Positions 1 through 64,000 of a DNA stretch of 64,000 bases are shown piece after piece (position 1 is the first letter of the stretch; each line of letters starts with the position of its first letter). The DNA comes from Trichosphaerium sp. ATCC 40318 (taxonomy: Eukaryota; Protista; Tubulinea). The notes under the pieces were generated by a model that saw only the letters and a list, made by a program, of their open reading frames with translations, did not search any database and had not been told where the DNA came from. Where the stretch lies: contig JALMLS010000056.1 in assembly GCA_038496445.1 (NCBI GenBank), forward strand, positions 186,001-250,000, given 5' to 3'. Position numbers and translations under genes: made by a program.

Positions 1-1502
1 TTGTAATCACCTATTACAGTATTTAAGATAAAACCAATGTCAGAGAACTTAGTCATACCTTTTGAGATATGAGACAATTCCATCTCAATTTTAGTAATAT
101 CTCTAGTTGAGCTTGTTGTCCCAGCAGATTTTTCTTCAAACCTGTAAAACCTGAACTGACCCTTAGCGTCAAAATGAACCAAATCATCATCTTCAAGATA
201 CATAACCTCCCTATCATCATAACAATAAGAATCAAACAAAAAATCAAGTTCAAAAACGTACTTGGTGTGTTCTACAATTGCATTTGTATCAGAAGCAATA
301 AAGTACTCAACTTTTGATAATCTTAAAACTATGTTAGTCACGTGAAATACAATAAAATAACACGTGCTTCGTTGCCATGAGAGCTACCAAAGTGCTTGGA
401 TTATTATGATGACGAGGAACGCCACCTGTTGGTGTAACACGACCAGAATCTTTGTCTGCTTGAAAGATAACATCAACACCATCCTAAAAAAAAATCATCA
501 GAAGAAAAATCTACAACGCTAAGCGAAACCGTACCGATTGAGATAAGTCAACCTTTGTTTTGATGCCGAATGTCAATGGACTTGCAAATAGCGTTAATAT
601 CAACTACAGAGCATGATATGAATGTTGTTACCTTCCACGTCTAACAGCAACGAGTTCTCCAGGGTAGTGAATGCTCTTGAAGATAAAAGCGAAAGCACCT
701 TTTACTGAATTGGCTACTTTACGTATAATTTGTTTAAAAGAAGGTTTATCGCCGTCTTTAGATAGTTGGCGATAAAAATAAAGTGCCAGTTTTGCTGCAA
801 CTTCGGTATCAGTTTCTGACTCGTAGTGAAGGTAATCATCGCCCTCTTTTCTCTAGAGCGTCTATTAGTAACAGTTTAAAACACACCATAAAATTTTGAG
901 TAGAATTCGTAGTTTTCGGGTGGCGTACCAAAACGTCCTTTAAAACTGTGTAATTAGTGATAATACCGTTGTGTATGCATACAAACTCGTTTTTGTCATT
1001 CGAGCGGTGAGGGTGGCAGTTTATTTTAGAAACCTTTTTGTAGAGTTAGCACTTGGTGTTTTGGAAGTGTAGGTAGCGATAAATTTGACGAATAATAAAA
1101 CGACACGGTAAATAATGTCTTATGCACGAACCTCCCCGTGAGTGGCCCAACGCGTGTGTGCGATGCCTGTGTGGTTGTCTAGCTTCTTAGTAATGTCCAA
1201 TAGTGTTTGTTCGTTCACTAGCTCACAAAGCTTCGCCACGTTGCCTGTTTGCTTGAATAGCGTAATAGCTTGATCAACGTCACTAAGTAAGGGTATTAGG
1301 AGTCATGAGAGTAACTAGAATTGGTACCTATCAACCGCAACGCCAGCAGAGTCATATCCGCGATACTCAAGGCGTTTGAGGCCCGCCAGCAAGATCTTTA
1401 GAATCTCTTCCTTAGATTTTGGGGTATTGTAATTTAAGTACGCAAATATGCCTAGGGTAGTGTGATTAGAGTAAATTATCGCTTGAACGACTTACCACAC
1501 AT
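1..1502 (-). CDS. GFPT1: Glutamine:fructose-6-phosphate aminotransferase (GFAT), multi-exon, 3' end runs off the window
   Basis: Spliced N-terminus [10 protein letters not shown]...[17 protein letters not shown] (catalytic Cys2). Also [36 protein letters not shown] and RRGSPLLLGI motifs of the glutaminase domain. Confidence 0.95.
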
Positions 1503-2090
1503 GTTATCGGAAGTTTTTGGAGTATTGAACCCCAAACTCGCGTAGGGTTTTGCCACTCAAAAACTTGCTGAGTCAGACGTCTGTCGCTTGGTAGTGATGA
1601 CTCTGCAATGTATAATTTCGGTGCAACGTAATTTGGATACAGCTAAAAAAGACCATAAAGGACTAAGAGTTGTACACCAACTGTAGTGTCGGTCAAGTGC
1701 ACGTGAAAAAAAACTGCACCTATTCTTGGTAGATATTTTGCCAGAACAAATGATGAGGTCATACACAATCTGGATACAAATAAAATTTGACATAGGTGGT
1801 CACCTCCAATGAAACGTATCTTGCCCATTCTGGTTTATATTTGTTGTTGGTCGCTGAGCTCGTGCTTTCTTGAACATAGGTTAGCAAATAAATGAATACA
1901 TACGTATCAATGCTCTACTAGGCGGCATTTAAAGTATTGTTTTATAAGTTCCTCACAAGAAGCCAGAGATGCTTTTGAGTAAGCCAATCAAAGAAACTGT
2001 TTGTAACTTGTCCTAGGACTGTCTTCAAACCAATTGTAGACAAATATAACGCAACAATTCCTCTAGATTGCCCTTTTCACCCTAAAAACG

Positions 2091-2704
2091 ATGTCTTCCG
2101 AATTGTATAGTCACTGCAAGTAGACCAATCTAATGTATTTAGTTTGAAGACTTAAAATCTTTTAACGGAATAACGCGTACCTGGAACTGTGGTGCGTGTG
2201 GAGCTAGTTTCAAAACAGAAGAAGAATTAAACAGCCACTTAAAAAAAGAACACGTGGACATGCTACCAGAGGTATTGAATATTAATGTAAACTTGCAGCA
2301 AAATTCAATTAACAAACTAGTATAATTGCAGTTGTATGGACACGTTTTGTCCAATGTTTCGATGTGAAGCTACACATAAACGATTGACATCCATGCCATG
2401 TAACAAAGCACAAATCCAACGACAGAAAGCAACGTGCTCGAAAGTTGTAGAATTATGTGCCTTGAAAGAAACAAGAAAAGAAACCATAAAAGTAAAACGT
2501 ATGTGTAAACAGCTCAACAACAAGTTCGCTGATAGTTCTATAGTTGCATTAAGAAGAATATTTTGCCAGCCATTCAGATGCGAAGGACTGAAAATTTCAA
2601 ACAAATATACTCTATTTGACAATCCAAATCATGTAAAGCCACTGCAATGTATTAATCCGTTTTACGGAGGTCATAACTTCATCCGACACTATAGCACCCA
2701 ATAA
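2091..2704 (+). CDS. Small C2H2 zinc-finger protein (about 3 exons)
   Basis: Exon ~2143-2271 encodes WNCGACGASFKTEEELNSHLKKEH (CxxC-x12-HxxxxH) and splices in frame into ORF 2336-2704. The start ATG at 2091 is inferred. Confidence 0.6.
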
Positions 2705-2789
2705 AGACAAATACATATCCTTTGTTCTCTGCGTAAATAACCAAAACCAGCAGTTGAAAAAATGAAGATTTTAATTTACAGAGTTACAT

Positions 2790-3980
2790 TCACTTTTTCT
2801 TGGATTTAGCCTTGATACTATTAGCTAACCATTGTAGGCCTTCTTCTAACCCATCCCCTACAATGACATTAGATATAATTGGAAAAGCCCAATTTAGGTA
2901 GTTAACGCACCAGATATAGCACAAGCTGGTTGTACATGCCATTGTCTATCACTAAGAGCACTCAAATTGAATTTCTCTACCAATTCAGCAGAACTTAGGG
3001 CATCTGGTAAATCTACGTGAATCTGTAAGCCAACAAAGAGCGATACGAAAAAAAACTACCAATGACACTTTTTTTGAAATGCAAAAATTTTCGATCATTT
3101 TGTTGCCGATGTATTTCTTACCTTGCTTATTTGCAAGAACCATAACTGGTACGCCTATTAAGTCGTCTTCTTTTAACATACGCGTTAATTCGCTAGCAGA
3201 GTCATCTACACGAAGCCTATCGCTCGAATCTACAACGTAGACAAGGCCTAAAGGAGGTTAAGCAATAAAGAAATGAAATATAAAGCAAAACTTTGATAGA
3301 AAAATAGGAACAAAATTATATGATTAGTAAAAGAAAAAAGACAAAAAAGTCTTTTCAGTGTCCGAAGCGGCACGAACAAATGTAAATGGTTTTTTTTTAG
3401 TCTAGCGGTATGTTTTTTCCATGTGTGAATGCTGTGGAAACGTCACTTTCGCGATATTGATCTATTGCGCGATCAAGTAAAGCGCCACGAGCAAACTAGA
3501 AAAAAAAGTTGGGTATAAACCTTGTACCTGCGGTGTTTTTGTAGTAGTGACGCCATAAGTTTCTAATTGACTCCTATAGGTGATTCAGATGAGTAAAACA
3601 TACAAGCAAAAGGTCGCAAAAATAAAAATGCAGCTGGCTTTTTACCTGTCCACCTACATTTACAAGTTAGTGCTAATGGCGAATATATAGGGTAGTACCG
3701 ATATCCCACACGGTGAATGTCAAGGTTTTGAAGTTAACCCGCTCCACTGCAACACATTAATGACGTGTTACCATAAGATGTAAAAGTACCATTGAAACCA
3801 AGCGTTGGTGTCGTTTTTACTACTTTGCCAAGTTTGAGCTTAAAAAGTGTTGTTGTTTTGCCTAACGTAATCGTCAACACAACCACAGAGGTTATACCAC
3901 TTACCAGCGGCATCAAGACCAAGCATCAGTATTCTTAGATCTTTATGTTTAGAAAGGGCCTTGAACGGTTTGTTTCCCAT
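2790..3980 (-). CDS. ARF/ARL-family small GTPase
   Basis: MGNKPF (myristoylation Gly2), ILMLGLDAAGKTT, PTLGFNVE, WDIGGQESIRNLWRHYY, VVDSSD, LANKQDLP, CAISGDGLEEGLQWL. Confidence 0.93.
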
Positions 3981-4402
3981 ATTTGCGGCTGTGCTTTGTT
4001 TATCTCAAAGGAGGTAATTTTATCAACTTCGCTTAAGCAGATTGTATAAGCTCCTGCCTCAAATCGGAGGCGTAGGTACAAAGGAAACACTTGATAGATA
4101 ATATACAGTGCAAGTTTTAGAATTTTCCAATTGTATTGGTGTGTTGTTATTTTAGGATAGTTTCGTGTGACACACGACTCTTACGTTGTACTCAGCTTGT
4201 ACGTGCAGTGTCGGAGTAATTACAGTTTTCTCGGTTATCGCTTCTTTTGTACGATGCTTTTACCATCAAACGATGTCCTTTGACGCTTTTAAAAAAATAC
4301 GTAACAACCCTAACAACAAACGAGCGCGTCTCCGTTTTGAAATAGGTAATATCGTAATTGCAGAAAATTGTCAACCATTTTGAATACAAAAATACCTCCG
4401 GA

Positions 4403-5221
4403 TCATAGTGGTTTAAACAAAGCTCCAATTAGACCTCTTCCGGTCCAAGGTTGTGGAGTAATTGAAAGCTTCTCTACTTTATTATCCTGACCACGTATCA
4501 CTGTCATTTCTACTGGCTTATTTTCAGAGTGTTTAACAACTGTAGCGAGCGCTCTTAAATTATCGTGGTTTGCAGCGTTCACTGATCCAAAAGAAGATAG
4601 TCTGTCGCCAACCAATAGCCCAGCAGTCTCAGCAGGCGAAGTTTTGTCAACGCGGGCGATTCTACAAAATGGTACAGTGTACTGTGTCGTTTGTTCCTAT
4701 GACGTTTTTACTTTTTTGGGCCGAGTCAAAAAAAGGCTGTACGTACGTTTGTGGCGACGGATGAAGGCGCCCTTTCGCTTGTAGCTGTTTTAATTTCTTC
4801 TGGTGTGCTAGTCGTAGGTTTTGGTGCGTTTTTATGAAGATCATACAAGCCTTGTTCAATTTCCTTCATCATTTTTAAGTGATCGTTTTGCTTGCCTGTG
4901 GGGCATATCAGCGCGTTGATAAATGAATTTATGTACGTTTGAGCAAGTTTCGTGCGTCTCTGACAGCAAGAATCTTTTCAACATCAGGTATTGGAAATCC
5001 TTCGTCGTCAACCAACCCACCTACGAGTCCAGGGTTTCCAGGAGCATTTAGATAATCCTGATAACAAATTACAAACAAATCGCTTATAAACGTATGACAT
5101 GTTAAATATAATGCGCAACGCGTACGGTAAGTGCCACAATCTCTTCTTCTACTTCATCTTTCTTTTTTATTAACTCTCGTAGTTCGTCACGCGTTATAGA
5201 TTTACTTGAGGTGCTTGCCAT
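4403..5221 (-). CDS. PSMD9: 26S proteasome assembly chaperone p27/Nas2 (coiled coil + PDZ)
   Basis: LIKKKDEVEEEI...GLVGGLVDDEGFP; C-terminal PDZ GLLVGDRLSSFGSVN...ITPQPWTGRGLIG. Confidence 0.9.
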
Positions 5222-5360
5222 GTCGTTTAAACGGAAAATGTACCAAAAACAAAAAATAACGTGTCAAAATCCCTCGCGTGGAATCCAAATAGAATTGACA
5301 CGAAAATCAGTATTATGCTAATTTATTGTACAAGTGTTGGTGGTATTATTGCTTGGTAAG

Positions 5361-6935
5361 CTAAAAATTTCCATTTGAACCAAATGTTGGCAAAGACCTG
5401 TCAATTTGAGCTGTAGGAAAACATAAGTATAAACCGTCTTACCACTTTTGCGTACGTGGAGGAGCGCCTTGTATAAGACCTAAACGCCAAAATTCATCGA
5501 CATAAGTTTGTAAAGAAGCGAACAATCGCCGCAGTTGTACAAATTTTCCTTTGTAGAATAGATATGCCAAAATAATCAATACCAGTGTCAGAGTTCCTCC
5601 CACAAATTTGTTGCCCTTGAAAAAGTATTAGATTGGTATTAGTGAACAAAGCAATGTAGTTCATGTGATATCTCACGTACCGATGCAACATGTTTAACGT
5701 CCGCATAAAACCTTGACATAACAGAGCGCCGTGGCACAATGCTTGTTTCTGCGTGACCTTCAATTGCTGTGCTTCCCACGCTCGCAGCTAGATTAGCCGT
5801 GTACCCAGTGAATGTATTATAGGCATAACCACAGTAGTGCTGTAATTGCGACAATAGTGAATCCCGCTTACTTGGCAGAGGTGTATCGCTCTTACGGCGT
5901 GGCTGCGCTTTAGTAGCAGACAAATCTGGCTGTGTAGACTCAACAGTTTGAGGTGTATTTCTTAATCCCAGTTGCTCTTTGGCTTTTTCTTCCTTCTCTT
6001 TTTTTATATCCAAAACTTTACTCTGAAGAGACTACAAAAAAACACGTTAAAAGACTGACATGCTTTGATGTATGTACTTCATGTATTGTTTTCTCTACGT
6101 GCAATGCAACATCTAATCCGCGTAAAACATCCATGGCTGCATCTACCTTATTACATGGGATGTATACGCGGAAAATTAACATTTCTAGTAAGTCTGCATA
6201 TTGCTTTTTTGTAATTTTGTTACGCTTGTAGAGTTCCTCACTCATTGTTTTACCAGTGTAAAACGTAGATGCCACTCTGTGACCACTACAAAACCCATCT
6301 GCTGGCGGCAAAGCAACATTGTACTTTGGGCAATTGCCATCAATGCGCTTCATGCAATGTACAATAAGAGACTGAGCGTCGTCATAAAACTTGACTGAAT
6401 CATCTACCATGAATCGAACGCTATTGTTTACGCTGAGAGGGTATTTGGAGACGGTAGAATCAAACGTACCAAAGAACTAAAATATTGTACGGTACGTTAT
6501 CCACTGTGCCGTAGAACTGTGGCAGGAAGTCACAAAGTTCGGTAAACCTCTTCATTTCAAAAAGAATTTGTATCCAACTCCCAATGAGCGGTACTGATGC
6601 TGAGTATGCTATCTCGGCGTTTTTTGGTTGCTGTGTAAAGAAATTAGCGTTTTCGTTCTGTTTGAAAACGGTTTAATAGTTTAATCGTTTTGTAGCTAGA
6701 GGAATTGATATTACATACGTCACCGCTCAGGTGGTTAGAATCAACCACTTGGTGTTTCCTAAAGCCATTTCGTTTATCGCCTTGTATACCACTCTGGTGC
6801 GTAATGTTGGCCAATTCTGCCTTACACTCATTGTATGCTACATCAATATGAGCATTATGACTATAAACGTTTCCTACCTTCCGCAAAGCGACGCAAAAGC
6901 AACAAATCGTTTACTTTATCTAATGTAGATTGCAT
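5361..6935 (-). CDS. Tail-anchored protein, PEX26/Pex15/APEM9-like peroxin candidate
   Basis: Spliced: MQSTLDKVNDLLLLRRFAEAYNEC...WIQILFEMKRFTELCDFLPQFYGTVDNVPYNILVLC...YADLLEMLIFRVYIP, then a C-terminal TM (GTLTLVLIILAYLFY) and a basic tail with DEFWRLG. Resembles PEX26/APEM9 as recalled. Confidence 0.6.
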
Positions 6936-7021
6936 TTATTTACTTCAATTCACCCAGCATGCTGTAAAGGTAATTTCTGGTTTTGGCTCGCTTAAGTTAT
7001 CATTGAACCCATCAAAACAAC

Positions 7022-8941
7022 ATGAGCATTGTCCCTGTACATGCTGTTAACAGCGAGGATGATCCTCTATTGGTTAGAGAGGACCCAGACGAGTAGGTTA
7101 CCAAACTGTCAAATCTAAAGAGCCAATTTAGAGTGCTGTGGCCCCTTGAGTTTACTACAACGCCCGATAATGACATTTTACCCGATGAAATCCTGTTCAA
7201 TATTTTTGGACTTTTGGACAAGAAAGACTTGGCAACTACTACTAATGTATCAAAACACTGGTACCTTTTCATTCTTTTCACTGTTACAAACATTAAATTT
7301 AACAGGTTTAACGTTGGTGGAGATAAGCGCCTGTGGTCTCGTCATTTCGGAAAATCAAGGCGCCAGAAGGTGTCTGAAGGGCGTGCGAAGTATAGGCGAC
7401 GAAAACGGCAAGAACGTATAAGACACATACAATACGCCCTTGATGATACATTTAAGACACGTGGAGCGCATTTGGTGTACACGTCGTGCTCTGTATTATT
7501 TACCTAAATATTTGCTCAGGTTCGCTGATTTGCTGATTTACGTTGTAATTGTTGGAATTCTGTGTGGCATTGCGTACGCATTCGCGCTGTTAGGATGGGG
7601 AGGTACGTCAATAAAACAACTTTTATGAACAAACACGTGACTTTTAGTGTCAATGATAATATCTATTGGCTTAACAGCTATTGTATTTACTTTTGGAATG
7701 ATTCTAATTCATATGATCGAAACTGGGGTGCGTTTTTTGGACAAAACCCAAAAGTAGAAAAAGAATGCTGTTTACAAATTGTTTAAGATATCTTTTACAG
7801 AGTTGTATATCTGCTTCATGCTCAATTTGGGTTATCCTCTTGCATATTGCTATGATCGCAGTGTTTTGTTGGCTTGTTGGTAGCGGTTTAAAAGCGAAGG
7901 ATCACTTGAATGGTACGACTGACGTTACACGCAGTATTGGTCCATTGATGTATATTTAGCCATAAGTGAAACTAATGTAACACTGCCCCAAATTTCTCAG
8001 CTGCCCGATGACAAGTATGCCTACTTTCTCGAAAACAATGGAACTTACGAGATAGACTTGGAGGGGATGTTTTCTGGTTATATTCTAAAGTTTACAGGTA
8101 CAACAACAAAAGCGCAATCAAGCTAATTATTTGGTAGAGGGAAACTCTTTTAAATTGCAATTTGTAACAATTGTTGTTGTACCTATCAACTTCAATTCTA
8201 CTGTTCACGCTGTTTTCGTAACTACTTGCACGGATACTAGTAGTCAAAATATTCCAAATTTCTATGTTACGCGTTGTAAGGTATGTCATTAACAAGAAGT
8301 TTTCCAAGAGGTCAGCTGCCGTGGTTAGACGACATCTGACATGGCTAGTAAAAACAACATCAAGTGTCGCGCTAGAGTCACTAGACATTGATGTCTTCCC
8401 TCCCAAACCTTGTCTAGTTAAAGTGAATTGCGAATGAGTAGTAGGATTGAGAAAAGATAGGTTCTAACTCTTTTCTTTAGAATAACTTTAAGGATCAATT
8501 ACTGTATTTGAAGTTTAATGTTACTGAACCGCAATTTGCAACTAAGTATGGCCTACCTGGTGAATATGGAGCCTTCAGAAGAACACCGAAGGTACTCTTA
8601 AGGCTCTAGATTTTACTAATATCACAAGGTTTCGGATAGAACAGATGAGGTATCTGAAAAACTTTTTGCCGAGCTTACAAACCATGGCTTGTCAATCAAC
8701 AATATCTCTCTAATCTCTGTGCGTAAAGTATCAAATAAGCTATCTAACAATGTAATAAGCCAACGAATTATGATGAGTGGTATGACAACAACCTTTCTGA
8801 TAAGAAAGGTTGGGCTATGTGGACGATGATGTAAGTTTTCCTTTTCTGCTCTCGCTGATTATTTTTAGCGTGGTCTTTGTTTCTGCTTTTATTGGATTCA
8901 TATCCACTTTGTTGGTGCATTGTACTATCGACATTGACTGA
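7022..8941 (+). CDS. F-box protein with multiple predicted transmembrane segments
   Basis: F-box ILPDEILFNIFGLLDKKDLATTTNVSKHW, followed by several hydrophobic exons (e.g. LLIYVVIVGILCGIAYAFALL; IWVILLHIAMIAVFCWLV) and a C-terminal TM (FLLSLIIFSVVFVSAFIGFISTLLV). Confidence 0.7.
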
Positions 8942-9207
8942 TAATATTGGTACCAGTCGAGCATGCAGATCTGGAAACTACTTTTTCTACAACAATTTGT
9001 TGTACTTTCCCTGGCGTGTACTCCAATAAAGACACTCGCTTTTTTCACTCGTTGTAAACAAACTTGAAGTCACTGCGTTGGATATTCTAGCACGAGCACA
9101 TCTGCGTCAGGTGTCAAAAAAAATACAAAATACAAAGTCAAATAAGTGTTGCACTTTAAGCCATCTCAGGTCACTGTGTAAACTGTATTTCGCTAAAGCA
9201 ATTCAAC

Positions 9208-9465
9208 ATGTCGAAACGCGGTGGTCCAGATCTCAGAAGGCTCATGGACAGGAGAATGACCATCAAATTAAATGGAAACAGAACAATTGTTGGTGTCCTT
9301 CGTGGTTTTGATCAATTTATGAACCTTGTAATCGATAATACCATCGAAGTAGTCAGCGAGAACGAAAAAAACGAGATTGGTATGGTTGTAGTGCGCGGAA
9401 ACAGTGTAGTAATGATTGAACCTCTCGAGCGCCTTGCGCCTCCTCCACCACTCAGGAAGTTTTAA
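9208..9465 (+). CDS. SNRPG: Small nuclear ribonucleoprotein G (SmG), intronless
   Basis: Sm1/Sm2 motifs LNGNRTIVGVLRGFDQFMNLVID and IGMVVVRGNSVVMIE. Confidence 0.93.
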   Translation: MSKRGGPDLRRLMDRRMTIKLNGNRTIVGVLRGFDQFMNLVIDNTIEVVSENEKNEIGMVVVRGNSVVMIEPLERLAPPPPLRKF

Positions 9466-9999
9466 TGTGGCGAAAGTATGCTCGTACCCTCTGTTGCGCT
9501 TACTAAAACGCTACTAGGTGCCATTCAAGTATTTTGGGGGTGAACAGTAACAACTTACGCAATAGCGCTTCCAACTCTTGTATAAATATGCTTATAAAAG
9601 TAGCTAATTTACTACAGAACAAGATTTGCGTTTTCTTTGTGAGAGGTAATTTATTTTGAGCAATGCATCGATGATCGCACCGTAATCGCTCAAAAAGGAG
9701 CACCACCAAACACGCAATACGCCAGGGCGAAAAAATCGCTTTGCGATGTCAAATTATTTTTCGGTTAACAATCAAACAACTCTAGCTATAGTGCGTGTAG
9801 GGTAGTAAATTTTTATTCTAACAGTGCGTTTTGAACTACCAAATTGCAGCAAAACTGTAACAACTCTTTTCTGCGCTCAATGTGCTAAAATCATAAATAT
9901 CTGCAATGGATTGGTGGTGACGCGTAGAGTCCTTTTTTTAAAACTCGTAAAGTAATTATTCATTATATTTTTTGTTGTTTTTTTTTGGGATTTGCTAGA

Positions 10000-11166
10000 C
10001 TACCATAAATCTTGCATCAAGTCACGCTCGAACAATGAAAGTTTACCATAACTTGGGTCAACACCTGAAAAACCTAGTTAGATACATTGTAAAATTGTTG
10101 TAATAACTTACCTTTAAACGGTGTTTCGCCCTCAAATTTAAACTCGTCAAACTTGACACTTGTCACTTCTTTGAAACCCAAGCTCATAAGAATACTTGCT
10201 GATGTTTCATTACTAGCTTCAGCGACCATGTGTTGGTAATTGTTGTCGGTTGCCAACTAATGCAAAACAATCAGTACGCCTAACATCGAAAATAACAAAT
10301 TACCTTTACAGTGTGCGTCCACAAATTGCGTACAATACCCTATTGCTACCGGTTAGCAAAAATTATTTATTGTTAAAGCCTTTTACCTGGCGTCTGGAAT
10401 CTGGCCTACAACATGTGAAGTACAACGGATGGATGACTGTTCCTTTATGTTGGTTAGGCTTGTAGAATTCTAAAAAATTACAAATTCCTTGTTGTACCTC
10501 TATCAATACGCGGTTTTTTGCCTTTGTATTTGGTATGTAGAAGACGGAACATGGCACGAGCTGGCCTCCATGCTGACAATGAAGAATACGACTCTGGTGG
10601 TCGCTCTTTCCAGTCCTAAAGTTTTTTAACTGGATTTGTAACAGATTGAATTATTACCTCGCTAATCATGACTCCTTCGATGCGGTTACGCTCAGTGTTG
10701 ACTGCCACCATGCTTAGATTGTCTGTCGATACTGCAGCTCTGAAATTGATTTAGCTATTGAATGTAGTGGCTAAAACGAGGTACCTGTGCACGAATCCAT
10801 TGCTGACAATACCTATTTCGAATATTTAGCGTAAAGGCGTTAAATAAGATTAAAATAGACGACTAGGCTTATTGTGATGTTTTCGTTACGTTAACGCGTA
10901 CCCCACTCAGTCCTGCTATAATCAAAAGCTATTGTGAAAGGGTCCGTAGGCTTTTCGTTTTCAACCTCGCCAAAGCTATCTGCGATACAGTCTAGCGCTT
11001 TGCCAACCTTTGGCCTGTCGAGGAGCTCGTATGTGATGTGTGGGTTCTTTTTGTCCTGGACTTTGAAATCTACTAGGCTGTATCTCCGCTTCGCTGCTGT
11101 AGTACGTGCAGTCTTTGTTTTGGAGGTAATGGCTGCCGCTCTCGTAGAAAGCTTTACCGCGAACAT
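10000..11166 (-). CDS. GNAT-family N-acetyltransferase (AANAT-like) with predicted mitochondrial presequence
   Basis: Start MFAVKLSTRAAAITSKTKTARTTAAKRRYS (Arg/Lys/Thr-rich, no acidic residues). ALDCIADSF...DPF; motif A CRPDSRRQGI; VAEASNETSASILMSLGF...FDEFKFEGETPF. Confidence 0.7.
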
Positions 11167-11295
11167 TTGGTTTATCTCGTAGAGCAAGTGATGTAAACAA
11201 GCGCCAACTGAGTTGAACTGACAATTTTGTTGGCGTCTTAACCGACCTAAGCCATAACGTTTTAATACCCATGTGCAAGCATCAAATACTTCAGT

Positions 11296-14200
11296 ATGGA
11301 CATTAAATTGCAACCAAGCAATGAAGCGTCGTTCCTGAGCAGGGCAGTAGAGAATTATCCGGCACTTCCACTGGGTAAAGCAATACTGGTACTGCTTGAG
11401 GCCAGCGATAAGGAATTTCACAAAGCTTCGAGTTTAACTGTTTTAACCGATGGTGCGTTTGTGGTGGTTGCCTATATTAATTCTACGCCTAAGAGCCTAT
11501 TTGCCATGCGTTACGATCTGTTGAAGCCCAAATAGCAAAGAACTCTCAAAAATCGCTATCAGCCATCACAAACTCATTTTGCGAACGCGTATGTGTTATT
11601 TTAACGCTACATTGTACTTACAAAGTGTCAGATTGTAAAACATAAGGACAAAACAAAGAGAAACAGCGTTCATCGCGTGTTTTTTCATCTATTTGAACGT
11701 CACACCGAACCTTTACTACAACAGTTGAATAGAGTACTCAGAAAACAGGACAAAAAGGCAAAGTTGGGTGCTTGTTTGGCTATACGCGCTCTAGCAGATC
11801 GCTGTATGAAAGCAAGCATGGCAGCAGCGCAGATTGCTCAGGAGCATACACATCCTGGAATCACTGAGATGCGTGAAGATACACCACAGGGTACCACTTT
11901 GCTTAGGTTGCACAAAGCATACTTACTGTGGCGTTGTAGAAGATGCACCGCTAGTATCTAGTGAGTTTGTTGGTAAATTACTGGCATTTACAGCTTGTCT
12001 TGTACCTCTCATTAGTATTGTGCAATCAGGTATGTAGTGCACGTGTTTGGCTTTTGTTTAACGTTTGAAGACGGTGTACTTTCGAGCGGCGGAAAACGTC
12101 AACCAACAAGACTGACTATAGCTGGTTCTGATGCATTTGTATCAGTATCTTATGGTATAGCCATAGCCATGGCGCATGACACTGAAGTAAGTGCTTTAAT
12201 CTCACCTGTCTTATATCTATAGGGTGAGGACGAGGTTGAGGATAGTAAAGACCAATCTAAAGAAGTTAAACAAAAGCCACTTATTGCTGTCATTGGCGAA
12301 GTAGAAGTTGTTCACAACGACCCCAAACGTCTCGTTGATTTTGTAACACACTTGAGAACTCTTATCACAGTAATGATAGAGGTATGTGTACCCTTTAAAC
12401 AAATTTTTAACGTAATATTAGTGGTACAAAGAACACAGGCCTCTATTTGTGGTTGGATTATTGGAAATAGAAACATTACTTAAAATCATTATTGATATGC
12501 ATGCAATTCAGAAATTGTCACGTGAGTGCCGAGTAACTGTTTTTTTTATTCCTTTCTTATTGGTGATTATATAGTTACTATCAAGCGGATATTCTATGCA
12601 AATTGGATACAATACTCGTTGTACTTGTTAGAAGATAATAAAAAAGTGTCTCGGAATATTCGCCAAGAGGTTCAACAAGTAGTACATAACATACAAGTAC
12701 GTACGATCTTTCACACATTTTTTTGTTTAATACTCAATCACAAGGAACCTAGTCCCGATGCGGACTCGTCATATTCTTCAACTGAAGAGCTAATTACTCT
12801 TTGTCTTTTATTGGGTCGCCTCAAATCCAAAAAGCGTGCTGATGTAATTGCAAATATTGAAGGAAATCTGTACAATAAGCTCATGGGCCAAGTACGCCAC
12901 ACTTGAGTACTCATATCTTTCTTATATAAGTTAGCTCATGACAAAAGAAGAACGTTTAGGGCGTTTGGCTCTAGCACTGATGCAAAAAGCATTATTTGAA
13001 TGTGGTATGTACATGTCTTTAAATTAAACTAGTTGATGTTAGCATTAGGCTATGGAGACAAACTCCTAGATATGAAAGACCAACTATTAACTATGTTGGA
13101 TCAACGAGACCAAGCGTCAAAAGCAACAGTAGCTTTCTTAGCTCAGTTTGCTTTAATGTATGACATATGATAGTTAATTTGTTATCTAAGATTTATAAGG
13201 CACCCAGATGACATTTTATCAGATATATTTAGCAAACTAGATAGTAAAACACTACAACATCGCTTGAATGCCTTGGATGTTATCAGTGATGTATTTAGGT
13301 TGAATAGAGAAGCGATTTCTCCCGACTCAAATTTAAGGTAATTGAATTGACCTTATATATTTTGTAACCTCTAGAGTAGCTACAGACTTGCCAGGGAGCT
13401 TCTAAAGCGATTACATGATGATCAAATTATGATACGAAAACAAACAGCTGAGATTTTCTGTAATCTGTGTGCGATACAAAGAACTTACGCCTCTTCTACT
13501 TTCTGACTATACTAGCACCTAGTTTTATTATCACACATCTGGTAAAAAAGATATACCACCAAGATGCTCGTGTGAGATCAGCAGCAGACTCGTCTATTGT
13601 CTCATTGTTGTCCAATCACAAGGATATTCCTGCTACATTTGGAGCATTACTGGATTGCGTACGCTTCGACAATGTGGACAAAGATAAAGTGCCACAGTCA
13701 CCAGCAGATATGGTCAATGAGAAGCCATTAGGTAAGAATTTATTATGACTCCACAGGACAAAACCGAAGAGGCTTGTGATGACCATTAGTTTTATGAACC
13801 TGACATGTCTAAGCACATGTTTGTGTAGCTTGTCAGAGGAATTTTGTGTTGCAGTGTGTAGTCCTTACTCATCTGAATGCCAAATCTTTTTTATTTGTTT
13901 ATGTTTATACCTTGGTGATGCTATCTTATGTACAACATAGGAGAGAATCTAGAACGCCGTAAGGAGTATGGAGAACGCATTCTTCGATTGATACCAAAAT
14001 GGGCTGAAAACGTACGTTGTAATTACCACGAGATACTTTGATTAATCAAATTTGAGTTAGATCGCTACTGGATTATGGTCTCAAATTGCTAAGGAAACAA
14101 TTGCACGAGTTCTGTCATCTCCATCAGACTTATTCTTGATACAAATATGCAGTAAACTATCCCCTTGGTTTTCTAAGACATTTGAGCCTTTAATTCATAT

Positions 14201-15914
14201 CCTCCTCAAGAGATTGAATTCTCAAGAAAGGTAACTATAAACTGAGCAAAACTATGTTTTCGCTAACACGTGTGAAAAGAATGACAAGCGCAAAAACTCC
14301 CAAGACTGATTTTTTGGCACAGCAAATGCTCTTTGACAGGCTTTCACCTTTACTCATTCTGAAGACTATTTCTTCAAGTGCTTGGGACATAGTAAATGCA
14401 ACTGAGAGTCATAAAGGGAACCTCAAAGAGCTGTTCAGTATTTTGTTTCGAAAGTACGTTGAGATTGATGCACCTGTGAAGGCTTATTTCTTTTGCAAGG
14501 ATTGGGAACCCCGACGAGTTCGAAAATGTTCGAAAGGTTTGTGCTGAGGTTGTATCGAAATATGATCCTTCATTGGTGATGCCAAGAGCAATCGAAATAC
14601 TAGAGACCTCAATAAAATCTAAGGATACAACAAATGGGAAACTTGCTGTTTTTATAATATGTAATTGTGCTATGCTTAGAGGCAAGCATATTCACAAGAC
14701 AGTTGATGTATCTCACTTGCTTTCGTGTCTCAAAGGTACACCACAATACCATGCGCTTTGTACTAATAAACACGTGTAGAAGTATTGTCAACAACAGAGC
14801 CAGGTAGTTTCTACGCATAGATGAGGTATTTATGTATGTTTAGGTAACGTAGAATTGCAGAAGTTTCAGAGGGGTTGCATCGATTGCATTGCTTTGCTTA
14901 TTAAAGATTCTTGTACACCAAAACCAACTGTTGCAGTTAAGAAGGATAAAATTGCCTGTGGGGCTAAAGAGAATGAGACCAATTCAACCAACGACAGCAT
15001 TACTACAAAGTCAACAAATCTACTAGAAGTGCAATCCAAGGGAAGCCCTCTTCTCATTCAGCCACTTGATCCCCAAGACGAGAAAGAAGTTATTAGTGTG
15101 GAAGCTCCTAAACCAAAGATTCAGATTATAAGTACTGGTGAGACGCATAATTTCTCGCGTACAACTTCCTCATTAATATTAGATGAAACGCCCAAACACA
15201 AACCTAGAATTCAAGTTTTGGACGAAAATACTGATTCTGGAGACCCTGGTGATATGAATGAACGCAAAACAATCCTTCAAGATGTCTTGGAAGTGATTAT
15301 CAAAACTAAAGATAAAGACGTTCAAATAGGAGTGTGCATGGTGAGGTTTTTTTTATTGTTCAACAACTTGTGTATTAATTGTGCATAGGTAAACGTTTTG
15401 ATTGCATTGACAAAGATGTTAAATGGCGATGGAATAGCTTTTCTAGCTAGAAACACATTCTATGTCCTGGCTGATAACTTTACAAAGACAAACTTTGTTC
15501 TACAATCAGCTTATCTTCAGGTACCACTATTCGTTCATCGCGTGCTTGCACTTTTGTTGTTGTATTAACATGGCCACTAGTATTTTGTCAATTTGGCCTA
15601 TCATCTGAAATCACAGATGTCTCAGTACGGTAGAGATTTGCATGGGTTATGTATGTTGTCATTGAAGAGTACTTTCTCTGAGGTAAGGGCAGGATAAAAC
15701 AGTGTTATAACTAAGTATTCCATAGGTTCGCTTTGCTGGTCTTAAGGTGCTTATGACGCTAATGTCAACGATACCTGAAGATGTATTTGTTGATGATGCC
15801 AGTGTTTATTCCACTCGTGCAGCTGTTGAGAGTATAGCTAATATGGATGATTCAAAACAAGCTAGAGACTTAGCGGAACAGATCATATCCATTGCATTTT
15901 CGAAAATAGAATAA
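11296..15914 (+). CDS. Large HEAT/ARM-repeat protein
   Basis: More than 20 exons of helical repeats (e.g. HRLNALDVISDVF, LLKRLHDDQIMIRKQTAEIF, QDARVRSAADSSIVSLL, LFDRLSPLLILK, EVRFAGLKVL). No catalytic motif recognised. Confidence 0.75.
13771..13881 (+). ncRNA. Candidate intronic box C/D snoRNA
   Basis: Lies in an unusually long (~200 nt) intron of the HEAT gene. Box C GTGATGA at 13776-82, internal CTGA at 13800-03, box D CTGA at 13873-76, terminal GGC/GCC stem. Confidence 0.6.
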
Positions 15915-16277
15915 ATTGGCTTTTCACTAGTATTGTCACTTTATTTTAGTGACTAGTATTGCGTAAAATATAATAAAGGTCCTCTAAGTGTGAGTATGAG
16001 AAGCTGGTTGTATTGGTTATGATTTTATAGTCAACATAGCTTGCTTAATGTATCGAAAAGGTTTGCCATAGTGGACTTGTCAAAAAAAAGAACAAGGTTT
16101 TATGTCAACAATAGTCGTTACTACAGAGTCTTTCTTAAACGCGACTTCAAGCGTAAAGAAGTAATTACGTATTAAAACCGAATATAAAACGGTTGGATTG
16201 TGGAAAAAAGGCACGTGATAATGACTAAAACAGTTTTGGTTAAATTCTAATGTTGATGACAGGTTTGCTCAAACAAT

Positions 16278-16832
16278 ATGGGCGCCAGTTTAATAAATCT
16301 TCCATCAGAAATACAGCTCTATATAATTGATTTAGACTATGAAGTGTATTTACAGTGGCCTCTGTTATCAAAGTACACAGCAACGAACACAAGGTTCGAT
16401 ATAAACATGAAGAAACATGGGAAATGGGTGAAGTACATTAACACCCCGTTTTTTTCAAAACCACAAATATCAAAGCAACAATACTGGATGTACGGTAAGC
16501 GTCATGGAGAGTGTAAGTCCTGGTACGATAATGGGCAGTTGGAGAAGCAATACTATTTTGTAAATGGTATACGAGAAGGGGATTACAAGGAGTGGCATGA
16601 AAACAGTCAAGAGGCATTGCGCTGCTATTATCTCAACGGTAAACGAGATGGAGATTATAAGACCTGGGACAACTATGGTAAAGTACGTGAGTATTGTAAG
16701 TATGAAGAAGATATGGTGCATGTAGAGTACAGAACATTAGGTATCTGTTTAGTACTGAAGGAGTTCGTAAGTCCAAAAACATTTGCAAAATACACCAAAA
16801 ATCTTTCAGAATTTAATCTAACCCTGGTTTAG
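16278..16832 (+). CDS. F-box-like + MORN-variant (YwqK-type) repeat protein
   Basis: LINLPSEIQLYII F-box-like start; 24-aa repeats (GKRHGECKSWYDNGQLEKQYYFVNGIREGDYKEWHEN). A possible terminal intron 16767-16832 (GTAAGT..CTAAC..TTTAG) would change the C-terminus. Confidence 0.75.
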   Translation: MGASLINLPSEIQLYIIDLDYEVYLQWPLLSKYTATNTRFDINMKKHGKWVKYINTPFFSKPQISKQQYWMYGKRHGECKSWYDNGQLEKQYYFVNGIREGDYKEWHENSQEALRCYYLNGKRDGDYKTWDNYGKVREYCKYEEDMVHVEYRTLGICLVLKEFVSPKTFAKYTKNLSEFNLTLV

Positions 16833-17416
16833 TGTTGTATGTAGACGGTATCAAATCTGATTACCTGAGAAACTTTGGCTGAGTGGACATACTAAAAAAA
16901 GTGCACTTTGCATCGAATGATTACAAATAAAAAAAAACAAGACATTGTTGTTTCATTTTTTTTGTAAATTTGTTGTACAGCGCTTTGTTATCCTTACACT
17001 CTAGGAATTTGCAAACAAAAGGTAGGTTCTGACTGCTAACAATTTTTGTGTTACTGCAATAGACTCTTCAAGGTTTAGAACAGAATGCCAACCACTTGGA
17101 ATAAAAACAATATCACCTCAAACAGGACTTAAGCCAAAGTGAGAAAGAAGTGCAAACGTGTTTGTATTCAGTACTTACTAAGGAAAACAATATGACGCCC
17201 TTGTACCTTTCTTTTTAGTATCACTCGAAACTATTTAGTTTCGTTGTTGGTCCAGCCATCAGCTAGAGTAACAAAACATATTTTTTATACCTAGTACTTT
17301 GCTATGCGGCTACACTCACCACCATAATACCCTTTCTTAAGTCTGGTCTTTGTTTTTCACGCAACAATTGTTTGAACTGTTTTTCAGTTGAAGTGACGCT
17401 TGTTCAACAAAATAAA

Positions 17417-18563
17417 ATGGCAGAACAAGGAAAGGTCGCTAGTGTATGTAATTACTATGACTCAACGAGTGTAGAGAATGTCAGGAAAGGTTTGCCTTGT
17501 TACAGGTACCTCAGGAGCGATTGGACGCGAGATAGTAAATACCCTGGCTTGTGCTGGAGCTATTGTGGCACATTGTGACGTTAACGAAAAAGAAGGCCAA
17601 GAAACGGTTAACTATGTGCAAAAAAATGGATACGAGACTCATTTTTCGCTAGTAGACGTGTCAAAAGTATGTTAGAAATGATTTTCGAAAAACAATATTC
17701 TAACCAAAAGTTTCATTAACAATTTGAAGGAAACAGCAGTAAAAGAGTGGATAAACGAAAGTGCCAAAAAATTTGGAAAAATTGACGTGTAAGTCACTTC
17801 AAACGATTTAAAAATAATCTTTGTTTGAAGCCTTATAAACAACGCAGCGCGTTTTATATTTGGTACAATTGAAGAGGTCAGTGAAGACGATTGGGATAAA
17901 ATATTCGCAGGTTTGTTAAAAAAAATGGGAAGTGTAAGTATTTTTTTCTTACTTTTGTTCTACAGTCAATGTCAAAGGTTATGCCTTTTGCGCCAAGCAC
18001 GTTGTCCCACACTTGAAACAAACTAGCAATGGATGTATCGTTAATATTGCCTCTATAAGCTCTTTTATTGCTCAACCAGCGTTCGTACCGTACAATACAA
18101 TGAAAGGTGCAGTCATGCAAATGACGAGGTGTTTAGCAATGGTACACAAAGAATTGGAAGTATTGAATTAGCATGCACGAATTTTCGTTTTTTTTTCTGT
18201 CACGTGATTTACTTTGACAGGATCTTGGCCCCTCTAACATACGCGTAAATGCGGTATGTCCAGGTACGTTATGTGGCTTATTGTTAACGCTAAATTGTTA
18301 AATTAGGTGCTATTGATACACCTGCAACAGTAAAGCATGCTAAAAAGTTGGGCGTGTCTCTTGAGGAGTTGAAAAAAGCAATCTGTGACGATCATTTCCT
18401 AAAGGTAACACAATACCCTCCACACGCATTTTCTGACCTGTGCTACCAGCGTTTAGGCACAACTAAGGACGTAGCGAACGCTGTCCTCTTTCTTGCTTCG
18501 GAAGAAAGCAGTTTTATAACAGGCACTTCTCTTGTCGTTGATGGAGGCTATTTGGCCCATTAG
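17417..18563 (+). CDS. Classical short-chain dehydrogenase/reductase (SDR)
   Basis: [25 protein letters not shown], catalytic [27 protein letters not shown]. Confidence 0.92.
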
Positions 18564-18797
18564 ATGCATCTATAACGCAAAAGCGGAAGATTAGCATCAA
18601 CCAAAACCGAAAATTGCGGAAAGTTTAATTAAGGTGAAATGTTATCGCGTTGTGGTGTAATTGCTTTTGTATGCTCAAACCAGAGCAAATAGAAGTTAAG
18701 AAAACTTAATTTTCACTGATTTGTTTGTTGATAAGCTACTCTTTGTTAAATTTCCGATTGCGCTTCACCAAGTGCATGAAGGTAGATTGCTAGCTCT

Positions 18798-21700
18798 ATG
18801 GAGCCTAATTCTAGCAATCGTCGAAAGAAGAAACAGCGTAAACGGACTATACCTAATGAAAGTGGTGAAGAATTATCGCAAAGGCGTAGGCGGGAGGCCA
18901 TACAACGTATGAAGTTGATTGACGAAGATTTGAAATCGAAAAGCTTAGTTCGCGTACAAATACCAAAGGATGGTGCTTGTTTGGTTCGTTATATTGATTA
19001 CATGCTATTTTTGTTGAAGCCGGACAAAAAACAGGCTAAACCTCAAAAAATAACCAGCAAAAACTTTGTCGACACTTGTATTTGCGTAACAATACCTAGT
19101 TTCGTTGTGTAGCAGCTCTTCTTTTTGGATCTCAGTCTTTCCACATAAAAGTGCGTAATGAATGCGTAGACTATCTAGAAAAGAACAAGGTGCGTAGCAT
19201 AACGTGTTAGAGGTATTATTTTACTAACTGTCAAACAGGATTATTACACCAATTTTGTGGAAGGAGAATGGCGTATGTTCGTTACAAAAATGCGCAAGGT
19301 AACAAAGAACCCAAATTAGAGACAATTTTTGCAGAAAACAAAAAAAAATCAGTTTTGGACTTCTTTTTTTAAGCCTCATTCCAATCAAAATTTGGTATCG
19401 CTTTTACCATTCGCTTACTTTTTTTCTCCTCAAGCCTGATGAATGGGGTGATCAAATAACTATTCATGCTATGTCTGAGATGTATAAGTACGTAATTTCT
19501 CTCTGGGAGACTGGTTAAACCGCCTCTTGGTATTTATTTTTTAATGTGCACGTGTGAAAAAAAAGGCGCAAAAAAGGCGCAAATGTTTCTTTTTCTTGCT
19601 TTGTTTTATGAGATAGTACCTACACTATATATATGTATTAAAACACATCATTTATGACATTCTTTCGTTGCTTTGAGGAGGATTTATGCAACAGGCTTTG
19701 AGAAAAAATTTGAACATTTCTGATGAGTTTTTTTTTTGTTTTGTACTAACTGCCTTTGTTTTAGGGTCAATTTTGTTATTTATCAATTTCCAGCAGAGAA
19801 GAATGTACGTGTTATTATTTTCTTTCAAATGCGCAGGTTTAATTTTTTTTTAATAGTTAATCCCTGAGTCAAGTCAATACAACAAAACGATACTATTGAA
19901 CTTTTCCAATGGTAATCACTATGACATTGTTTATGAGCGTGCTTATTTTAATGCCCTCACAATGTCTCAAGGTAAGCATTAGGATAAATATAAAAGAATA
20001 CTTACTTACAAATAGACGTACTCGTCAATGATATTTTCTCATCAGCAGTCGGCATTAAAAAGCAGAAAAAGCGTACGTCAATATTTTTGGAAAGAATTAT
20101 TGTTTTAAATTCTTACTTTTTTCAAAAAGGCAAAGGCGTCCATGTATACGAAAATATTGAGTATAAAGTATGGGAAGAGGAAGCGCATAAGGCAGCATTG
20201 CGTGTGGCATCTCTTGAGAAAGGTATGTTAGCTCTAGGCCGCTAAAAGAGGCGACAGACTTTTTGCTAAAAAAACATACAAAACTGTTGTTCTAATACAC
20301 TCTTTTAGCATCCTATGCGCATATTGCTAAGGGTAGTAAGAATAATAAAAAAGCGGGGTTAAAGACACATGATAAGAATGGTAACCCGCTTACAGCAGTA
20401 GAAGTCCAACAAGAGATTGAAAAAATGCTTAATCCTGTTCACATGGATGAACAATTTCCAAGTTTGCCTGGAATACAAGCACCAAGAAAGGTCTCACACA
20501 ACTTACAGCCCTTTGCCTGCTTGATACCAGAATCAGAAAGCGATGATGTGCTCTCTTTTGGACCTTCTCAAACGAATGAAACAAACAAGGGAAAAAGTAT
20601 ACGCATTGAAGACTCTTGCTCTTGGAAAGACGATTTAGATGACGATTCCGTCTTTTTTGGATTATTCCCTGGTAAACCAATCTCGGAAGTTGTTGTACAG
20701 CAGCAAGCATTACCAGTTGAGAAAAAACGCCAAGAGGCTGTACCTGAAAATAACAAAGGACCTACCAAGAGCGTACAAGGGCTGCCATGCGTAGCTGGTA
20801 AGGAAAAAACCCAAAACGGGTTTAACTTTGCACAAATTGATATTGACGACGATGATGAAATTCAATTTGGTTCATTCAACAGCCCTCCTAAGAAGACGAC
20901 ACCAAAGCCTCCTGTTGAAGAAGATGTAACACCGAAAGTAGAAAAAGAGCTTAACGAAGAGCCTGCACCAGTGCCTAATGTCGAAGTGAAGCAAGAATCT
21001 TCTATGGAAGTGGAAAAGGCCAATGATCCTGCTCCAAAGAAAGTTCATGGGAACAACGGAAAAAACGTGGCACCTCAACAACGTGTCAGAAATGGTTCTA
21101 ATCCAAACATGCGTATGCCTCCACAACAACAACATTACCGTAATGGTGGACACGTTAATGGCAATAACATGCCAGGTGCACCACCTGTGCACAGAAACAA
21201 CGAGGTACTCGTTATTTTGTAAACGCTTTTGATGTTTACACAAACCTAGGAAATGATGAAATATCAACAAAATCGGTACCCTTACCCTCAGCAACACCCT
21301 CAATACCATAATCAACAATACAATCGCCAACAATACTATCCGAATTATGGTGTACCTCATGGTGTACCTCAACAGCATCACCCAAATGCACCATACCAAC
21401 GTAGGCCCTCTCTTTCTTTTTTGTTTCTTATGACTGACATGAACTTTTTCTTTTTTAGAGTACTACCCACCTTATTATCCACAACAACAATTTTTTCATG
21501 GCGGATACCCTCAAAATATGCCAGATAATAAACAACCTCCAAGACAATATTCATACCCTCCAGAGCAGTACCAACAACGCGTACGAACAAGAGCTTTGAA
21601 ACGTCGTAAAATTATTGTTGACATTTTTTCTTTAGTACTATGGAGGTCCTTATGAGGGCCAACAACAATTCCATCCACCACCACCACAACAACAAGGTGG

Positions 21701-21843
21701 CTATGGTATGTTAAACGTTAGAACAGCTTTAGAACTAACTTATTGTTTTAGGCTACAGGCAATCCAGTCCTCACCCAAATAATGTAAAACATGCGCCAAA
21801 GGCAAATATAACAAGAGGAAATCGTAATAATACTAAACGCTGA
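18798..21843 (+). CDS. OTU-domain deubiquitinase (OTUD4/ALG13-like) with Q/N/P/Y-rich low-complexity C-terminus
   Basis: IPKDGACLFRCVA (Cys loop), EWGDQITIHAMSEMY, FSNGNHYDIVY (His loop); long prion-like tail. Confidence 0.85.
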
Positions 21844-22718
21844 AAAAAAAAACAGAAAAGAAAACAAGAAAAGTATCTCAGTATTCCTAATTGGTGGTTC
21901 GGTGACGTTGTGGAACACTCTAGAGCTCAGTGAGCTGATGTAAATAAAAAAGGCAAAAATGTCACCCTAAAGTGGTCTACAAAATTTTCTTTTTTTCACA
22001 ATGTGTAGAGATAGTAGAATGCTATTAGCTTATTTTAGAACAAATTTATCATTCCCACAATTTTTTTTTTTTGAACGAAGTCCAAATTAAAAACAGACCA
22101 GTTTTCTTTATTGGCGTAGTGCGGAGTCAGTTGTGGAAAGTCGTGTACAGACCGCTATAATGGAAGTCTTATAAGCAAAGAACAGCAGTAGAGCAAAGTG
22201 TCGTAAAAGTAGAGCCAGTAGAGCCGTAAAAAACGAATAAGCCGGAAGTGTGTGTCGAAGCAGAAAAGAGTTAGCGTAAAGCGTGTTCGGAAAAAGTGTT
22301 GTAGAACGAAGGAAAGGACCCGCAGAGGAATGTCAGGGGACCTAGAGTCTAGAAAATATGGTGACCAGAAAGAATGGAAGCTCCCGCACTACCGGTCTTG
22401 TCCTCACCGTGATATGGAACTTCGGGTTCGGAAGGGTCCGGGCACGAACTCCTAGTGGACTTCTTTTTGCCTTTTCTTCAAACAGTACTTCACTTCAGTT
22501 TTCAGTTTTTTTGACACGTGTTATTCTCCCAATGTGGATTCTTACATTGTTCCTATAAGCCCTAAGCTTTTGAGTACAGCGTCACAAAGCAAGTGATGCA
22601 TTAAGGCCCCTTAAGAGCCGCCAATAACCTTAACAGCGTGCACGAAACGTCAAGACTTTAAAATAGTTCAAACTCAACCTCAACCCAACAGCTTAAAGTA
22701 CGATTCGTATTTAAACAG

Positions 22719-23656
22719 ATGGAAGAGACCGTTATTAGCAGTATAACACCACCAACAAAGGTAAATGATTGTATACAAGTGAGATCTTGTGTTAACGCTT
22801 GAAATAGGTTGAGACTTTCAATGGTTGCTTCCTGTTACGCCTGCCACTGGAGTTACAACTTGAAATTATTGATTTAGACTTTGATGTCTACATAAAATGG
22901 CCAATACTATCATTATACACGGCAAGAACAACAAGATTTGATAGCAAATTGAGAAAACAGGGCAAATGGTTAAGGCGAAGGCAAAGCCCTAGAAAGAAAC
23001 TTACCATCGTGCGTCAGCAGTACTGGAACCATGGTAAACGCCATGGAGAGAATAAACGGTGGTACAGAAATGGTAAATTAGAAGCGCACACTTCGACTAT
23101 CAATTACAAAGCTGAAGGTGAGCACAAAAGATGGTATAAAAACGGGCAAATATCGTATCAAGTGACTTATGTCAATGATAAATATGATGGAGAGTACAAG
23201 GGATGGCACGAGAATGGGCTACAAAGAGTGCAAAGAAATTATGTTAATGGTATACAAGAAGGAAGCTTCATATCCTGGTACAGGGATGGTACAATACGCG
23301 AACAAAGTACTTACAAAAAAGGTTCTCGTGAAGGTGAGCACAAGCGGTGGTTTGAAAATGGTCAGATGTGGTACCAGCAGAATTATGTGGATGGTAAGTT
23401 TGAAGGTGAGCACAAAAGATGGCATAGAAACGGACAAATAATGTTACAACAGACTTATGTCAATGGTAAACTTCACGGAGAATATAAGAAGTGGCATCAA
23501 AGCGGACAACAAACAGAGCATAGTCATTATATTAATGGTAAAATGGAAGGAGACCATAAGGTATGGCATCGTTTTGGCGACTTGATATTGCACTGTTTTT
23601 ATGTCAATGGTAAAAGAACATCAATAATGTACATGCATGAAAGCATACAAGAATGA
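22719..23656 (+). CDS. F-box-like + MORN-variant repeat protein, paralog of the 16278 gene
   Basis: One intron (~22761-22807). LLRLPLELQLEIIDLDFDVYIKWPILSLYT matches the 16278 N-terminus; about 8 repeats of GxxEGEHKRWYxNGQ. Confidence 0.85.
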
Positions 23657-23927
23657 AAACAAGTTGTTTAGTTCAAGTAATACTACTATGGCCACAGAGA
23701 CCTGTCTTAGACAGGGCTTAAGAAGAACTATGGCTTGTATTACTGGCAGTCTTGGAGGCTTAGTTACAATAAAGAGCATTTGTTCAAAGTTCTGTAGTTT
23801 GAGGACATTTCTTGCGAAAGCGAAGAAAACCGTTGCGTAATGCATAAATTCATTCCTCAAATATCAAGTAACTGAAAATAAGAACCGTAGTGGAAAAATA
23901 GAGATAAAGTTTATTTTATTTACATTC

Positions 23928-25890
23928 TTATCCTGATTTATCTTTTACTAGAACTCTAGACTCATTTCCTGTAATAGAAACAAGTAAGATTAATGGTTTT
24001 AAAAAACATGACAAAAAAAAGAGTGATACATACCGACAAACAATGGACCCATGCGTATGTAAGCTAGTATATCACCGATTTGTTTAGGTGTTATTAATCC
24101 TTGGTTATCGCGTGATGTAGCAGCTATACGTTGTACTATAGCGAACTTCCAGTCTTTGCCTGAGAGAAATTAAATACTACGAAAAAAAACGGAAAAAAAC
24201 CACAAAGTTTTTGTTTTCCTTTCGTTCTTTTTTCATGTGCTTGAACTATGAATGTTTACCTATCCTGGTGTCTTCTGTAGATCTATCCATTAAGAATTCG
24301 AATGTACCAGGTTCATTTAGAAACTCAATAACAGCCCAAGGATATCGTAATACTTGCTCAAAAACTGCAAACGCTGCATAACGAAGTGCTGTAGTTTGTG
24401 TACGAATAACATGGACAAAATGATGCGTTGTGCCATCACCAAGCGCAATATTCTTGTAGAATTCCTTTACTATACTAGATTCCTCTTTGGTACGCCTAAA
24501 ATATAAGTTACAACGGAGAATCAAATGAAGAACAAAAAACGCGAGAAAAAAGCTATTCTCATTTCTTTCTTAATAGTGACAACAGAACTTACTTTCTAAT
24601 CATGGCAGAAACCGTAGCATAACACGCAGCTCTAAAATCAATACTTGAAGAGTGCAGGTGCTCATTGAATAGAGCCATAAGAGAAATATTATCAATGGAA
24701 GTAAGCAAAGAAAAACCTGCTGAAGAAAGCCCAATACCGCCAATAACCGTAAGTATAGTACCCTAGAACAATTAAAAAAAATTCTACACAAATCACATTT
24801 TGTTTCTTTTTGCTTACCAGTAATTGTTCATTCTCTCCTTCTAGAATACTTTTGAACACGTTCAAGTAAGGAACCTTAAAGAGCTCTGTAACAAATTCAT
24901 CACCCTGTAAAAGCCGTTAATAAAGGTGTATGCCTTCATTGAAAGTGTACCTGAGCTGAAACGTCACCAACAAACATTGCTATTTTGCACATCATTTGTG
25001 TTAAGCTATCATCAGGATCTTCTTTGCATAACATATCATGAAATCCTTTTAATGCGCGCTCTTTATTCAAGTAGGCCACGCCACGTACTGATTTACAAAT
25101 CTAGTATTACAAGCAATTAATAAAAAAGCAAGTCATAAAGATAAATCCATACTTTAGTTGCTAATTCAATACCACTAGTAGCAATCAAGAAATCATCATC
25201 ATCAAGCGTGTCTAGGGCCATTTCCAGATACCCTCGTTGCTGTAGCTGGAGGAAAAAGGTAAACAAGCGAAGTATTGTTGATGCAAACGTACTTGTTCAA
25301 AGGTTGCTTCTGAAATAGATGACATATCAGAGAAAAGGTCCAACATACGCATTCTAATAACGCCTTGTGATGATAGCAATATGGTAAAGTGAGCAATAAC
25401 GGATTTATTCTGAAAAAGCAAATGTAGCTTGTCTGGGTATGTTGCAAGTGCTAGAAGTGGGTTTTAGTACGTATGACACCAAATTAGTCATTTATTGTTT
25501 GTACCAAGTACAGTTCGTGTAGCCTCCTCAGCAACGCCCAAGTTTTCGTCGCCAATGCAGTCAACAATGATTTCTATAATGTTGCTTGCATTTAGCAAGT
25601 CAATGACATTTTTATCGTAGGATATCATTTTAGAGGTTACTCTGAGACAGTATTGACGCATTCCAGGCGATGAGGTCTGTTTTTGGAGTCCTTGCAGCAA
25701 AAGTGCGTTACCCTTTTAAATATTAAATTTGAACGACTCTTACGCGTACGGGCTCTGTTAAAATATCATTGCGAGCGTTTTCAGATTCCAATGACTTCTC
25801 TATGAGTAGTAATATGTCATTACGGTCCCATTCCGTTTTTGCAGATGTTAATCGGTTAACTAATTGTAACACGCTCTTTTGTGCGCTCAT
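23928..25890 (-). CDS. PSMD5: 26S proteasome assembly chaperone S5b/Hsm3 (ARM repeats)
   Basis: DDFLIATSGIEL; C-terminal PGTFEFLMDRSTEDTRIGKDWKFAIV...YIRMGPLFV matches the PSMD5 C-terminus as recalled. Confidence 0.8.
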
Positions 25891-26014
25891 GGTTTGCTTT
25901 TAGGATAAATTGACAATTTACCTCCATTGACTGTATTATACCGAGTTTTGATTGGTCATTTACTCATCTAACGTCTTATGGTGCTCGTATAACTAGTTTT
26001 TTGCTTGTTACATA

Positions 26015-29000
26015 ATGTCGTTCATACACGCAAAAACTAAACACTCCAAACATCCATGGAGTGCGTTCTTCAAACGAGGGAAATCTGTAGAGGATAACAG
26101 GTAACAATCTAAACAGCTAAAAGAAATTTTCGTTCATTCAACCACCCAGCAGAGTTGATGTGCAAGAGGTTCGAAAAACAAGAGAGATGGTAAAAACAGC
26201 CAAAAACTTAGAAGCAGCTAAAGTACCGTATATTTACTTTCCACACGCACTGACACGCTAAGGCGAAACAACTTGAAGAATATGAACAAGAAGTAGCCGA
26301 AATAGAGAAAAAAATAGCCGAACTAGCCAGCGAGAGCAGGGATCTTAAAAATGAGTGGGTAGCTGCGCTTGGAGGAAGCGTACGAGTTATTTAGACATTT
26401 AATTTATTGTTAGTTAACGGAGTATGTCACAACGTTACTAGTTATCTAACAGACGTTCAGGCTATCACAAACGAACTACAAGGTGCCGGTACTTGCTTTG
26501 CAACATCAAAAGGTGACCTAGAAGCGTTAAAAGCGATGAAAGCGGCAGGCGCAAACTTTGACCACAGTAAGGCCCAAAAGAATCAACTAGTAGACAATAA
26601 TTAACTTTTTTGTACAGCGGACGTTGATGGACGTTCCCCTCTACACCTAGCCGCCTCAGAAGGCCATGAAGAGATTGTAAAGTACCTTTGCAAACAAGTT
26701 AGTAACACAAAGTGTCAAGCAGCTGTCGCATTTAAAACAAACTCTTAGGGTGCTGGTGTATATCAAAAAGATAGATGGGGAGTAACACCAATGAAAGAGG
26801 TAAGATATCGATGCATTGGTGTTCGTTGATCTTAAATATTGTTAAAACAAGGCGTTGCGTAATGGTAGATGCGAATTAGCATGTCTTATTGAACAATATG
26901 TGGCAGACCGTGAAAAAAGCTTAATTGTTAGCCAAGCTGGAGTACGACGGAAAAATGTTTTACACTACAAGTGTAATTGGCATTCTTGCTTTTTTGTTAA
27001 ATGATTCTGTCGTAGGAGGTAAATTATCTTCCAGTGCGTGCAGCTGTTAAGAGACCATCATATTTGACATCTCTGGTCCGAGAAGATATACAGAAAGCAG
27101 ATACAGGCCTTAGCTATGAGGTTAGTGTTTGTTTGTTGTTACATGTCGCTGAACCCTTCTGTATCAGGAACTCTTGACAAATCTGTTCTCGTTGACTACT
27201 AAGGATGAGTCAATTAATTCAAGCACCTTTATTGTTACTTATGAGTACTTTACTGATGGCTTCTCACTATTGACTCGTTTGATTGACTTGTATTCACAAA
27301 AAGAGCAAACAAAAGCCATGAAGTTCACACAAATGAAGTGCGTTACTGCCACAGTAGTGTTCTTTTTTTTCTCACTTTTTTCATGTTAGAATAGTTTATT
27401 TTCTGAAGCAGTGGATTCAACTCAAGTACCATTTGCTAAAGAGAAGTATAAAATGGGCGAATAAGTTTGAAGAATTTCTAAAGTCGTTTAAAAAAGGAGA
27501 TGAGCGTACTTGGTGTGAAGTTCTTACAGCAACAATGGTATAAACCAACAAAAGATGAGAAAGTGTGACGCCTGATTGTTTTTTTGTAGAAAGAATATTC
27601 AACTATTGAAATACCAACTACGCTTGATCCCCAAGAACCTATGGTAACTGAAGATGATTTGAAGGCTCTTAATTTAAGTGAATCTTGGACGGAACTTCCA
27701 GAATTCGAGATTGCAAGGCAATTGTGTGTTATTGATTACAAGCATGCAAAATGTGTGTATTAGGAAATTTCGTGTTAAAGTCGGCTTTATTTACACTTCT
27801 TATAGCTGTGCCTCTTAAAGAATATTACCATCGATCATGGGAAAAGCATGGACATGAAGATACAACCGAATCAAAACTACAGAGCATAAAATCTCACTAT
27901 GAGGCGGTATGCAAAATTGACTGTCTCTTTTAGTTCCTTGTGTTGAAGTATCTGTTGTTTAGGTTACTGAATGGGTACGTAAGAGAGTTAGAGGCGCAGA
28001 GGAGCCAACAAAGATGATACAAAAGTTTATAAAGATAATGAAGGTAAAGAAAAAATCCGACGGACTTCATTAGCATACTTTATACTGACGTAATTTTTCT
28101 AGGCTTTGTGGGAACAAAAGAATTTTCAAAGTTTGAATGCCATTCTTTCAAGTCTTAGAGTACTTAAAAAAGAGGGTTTCTGGCATGTATGTGGCCGTTT
28201 GATCAAATAGTGAAATGGGGTTTTTTCGCTAATTTTTTTTTAAAGACTGTTGAAGAAACTAGTGCCATGACGACTTATGATGCTATTGCTATGTTGCTTA
28301 ACCCAAGAAAAAACTATTCTAACTATTATGACTACTTGAAGAAGAAAGTATCTCCGCCAGCAGTGCTTTGTTTAGGTACGTCACAGCTGTTCTAAACACT
28401 ACTTCTTTTTCCCACTTCTATAAGTTTTTTTTTTGAATGCAAAGTTTTATTTCTCACTTTTTACTTAGAGGCAACGCTTTCGAAGTTAAGAAAGTATGAG
28501 AGTGCACCAGATGAGTTACCAGATGGTAAAATAAACTGGACAAAAATGCAACAGTTAGGTAGCATTTTTCAATTGATCCTCAAGTACCAACGTATTCCTT
28601 ACTCAATACATGTGCGTGTGACGACTCTCAAAACATGTTCTTTTTTTTTCTGTTTTAATTATTTTGATGATAGGAGCTTCCTGCACTTATTTCATACTTT
28701 GGCACACTTGGCCTTTTCGACTTTGATAAAGGTGCAAATCTTGTTACTACTTCTCAAGAACGTACGTCAGGTTCATTCAGTTTTGTTTGACGCCAAGTAA
28801 TCTGCTATCGTTATATTACAGCTGGTTTTTTTAACTTTTTGCCGGCAGCAAATGAGAGTGGTTGTGTTCCTAGAATGAAACAGTGGGTGAGCAGAAGTTA
28901 TAAAAAATTCCAAACGTAAGTGTTTTTTTTATTTGCTGTTTTAATGGGTCATTTAGCACTTCACTTGGAAAGGCGGATGAGATAACAAGAAATCTATCAT

Positions 29001-29549
29001 TCGGGCCGCAAGCAATAGTATGTACTTTTTCCAGTTTGACAAGAAAGACTCTAAGTTAGTTTTGTATTCGTTTTTTTATTTTTTTTATGACTACTTTTCT
29101 CACTTTTTTCAGCACGACAAGAAAGTTCGTAGTCAATTCTATGCATATTTAGAGCACAAGTACTGTGCAGAGAACCTTTGGTTTTATGAATGCGTTCGGG
29201 CGTTTAAGAAGATAAATATTAATGACGTTGAAGACTCTAAAGGTACAAGTTTTTTTTATCTTGTCCAATATTCCACTCACAACTGCTAGATAAAGCAAAT
29301 TTGGTGTATCAGGTGTTCATCCACAAAAAGGCAAAGATGCCTATAAGTATGTTATATTCAAAAGATGTTTTCTGATTGATCCCTTTAGCATTGGCAGCCA
29401 GTTTAAGAAAGGAAATTGAACGAAAGATCAATGAGCATCAAATTCAAAAGAACCTCTTTACTGATGCTTTGGCAGAAGTGGAGCCATTAGTGCGTCAAGA
29501 ATGGACAGGATTCCTTACACAAAGAGAGAGGGAAAAAGCGCACCAATAA
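26015..29549 (+). CDS. Ankyrin-repeat + RasGEF (REM/CDC25) + RGS domain protein
   Basis: Ankyrin DVDGRSPLHLAASEGHEEIVKYL/DRWGVTP; REM FIVTYEYFTDGFSLLTRLIDLY; CDC25 EIARQLCVID...KNFQSLNAILSSL...NYSNYY...DGKINWTK; RGS FYAYLEHKYCAENLWFYECVRAFK...NLFTDALAEV. Confidence 0.85.
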
Positions 29550-29825
29550 CAAAAAACAACAAGGTGCCGCCATGTACAAAAAATAAAATAAAGATAGTTG
29601 AAAATTGTTATGAATATTACACCTGATATTTCAAATAATAGTTTATTGGTTTGACCGTGTAAATTACACCCACACGCAATCAACAAAGTAAATATAGTAT
29701 GTACAGTTCAGCAACGCTTTGCTTTTTTTTGTTTATCAACTTTTTTTTTTGTTGCACAGCTCAACACATATTTATGTGTTTTTATTGTTTCAATGTTGTA
29801 CAGTCACGATTTACCGTGACACCCC

Positions 29826-30901
29826 TCATCTCTCGCTCTTGGTTAAGTTGCGAATAAGTTCAGCAAGAGGCACCATCTCACGCTTATCAACGAGCCCAAA
29901 TTCAGTCACAAAATAGTAAAAGTGCCTGTACAAATAGTTGTTAACATGTTAGCGGCATGTTTGCGTACTTGAAGCAAGTGTTCAAATGGGCTTCTTCACC
30001 AAGTGAAATTATTTCGTTAAAGTGAGAGTAATAGATATGAGCGTATACTCTACAGGTAATAAATAAATATATACGCCAATGAAGAAATACACGGAGTAGA
30101 ATACGGCATGTATTTTCAGTTTTTATGTTTTCGCCGAGAAAGGAAACCACCAAAGGCGTATTATCCGAAGTTTGGTACTATATCTTACCTGAAAAATCGA
30201 GTAAATATCTTCTTCATTAATCCAGTAAAGGACTTAGGGAATGGAACGTCTACGATACAAGGAAATAAGTATTGAAATCACAAACTTGTAAAACAAAAAT
30301 ATGGAGTTCTAATTTCGTACCAACGCGTGAAGGAAAGGTTGTTTCATCGTCTAGTTTGCTCTGTACCCACGTCATTAAGTAGTCAACATAATCTGGTGCT
30401 GACACGCGGATTGGCTTTTTAAATTTCTCTCCGTCAGCCCACAGGTATTCATACCTACGTAGTTGACGTTTAGTAAAACAATAGACCAAAAGAAACCGAA
30501 TTGCGTTAGGGGCGTTTTTAGTACTTACCTCGGACCAGCGTTCATTACAGGACATGATTTACAGGAGCAATACTCGATTATTGAGCCGTAGAGGAGGTTG
30601 ATCTGATTAAAGAAGTCCACAGCTGTTCAATCGAGTTATAAAGGTGCTAATGTATCAAATACGTACTATTTACTGCGAGCCATTCATTAATATCTTCCCT
30701 TGCAGGCAGTTTAACTGCTGCCTTCAGATTTCCGGAACCGAGCGTAGCTTTTGCGTGCTTATGCAATTCATGCCTCTTGGTGTTAGGGTTGTGCTTCTTC
30801 TTTGGCCGAAAGGTTTTATTTTTATCTGCCTTACTGTAGAAGCGTAAATAGGTGTACTAAGATCGTAATAAAAGAATACAATCGTACAATATCTTTTTCA
30901 T
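29826..30901 (-). CDS. MOB1: MOB kinase activator 1
   Basis: [75 protein letters not shown]. Confidence 0.95.
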
Positions 30902-30994
30902 GTCGCGGACTTTTACGTTTAAAGTTTGACAGGAAGCTGCTCAAAAAGGTGACTTAACAGTACTGGAAAAACCTTGTAAATAACGCCAAGCACC

Positions 30995-33162
30995 ATGGCC
31001 GATTACTATGTTAAAGTAAGCGCAGTGAGAGAAATAATACAAGCGAAAATAAACGAGAAAAACAAGTAATTCTTCTTGTAGGCTAGTACAATTATAAAGG
31101 AGCTTCAAAGTGGAAAGGTAGCCCTCCGTTCGTTGCTGTACACTACAGAAAACAAAGGAGCAAAGAATATTAGAACCATTTATGCTCTCGTTATCAATAC
31201 ACTCAAACGTACGCGTAATTAAGTATTTTTGATATATTTACAGAACCACAGATTGGCCTTTGTTATGTCACATTGTAGAAAAATCCCAGCTTCTCCAGAA
31301 AGACAAATGGCTGCGTAAAAAAGACTATCTGATACATGTAATGCTATACGATCACCTGTTATCTGGAAAAGGACTATCAGGTACATAATTCGCTCGCATG
31401 TCACCTATAACGCGTACAGGTGGTGGACGTGTCAAACAATTATTTGATAAATACAAGAACAGTCTATCATCGACCTTAACAATGTACAAACTCAAAAACA
31501 AAATATCAAACCCAGAGGACTTAATCCCAGAGGAATTCAGAGACCTGGGTACGTAACAAACGTTTAAACTTGCAACTGACACTCAATAATAGTTGATTTT
31601 CCTCGTTATGTATGTGTAAACACGCTCAAAATGACTACAGACGAGGTGCTAGGTACGTTGCTAGATAGAGCCTACAACAGTGTCCTAATAAGAAAAAATA
31701 AGAGTGGTTTCAGGAACAAGGTTGGACAATAGAGAAAGATGTTTATAAGCCAACAAAAGAGAACTTATTGGCAATCGCCAATACGTACGGTATACTTTAC
31801 ATTACTACTTAGGATTCACCCTTCGCCAACAGGAAGCGAATACACAGGGACAATTTCCTTGATCACGTGCTGGTTTTTCCTCCTGGTGCCAATTTGGTAG
31901 ATACACCGCTGTACAAGGAAGGTAAAATTATATTACAAGATAAGGTACCTCCCAAAATAAACAATAACTTATTGTTTATACCATTTAAAATAGGCGTCAG
32001 TTATGGCAGGATATGCTGTTCAGTGTCCTCCAGGCTCCATGGTTTTGGATGGCTGTGCTGCACCTGGCATGAAAACACAAGCTATTGGACAATTACTAAA
32101 GCAATTCGGTACGTAAATAACAGCAAAATATAGTACAATTACTAAGGGTGTGTAGGTACATTAGTAGCTATTGACAGAGATGAGAGTCGTGTTAAGAAAT
32201 TACAATATACTTTAAACAAACACGGCATAGAAAATGCTATGGTACAACAATACTCGTTTCAATATTCTGTAACATATGTTTGTAGGTTATACAGCAAGAT
32301 TTCTTACAAATTGATCCAAAAGAAGAGCCATACTGTAATGTAGAGTACATCTTACTGGATCCAACATGTACTGGTTCAGGTATGTTCAAGTGATAGTACA
32401 ATAACAATGGACATTAACGTTGCAAAGGCGTTGTCACGCCACTAGATAAGTTAATACCAACCCCTCCAGAGAAGCAGCAATCGTTTCCAAAGGTACTGAA
32501 CCTTTTTTTGGACAAATGACCAACATATTTTAGGGATTAAACGATAAACAAAAAGAACGAGTTATCCGGTTACGGTATAGCATTTTAATAGTCAATCTCT
32601 AACAACGTTTACTAATTTATTTAAAACAGGCAGAAAAAGCGTAAGAAACGCTTGGATAGAATGCAAGCAAAAGGCATATTATCAAATGAAGGTATGTCCA
32701 CGTGATTTAACCCTTTTTTTTTTTGCAATTGTTACTAAATCTATTCCCTTAGAAAAGAGAATAGCAGAGCTTGCTAAACTCCAGTCATCAATGATAAAAC
32801 ATGCAATGACATTCCCAAAGGTTAAACGTATAGTATACTCAACTTGTTCTATCAATGAAGGAGAAAACGAAGGTGTTGTTAAAGGTATTGTAGATTGGTG
32901 CGCAAAGACAAATAATGGATTCAATGTCGTTACAGTATTACCTGAATGGACTGGACGTGGTTTAGATAAGTACACAGACGGCCCAAAATGTATTAGAATG
33001 AACACAGAGATTCATCAGTGCATTGGATTCTTTATATCAGCATTTGAAAGAAATATTGAAAGCGGAGAAGATAATAAATCAAGAAACACTGTAAAGAGGT
33101 CTGGAGATTCCTTGGAAAATTCAAGTCCCAAGAAAAAGCAAAGGCGTAAAAAGACATTGTAA
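30995..33162 (+). CDS. NSUN5: 25S/28S rRNA cytosine-C5 methyltransferase (Rcm1/NSUN5)
   Basis: PRYVCVNTLK, IILQDKAS, VLDGCAAPGMKT, ILLDPTCTGSG, IVYSTCSINEGENEGVV, GFFISAFER. Confidence 0.9.
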
Positions 33163-33596
33163 TAAATAATACTTTAGCTATTTGAGGGGTAATCAAAAAC
33201 CTATTTTACACTTACAACAAAATGACGTTTTTGAAATCTCTTGTAGTCGTGCGTAGAGGCTCAGTATATTCATATAAATACATGACTCATCACGCAGAGG
33301 ATGTGCAATAGGTTACACAACTGATGAGTTGAAATAAAAATGACGAATAAGTTTGAACATGCTGACTAAACAGGTTAGAATCGATTTGCAATAGAGCATT
33401 GGTTGTAAGGGGTAAAAGTTTACATACACCCGGTAGATCGGTGGTAAGTAATTCGTTTCTGAACGGGAAAGTGCTCAACTTGCTTAAAATTGCTTGTGGG
33501 TCACTTTGACGCGTACCAGAAACAGATTTAAGAAGTATTATCAAGTTTGGTATTTAACTCCCGCCCAGGACTCCACGCGCACTTGTAGGACCTCCC

Positions 33597-36500
33597 ATGG
33601 ATCCAAAGAGAGATTCTTCTACATCACTTTATCCAGATTTGCACCTAGATTTGCGGTCATCAACAAATGCTATAGTATGTGACACTGAAGAGACCGAAGA
33701 CTCTAGTTCAGTAACATGGACGCCTGGTAAACTATAAATCGTTTGATGTTAACTTTTTAACGCTACATTACAGACAAAGCGCTTCCGCACTGTGAGATAT
33801 GCGCAGAGCGCTTCAGCATGTTAGTGAGAAGGTACACTCTTATTTTCCCGAGTATTTGCCTAACATCGATCCTTAGGCACCACTGTCGCAAGTGTGGGCG
33901 TCTGGTACGGTTTAAAAACGCGCTCGAACAAAAATAATTTATACCGAAACAGTTTGATCAAATTATATTGAAAATTGTACCAACATTTCTAAAAGGTGTG
34001 TGGAAGCTGTTCTCCATTTAAAGCAGCAGTGACAGTAAAAACACGGGTTGAAAAGAATGCCAGAGTTTGTTGTCTATGCCATAAACCAGCAAGTGGTTCT
34101 AGAAAGAGTTCTAGAGCTCACGCAAGGAAACTGTCAAAGTACGTTTGTTTTTATTTTTTTTTCTGACGAACAAATTATTTTTCATTCTTTAAAAAAATGG
34201 TGATGGTGTCATCTATCGTTCACATTAATTATTTAATAATTTGTTATGCTTCTTTTTTGTTTATTTATTGTAGGTCTGTTTCTGGTAGTATAATGCGTTT
34301 ATTTGATAAAGTAATGAGAGATTCTTATGATGATGATACTGCGCTTGATCCTGCCTTTGAGTACGTTTCGAGTAAAAAAACTCATCAAAAAAAAAAAGAA
34401 AATGGTACTCCATTTTTAGTAACTTCTTTACTCAGGATAGTTTTGAAAACAAAGGCGAGAATGTTACATGTCAGTGAAGCTGTGGTAAAGCGAGCTATAT
34501 TAAAGTGGTTGAAACTGTGCCCTGAACCACATCTCGTGCATGCCGTTGTAAAGTACGTCTGAGCAAAAAAAAATTGTTCAAAGAATACCAATTGGATGTG
34601 TTTCCTTTATTCGCTTATCATTTAATTTAATAGCAAAGACATGGCACAACATTATTTTGGCTTTTTGGATATTCAAGGAGACGGTGCCCCTAGTCTCGGC
34701 GATCATTTGGCGAGGAGATTAGAAAATATAGACTTTAATGAGTTTATTCGATTGAAAGTACAGATAGACTCAGGTGCAAGTGTAATCGATTGGTTCTATG
34801 AACAGGATGCTGACGGCAATGTTCAAGTTGAACAGATTATTGCCATTATCCTGAAGGTACGTCTCATAATGAGAACAGTTTTTTATGTCCGATTTGCTAA
34901 CATGTTGTGTAGATGGACAAATACCTTGATGAACTTGGTGTTACACCTTCTTTATTCCGGCAAAACCGTATCCGACGTGCTAGCGTATTTGCTATGCAGT
35001 GGACGGAAGAACATGGCAGAGCTGTTTGTGGCACTGCAAAACAAGAATTTTTGAGGTTATTGGAGCACACAATGTTCCCTGGTATTGCACCAATCCCAGA
35101 ACGCATGCCTCAACATATTCCGATGCGTCAGATTGGATTTATGGACCAACCAGAGATGGATCTCAGCATGGCGATTCAGGCTGGTATTCAGCTTTCATTT
35201 GACGTCAGCTCAACACTGGAGAGTACAGCATCATCCTTTATGCTAACGTACGAGCACATGACATGGTGCATGCATTTTTTTTACGTTTGGCTTCTAGACT
35301 CCCACCAGTTGCAAAGCCTTTGGCTTCAGATTGTAAATCTCCACCGAGATTTGCTACATTTACTTGCTATAACGCTGCTCAATTCAAAAAGATTCGTGCT
35401 TTGTATGGTATTGCTGAACATCAGTATTTTGAATCCTTATCTCTCGTACGTATTATACTTAGTTGTGTTTTGTTGACGACGGTTTTAGGAGTCCTTACTC
35501 ACACGTCTTGTATTTAAAGGCAAATTTAAGCCAATGAGACGTGTGGGCTCATTTGGAAAATCCGGGAGTCTATTTTATTTCTCTGCTGATGCCAAGTACC
35601 TTGTAAAAACAATCACAGAGGCAGAGGCTCAAAACCTCATAAATCTTCTACCAGACTATATAGAGCACTTATCGAAACCACAACCCAGCCTTTTAACACC
35701 TATGGTGGGTCTGTACAAAATGGCTAATGGAATAATGTCTTCGTTTTATATCATCGTTCAACGTAATATTCTGCCTTCAGATAGGCCTTTGGACTTATTG
35801 TATGATTTAAAGGGTTCTACAGGTACATAATTACTACTTACGAGGTTGAGCGATTTTCAATGACTGACTTTGCAATAGCTGGTAGATCAACACCTGTGGA
35901 TCAACAAAAACCAGGAGTGCCTTTAAAAGACCTGGATTTGGATAGGTTCTTTGCATTTGACCAAACAACAGCCAGTAATATCAACAAAGCTCTTGCGTTT
36001 GATGCAAAGTTCTTGAGCGCTCATGGTTTAATGGACTATAGTTTATTAGGTACGCAATGCTATCCCATAAAGAGCGTGCTTTTTTTTTGACATTTTCCTT
36101 TTGGTTGTCAGTTGCGACACCAGGCACTTTATTTGTGTAATATTTGGGTTGATTTTATTTAGTTGGTATAACAAAAACGGTTCCTGGTTCAAGGGAAGCT
36201 GATCTTTTAGATCCATCATGTAAAATTGCAAAAGGAACTTGTATAAACTCTTTCGATGAGAGTGAGCAATTTTTCATGGGTATAATTGATTATCTGGTTA
36301 ATTATGATGCTCTAAAGAAACTTGAGAATGGCGTTAAGACTCTACTTAAAGCTGATAAACGAAGTAGTAGAGAGGGTATCAGTTGTGTACCGCCTAGCGT
36401 GTACGAAAACAGATTTGTACATTTTTTACACTCTCGAGTAGTTGGCGCTTCGAAAGTCGTTCTAGGAGGCCATAAGGATGCTGGTTTAAGTGCCTCTGCA

Positions 36501-37151
36501 CAATGGAGGGGAGTAGCTTCCACTAGACGAGATAGAATACTGGGTCAACACAAAGACAACGTAAAACGCGAACGAGATGGCAGTACAACAGAAGGCTCTA
36601 AGCGTAAAACAATTGACTCTACATACAAGAAAAAACATATACAACGTAGAAGGGGTTCAGTTAGTTGGGTTAAAGGTAGTAGAGACGCTAGGTGTCACAT
36701 TTTAGAGTCATCGCCTACTAAGGTAATATTACTTTGCAAAGAGTTTTTGTTATTTCCTTTTTTGTAGACTAAGTACTTTACTCAGGATGACCCTGAACGC
36801 TCTCCAAGTGATACTCGCGGACGCTCACGTACTTCTCCTCAGAGTCCTCCATCTGCACTACCCAAAAAAAAAGTAGAACACACAGAACCTGTGCCGAGAC
36901 TGTACCCAGTGTTGGATATGAACGATTACGAAACACGTAGAAGACGTGAAGAAGAGCGACGAGAAATAGAGTCTTACCGAAAACGGCGAGATCAAGAAGA
37001 AAAAGCATCACGGGACCAAGCTAGAGAGGACAGAAGGCGACAAAGGCGATCTAAACGGCGTCATAGTAACTTGCATGATGATGCCTCATCTGATGGTGGA
37101 TCCACACCTACTACACCTCGTACCCCGCGAAAACAGGAAGAAAACGTATAA
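33597..37151 (+). CDS. FYVE-domain phosphatidylinositol-phosphate kinase (PIPK)
   Basis: FYVE WTPD..CEIC...RRHHCRKCG..VCGSC...RVCCLC; PIPK GKSGSLFYFSADAKYLVKTI, YDLKGS, LKDLD, LMDYSLL, GIIDYL, ISCVPPSVYENRF; charged C-terminal tail. Confidence 0.88.
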
Positions 37152-37764
37152 TTTTTCGGCTCTTTCCTTAAAAATATGTTTTTAGCTCTTCATTCCAGGA
37201 TGATTTATAAAATGTTTTGTTTGTATACTAGAACCTACTACTAATAAATAAGCGCTTGTGTTGTTTTCATAAAAAACAATGTCTGAGCACTCACATTATT
37301 TAAACGAAATAGATTTTGTTCTCTCGCCAAACGCAACGCGTGCACAAGTACGCACTGTTTTCGATTTCTTTTTCGCTGGAATGATATTCGGTAATACGTG
37401 TAGAGGGCCTAATAAAGTCCTGTTGTGTACGCGGTAGTAGGCTTTACAGACATTTGGATATAGCATAAGGCAAATATGGAATCGCCTAATTGGTCAGGGT
37501 AAAAGAAAGAAGTAGTTCCAAAACTGCTATCGTTGTTTGTATGGTACATACTAGAGCACACGTACACGTAATTTGAAACAATGCGACACAAAAGTAAAAG
37601 CCTGAATAAAAGGTTGGATTCGCGAGTTTATAGCACAACAAACTTACGGTATCTACAGCTAAACAAGGAGAAACAATATTCCTTTTTTGTACACTTATAC
37701 CGTAAATGCTCCTTTTAACAAAAATACACCTAAACCACCACACGAGCTGAACACACCCCACAAA

Positions 37765-39521
37765 ATGTCAGCACAGCATATCCTATGCTTAATCGCAGTA
37801 CTAGTCTGCGTACACAATGTTGTAGGCCACTCGTACATTTACAGCAGCCCAAGGCCTATCACCTATAAACCGGGAAGTGCAGGAGGTTGCAGAGTAGACA
37901 ATCCCCAAGGAACTGGAAAGAATTGCCCTGGGCCATGCGAGAATCACAAAAACCCAGACTTCAACCCTGTCACGAAGTACAAGAGAGGTGAAAGATACAT
38001 GTATGATTGGGCCAAAAACAACCACAAATACGGCTATATCAGAATTGCTATTGTACCTCTGAAATACCTCCACGATGCGTCTGCTTTTCACCAGTACACA
38101 ATCATGTACGATTGCTTCAACAATCTCCCTTCAATCAAAGCGGTCAAATGTGATAAGAACGACCCTCTTTACTTCAGATGTGACGATGATCAGGAAGGAA
38201 AAGGCATCTATTACCAATCACACTTCGTGATGCCTACGTCTATTCCTGATGGAGACTACATCTTCCAATGGACTTGGTTCGGCGGTTCTGACGACGCAGA
38301 TTACTACAGTTGTGCTATTGTCACTGTCGAAGGCGGCGCTAAACTTACTGATTCTTACCCTGTTGTTAAAAAGGTTTGCCAAACTGAATCAAGAAGAGTA
38401 GGTCAATGCAAGTATGGTCGTACTTGTAAAGATGAGAATGGTGTAGGACCATTAACAAAGAAACGTCCATTAACGACCAAACTCGATCCACGTGAATACA
38501 ACGAAAGAAACAAGCCACTCGTCCTGAGGAGCAGATACGGATCAAGCAGCCCTATGAACAACCCAATGAATAACAACCCGCCTCCAAAGAACACCAACCC
38601 ACCACCTCCAAAGAACAACAACGGAAATGGACAAACCTTCAACCACGTTGCACCTGGTTTTGTTCAAGCGCAACACTTTACGAAATTCTTCGACACAACA
38701 ACTGGAAACTCCGGTACGTTATCCCTTTTCGCTCGCTTTGCTTTTTTTTTTTATTGTTTGAATTCTATCTAACTGGTTTCCCAGGTCCTTCAGATTGTGC
38801 ACCAAACAATCAAGGCAACGCCAGGCTTGTAGATGTTCAAAAAACGTCTGACACAAAAGGTGACTGCAACATCGGTTGGGCTAGGCGAGGAGAATGGCTT
38901 GAGTATGATGTAGATTTTAAAGAGTCCGCTGAGTACAAAATCGTTCTTCGTGTTTCTGCTCCAGGCAACTCTGAAAAAAGAGTTGGTGTTTTGATAAATG
39001 GCAAAACAACCACTCTCAGATTTGATGGTACTACCCGCTACAACAATTGGAAAAATGTCGAAGCATCTCTCGGTAGAATCAACTCTGGCGTTCGCACTGT
39101 CAGAATAACTTTCCAATCAAACAGTGTAAACTTCAATTTCTTCGAATTGGTTAGCACATCCCCAACTTCGCAACCACCTCCACCACCGCCAATGAACAAC
39201 AGACCTCAACTAAGCGGAAATGCACTTGAGCTCGTAGATCCACCGATGGTTGGTAGAAGAGGTCAAACTGTCACGTTGAATGTAGCTTACTCTACAACCA
39301 CAAGCACTTCTATTAAAGTTGTTATCTTCAGAAAAACCTCAGCCAAAAATCACAACTTCAAAACTTCAAGCGACAACGTAGATGTCGAAGCTGGACAAGG
39401 CGTTATTCCTGTCACGATTGACATGCCTTCTGAGACCGGTACTGGATTCTTTTATCAAATTAAAATGGATGTCGGTAACAAAAACCTCAGAGAAGAAGTA
39501 ACTGGGCTACGTGTCAACTGA
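37765..39521 (+). CDS. Secreted LPMO-like (N-terminal His) protein with CBM6-like module and C-terminal beta domain
   Basis: Signal peptide ends VVG, then His1 (HSYIYSSPRP). NNH, IPDGDYIFQWTWFGG, DYYSCAIV. Pro/Asn linker; CBM6-like VQAQHF..DTTTGNSG..NIGW..GEWLEYDV..Y.I.LRVS. Single intron 38714-38784. Confidence 0.75.
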
Positions 39522-40144
39522 ACCTAATAAACCATACTTGAACTTAATGTTTTTTTTAATATTTTTATTGTTTTCTTTTTTTTTTCTTCATGTGTGGTAA
39601 AGTACGAACTATATATTATGGTACACGCTTGGATACTGTTAGTATTATTGAATGTGGCTACAACTTGTGCCACAATTGGTGCAAGCAAACAAAGGTAGAG
39701 TCTTCATACGCCAAGCTACTAGAAAAAGAATAGTGAATCACAGTATTGTTTATCTATAAATCACAATGGAAAGGCTTAAAAAAGACGCGTTCGAAAAGTA
39801 GTTGTTTACCTCCACTTTCGATTGCACTTATTGTTCTAGAAGGAGATTTTGACATCGGCATACTAAACGTTCAAAGACCGTTGCTCATCTCAAGCTTTAA
39901 TTCTAAACCGTGTATTCGGTGACGCTTCAAGTACGACTTTATTTTTTTTTATTGTGCAAAATTTTGGGATTGGTATAAATCTTACCCCGCGGTGGTTTAA
40001 CACAAAAGCTGGTGTATGGTTCTTGTACGCCATTTCATTTGCGAAAGCAATGAGGCTACCTTAACTAGATTTCAGTGAAATAGTAAAGAACTGTTGGCAA
40101 AACGCAAAGAATCTTCAAACTTGTGACACCCAAAACTCGGTAGC

Positions 40145-41049
40145 ATGGAACATCCGCAAAAACGTACGCCAACCATTATTGTTGACACCCCTAGCCTGCA
40201 CACGTTAAACAGGTCAAAAAGAGCAACAGTAAACTCATTGTACCCACAAACCGTTTCCATACGAATACGATACATTAACGGTTGCGCAGGTACAAAACGA
40301 ACGAAATCAGATCCAGTAGATTCGTTGCCTTACCTTCCAAACGAAATGTGGGTTGCTATTCTATCGTATACAGCTCCCATTACTATTGTCGCCTTCTCTC
40401 AAGTGTCAATTCGCTTCTCATCTGTAGCTAAGATGTCTTGTCTCTGGTCTGGCATACAAAAGACCCTCCAATATGTTGAAGTAAGCAAGTACGCGCAAGT
40501 AGATCAATGGAAGAAGTGTATGATCTCATTGTAAGCTACCCACCTTCAAATTTGTGTTAGCGTTTGTTTACGTTGATTTTAGATACTGTCAAAAATGTAG
40601 GTGGCCGTACGTTAGGCCCCCATATCACTGCTGGAGATGTGACACATTTTTTTGCACGAATTGTACGACTTTCATTGCTACTTTGAGAACCTCGAGCAAG
40701 GTTCTTGCAATCTTTTATTGCTTGCAATTTTTTTTTACTAAAAACACGTGCGGTAACCGACGCAAATTGTACATCGCTGTATTTCAGAATCTGATTTGAC
40801 GCCGTGTTTTAAGGTTCGAGCAAACTACAATCATCGGAATGTAGAGATTGTTATACTTGTTGTATCTGCTATGAGTACCCAAACAAACGTCTGCAAACCT
40901 GTATGAGATGTGGGAAAAGATGTTGTAGTGGTACCGCCAATTCAAGCAGTTAGAAAACTCACTGATTATTAGATTGTTTTGCTGACAAACACTGCATGGA
41001 TCAGATTTACAGATTTAAACAGATGACAACGCAATTTATACAAAATTGA
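40145..41049 (+). CDS. F-box protein with Cys-rich (CxxC) C-terminal region
   Basis: LPYLPNEMWVAILSY F-box; exons with CQKC, CWRC, CTNC, CTSC-like, CMRCGKRCC motifs. Confidence 0.65.
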
Positions 41050-41057
41050 GAAACTCT

Positions 41058-41470
41058 TTATTCGGCTGTTGTTTTAATATCCGTTGTATCTTTTTCTTCT
41101 GTGTTGTCTTTGTAATCAGCTTGGTCTTTTAATTTACCACTTACACACCAGTCTTTTGACTCATCTTCTTTCTTGTTGGCTTTGAAACATCCGAGTGTTT
41201 CATTTGACCATTTTAATGCCACGTTATTTTGTTTTATTCCCGTTTGTCATCTTTATATTCACGTTCATATATTTCCATTTGCCAACGTGAACATAACATT
41301 TAAACTGTAAGTACAGTATTCAATTATGCTATGCTGTGTTACTCTTCATCTACGAATTAGTCCGTTGGAACTTATGACAAATGTTGGTACTCTCACAAGA
41401 GCGACCAACGAGTATCTGATGTGTTTTTTTCGTTTCTCTTCTGTATTTTACCAAACCACTCTTTATAATG
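41058..41470 (-). pseudogene. Decayed MORN-variant repeat gene
   Basis: Minus strand reads YEREYKDDKRE*NKITWH*NGQMK, then a frameshift, then GCFKANKKEDESKDWCVSGKLKDQADYKDN. This is the same repeat type as the 16278/22719 genes, with stops and a frameshift. Upstream boundary approximate. Confidence 0.55.
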
Positions 41471-42212
41471 TTAGTCTAGAACATGTGATGGCTATCAAAG
41501 GCCACTTAATTCCTCAAATGAAGCATGCCAACAGTTATGAATCAAACGGTCGTCTATATTGTATCCCTCAAGTTGCAACATGCGCACAATGTTATACATA
41601 AAAGATGTAGAAGTACTTACATCTAAGTAATTGCAACAAGAGGCAGCTTCAGCTATCTAAATAAAATTAAACCACAGCTCTTTGCAAAGAACCCAAAGGC
41701 GTGTTACTTAAACCCAAAGCAGGTTGCTTGAAAAGGACCAGTTTGGTACGTTGTATAGAAAGACATCTGAACGTATTACATGTTGACTGACCGCAAAGTT
41801 CGTTGGAAGCACGTGTTTGAATTTTTATGCGAGAAACACGCGATCATTTTTCGAGCTTAGAAAGCTAAATTGACTGTTGCAGCTCATTGGCGCAATATAT
41901 TTTGACGTACAATGTCCAAGAGTTCTTTAAGCTCTGGTACATACTGTAAGCTGTTACTTTCTCAAACAAGTGTGACATAAATTTATACATTAAGGGACAC
42001 AAACTGACACTCAAATACTACTGTGCTCACTTAATTTAAACAGAAAGTTGATTAGAACATAACATAGTAGTACTCAAGTACACCTAAAAGTTAATACCGG
42101 TAAATCACAACAATGATAACTAGCAATGGTAACATCTTAACTTAGAAGATAAAAAACTTGGTTAAAAAAAAACGTATTGTTTATTATGAGCTAGGTTTGT
42201 TGACTTTTAGCA

Positions 42213-43345
42213 TTAAGCCTCGTACAGACTTGTCCAAGGGTTTGCGTTGCTAAAACAAATCAATCTACGGCTTGTGAATCCAACCTTTACAGTTGTAAAG
42301 TGATTGCCGGCATTAACAAACCACTGTCCAATAGTACCAAGGTTACCATTATTGCTTGACATGGTCCACTGGTTGTTAACAACTCTCATTGTATGAGACT
42401 GTCCGTTTGGGTTCATAGCAACAAGTGCATCTGGTGCGGTACCAGACAAAACGAAGTCACCAGCAACATAATTGTCGTTGGTGAGAATGTTCCAGTTGGC
42501 AATGTATCCTCCGCTGAATCCGCCGAACACGTATACAAATTTGTTTGTGTTGGTATCAAACCTCATGGTATTGTGCCATCTGCTGTTTCGATTAATGGCG
42601 AGAAGGTCAGCTTTACCAGCTTGAAGAAATGATCCAACGATATACTCATCACCTCTTCCAATTGACCATATATCTATTTTCCAGTCGTTTGATTGTGAAA
42701 GAATATCCCAGTTGTTTGCGTTTCTGTTGTAGTTCATGACGTAGTAACCGGTAGGTTTTATCAATACAACGTAATCGGAAGGATTAACAACGTTGGCCGC
42801 GAAATCTCCGGAAATGAGTTTGTCTGTAGCTCCAATGGCACCATTTGTTGCAAACTGAATTTGAGTCCAACTGAACGTGGTTGGAGCAGTTGAGCTCTGG
42901 TACTCAAGTTTAAGGGTTGCGTATCTACCGTCTGGGTTTGCAGCAAGAAGAGACTTGGTCCGCTACTGTCGAAGCGACCGGAAACATACAAGTCGTTTGT
43001 TTGTGTTGCCCAAGCACCGATACTGCTACCGCCTGTTTCAGCAACACGCCACTCCTTGGTAGCGTCATCAATGTACGCTAGCATCCACATACTCCCTGGC
43101 TTTATGAACAACGTGAATTGGCCTTGGTTGCCGCCTACAAATTCCATAGGAATGAACCTGTCGTTTGGTTCTACGTCCCAGAAAACAGTTGTAAAAGGAC
43201 CAGTTGGGTTTGAGTAAATCTGATAGCGTTTGGCGACAACAAGGGTCGATTGAGCATCAGTATTCCAGTACGCTGTCACAGAGATTGCTGTGCAAGCAAC
43301 AATAAGTACGAAGGTACGTAGGAGCTGTTGTTGTTGGGATATCAT
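42213..43345 (-). pseudogene. Intronless secreted beta-propeller-like (FG-GAP/VCBS-like) repeat protein, split by one frameshift
   Basis: Signal peptide plus repeats (GxF...LL A.N.N). The two tracked ORFs join into one continuous repeat protein if a base is restored near 42958. Confidence 0.65.
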
Positions 43346-44059
43346 TCTTGTGAAATTATGAAAACGAATAGATAGACAAACACGTGAACTTAGATTTTCT
43401 TGTTAGAATGTTTCACAGAATTCACGTGAAAAAATTCTGGTTCCTAAAAGGATTGGGTAGTAATTTTACCCAAATGTCGCTACAAGAATAAACGAATTGT
43501 TCACGTAACTCCTTTTGCCATGATTTGATAAGGCTGCAATTCACTTTTCTTGTTCGAGTTATTTAGCTCCGTGAATGTTCAACAAAAAAAAAGGATGTTG
43601 TGAAAAACCCTTCTGTGCACTGTGAAGTCAAGAGATAGCAATGAAGTAGTCGTACAAGTAGAGTAACGTATGAACACTTAGCGAGTGTTGACATTTGTAA
43701 AGTCAGAAAACTTGATATCGCCACTTTTTGCCTTTGTTTCTTTGTACTGCCAGGTACTTTTTTGAGGTTTAATAAGTAAAGGATTTCGCAAGTTCACTGT
43801 ATGTTCATGAGAAGTAACCTAGGCGTCGGAGTTTTTGGCAAACCTCTAAAGTCATACAGGTTAATTTGAAAGCAAACTTGAGCGTTGCTTTTGACGACCA
43901 AATTGAAACATGTTACTAGGGTCCTTTGAGTTACATAATGAAGGATATCAAGGCTTCGCGTTATTGCGCTCTTAAACCATAGCTGTTGTGGGGTGTCTTC
44001 GTATGATTATCAAAAACAATTTATTACGGTTCAGTCCTTTGGTAGCTGGCTCTCATACA

Positions 44060-44260
44060 ATTCATACCATCTGAAAAAAATCTCCAAAATGCAGCTCGTT
44101 CGTCCGTTCAAAACTACCAGATATTTCTTGCCACTTTTTGTTGAACAACACCCCGTTGAATAATTCATCTTTGAATTCGCCTTCATATCTATTTCCATTT
44201 GCCCATGTGATTCACAATGTAATTGCCCAGTTTCGTGATTATTGATGAACTGGTTACGTA
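44060..44260 (-). pseudogene. Decayed classical MORN-repeat fragment
   Basis: Minus strand QFINNHETGQ, then a frameshift, then ITWANGNRYEGEFKDELFNG (canonical MORN). No intact frame. Confidence 0.5.
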
Positions 44261-44554
44261 TTGTTCTATCCAACAACATCAAGAGCAACACCATAACAAC
44301 CTCTCAAACGAAAGATTAAAATCAATGAGCCCGAAGAAAGGGCATGAATTAATAGCTGGTTAGGACGCCGTACTAATGCTGACACGTAGAGTTTAAAATC
44401 ACGTGGGTCATAATGCTTAAAAAATACTTTGTTCTCCAAAGATCTATCAACAACAGAGGGTAGTTTTTAGTATAAATATGAACAAATTTTTTTAATGAAC
44501 AAGTGTTGTTACATTACACGTGAGATTCAGTTGATTTTTTTGTTTGGAAATTGA

Positions 44555-47500
44555 TCATTCAGAATAAGGCTTGATATCTTTAAAAACAACGACAGTACAA
44601 CTAATATTATCCGTTGAGCCTTCTTTATAAGCTTGTAGTATAAGATGCTTAGCAATTTGAGAAGGAGAATCACCTAAAAGACGTTAAAAGAACAACATAA
44701 ACAACCGTCAAAGTCAATGTGAGTCATTTTTTAGGCTTGTCGCTCAAGCTACAATATCGATGTAACTTCATAGCGATATACGCTCATTGAAAATTTCAGA
44801 AAACGCACCTGACTTTAACTTTGTCTTAACCATTTCAATGACATCGTCATTTTTCAGTGTATCCCAAAGTCCATCACAAGCAACTACCATAAACTTACTA
44901 TCTCCTCGTTTTAGATCAAAAGCCTTAATCTCTGGATCTGCTATAACGACACCAGGTTTTTCTTTTGAGTCCATATCCCCAAAGGCCCTTGCTACAGCTA
45001 GCTTTCCAAAAATTCTGCCAAATAAAATCATACCTTAACAAAACAGTCAAACTCTTTCCTTTCTCTTCTGAAAATAAATACCTCCTGCTGCTTCAACACG
45101 TTCTTTTTCTTCAGGATCAGATGCTTTATGATCTCTGGACATAACTACAGTATCACTTCCTTGACATAGAATAGCTCGACAATCACCTAAAGTAGAAAAA
45201 AACATTTAGTTTTTTTTAGCTAAAAGAACGAACATTGGCTTCGTTTGTTTGTATTCTTCCAAATAAAGGTTTTTAAATAAGTTTTTGCGTACCAGTGTTT
45301 GCAACATATACTTTGTCACCTCTTACAAGACATACAATACACGTAGAACCTACAGACTGTAGATCCATGTTTGATTTAGCTTGGGATAAAAACACTTCAT
45401 CTGTTTCAACAAATGCCTCATGTAGGGCTTTGCGTGTATCAGAATCAAGAGATGGATGTTTAGCAATATTCTTAGGTAAGAATTTTGCTAGGAAATTTGC
45501 ACATTGAATGCCAGAGTGTCCATCAAAAACTCCAAAAAGCGCCTTTTACAATCAATTAGATTGATTAATATTTGGGTTTTTTCAACTTGCCTGTTGCTCA
45601 TTGCCAGCGAATGCTAGTAAACTAGCGCTATCATCCTCCATAGCATCTCTACGACCTATTATATGTGCTTCACCATAGTCATAGTAATTATCTGAGCCTT
45701 CCATTAGCTCTGCCTTTGTATTTTCTCTGTTCATATCATTCGCTGCTCAAAAAGTAAGAAGAAACAGGTTTAAGCAAAAAGCCTCTTGGCAAGGTTGTAC
45801 AAGTTGAGTTTGCTTTTAATAAAAATCGCTACTATCACGTGACTAAAAAAGCTCATATTCGACCGTACCGATGACGCCAATGTTAACTTCGTCATCATTG
45901 TCATAATCACTACCAACCTCTCTAGGCTCTTTACGTTTTGATGTTCGTTTGATTAGAATGAGTAGAACGATTATGGCGATGATAAAGATAAGAATGATCG
46001 GGATAACTACGCCAAGCAAAATTGGAATAGTATTACTACCTAAACCAAAAAACCATTAGCTCCTATCATAACAATAACATGATAGATGATAGGTCGATTA
46101 CAACAGTCATAAACGAAAAACCTTAATGATTCCTTGTTTTTTTTGTTACTACTTAAAACTCCATCAAAACGTACTTGACGGCTCTGTACCACCATTAGCT
46201 GCAGTGAGTTGTATTGAGAATGGAACTGTTACAATTGCTCGCTTTGATATTGGAATATCTAAAGTAATAACAAAATCAATTGTTCCTGACAATTTAGCAA
46301 ACTTCGAGTTCAACTTGAAATCAACCTATTATTGCTCAGAACTTCAAAGACAACAGCAATGAATAAATTCGTTGGTACATACTTTGAAGCAAATGGCGCC
46401 ATCATAGGGTGCTGTATTTGTGCACGTGAGCGACAAATCAGTGTTTATTAGCACAGGTGAATCTACAACCAAAAAGATGTATTAGTCAGTATGTTATTAT
46501 TTTGTGGTTTCTATGTGTACCATTAGCAGTAGCATCAATAGACGATGGAAAACTAATTATGTCACTTGAGAAAGCTTTTATGTATTGAATCTACAACAAA
46601 CAAGACGAATAAGTACGTTTAAAACTAAACCAGTGACTAAGCTCTCGCTTTGTACCTTGACATATACACCAGAACTCGACGCTGAAAAGCTTGAAGGCAT
46701 GTTTATGAATTCATCACTATCGAAAATCTCTACAAGTGTTGTGTTGAACTAATCAAAAGAAAATTGATTAGCGTTGAGTACAATAATCTTCGAGCAATTA
46801 AAATGTTGCACTTGGTGGTACTTACAACCGGGGTAGATGGAGGCCTAGGGGGAGTATGAACAATAGAGTTTCACAAACACAAAACGCGGAACTACTAACC
46901 TTGTAGGTGTTACGGCTGGTGTAACACTTGCAACTGGTTGCACAGAAGGTGGTTCAGTTGTTGGCACAACTGGTGCAATAGTAGGCTCCACCGTAGGTAC
47001 AGGCTGTGTTGCTATTGCCGTGAGATTACCGTAAGGCTATACGATACGTAAATATTTATGAAATGTTAACTATACCGTACTGATGTATGACTGGATGTTG
47101 GAGCACTCACTGGTGGAGTTGAAGCAGAAATAAAAAAAACTTCATTCAAATTTGAAATAAATACAAGAGAATCTGATGAGTCAGAATACGCTAACCCTAT
47201 AGGCCACGTAAGATGTTTAACAACATTTATTTCTTGTGGTATTATTAGTATTCAAAAGGCGTACCAGTACATGATGATAACTCAGAGGTGGACCAATATT
47301 CAGTGCACCCTGATAATTTAATAAGTTAGAATAAATTAGATGATACGAGCATTACCTAGTTCGTTGCATTTATCAATAATACAGTCACCAAGCGAATCCA
47401 ACAACATGACATATACATTATCTTCATCGGCCGCTATTCCCTAAAAAAAAGGTTAATTTGTCACGTGACGAACAAATAACTTCAAAAAGAAAAAAAAATT

Positions 47501-48365
47501 CTGTTCGACCAAAATCATACTGTGATTTCACCGCCTACGTCATCATCTAATACAACTTCTTTCCTTCCTTCAGTTTTTTTACCCTTTATATACGTTCCTA
47601 TTTTATGTAATAAGAATCACAATTACGAGGTGACACGTGTAGGACGTTTTTTTTTCGATCATTTGTTTTTCTGAAAATAATGAAAAAAAAAAGACTTACC
47701 ATTGTAAGAGTAATACAGTATGTCGTCATTTGAAGCAAATGCCATAAACCGAGGATCAGGAATAGTGTCATTGTCAAAACTCTCAATATCAGAAATACCA
47801 GTCAAGGCGTTAAATTCGCCAGATTTAATTTCGTGAGATTTCGTGTCGCTCCAATAAATATCATCTAAACCATCAAATACAAAATCATAACTGTTATTTT
47901 ATGTTAGATTACTATTCACTGTATTTTGTAGTTTTTTGGTTTTTTGGGCTTTTTATGTTTCGAAACTGTCTAGAAATAGAATGCGGACCTGCTATTTAGA
48001 TGTTGTAGCGATTTAGCTACCACTGAAAGTCCTTTGATTGTAAGGTTACCTGTAACAGCCTACAAAATGTTACCGCTTATGCCACTAGGTTGTAGCGGAG
48101 GTAAATAGCGTTTACATACATCAACAAACACAAGTAACTCGTTATCATCCGAAAACGCCAGTTCCCTTGTTGGGTTGTTGTATATGATTTCGTCATTGTT
48201 TATAATAGTATACACGCCGCCGGTCGTTGAGTTTTGGTATGCCAAGTACAGCGTATCGCCGCTCACGCCTGCATGGTACATTGTAAACGTATGTACAATG
48301 TTTTACGTGCAAAACGTACGCAGCAGTATGCATAATTGCAATAAAGCAATTAGCCAACGAAACAT
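44555..48365 (-). CDS. Receptor-like PP2C/PPM Ser/Thr phosphatase (signal peptide - ectodomain - TM - PP2C)
   Basis: Exon phases checked by hand are continuous from MFRWLIALLQLCILL through TM LLGVVIPIILIFIIAIIVLLILI into PP2C: GRRDAMEDD, GVFDGHSG, GSTC, ANTGDCRA, DHK, LAVARAFGD, ACDGLWD, GSTDNIS. Confidence 0.85.
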
Positions 48366-48514
48366 GATCGTGAGCACTACTTCTTGTGCTGTAAATGTGA
48401 ATACAACGTTTTACGAGCGTGCTATAAATCAACAGTCAATTTTATTCCAAATATATTTTTATTGTTTTGTGTTTGTACATTCGATAATTTAGATCATACT
48501 TGGTCTACGGTGTT

Positions 48515-49592
48515 TTATGTTCTATTTTCTGCCTTGGCATACCAAAGTACGTCAAGATCCATGTCTCTAGGGAAGAAAAAAAACTGGAATTTGTCACAGC
48601 TCGTCCCAAGTGAATTCTCCGCCTACAAATATGTTAGTTCTCATTTTATACTATCTACCTACTGTAATGTCGGTCAATTGCTCCACTAGCTGGTCTTTGT
48701 CACCACTCAGCCCAAGAAGAATTGTTTGCTAAGTTCGACATTAGAAATAACTTTGGATTATTTTAGGTGACGCACCTCCGGTGTTTTAGTAACATTCCAT
48801 AGTATCTTACTATCTGATTCTTTTAAGAGTGATGTTGTCAATGAGTCAACATCCCCTTGTAAGTGTATCCGAGCTGCTATAGTTGACGAGCTAAACGGAC
48901 GTTCTTTTGTGATTATTTTAAAGGCAGCTGAAGCGTTCAGACTATCGGATTCATTCCAGTCCTCCGTGACCGGCGTAGCGGTAGCTTCTTTACATAATTC
49001 AGGATCCATAGTATCAATACATGCCTTAGATTACTATAAGAGAACTGCAAGAGTATTTCGTGGAGACTAATTACCTGTACTAGTTCAGCTACCTTTGACG
49101 CATCCTCTGCTTTTATTTGAACTAGAATATGCTCTCCTAGAGCACTGGTAAGAGTCTGGGAAAAGAAGTGGGAGTTGATACCTGTTGGTTGTAAATGAGG
49201 TGGTTTCTTTAATCCAACGTCAGCGCGAAGTGCCATGCCATCATAAATGTAACATAGTTTAGCCCAAGTGAGAGGACTAAAAGCCACCTACTTCACGTGT
49301 AAATAACGTTGTACAAGTGACACATAGAATAAAAACGTGCGTTAACGTTAGCACCAGGTGTATTAGCCACCGCGCGACGGAATTTAAGTACATTGTTTGT
49401 ACTTTCTACTAAGCTCCTGCCTTTCTGTAAATGGACTATATTTTGTTAGGGTTATTATGCTTAAGAAAACGCACATGTTACTAGGGAAGATGGCATGGGC
49501 TGTACAGTTGCTTCTGTAAATTGTGAATGAGCCAACTTTTAATAATTAGTTGTTTTTTATGCTACCGCCATCACGTACAAGCGTTTTACCAT
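48515..49592 (-). CDS. DyP-type peroxidase-fold protein lacking catalytic motifs
   Basis: Spliced sequence VAFSPLTW..KPPHLQP..HILVQIKAED..ELVQ..KILWN..TILLGLS..FFFFPRD is colinear with DyP motifs as recalled. No GxxDG and no proximal His segment. Confidence 0.6.
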
Positions 49593-50229
49593 TGCGTCGG
49601 GAATATTGAAGTACATAATCAAAAAGATTATAAACTGCTCCTGCTCCGATCACTGCTACGCGTGAGACATAAAGTGGTATAGTTTACATACGTGCTAACG
49701 CCAAAGATGCAATGCTTGTACCAACTTGCGACAGATAAGCCATTTGAATGCATTTATGTCGTACGTACTTCTAGAAGGAAGGGTGGTCGAATGTTTATAA
49801 CGTATAGGCCAAAAGCTCTGATACCGGCCAGAAATCGCTATGTAGGTACGTGCATGGCCCGAGGATTGACACTTCAAGTTGAACATGACCAAAACGCTGC
49901 ACTTGGCTTAACACTTCGTTTTAATAAGGCATTTTTCCATGCAATGTAATTTATTGATAGTACAGTAATAAAGGATACATATTGCCATTGATTGACTTGT
50001 TCCACTAAACAGATTGATTTTTACACGATTTGACCAGAATTGAACGTCTCTTTATTTTCAAGCAACATTACAACCAAAGCAAGTGCTTTTGTATAAAAAG
50101 CATATTACGCGAATTTCGTTCAAAAACAGACAGCAAAAAGGTAAAACTTGTTCAGAAGTCTTAATCTCACATGTTATAGCGTGTCTACGCGTATATTGAG
50201 TTAAACAACCGTACCACTTTACTAAACAA

Positions 50230-52071
50230 ATGGCGTTCCAAAACTACTCAAGAGCACAACCTAACCAGAGGGGGATGCAAAATAGCGCTGTACAGGTAAT
50301 AGTTCGTTAAGATTGACAAACCAATTTGTTAACACTGATCTTATAGGGCTTTTCCGCACCGCACAACCCTGTTCAAGCGACGGTGGTAGCTTCACATAAT
50401 ATGAGCCCACAGCAACACCTGGTAACAGACGAGTGGAGTGCACGAAATGCATCAACTACCATTGGCCACCATGTAGCATGGTAAGTATTTGACTCTTTGT
50501 ACAACTCGTAAAATAGTTTCGGGTTCTAAAAGACGAAAAAGAACAACTTTTTCTTACAAAACAAAAACTGTTCTTTTTGTTGTTGGCATGCGCCTCACGA
50601 GACCGTAAATACGCTTAAAACAACATAAATACACGTTTGCAGACTACAATGCAAGCAATTAGAGGGCTTCTCACGTTCTCGCGTGTTTTGTTTATTTCAA
50701 AATCAATCATCTACTCGAGAATACTAACGTTGTTTTAGGATACGCTCCAAGTGTAATAGCGTTGGAAAGCCTTTTACAAAGGAAATGGAAGCTAGACTGG
50801 CAACAGTAATTAATGAAATGCAAATGACAAGAGCAGCAGGATGGAGTAATGTCAATCACATATGTCAGTACTTTTCTGCTGTTGAAGCTTTATTCGGTAA
50901 AGAAGTACGTAGCCAGAACGTCACCTCGTTTTTTGGTTAAAACTAAACGTACCTCTAGGTTAGCGATAGTTACGCTAGAGCTCTTCAAGCGAATGTCAGA
51001 ACTTTAGCAGACGATAATAGAATAGTAGTAGCAAAGGTTGTAGAGCCTGTAAGACCTGTAGCAGCAAGAGTTCAACCTCAGCCACCTCATGCTCAGTTTC
51101 CACCAAGTAAGAAGCTCATTGTATTTCGGTTGCTTACATTATAAATAGGCATGAGAATAGATTTGACTGCTGTGAATAATACACAAGAAGTGATGGAGCT
51201 ACGCGCTAAAGTACAAACACTAGAGAAGCAAGGAAATGCTCTATTATCTGAAAACAGAACACTTTCAGCTCAAAACGCTCAACTAGCTGCTGGAATCAAT
51301 CAGTTTCAAAATCAAATATCTATGATGGAAGACCAGAAACAACAAATAGATAGCTTAAAAGAGAATTACTTAAAACTACAACAGACGCTACTCGATCTGA
51401 GGATAAAACACCAGAATACTTCACAGGAAAAAGCTGCTCTACAGCAGGGTGCTGCAAACCTTACAAATGAAAACCACAAGCTTCTTGGTGAGCTTGAAAT
51501 GCGTAAAGCGCAAGTTGCTGATTGCAACACTATTAAAGCTCAAAATAATGAACTTCGAGCACAGATTTCATCCTTAACTACTGATGTTGAGACTGCTGTT
51601 GAAGAAAGAAGTATTTTGAGTGAAGAGCTTGAAAAAATGGCTCAACAAAATAGATCTCTTACACATGCTGTTAATAATAAGGCAACTGCAACATTGGAGA
51701 GTTTGGAGAATGAGATTTATTCTGTTGGGATTCCAGAGTTACAACGACGTTTAAATATCGTTACAGAGATGGGGAAGCGAATTTCTAGGCACCTGGTACG
51801 ACATATTTTCAATGAAAGCCAAATTTCTTTTGAGATTGTTTTTTTTTTCGATTTGTTTTCGTTTATTGATTTGTTTATCGTTTAGAAGGCTAAGGGAAGC
51901 AATACAGCTTGTATAATATGTCACCAGAACCCGAAAACTGTAATATTGAGCCCTTGTGGTCATAAGTGCATGTGTTTACCTTGTGCAAAGCGTAAAGAAG
52001 AATGTCCTATTTGTTCTAAAACAATTGTATCTCGTACTTCTGCAAATACCTTCAGGAATATGTGTTTTTAA
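50230..52071 (+). CDS. Coiled-coil protein with C-terminal RING finger (IAP/C3HC4_3 type), putative E3 ligase
   Basis: Long heptad region 51151-51790; last exon CIICHQNPKTVILSPCGHKCMCLPCAKRKEECPIC. Confidence 0.82.
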
Positions 52072-52104
52072 CCCTAATATGTAAGTAACAAAAAACCCCC
52101 AATT

Positions 52105-54929
52105 AACTGTAATATAATAAATCCTCTGTCACATACCACAACACGGTAAGTATTTTTTAAACGAGTACTCTTTGTCTGGCAATAATTTTTTTTATTTTTC
52201 GAGAGCATACGTGTTACCGTTTGGGTTGTGTACAGGTGATGCAATTGGTTCAGTGATAGCCCATTCGTACCATACTTTACGCTGGTTACACTTTCTCCAG
52301 AAATGAGCAGTAATTTTTTGTCCAGCAGTTACATTGTAAGGTTGCTAAAGGTAGATTGTTAGCGGCATACATTGTACACTAAAATCGACGTACAATGACT
52401 GGTATGTACACTGGGAACCAGCTACCCATATTTGGAGTATGAGTGTCAGGATTAATACCTGATAAAAAATGAGTTTCGGTATAGTGGAGGCGGTTTTGAG
52501 ATTTAATAGTATTTTCCCTCAATAGCGCAAGATAATTTAGAAAAAATTAGGAAAGCTTACTGATTGTGACGTCTTTGTATAATTCGGCATCAAAGTAACC
52601 AGCAAAACCATGAATTAGCGCTGATTGATCCATCGTCCAAGTCATCGAATGATGCCTGATATCAAGAAATATAAGTTTTAATAAAAAATGAACGACATGT
52701 CTTGTATCTTGATCAGGACATCATGTACGCACCTCTCAAGACCTTCATTATCCGTGTCAGGGTGACAAAACGTAAAGCAAGGCAAAATCTTTCCGTGTGT
52801 TTGAGCATTGTGGAATTTTACAACGTATATTGTTTCAAAATTGGAGTTTTCTTTCCACCCACGAATCTGAAGTACTTGTGAGTGTTTTTCTTCATTTTAT
52901 GTTTTACGTACGTCATTATGTAGTTTAGAAGACGACATTGGTTGTAAGAAAGAAGTATATTTACAAGGAATAGAAACGCCAGTATCTGAAAAAAAAGAGA
53001 AATTTACAAAATAGTAGATAGAATTATTGATTACCTTTCAAATGTTGCATGGCGCCTTCTAAGCATTCTGGGGAAAGTTCATTGTCTCCAAACGATCCTA
53101 GAAGTTCTGATACTATAACATCAGCCTTTTAAAAAGTTAGAATACCAGTGAAAATTTTTCTGTCAGTACCTTTTCTGGTGACTTCCATACTCTCATATCG
53201 GAGCTGATAATTTGGACATTCTTCCATTGATGTTTACGCACAAGATGCTTCAAGGTAACCACTGCGTTCTTATTCTTCTCAACAGCGTAAATACTCAAGA
53301 AACTCTTGGCACGTCCTGCAGCAGCAACAGCAGCCTAGAACTTAATCAGATTTGTACCTAATAGAAGAAAAAAATTGCATTAACACTCACCTTAACAAGA
53401 GGCCCACGTCCTGCTCCAAGTACCATCAATAAACAAGGTTTTTCTTTAGTTGCTCCAAGGTGTTTATGGTCCATTAAATATCTATAGATAGCCTCCTCAT
53501 ATTGAATATACCTTTAGGTGTTAGTGTATGAAAAAAAAAAAACAAGAAAGAAGGTTTACTTGGTTGCATCTTTTTCGAACGTTTCGTATGTTTGGGATTC
53601 TAGGTTATCACTCAAAGGTTGTAAAGGCATTTGAAGAGTATCAAGGTATCCAGATTCGAACTGTTCTAGCTGTGATGGAGCAGCACGGCTGTTGTATAAG
53701 TGGTGAAGATATTGTCTGTAAACTACAACTCCTTTTACATGTTGAGGGTTACCCTTTACGATTATGGATACATTGTACTAATAGCACTGTGGTTAGCTAT
53801 TGTTATTTAATTGCAATTAAAGTCATACGTCATAAAATTTTGCAATCACGGACTGGTGTGCTTTTGATAATACTGGGAAGCCACTATCATTAATAATGAA
53901 TATCTAAACGAAACATTAGATGCCAAGCTCTAATGAATTCTGGGTTTTCTGGTGTAACATACGTCTGTTGGTACAACAAGAGCGGTAACTGGCTCTCCTA
54001 ACCATCTATCGATTACCTTGCGTGCTATTTACTGTTATTTAACGTATTGTAGACATAACTTACTTGGTAGATCCTTAGTTAATTCTAATACTGGTACAAG
54101 GCGCATATGGCGATCACATAGCGACCTAAAGAAGTTCCACAGCTCCCATGGATCTTCTAGTTTTTCTCTAACAGAAAAAGTTACAAAAAAAAATATAAAC
54201 GTGACAAGTCTCACTTGTAGGTTATTTCTGTATCCTCACCAGTAGAAACGCGAAGGCTGGCGCTTTGTGCTACGAGTGGTACCTATTGTAAACTCTGTGA
54301 GATGGTTTTCAATAGTGTTAAGAGTACAGGAAGCCACAAATGAGAGTAGCCTGAGCTAGCCAAATATGAGCCTACGTTTTGAGCGTAGTTTACGCAGCGT
54401 AATGTAGGTTGAGGTAATAATACAGCTGGGAGTGACAGGTGCTTGGCGAAGTCCATTTCTTGAACAAACATCTACGCTTGTTGTAAATATCACAATACGC
54501 TAAAATTACGCGTATTGTTGTACGTTTGAGTAGTTTTCAAGTGTTTTAGATGACACGTTATCATCAAAATGAAGGTTTGGTGTAATTATTCCAACAATAA
54601 AACGCGTCCAGTAATCGCTGGAAAGCTCTAAATCTGATCTGATGATGTTTTTAGCTTTGGAATAATTATTTATTACCTACCTTGCCCAAGGCTCGTCCTG
54701 TTCCCGCTGTTTAGCGTCAGAAGCGCTGCGCTAGTATTAAAAGTTAGTTTGAAGGAAAAACTCAAGAAGTTACCTCATAATGTGGGTTTGTTAGCGGAAC
54801 TGCGTAGAAATCGAACCCTTCATCATATAGAACCTCTGATTCGGTTGCAATATCGACGCAGTTGTGAGTTAAACGACCAATACGAAGTTTGGGCCCAGTA
54901 AACGTTGGGGCATCATTAGAATCACCCAT
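52105..54929 (-). CDS. PRMT5: Protein arginine N-methyltransferase 5 (stop position approximate)
   Basis: [96 protein letters not shown]. Confidence 0.95.
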
Positions 54930-55101
54930 GGTAACAACAATTCTGACAATTAGCTTTGACCACCTTTTTTTTTTTGCAAGTTTTCTGTACTGAGTAACTT
55001 CTGACACGTCGCTTGGCACGCGTTGTGGAGTGTTTTAGTTGGTTTTCACCGCTATCCCCCAAAAAAGAAATCGTCGCGGTTATTCATAAGCATTTGTAAA
55101 T

Positions 55102-56477
55102 ATGTCGTCACAAGAAAAACGCTCAGGCGGTCTTTTTGGCAAACACTCCTTTCTCGACTATCAATGCTGCGGTAGCTGGTACATTTAGTGTTGTTGTCAA
55201 CTCCTATCGCTAATACACTAATAGTTCATATGGATGGCTGCATTTGAGCTATTTGGTAGATTGGATCGGTATGCAGCCGTAAACTGATCTTTTTGTTTCA
55301 TACTGACATCAGATAGCGGTTATTGGAGTTGGTGTACTAGCTGGTACGTTTTTTGTCCTTAGGTACTGTGAAAGCGGTTAAATCGGAGTAATAGTTGTAT
55401 TGCGCTCGATACTACACCCAAGATGCCGATTTTGGTCTGCTAATGATGGTATGGCCTTTTTCTTTCATTGTTGTGACTGACACTGCTCGACAGGAACCAT
55501 ACAGTATCCTTATTCGGAAGCCGAGTCCTTTCCGAACTTACTTATGGGCGTACTTTGCGCCGTTATACCGCTAGTAGTTGGTCTTACTTTTGCTTCCACT
55601 TATGGAGCCTACAAACTCAGCAAGAACTCCTCTTACAGGTCTGCCTTTTCATCAACTATTCACCAAGTCCACGCACTGATGCTAGCGTTGTGTGGCTCAG
55701 TTGCAACAACTTTTTTGATAACAGAGTTAATCAAACGTACTACATCATTTTTCATCAGGCTTTTTTTTTAACTTCTATTAGTATACGTCGGCCGCTATCG
55801 CCCCGACTTCTTCAGTCGTGTTGCTGTAAGCAACAACATGACAATCAGTGAGGTACAAGGGCTCACTCCCGAATTCGTTTGTAACATGACCAGCGAAGTA
55901 GTCTTGGATGGACGCAAGAGTTTCCCATCTGGTACTGCTCTATTTTAAAAACACCAAACTCTTTCACGTGCTACTGAAGGTTACTCATTGCGCTTAGGTC
56001 ACTCAAGCTTGGGATTTGCTGCATTTACAGTATTATCTCTATACTTACTTGGTTTCACACGTGCCTATCAGTGCGTGATGGCGTCTTGTTCTATAAACTT
56101 ACCTTTTGTTTTTAGACGTAAAAACAAATATCAAAGTCCTTGTCTTAAAGGTTTCATCTCGTACTTGCCTATGGTGTTTGCTTTGGTAATTGCTGCGTCA
56201 CGTGTAGAAGACTACAGACATCATCCAGCAGATATAATTGCTGGTGTTCTCCTCGGTATTACAATCGGAATATTTAGTTACTTTTTGTACTTTCCAAGTT
56301 TGACGGCAAAGGACAGTCACAAGGTACGCTATAAATATGTTTTAACAGCCATCTAATTCTTTAATCAAGCCATACGATCGTACGTATGCTTCGAAGATGC
56401 GTGGCATGAAGCATGTTCGCAGTGCTACCAAGATGGATGACTTGCGAGCAAGTGATCTTCTTGTACCGGATGCATAA
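55102..56477 (+). CDS. PAP2-family lipid phosphate phosphatase
   Basis: Catalytic motifs K..VGRYRP, SFPSGHS and SRVEDYRHHPADIIAG; multiple TM segments. Confidence 0.92.
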
Positions 56478-56630
56478 ATATAAGCCTCGTTGGTATTATC
56501 TTCTTGTTGTGTATAACGCCTCTTCCGTAGCTTCATTAAAACACCGTTCATTAAAGTTGCAAAAAGTAAGATGGTTAAGTTTGTGTGACTTGTTTCAGTG
56601 ATTATCAAGTATTAACGCAACAGCACATAG

Positions 56631-58203
56631 ATGGAGCCTGTAGATACTCCTTTGCAAGTTTATTTAAGAGAGCATGGTGTAGAGAAGCTACATGCGGATC
56701 TAAAGATACGAGTAAGGCCACATAAGAAGCATCCAAACTTGAAGTCGTTCATATACTCCTCCTTGAACTCTCCATTTGATTCAGACGTAGTTTGCGTTTG
56801 TAGGGGTAAAAAAAGAATTAAGAGTTGATAATATCGTCTTTGACGCTATGAAGGTATTGTTTTAGACGAAAGCGATGATTGGCGGGTGGTTTCGTTTCCT
56901 TACAAAAAATTCTGGAATTACGGCGAGTATAGAGCGGCTAAACTAGATTGGAATAACGGCGTGAAGGTAGAAATAAAAAAGCAGTTTATTAAGCGCTGTT
57001 AACAAACCCCAGGTACTAGAGAAGCTAGATGGTAGTCTGATGACAATGTACTTTTACAAAGGTATGAAATAACGCTAGATTACTGTTGTACCTTACTAAT
57101 TTTGTACAAAGGAGAATGGCACGTGTCAACATCGGGATTACCGGACGCAAGTATGTCAAGACGAAAAGCAGGTCGATAGTCCTTTGTTTTAATTCTCCCC
57201 ATAGGCGGTGTACTTACGCCTAAGCCTTCTACTATTGCTGGGGTAGGAAATGATAAGAATGTTGATCGTAGCATCTCTTATGCATCGTTGTTTTGGGATA
57301 CTTTTAAAAAGGAAAACTGCAAGTTTCCAGAAGAAAAGAGATACTGCTACATGTTTGAATGTGTTTCACCAATTAACAGAATTGTCTGTCAATACGATAA
57401 AGCGCAGTTATATTTCCATGGTGCACGTAATTTAGATACACTAGAAGAAGTAGAACCTGAGACACTCGCAAAGAAATATGGGTTTACTCTTCCACGTGCT
57501 CATAACTTTGATTCTATCGAACAAGTTTTGGCTCATGCCAGAACTCTGAAAGCTCATAAAGCAGAGGTAAGTTATTGAATATATTAAAGTCATGTAAACG
57601 ATTAATGGATAATACAGGGATTTGTTTGTGTTGACAAACAGTTCAATAGAGTAAAAGTTAAAAGCCCGAATTATGTTCAAGTAGCATTGCTTTCGTATAC
57701 TGATAGTGGTGGTATGAACGTCAAGAGGCTTTTGGGTCTAGCTCAACTAAACGAAGGGGATGAATTCCTAGCTTATTTTCCAGCTTGGGCAGCAGCATTT
57801 ACAAAAGTGCGTGCTTACTAAATAGGCTGAGGAAAACTAACATTTTTTTGTAGGTGAAACAAATTTATGACGCATTTGTTACAAAAGCAGAGGCTCAGTG
57901 GGCTATAGCGAAGGATATGACTAAGAAGGAAATAGCTACATCTGGTGATATTGATAAGACCTTTCATGCTTGCTTTATGAAACTAAAAGGTGATAAAACA
58001 GGAAAACTAACAGATCCTGTAACTTATTTTTCTAATGCAGAACCAGGATACCTGATGAGTACGTTGATTATTTTTTGTTCAAGACTTTCTTGTTAGGAGC
58101 TTACTATCTTACTATAGAAATACTTAAATTATCAAAAGATATAATAAAGGATGTTTTACCTCCGTTAAGTACACAGAAACAAAACAAGGATACAACTCTT
58201 TAG
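56631..58203 (+). CDS. T4 RNA ligase 1 (Rnl1)-like ATP-dependent RNA ligase
   Basis: CRGIVLD...PYKKFWNYGE; motif I EKLDGSL; FECVSPINRIV..Y; motif IV EGFV; motif V RVKVKS..Y. Confidence 0.85.
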
Positions 58204-58416
58204 CTTAGTATTAATTGTAATAAGAAAAAACTGAGAAAGAAAATAAAAGTCAACTAACTGCGATTTATTCAAGTTAGCTTGATTGTGATACAACAAATAT
58301 GTACCTGATGTACTAACTTTTTGACAAGATTTTATGGTTACCAACAAGAGTTTAGAAGTATGTTAGAGAGTACGAAGAAAAAAAGTGGTTTATTGTTCAG
58401 CTGGTGAACTAGCAGC

Positions 58417-61400
58417 TTAAGCCACCATATTTGCTTGTACTTGGCCTGTGACTTTGGTACGTCGACGTGTGAAAGGAAAGATCTTGTATCTCAATGGACG
58501 TATTGTAAATGCAAGGATCAAGATTAGTATCACGAGAAACAATACAATGGCCACTGCGGCACCAGCCACAATCCCAATCGATATTCCATCTGACCCTGAC
58601 CCACAATCGTTAATTGATGATATTTTCACAAATCGTCCTTATGAAATATGTGTTAACGTTCATGGAGGTTGAAATGTAATTACCTTGTTTTGTAAGGGTG
58701 TAGTTGCATTCGTTGTTTCCTTTGATAGAGAATGATTCAGATACTGAAATATCACATGACGAAGAAGATATTCTCACTTCATCTTGTCCTGGTTGGTCTT
58801 GTATCTCAGTAGTACCATTCAACACTACACATCCGCTCACATTCAGAGATGCTCCAGTGTCTGCATGAAGTGTAGCCATTGAGTTCAGAGTAAAATCACC
58901 TAAAATTCACACGTAAACACAAGCATTAGTTTTTGTTCATCTTACCAATGACACGAATATCATTGTTCATTTCAAACTCATCAATTACTGTTATATTTTG
59001 TGGGATAACTATTGGTAGTGGGCGACAGGGTATATTCTGCTCTATTGGCCTAAATCTGGAACACGAATTATTGTTTTCATCACAAAAATAATTCCAATCA
59101 AGCTGAAAATTTGCAGGTAGTTGGAAATTTCGTATGGGACACCAAAAAGAGTTGTTTGTCAGCTTTCTACCAAATATTAGAAGGTAATTCTTTAGTTATA
59201 TAAGTACAGTGTTTCTAGCTGTCTTAAATATCTCGGTAATGCTCCATAAAGCATGTTATAAGATAAATCCCTTGAACAACTGTTACTTAAAGTAAACCAA
59301 GAAAATATGTACAGGTAACTCAATGAGACTCTTCTGCCGTTAGAAGGTAGCTGTCCGTGAAGATTGTTTTTGGCCATCTCCAGAATCATCATTGGCTGTT
59401 CTAATAGAGATAATGGAACTGTACCTTCGAGTTGACATCCATTCAATCGTCTATTCAAAGCAAATCAAAAAACTAGTTTGGTATGGTGGGTTTAGAATGC
59501 ATACAAGGTTACCAACTCTTCGTTTAATGTCTCTGGTATTGTACCGTATATCGTGTTATAACTCAAATCGCTAATATGGCTAATTAATGGAATGCCATAG
59601 GCATTAGAAAGTACTTACATTACTGTACTATTCCAATCAGTTATTGCATCTAGTGCATCATTAAACTCATTGCTAGAGGCATATCTAAATACTTATGAGT
59701 CGACTTGAGTCTAATGAAGACTGTACACTTGGTCGAATGCTCCCAAGAATAAAGGCAACGGACCAGTTAAGCCGTTGTTTGATATATCACTGAATTAATA
59801 TGATGAGTATTGAAACAAACAAGAAAGGAATGGTGTACATAATTACTCCTGTGGTTGTACTATTGAAATTTGAAAAAGTAGATAAGTTATTGTCACCTAG
59901 ATACCTACACGTGATAAGCTACACTACGCATTTAACTGGAATGAGAAAATACATACAAATGTGGTATATTTAACAGCAATGAGGGAATTGTACCATTAAA
60001 ATAGTTCGAGCTAAGATCTCTACAATTACGAGTAAATGCAACAATGAGGGAATGGTAACCATTACAATTCTATCAATCCATCTCTTTCTAGCTTCATTGG
60101 GATTTCACCTGATAGCGAAGAGTACGGCACACGTCTTAGGCAAATTAGTGAGATATGTTTGAAGAACAAAATTAGTTACATACAAAATAGTTAGATGCGG
60201 GAACGTTGAACTATCATACAAGTTAGGAAGGTCATTCAAGTCCATTGGAACAGAGGAACCCCTTACAAATAGTACTTAACAAAATAGAACCGATAAAATA
60301 AGCGTACAGCTCCTCTACAGTGCCAGAAAATGTACTCGCATGTGAGTACAACATACTTGTGCTGGCTGTTATGTTGGTGTATGAAATGTCCCTTGACAGA
60401 ACTATGTTAGTCTAAGATGAGCGCCTGTAGCGTACAGCGCAGTCATTGTACGATTATAGAATTCTCGAGGCAGTTCACCAGTGATGTATTGAGAACCTGA
60501 AACTTGGCTAATATAGAAATGGGTATAATCACTACTTATGCGAAGGCGTACAAATGTGTCAAGTCGGGTCCTGGGGTTGGTACTATTCCATTTATCTTTG
60601 TATGCATTGCACGACTTACGTCCATTAGCGCACGACTTCTCAATTAAATATGACGTACAACTTGACCAGGTGCGGGAATGTTGTATTGAAAAAGTAGGGA
60701 TCAAGAGTGTAGTTTAGATTTGAACAATAATCCAAGTTCCTTATTTTGAAAATCACGTGAGTGGAGAGGTCGGGCACAAAACGTTTTTTGGCTATTTTTC
60801 GTACAATTCTGTCAGGTTTGTCAATCGCATGAGTGCTTCCGGTAAAGATGTAATGACATCGCTTATGATAGTCCTATGTGGTATGTTAATATTGTCGTAC
60901 TAGTATAGATATGTTGTAGTACAGTATTTTAAGTGATCCAAGTTCATCAATACAAGCTGGAATTTGATTAACGGAGTTTATGAGTCTAAATGGTATTGAG
61001 CGCGCCGTAACACAATAACGTAAAAAAGTCATACGTGAGGCTCTCCAAACCTGCTAGGACACAAAGTATTGACTCATTTAAATTACTCTCATGTGCTTCT
61101 CTTGTGAAAAGCGTTAGCGTAATGCGGAGACAATAAAAACCCAATGAAGATTGGGTTTTCCCAAAACGCACAATGTTAGTTCCGTTAGGCTTTGTAGTTT
61201 GGTAAAATTTACTGCAGTTTCCAGTATCGAATTAACTCTGATGTTCCTAATCTACTTAGGTGTCCAGTATCTTGAGATATCCACTTACACTGTTTTCAAA
61301 GTTGAAATAGTCGATAAATTACCTAGGTAAGCTGTTTCGCCATCAAAGTCACTGTAGTAAGTGTTAGCATGTTCTATAGTATTAAGGTTGTACAAATACT

Positions 61401-61604
61401 CTTACAGCTCTACAATATTATTATTGCCACTGCTATCACACGTAAAAGAGGAGCTAGTACAGTTCTATAACAATTGTTTTAGCGCGTTGTAGATACGAGT
61501 TAATTTCGACTTTTCCGCACGTGTCCTTCAAACAAATCCAGCCAGCTTTGAGCAGAACTCAATATTATTAATGAAGCTATAACAATAATGTAGGTATGTG
61601 CCAT
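58417..61604 (-). CDS. Extracellular LRR single-pass membrane protein without kinase (copy 1)
   Basis: Signal peptide MAHTYIIVIASLIILSSA; plant-type LRRs (DLSSNYFNGTIP, DISNNGLTGPLP, DLSYNMLYGALP); TM and short tail PLRYKIFPFTRRR. Confidence 0.85.
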
Positions 61605-62290
61605 AACAGGAATAGTAACTCCGTTAAGTGAAGTGGAAGGAAAAATACACTTAATCACTACTCGTTAGTTCTCAGCCAGCTCAGTGTAACGCTAATTATT
61701 TCTGCAAAAGTGTTTTATTTTTAATGTTTCAGTGATTGGCAAGTTTTAAGAGCGTAAACCAAAGCATACAAGGCGCCTGCAGGCTTGTTTGGATTTTAAA
61801 GTTTGAGCAGATTATGTCACCACATTTGCTTGTACTGTACCTTTAGTACGTCGATACATAAAAGGAAAGATCTTGTATCTCAATGGACGTATTGTAAATG
61901 CAAGGATCAAGATTAGTATCACTAGGAACAATACAATGGCCACTACAACACCAGCCACAATCCCAATCGATATTCCATCTGACCCTGACCCACAATCGTT
62001 AATTGATGATATTTTCACAAATCGTCCTTATGAAATATGTGTTAACGTTCATGGAGGTTGAAATGTAATTACCTTGTTTTGTAAGGGTGTAGTTGCATTC
62101 ATTGTTTCCTTTGATAGAGAATGATTCAGATACTGAAATATCACATGACGAAGAAGATATTCTCACTTCATCTTGTCCTGGTTGGTCTTGTATCTCAGCA
62201 GTACCATTCAACACTACACATCCACTCACGTCCAGAGATGCTCCAGTGTCTGCATGAAGTGTAGCCATTGAGTTCAGAGTAAAGTCACCT
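58470..62290. repeat. Tandem duplication: 58470-58900 is nearly identical to 61860-62290
   Basis: Direct comparison shows only scattered substitutions, including in the shared intron. Further near-identical patches at 59420-59570 vs 62830-62980 and 60175-60320 vs 63845-63990. Confidence 0.9.
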
Positions 62291-64000
62291 ATGTTTATGG
62301 TAAACGTAAGGATAGCACAGGTTTAGTCTTTTTGTTCATCTTACCAACGACACGAATATCATTGTTCAATACAAACTCATCAGCTACTGCTATACTTTGT
62401 GGGATCACTATTGGCAATGGGCGGCACTTTATATTCGGTTCTCTCGGTTCGAAGTTGGAACAAGAATTATTGTTTGCATCACACAAGTAATTCCCAGAAA
62501 GGCTGTTTCTATTATTGGGCACGTTGAACACAAAACTTGGACACCAAAACAAGTTGTTTGCCAATTGTCTACAAAAAACTGTTAGGCAACAGTTTTTCGC
62601 ATTACGTACTTATTATTTATTTGCTCCAAGTATTTTGGTAATGCTCCATAAAGCATGTTATTTGATACATGCCTGCCCATATACGTGTTAGCAAATAAAT
62701 AAAGCTACAACAAAGACGCACAGTTTAATCAATGACGCACAATTCGAAGGCAGTTGTCCTTGAATCTTGTTGTTCGTTATTTCCACGGTACGCAGCTGCA
62801 CATTTTCTGTACACAAAGATGACGGAAGTGTACCTTCGAGTTGACATCCATTCAATCGTCTATTCAAAGCAAATCAAAAAACTGGTTTTCTTTTGTGGGT
62901 TTAGATGCATACAAGGTTTCCAACTCTTCGTTTAATGTCTCTGGTATTGTACCGTGTATCATATTATAACTCAAATCACTTCGAAGAAGTTAAATACAGG
63001 TTCCGAATAAGCATAAAGTACTCACATTAACGTACTATTCCATGAAATTATAGTATCCAGAGTATCGTTAAAATTATTGTCAAAAGCAGTTCTAAACATA
63101 AGTATGAGTGAGTAGAGTTTCAAAAAGGTGACAAATGAATAGAGTGTAACATATTGTCACACGTGAACCGAAAAAAACTGTACACTTGGTTAAAAGACCC
63201 TAAAAACGGAGGCAAACTTCCAGTGAACATATTTTCCGCTATATTTCTTGAATGTAAAGGTCAGACACATAGAAATACAGAAAGGAGTTGTACATTTTAT
63301 TTCCTTCTATCTGACCATTAAAATTAGAGAATGACGAGAACTTATTGTTGCCCAGCTGCCTTACAACAATATAAGCCATATCAACACAAAATAGTCGTAC
63401 AAGTCACTAATATTTAACCCAATAAGCCATGAAGGGACATCGCCTGTCAATAGGTTGGACCCCAATGCCCTTATAGAAACGTTGATAACAGCCTTGTTTA
63501 ATAGTCACTTACACTGTTGATAAGGAGGAAGATGTTTCCATAGGTTCTGGAGGAAGTGAAGAAAATTGATTGCGAGTCAAGTATCTAACACAATTAATAT
63601 TAATTCTTGCTCCCAAAGGATATAATTATGTACAGGTAGTCTATAGTCATCATCCATTCCGGAATTGTCCCGTTAAAAGAATTTACTCTTAGGTCTCTAT
63701 AGTTATGAGTAAGTGGAATAATGAAGAAGATTAACAGTACAATTCTGTCATGAATGCACGCCGAAATGTCGTTGGAATTTCACCTGATATCGAAGACTCT
63801 GGCAAACGTCTATAAAAATAGTCAGCTATGGTTGAATAACAATTACATACAAAATAGTTAGATGCGGGAACGTTGAACTATCATACAAGTCAGGAAGGTC
63901 ATTCAAGTCCATTGGAACAGAGGAACCCCTTACAAATAGTACTTAACAAACTAGAAACAATAAAATAAGCGTACAGCTCCTGTACAGTACTGGAAAAATT
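61812..64000 (-). CDS. Extracellular LRR single-pass membrane protein (copy 2, 5' end outside the window)
   Basis: Tandem paralog of 58417-61604 with near-identical stalk/TM exons; LRR exons checked remain in frame. Confidence 0.85.

What the first reader, a model, noticed from the sequence alone, without database searches (positions are those of the whole stretch)
44555..48365. Receptor-type PP2C: a cell-surface Ser/Thr phosphatase receptor
Seen: one continuous spliced frame encodes a signal peptide, a propeller-like ectodomain (e.g. DDIYWSDT, FMAFASNDDILYYS, GIAADEDNVYV), a Pro/Thr-rich stalk, a second beta-rich domain, one TM with a basic stop-transfer (KRTSKRK), and a cytosolic PP2C with all metal-binding motifs (MED, DGH, DGLWD, DN). 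The TM exon (phase-1 donor ~45869) joins the PP2C exon (acceptor ~45743) in frame. Known: eukaryotic receptor phosphatases are classically Tyr phosphatases, while PPM/PP2C enzymes are mostly soluble or simply membrane-anchored. Inference: this may be a ligand-regulated receptor Ser/Thr phosphatase, a signalling class I do not recognise as characterised. Partnering with kinase-less LRR surface proteins such as those nearby is possible but speculative.
Basis: partly seen in the sequence, partly recalled or inferred. Interest (0 to 1): 0.85.

Follow-up and report, generated by a model that had tools for sequence, protein, structure and literature searches.

The report
Membrane-spanning PP2C phosphatase with propeller ectodomain
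An amoeba-like protist expresses one gene that joins an outside-facing, propeller-shaped binding domain through a single membrane helix to an intact inside-facing PP2C serine/threonine phosphatase, a receptor-like layout I found in no related protein and no paper searched; what it senses is unknown.

Summary
A 20-exon minus-strand gene (CDS 48365-44555) encodes 783 aa. The parts in order are a signal peptide, a ~230-aa domain with blade-like repeats, a Pro/Thr stalk, a ~130-aa beta-rich domain, one very hydrophobic TM helix followed by KRTSKRK, a 48-aa linker and a complete PP2C domain.

Spliced contigs from two independent studies confirm the introns. Both cross the critical TM-exon to PP2C-exon junction (45742/45869). 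One 1500-nt contig carries PP2C, TM, beta domain and stalk together. The "separate PP2C mRNA" refutation therefore has no support.

All conserved PP2C metal-binding and catalytic motifs are present. The ectodomain looks like a six-bladed YWTD/SGL/NHL-type propeller, on moderate evidence.

The nearest PP2C relatives are soluble proteins with N-myristoylation-type starts. None of 264 relatives screened has the signal peptide + ectodomain + TM layout. No paper in the library uses phrases such as "receptor-like", "receptor-type" or "transmembrane PP2C".

Ligand regulation and surface location are untested. No orthologue was found. The spliced protein could not be folded or searched whole because it has no reference. 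The scan had not noted this architecture elsewhere in this genome.

Verdict: a real, expressed new domain architecture of a known enzyme family, of moderate interest.

The parts
44555..48365 (-). Whole coding region: 20 exons, 783 codons plus the TGA stop at 44557-44555. The transcript extends at least to 44512 (3' UTR).
   Evidence: Gene model assembled from the RNA-contig joints gives one open frame with no internal stop.
48258..48365 (-). Signal peptide, aa 1-19 (MFR + 12-residue hydrophobic core + VSG), interrupted by a 51-nt phase-1 intron at 48269-48319.
   Evidence: The h-region WLIALLQLCILL has mean hydropathy 2.64. An in-frame stop lies upstream. The upstream gene ends near 48760 with AATAAA signals at 48463 and 48446. 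No SignalP run was possible.
47123..48257 (-). N-terminal ectodomain, aa 20-246: putative six-bladed YWTD/SGL/NHL-type beta-propeller. Blade motifs lie at aa ~19, 52, 92, 138, 180 and 223. It carries 5 N-glycosylation sequons and 4 Cys.
   Evidence: The motif gives 5 matches at 40-46 aa spacing against at most 2 in 5000 shuffles, though the pattern was chosen post hoc. PDB phmmer of exon 4 returned 17 hits, 16 of them LRP6/LDLR YWTD propellers, best E 0.002. The ten best named Atlas clusters are all six-bladed propeller families, score 0.90-0.91.
46826..47122 (-). Pro/Thr/Ser/Val-rich stalk, aa 247-312, including a 19-nt micro-exon at 46826-46844.
   Evidence: Composition is 17 P, 13 T, 10 V and 8 S in 66 residues. 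Contig lengths are consistent with the micro-exon.
46035..46748 (-). Membrane-proximal domain of unknown fold, aa 313-445, with 2 Cys and 2 N-glycosylation sequons.
   Evidence: No Pfam or PDB match on its exons. It is covered by X1 contig 1.
45951..46025 (-). Single transmembrane helix, aa 449-473, followed by the basic stop-transfer KRTSKRK.
   Evidence: Hydropathy reaches 3.77. K+R count is 0 before the helix and 6 after it.
45743..45868 (-). 126-nt GT-AG intron between the TM/juxtamembrane exon and the first PP2C exon. This is the junction in question.
   Evidence: The joint 45742/45869 appears in X1 (depth 30.5, 154 nt on the shorter side) and X2 (26 nt on the shorter side).
44558..45680 (-). 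PP2C/PPM catalytic domain, aa 522-783, spread over five exons. The intron at 45543-45590 is GC-AG.
   Evidence: Pfam PF00481. Best PDB relatives are human PPM1B and PPM1A, E 3e-11. RRDAMED, DGH, GDxR, FGD, DGLWD and DN are all conserved in alignment with relatives.

Best explanation
Shown: one spliced, expressed mRNA encodes a 783-aa type I single-pass membrane protein. The N-terminal ~450 residues carry a signal peptide, eight N-glycosylation sequons, six cysteines and a mucin-like Pro/Thr stalk. The C-terminal ~280 residues are a PPM/PP2C phosphatase domain that retains every conserved metal-binding and catalytic motif.

Inferred from the positive-inside rule and these features: the propeller-like domain, stalk and second domain face outside the cell (or the lumen). 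The PP2C is cytosolic and held within about 48 residues of the inner membrane face.

Inferred mechanism: it is an active Mn2+/Mg2+-dependent Ser/Thr phosphatase whose reach is limited to membrane-proximal phosphoproteins. What the ectodomain binds, or is sterically excluded from, decides where on the membrane the enzyme acts and how it clusters. Control would therefore work through position, not through an allosteric switch.

Its closest PP2C relatives are soluble enzymes with N-myristoylation-type MGxxxS/T starts. The simplest history is that a membrane-apposed PPM1A/B-like phosphatase exchanged a lipid anchor for a receptor-like ectodomain and TM helix.
For: Spliced contigs from two studies cover the whole CDS. 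The TM-to-PP2C junction is seen in both. One 1500-nt contig joins PP2C, TM, beta domain and stalk, and a 963-nt contig covers 46721 up to the ATG and overlaps the first across two junctions. PF00481 scores are well above the cutoff, and human PPM1A/B are the best solved relatives. All catalytic motifs are conserved. Eight of the nine sequons lie in the ectodomain. The relatives P0006, P0007, P0009, P0010, P0151, P0152, P0155 and P0156 start with MG. The two strains or samples differ by only two synonymous changes and one conservative F357V change.
Against: There is no direct evidence for surface localisation, signal-peptide cleavage, enzyme activity, any ligand or any regulation. No orthologue or paralogue was found, so conservation of the fusion is unknown. 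No single contig spans the full CDS, and the 5' end of the mRNA is not mapped, so ATG 48365 is inferred. The runs are only guessed to be RNA, a guess that rests on the contigs lacking all introns. The propeller assignment rests on one exon's weak matches plus a post hoc motif, and Pfam found nothing on ectodomain exon pieces. Contig depth is 30.5 for the 3' part and 8.9 for the 5' part in X1, which could hide an additional shorter isoform, and contigs cannot settle that.
Confidence: 0.6

Rival explanations
1. True ligand-gated receptor phosphatase. A specific extracellular ligand binds the propeller and changes PP2C activity, for instance through dimerisation, as a pSer/pThr counterpart of receptor tyrosine phosphatases.
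For: The topology matches receptor enzymes. YWTD-type propellers are protein-binding modules in LRP6 and LDLR, which were the PDB hits. The same genome is reported to hold many unusual receptor-enzyme fusions (unchecked notes).
Against: No ligand, no conservation data and no regulatory module lie between the TM helix and PP2C; the linker is only 48 aa. From general knowledge, PP2C catalytic domains are usually constitutively active monomers controlled by targeting.
Confidence: 0.25
2. Constitutively active anchored phosphatase of an internal or specialised membrane, such as phagosome, lysosome or contractile vacuole. The luminal propeller and stalk would serve sorting, adhesion or protection and would carry no signal.
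For: A signal peptide and TM helix fit any secretory-pathway membrane equally well. The LDLR-type propeller acts in endosomal cargo handling (general knowledge; PDB hits). Known membrane PP2Cs such as KAPP are simply anchored (PMC4783359).
Against: A ~450-aa, multi-domain, glycosylated ectodomain is a lot of structure for an anchor, when relatives manage with a myristoyl group. There is no localisation evidence either way.
Confidence: 0.12
3. Artefact: two adjacent genes, a surface protein and a PP2C starting at ATG 45734, joined by read-through, by chimeric contig assembly or by a rare splice.
For: An in-frame ATG (M504) lies 8 nt into the PP2C exon. The 3' contig is deeper than the 5' contig in X1. 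Contigs are assemblies, not single molecules.
Against: The 45742/45869 junction is seen in two independent studies, with canonical GT..AG ends and a preserved frame. The high-depth X1 contig itself runs from PP2C through TM and the beta domain into the stalk. No contig or loose end shows a transcript starting in the 126-nt intron (tables 6 and 7). The TM exon has no stop or poly(A) signal of its own before the donor.
Confidence: 0.03

Closest known systems
Receptor-type protein tyrosine phosphatases (e.g. CD45, LAR, PTPmu)
   Same: Type I topology: signal peptide, a modular and often mucin-like glycosylated ectodomain, one TM helix and a cytosolic phosphatase. Control is plausibly through position or clustering.
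   Different: The catalytic domain here is a metal-dependent PPM/PP2C fold specific for pSer/pThr, not a Cys-based PTP domain. There is one catalytic domain and no shared ancestry. This is an analogue, not a family member.
Mycobacterium tuberculosis PstP (bacterial membrane PP2C)
   Same: It is a PP2C-family enzyme with an intracellular catalytic domain, a juxtamembrane segment, a single TM helix and a 191-residue extracellular domain (PMC3052367).
   Different: The order is reversed: PstP has the catalytic domain N-terminal and the extracellular part C-terminal, with no signal peptide. It is bacterial, has no propeller or stalk, and is not among the nearest relatives of this PP2C.
Arabidopsis KAPP (kinase-associated protein phosphatase)
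   Same: It is a eukaryotic PP2C held at the membrane by an N-terminal hydrophobic segment, and it acts on receptor kinases (PMC4783359).
   Different: KAPP has only a signal anchor, with no ectodomain, plus a kinase-interaction (FHA) domain. This protein has a ~430-aa ectodomain after signal-peptide removal and only a 48-aa linker, with no FHA match in Pfam.
Human PPM1A/PPM1B (PP2C alpha/beta) and the MG-start protist PP2Cs P0006/P0007/P0009
   Same: These are the closest catalytic-domain relatives: PDB E 3e-11 to 1e-10 on one exon, and 47-49% identity to P0006/P0007/P0009 on the 83-aa exon. All catalytic motifs are shared. They are membrane-apposed through N-myristoylation-type starts. Myristoylation of PPM1A/B is from my own knowledge.
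   Different: They are soluble or lipid-anchored, with no signal peptide, TM helix or extracellular part.
YWTD (LDL-receptor class B) propellers of LRP6/LDLR, and SGL/NHL six-bladed propellers
   Same: The repeat motif is hydrophobic-A-x-D, then a short gap, then L/I-Y-W/F/V-S/T-D, at ~43-residue spacing. Exon 4 aligns to LRP6 blade sequences. The nearest language-model clusters carry Ldl_recept_b, SGL and NHL.
   Different: No Pfam match on exon pieces, no EGF module after the propeller, blades are short (~230 aa in total), and the first blade is degenerate. The fold has not been verified by structure prediction.

Membership tests
PPM / PP2C phosphatases (Pfam PF00481) | Significant match to the PP2C profile | tested here: met
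   Two single exons score 51.8 and 75.6 bits against a gathering cutoff of 20.3, covering profile positions 36-119 and 161-230 of 255.
PPM / PP2C phosphatases (Pfam PF00481) | Conserved metal-coordinating and catalytic residues (RxxMED, DGH, GDxR, DGxWD, DN) | tested here: met
   R531-R532-D533-A-M-E536-D537 is visible in the alignment. D558, G559, H560, G635, D636, D689, D723, G724, D766 and N767 are invariant in the alignment with seven relatives. ACDGLWD aligns to ACDGIWD of PPM1B.
PPM / PP2C phosphatases (Pfam PF00481) | Mn2+/Mg2+-dependent pSer/pThr phosphatase activity | not testable with these tools
   This needs a recombinant enzyme assay.
Receptor-type (type I transmembrane) enzyme topology | N-terminal signal peptide | tested here: inconclusive
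   The sequence is MFR, a 12-residue hydrophobic core (mean hydropathy 2.64) and VSG. The start codon is supported by an upstream in-frame stop and by the neighbouring gene's 3' end. No dedicated predictor was available and the mRNA 5' end is not mapped.
Receptor-type (type I transmembrane) enzyme topology | Single TM helix with a positive-inside flank that places the catalytic domain in the cytosol | tested here: met
   There is one hydrophobic segment, aa 449-473, with hydropathy up to 3.77. K+R count is 0 in the 15 residues before it and 6 after.
Receptor-type (type I transmembrane) enzyme topology | Ectodomain, TM helix and catalytic domain on one mRNA | tested here: met
   The junction 45742/45869 is seen in two studies. 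A 1500-nt contig spans PP2C, TM, beta domain and stalk. A 963-nt contig overlaps it and reaches the ATG.
Receptor-type (type I transmembrane) enzyme topology | Ligand binding that regulates the enzyme | not testable with these tools
   No ligand, partner or orthologue data exist.
Receptor protein tyrosine phosphatases (RPTP family) | Cys-based PTP catalytic domain (CX5R) | tested here: not met
   The cytosolic domain is PP2C, and no PTP match was found. This protein is an analogue only.
YWTD / LDLR class B six-bladed propeller | Six ~40-45-aa repeats carrying the YWTD-type motif | tested here: inconclusive
   There are five clear motif copies at 40-46 aa spacing plus a degenerate first copy. 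LRP6/LDLR hits reach E 0.002 at best, for one exon only. Other ectodomain exons gave no propeller hit. No PF00058 match was found on exon pieces. Atlas features agree at the clan level. The fold was not predicted.
KAPP-type membrane PP2C | N-terminal signal anchor directly followed by an FHA kinase-interaction domain and PP2C | tested here: not met
   About 430 residues of ectodomain precede the TM helix. The linker from TM to PP2C is 48 aa with no FHA match.
PstP-type bacterial membrane PP2C | N-terminal cytosolic PP2C, then a TM helix, then a C-terminal extracellular domain | tested here: not met
   The domain order here is the reverse, with the ectodomain N-terminal and PP2C C-terminal. The PstP layout is taken from PMC3052367.

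The most novel reading that the evidence does not exclude
This is the first example of a eukaryotic receptor-type PPM phosphatase. It would be a cell-surface protein whose propeller ectodomain binds a defined extracellular ligand or surface, and thereby switches or relocates a cytosolic Ser/Thr phosphatase. That would make it a pSer/pThr counterpart of the receptor tyrosine phosphatases, evolved independently in an amoeboid protist.
Probability: 0.25. Interest if true: 0.8.

Novelty: new variant of a known kind. Interest (0 to 1): 0.55.

Why it matters
Receptor enzymes that remove phosphate are known almost only for tyrosine. Serine/threonine phosphatases are thought to be steered by soluble partners or simple anchors. 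An expressed gene that wires a full extracellular binding module directly to an intact PP2C shows that evolution has tried the receptor Ser/Thr phosphatase solution at least once. It also gives a concrete protein on which to test whether PP2C output can be controlled from outside the cell. The apparent swap of a myristoyl anchor for a receptor ectodomain suggests a simple route by which such receptors arise. The finding is limited by being a single gene in an unidentified protist, with no orthologues and no functional data.

Tried and rejected
**Full-length analysis.** The spliced 783-aa protein has no reference, so I did not hand it to structure prediction, fold search, the search for homologous proteins or the listing of cluster members. 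Only exon references were used.

**Representative library.** The search with the 83-aa PP2C exon did not find the window's own protein or any relative above 52% identity.
- The top hit P0001 (3624 aa) is a fused gene call with FAZ1, Sec7 and two PP2C domains, not a receptor.
- P0003 is a signal-peptide protein with tandem PP2C domains and no TM helix.

**Scaffold alignment.** Alignment A1 (P0007 plus this gene's PP2C exons) misplaced the short exons and was abandoned.

**Ectodomain searches.**
- The search for homologous proteins with ectodomain exon 4 was blank. It sees only proteins of 35-110 aa, so the blank says little.
- The metagenome scan with exon 4 returned only bacterial SMP-30/gluconolactonase-type propellers that share the YWSDTKSH motif. 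They are not relatives of the gene.
- PDB searches with ectodomain exons 2 and 8 and beta-domain exon 14 gave nothing meaningful.
- The first PP2C exon alone (RRDAMED) was too short for Pfam or PDB.

**Paralogues.** tblastn of the protein against the window found none.

**Organism.** Large ORFs in the window gave only CBM6/35, MORN and coiled-coil matches, so the organism stays unidentified. Earlier notes call it amoeba-like.

**Literature.** Seven full-text searches and seven papers read by term search found no eukaryotic receptor-type PP2C. This is absence in one library, not proof.

**Linked LRR partner.** I rejected this idea as untestable here.
Full report
**What is there**

The minus strand between 48365 and 44555 carries a gene split by many short introns. 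I laid the contigs of four public runs on 44400-48500. Contigs from X1 (2015, study P1) and from X2 and X4 (2024, study P2) lack the introns, so they derive from spliced RNA, although the runs are only labelled "RNA?".

Fifteen joints were listed. After allowing the stated positional ambiguity, all have GT..AG ends except one, which is GC..AG (intron 45543-45590). Four further junctions (46748/46826, 46844/46900, 47597/47700, 48268/48320) follow from the contig lengths, the piece positions, consensus splice sites and the open frame.

Joining the 20 exons gives one open frame of 783 codons, from ATG 48365 to the TGA at 44557-44555.

**The critical junction**

The 126-nt intron 45743-45868 is removed in X1 (contig depth 30.5, 154 nt on the shorter side) and in X2 (26 nt on the shorter side). 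These are two independent studies.

- X1 contig 1 (1500 nt) runs without interruption from the 3' UTR (44512) through all five PP2C exons, the TM exon, the second extracellular domain and into the stalk (~46920).
- X2 contig 6 (963 nt) runs from 46721 to 48364. It overlaps X1 contig 1 across two junctions and stops one base short of the first base of the ATG at 48365.
- The ATG at 45734 is therefore internal (Met504).
- No contig end or loose end points to a start inside the intron.

Three caveats apply. No single contig spans everything. Contigs cannot exclude an extra shorter isoform; the 3' contig has depth 30.5 and the 5' contig 8.9. The 5' end of the mRNA is not mapped.

ATG 48365 is nevertheless well supported. 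An in-frame stop lies just upstream. The next minus-strand gene ends with its own stop near 48760 and has AATAAA signals at 48463 and 48446.

**Anatomy of the protein**

| Residues | Part | Notes |
|---|---|---|
| 1-19 | Signal peptide | MFR, a 12-residue hydrophobic core (mean hydropathy 2.64), then VSG |
| 20-246 | Repeat-containing domain | Putative propeller |
| 247-312 | Stalk | 17 Pro, 13 Thr, 10 Val and 8 Ser in 66 residues |
| 313-445 | Beta-rich domain | No detectable relatives |
| 449-473 | TM helix | The only strongly hydrophobic segment, hydropathy up to 3.8 |
| 474-521 | Linker | Starts KRTSKRK |
| 522-783 | PP2C | Five exons |

The 15 residues before the TM helix contain no Lys or Arg, and the 15 after it contain six. 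Eight of the nine N-x-S/T sequons and six cysteines lie before the helix. These features together argue for a type I orientation with the PP2C in the cytosol. This is inference from sequence rules, not a measurement.

**The phosphatase domain**

- Two single exons match Pfam PF00481 at 51.8 and 75.6 bits, against a cutoff of 20.3.
- The best solved relatives of the 74-aa exon are human PPM1B and PPM1A (E 3e-11 to 1e-10), with ACDGLWD aligned to ACDGIWD.
- In an alignment with seven relatives, every conserved catalytic or metal-binding position is present: RRDAMED (531-537), D558-G-H560, G635-D636, F-G-D689, D723-G-L-W-D and D766-N767.

I therefore expect an active enzyme, not a pseudophosphatase.

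**The ectodomain**

A motif of the form hydrophobic-A-x-[SD], a short gap, then [LI]-[YLV]-[WFV]-[SV] occurs five times, at residues 52, 92, 138, 180 and 223. The spacing is 40-46 residues. A degenerate copy lies near residue 19. Shuffled sequences gave at most two matches in 5000 trials, but the pattern was derived from the sequence itself, so this is descriptive only.

Independent support comes from two searches with the 63-aa exon 4:
- PDB phmmer returned 17 hits at E <= 10, and 16 are YWTD propellers of LRP6 or LDLR. The best has E 0.002 and aligns DFVF..IYWSD..IK..EFN.
- The ten best named ESM-Atlas clusters all carry six-bladed propeller families (Ldl_recept_b, SGL, NHL, Vgb_lyase). Scores are about 0.90-0.91 and the recognition value is low.

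A metagenome scan found only bacterial SMP-30/gluconolactonase propellers that share YWSDTKSH. Other ectodomain exons gave no propeller hits, and Pfam found nothing on exon pieces.

I conclude that a small six-bladed YWTD/SGL/NHL-type propeller is likely (about 0.7) but not proven. The membrane-proximal domain remains unassigned.

**Relatives and rarity of the layout**

A full HMMER pass of the 83-aa PP2C exon over 1.84 billion representatives found 1143 PP2C hits. Nothing was above 52% identity, so the protein itself and any close orthologue are absent from that library.

I located the PP2C domain in the best 150 with an HMM and looked for hydrophobic segments upstream. A few have only an N-terminal anchor (P0067, P0071, P0104). 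None has a signal peptide, a sizeable ectodomain and a TM helix before the PP2C.

A second search seeded with the nearest long relative (P0007, residues 1-270; candidates of 320-1017 aa) added 114 proteins. These included LRR-PP2C, Mob1-PP2C, C2-PP2C and tail-anchored forms, but again no receptor layout.

The closest relatives (P0006, P0007, P0009, P0010, P0151, P0152, P0155, P0156), mostly from protist transcriptomes, begin with MG, and most fit the MGxxxS/T consensus for N-myristoylation. The window holds no paralogue. The earlier notes of this scan that mention PP2C in this genome are other PP2C fusions and not receptor forms (unchecked).

**Literature**

The exact phrases "receptor-like PP2C", "transmembrane PP2C", "membrane-bound PP2C" and "receptor-type PP2C" had zero occurrences in all 30 papers listed from a library of about 8.4 million. 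Those papers matched only through "receptor PP2C" or "PP2C receptor", in the plant ABA co-receptor sense. Six other searches and seven papers checked by term search, covering the Entamoeba, TriTryp, trypanosomatid and Plasmodium phosphatomes, described no eukaryotic PP2C with an ectodomain.

Known membrane PP2Cs differ from this protein:
- Bacterial PstP has the reverse order: intracellular catalytic domain, TM helix, then a 191-residue extracellular domain (PMC3052367).
- Mammalian PPM1L is, from my own knowledge, anchored by an N-terminal helix without an ectodomain.

**How it most likely works**

Shown: the parts are expressed together, and the phosphatase motifs are intact.

Inferred: the ectodomain is exposed and the enzyme sits within about 48 residues of the inner membrane face. 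This geometry resembles that of its myristoylated cousins. It would confine activity to membrane-proximal phosphoproteins, for example transmembrane kinases or cortical cytoskeleton regulators.

PP2C catalytic domains are generally constitutively active and controlled by targeting (general knowledge), and there is no regulatory module in the linker. I therefore favour control by position. Ectodomain binding, clustering, or size-based exclusion of a long glycosylated ectodomain from tight contacts, as proposed for CD45, would decide where dephosphorylation happens.

A true ligand-gated switch is possible but unsupported. A purely anchoring or sorting role for the ectodomain on an internal membrane cannot be excluded. 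An assembly or read-through artefact is very unlikely given two studies and the canonical in-frame junction.

**Novelty and score**

The enzyme family, the propeller class and the type I receptor plan are all known. The combination appears undescribed and was unique among the relatives I could screen. I rate it a new variant of a known kind, with interest 0.55.

It is a clean, transcript-supported architecture that a phosphatase specialist would find notable. It is also a single gene in an unidentified protist, without orthologues, structure or function.

**Limits**

The spliced protein could not be folded or searched whole. No tool could query by domain architecture, so rarity is shown only among about 264 nearest PP2C relatives.

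Noticed in passing
window 45543-45590 (minus strand): A GC-AG intron of 48 nt (donor GCAAGT) inside the PP2C domain. Its removal is seen in the X1 contig, and a 9-nt loose end of an X2 contig matches the next exon. All other introns of the gene are GT-AG, and GTAC is a frequent donor start.
   Followed up: partly
window 46826-46844 (minus strand): A 19-nt micro-exon encoding part of the Pro/Thr stalk.
   Followed up: partly
window 48366-49290 (minus strand): The upstream gene on the same strand ends with a stop near 48760 and has AATAAA signals at 48463 and 48446. Only about 60-80 nt therefore separate its likely poly(A) site from the ATG of the phosphatase gene. This is very tight gene packing, and the product of the upstream gene has no clear Pfam match.
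   Followed up: partly
window 37687-39521 (plus strand): Two long, nearly abutting intron-free ORFs of 361 and 255 aa in an otherwise intron-rich region. The second carries a CBM6/CBM35 carbohydrate-binding module (E 2e-15), a module type common in bacterial glycoside hydrolases. This may be a laterally acquired gene.
   Followed up: no
window 16278-16829 and 22949-23653 (plus strand): ORFs with MORN_2 repeat matches (E 8e-7 and 1e-27), which suggests a small local family of MORN-repeat genes.
   Followed up: no
protein P0003 (760 aa, from the representative library): A protein with a signal-peptide-like start, an N-terminal ~165-aa region with no Pfam match and two tandem PP2C domains. It looks like a secreted double PP2C and scored among the top matches to this gene's PP2C exon.
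   Followed up: no
window 45324, 46551, 46941: The 2024 run X2 differs from the window at three coding positions: V624V, F357V and V292V. The 2015 run X1 is identical. The two studies carry different organism labels but hold near-identical sequence.
   Followed up: partly
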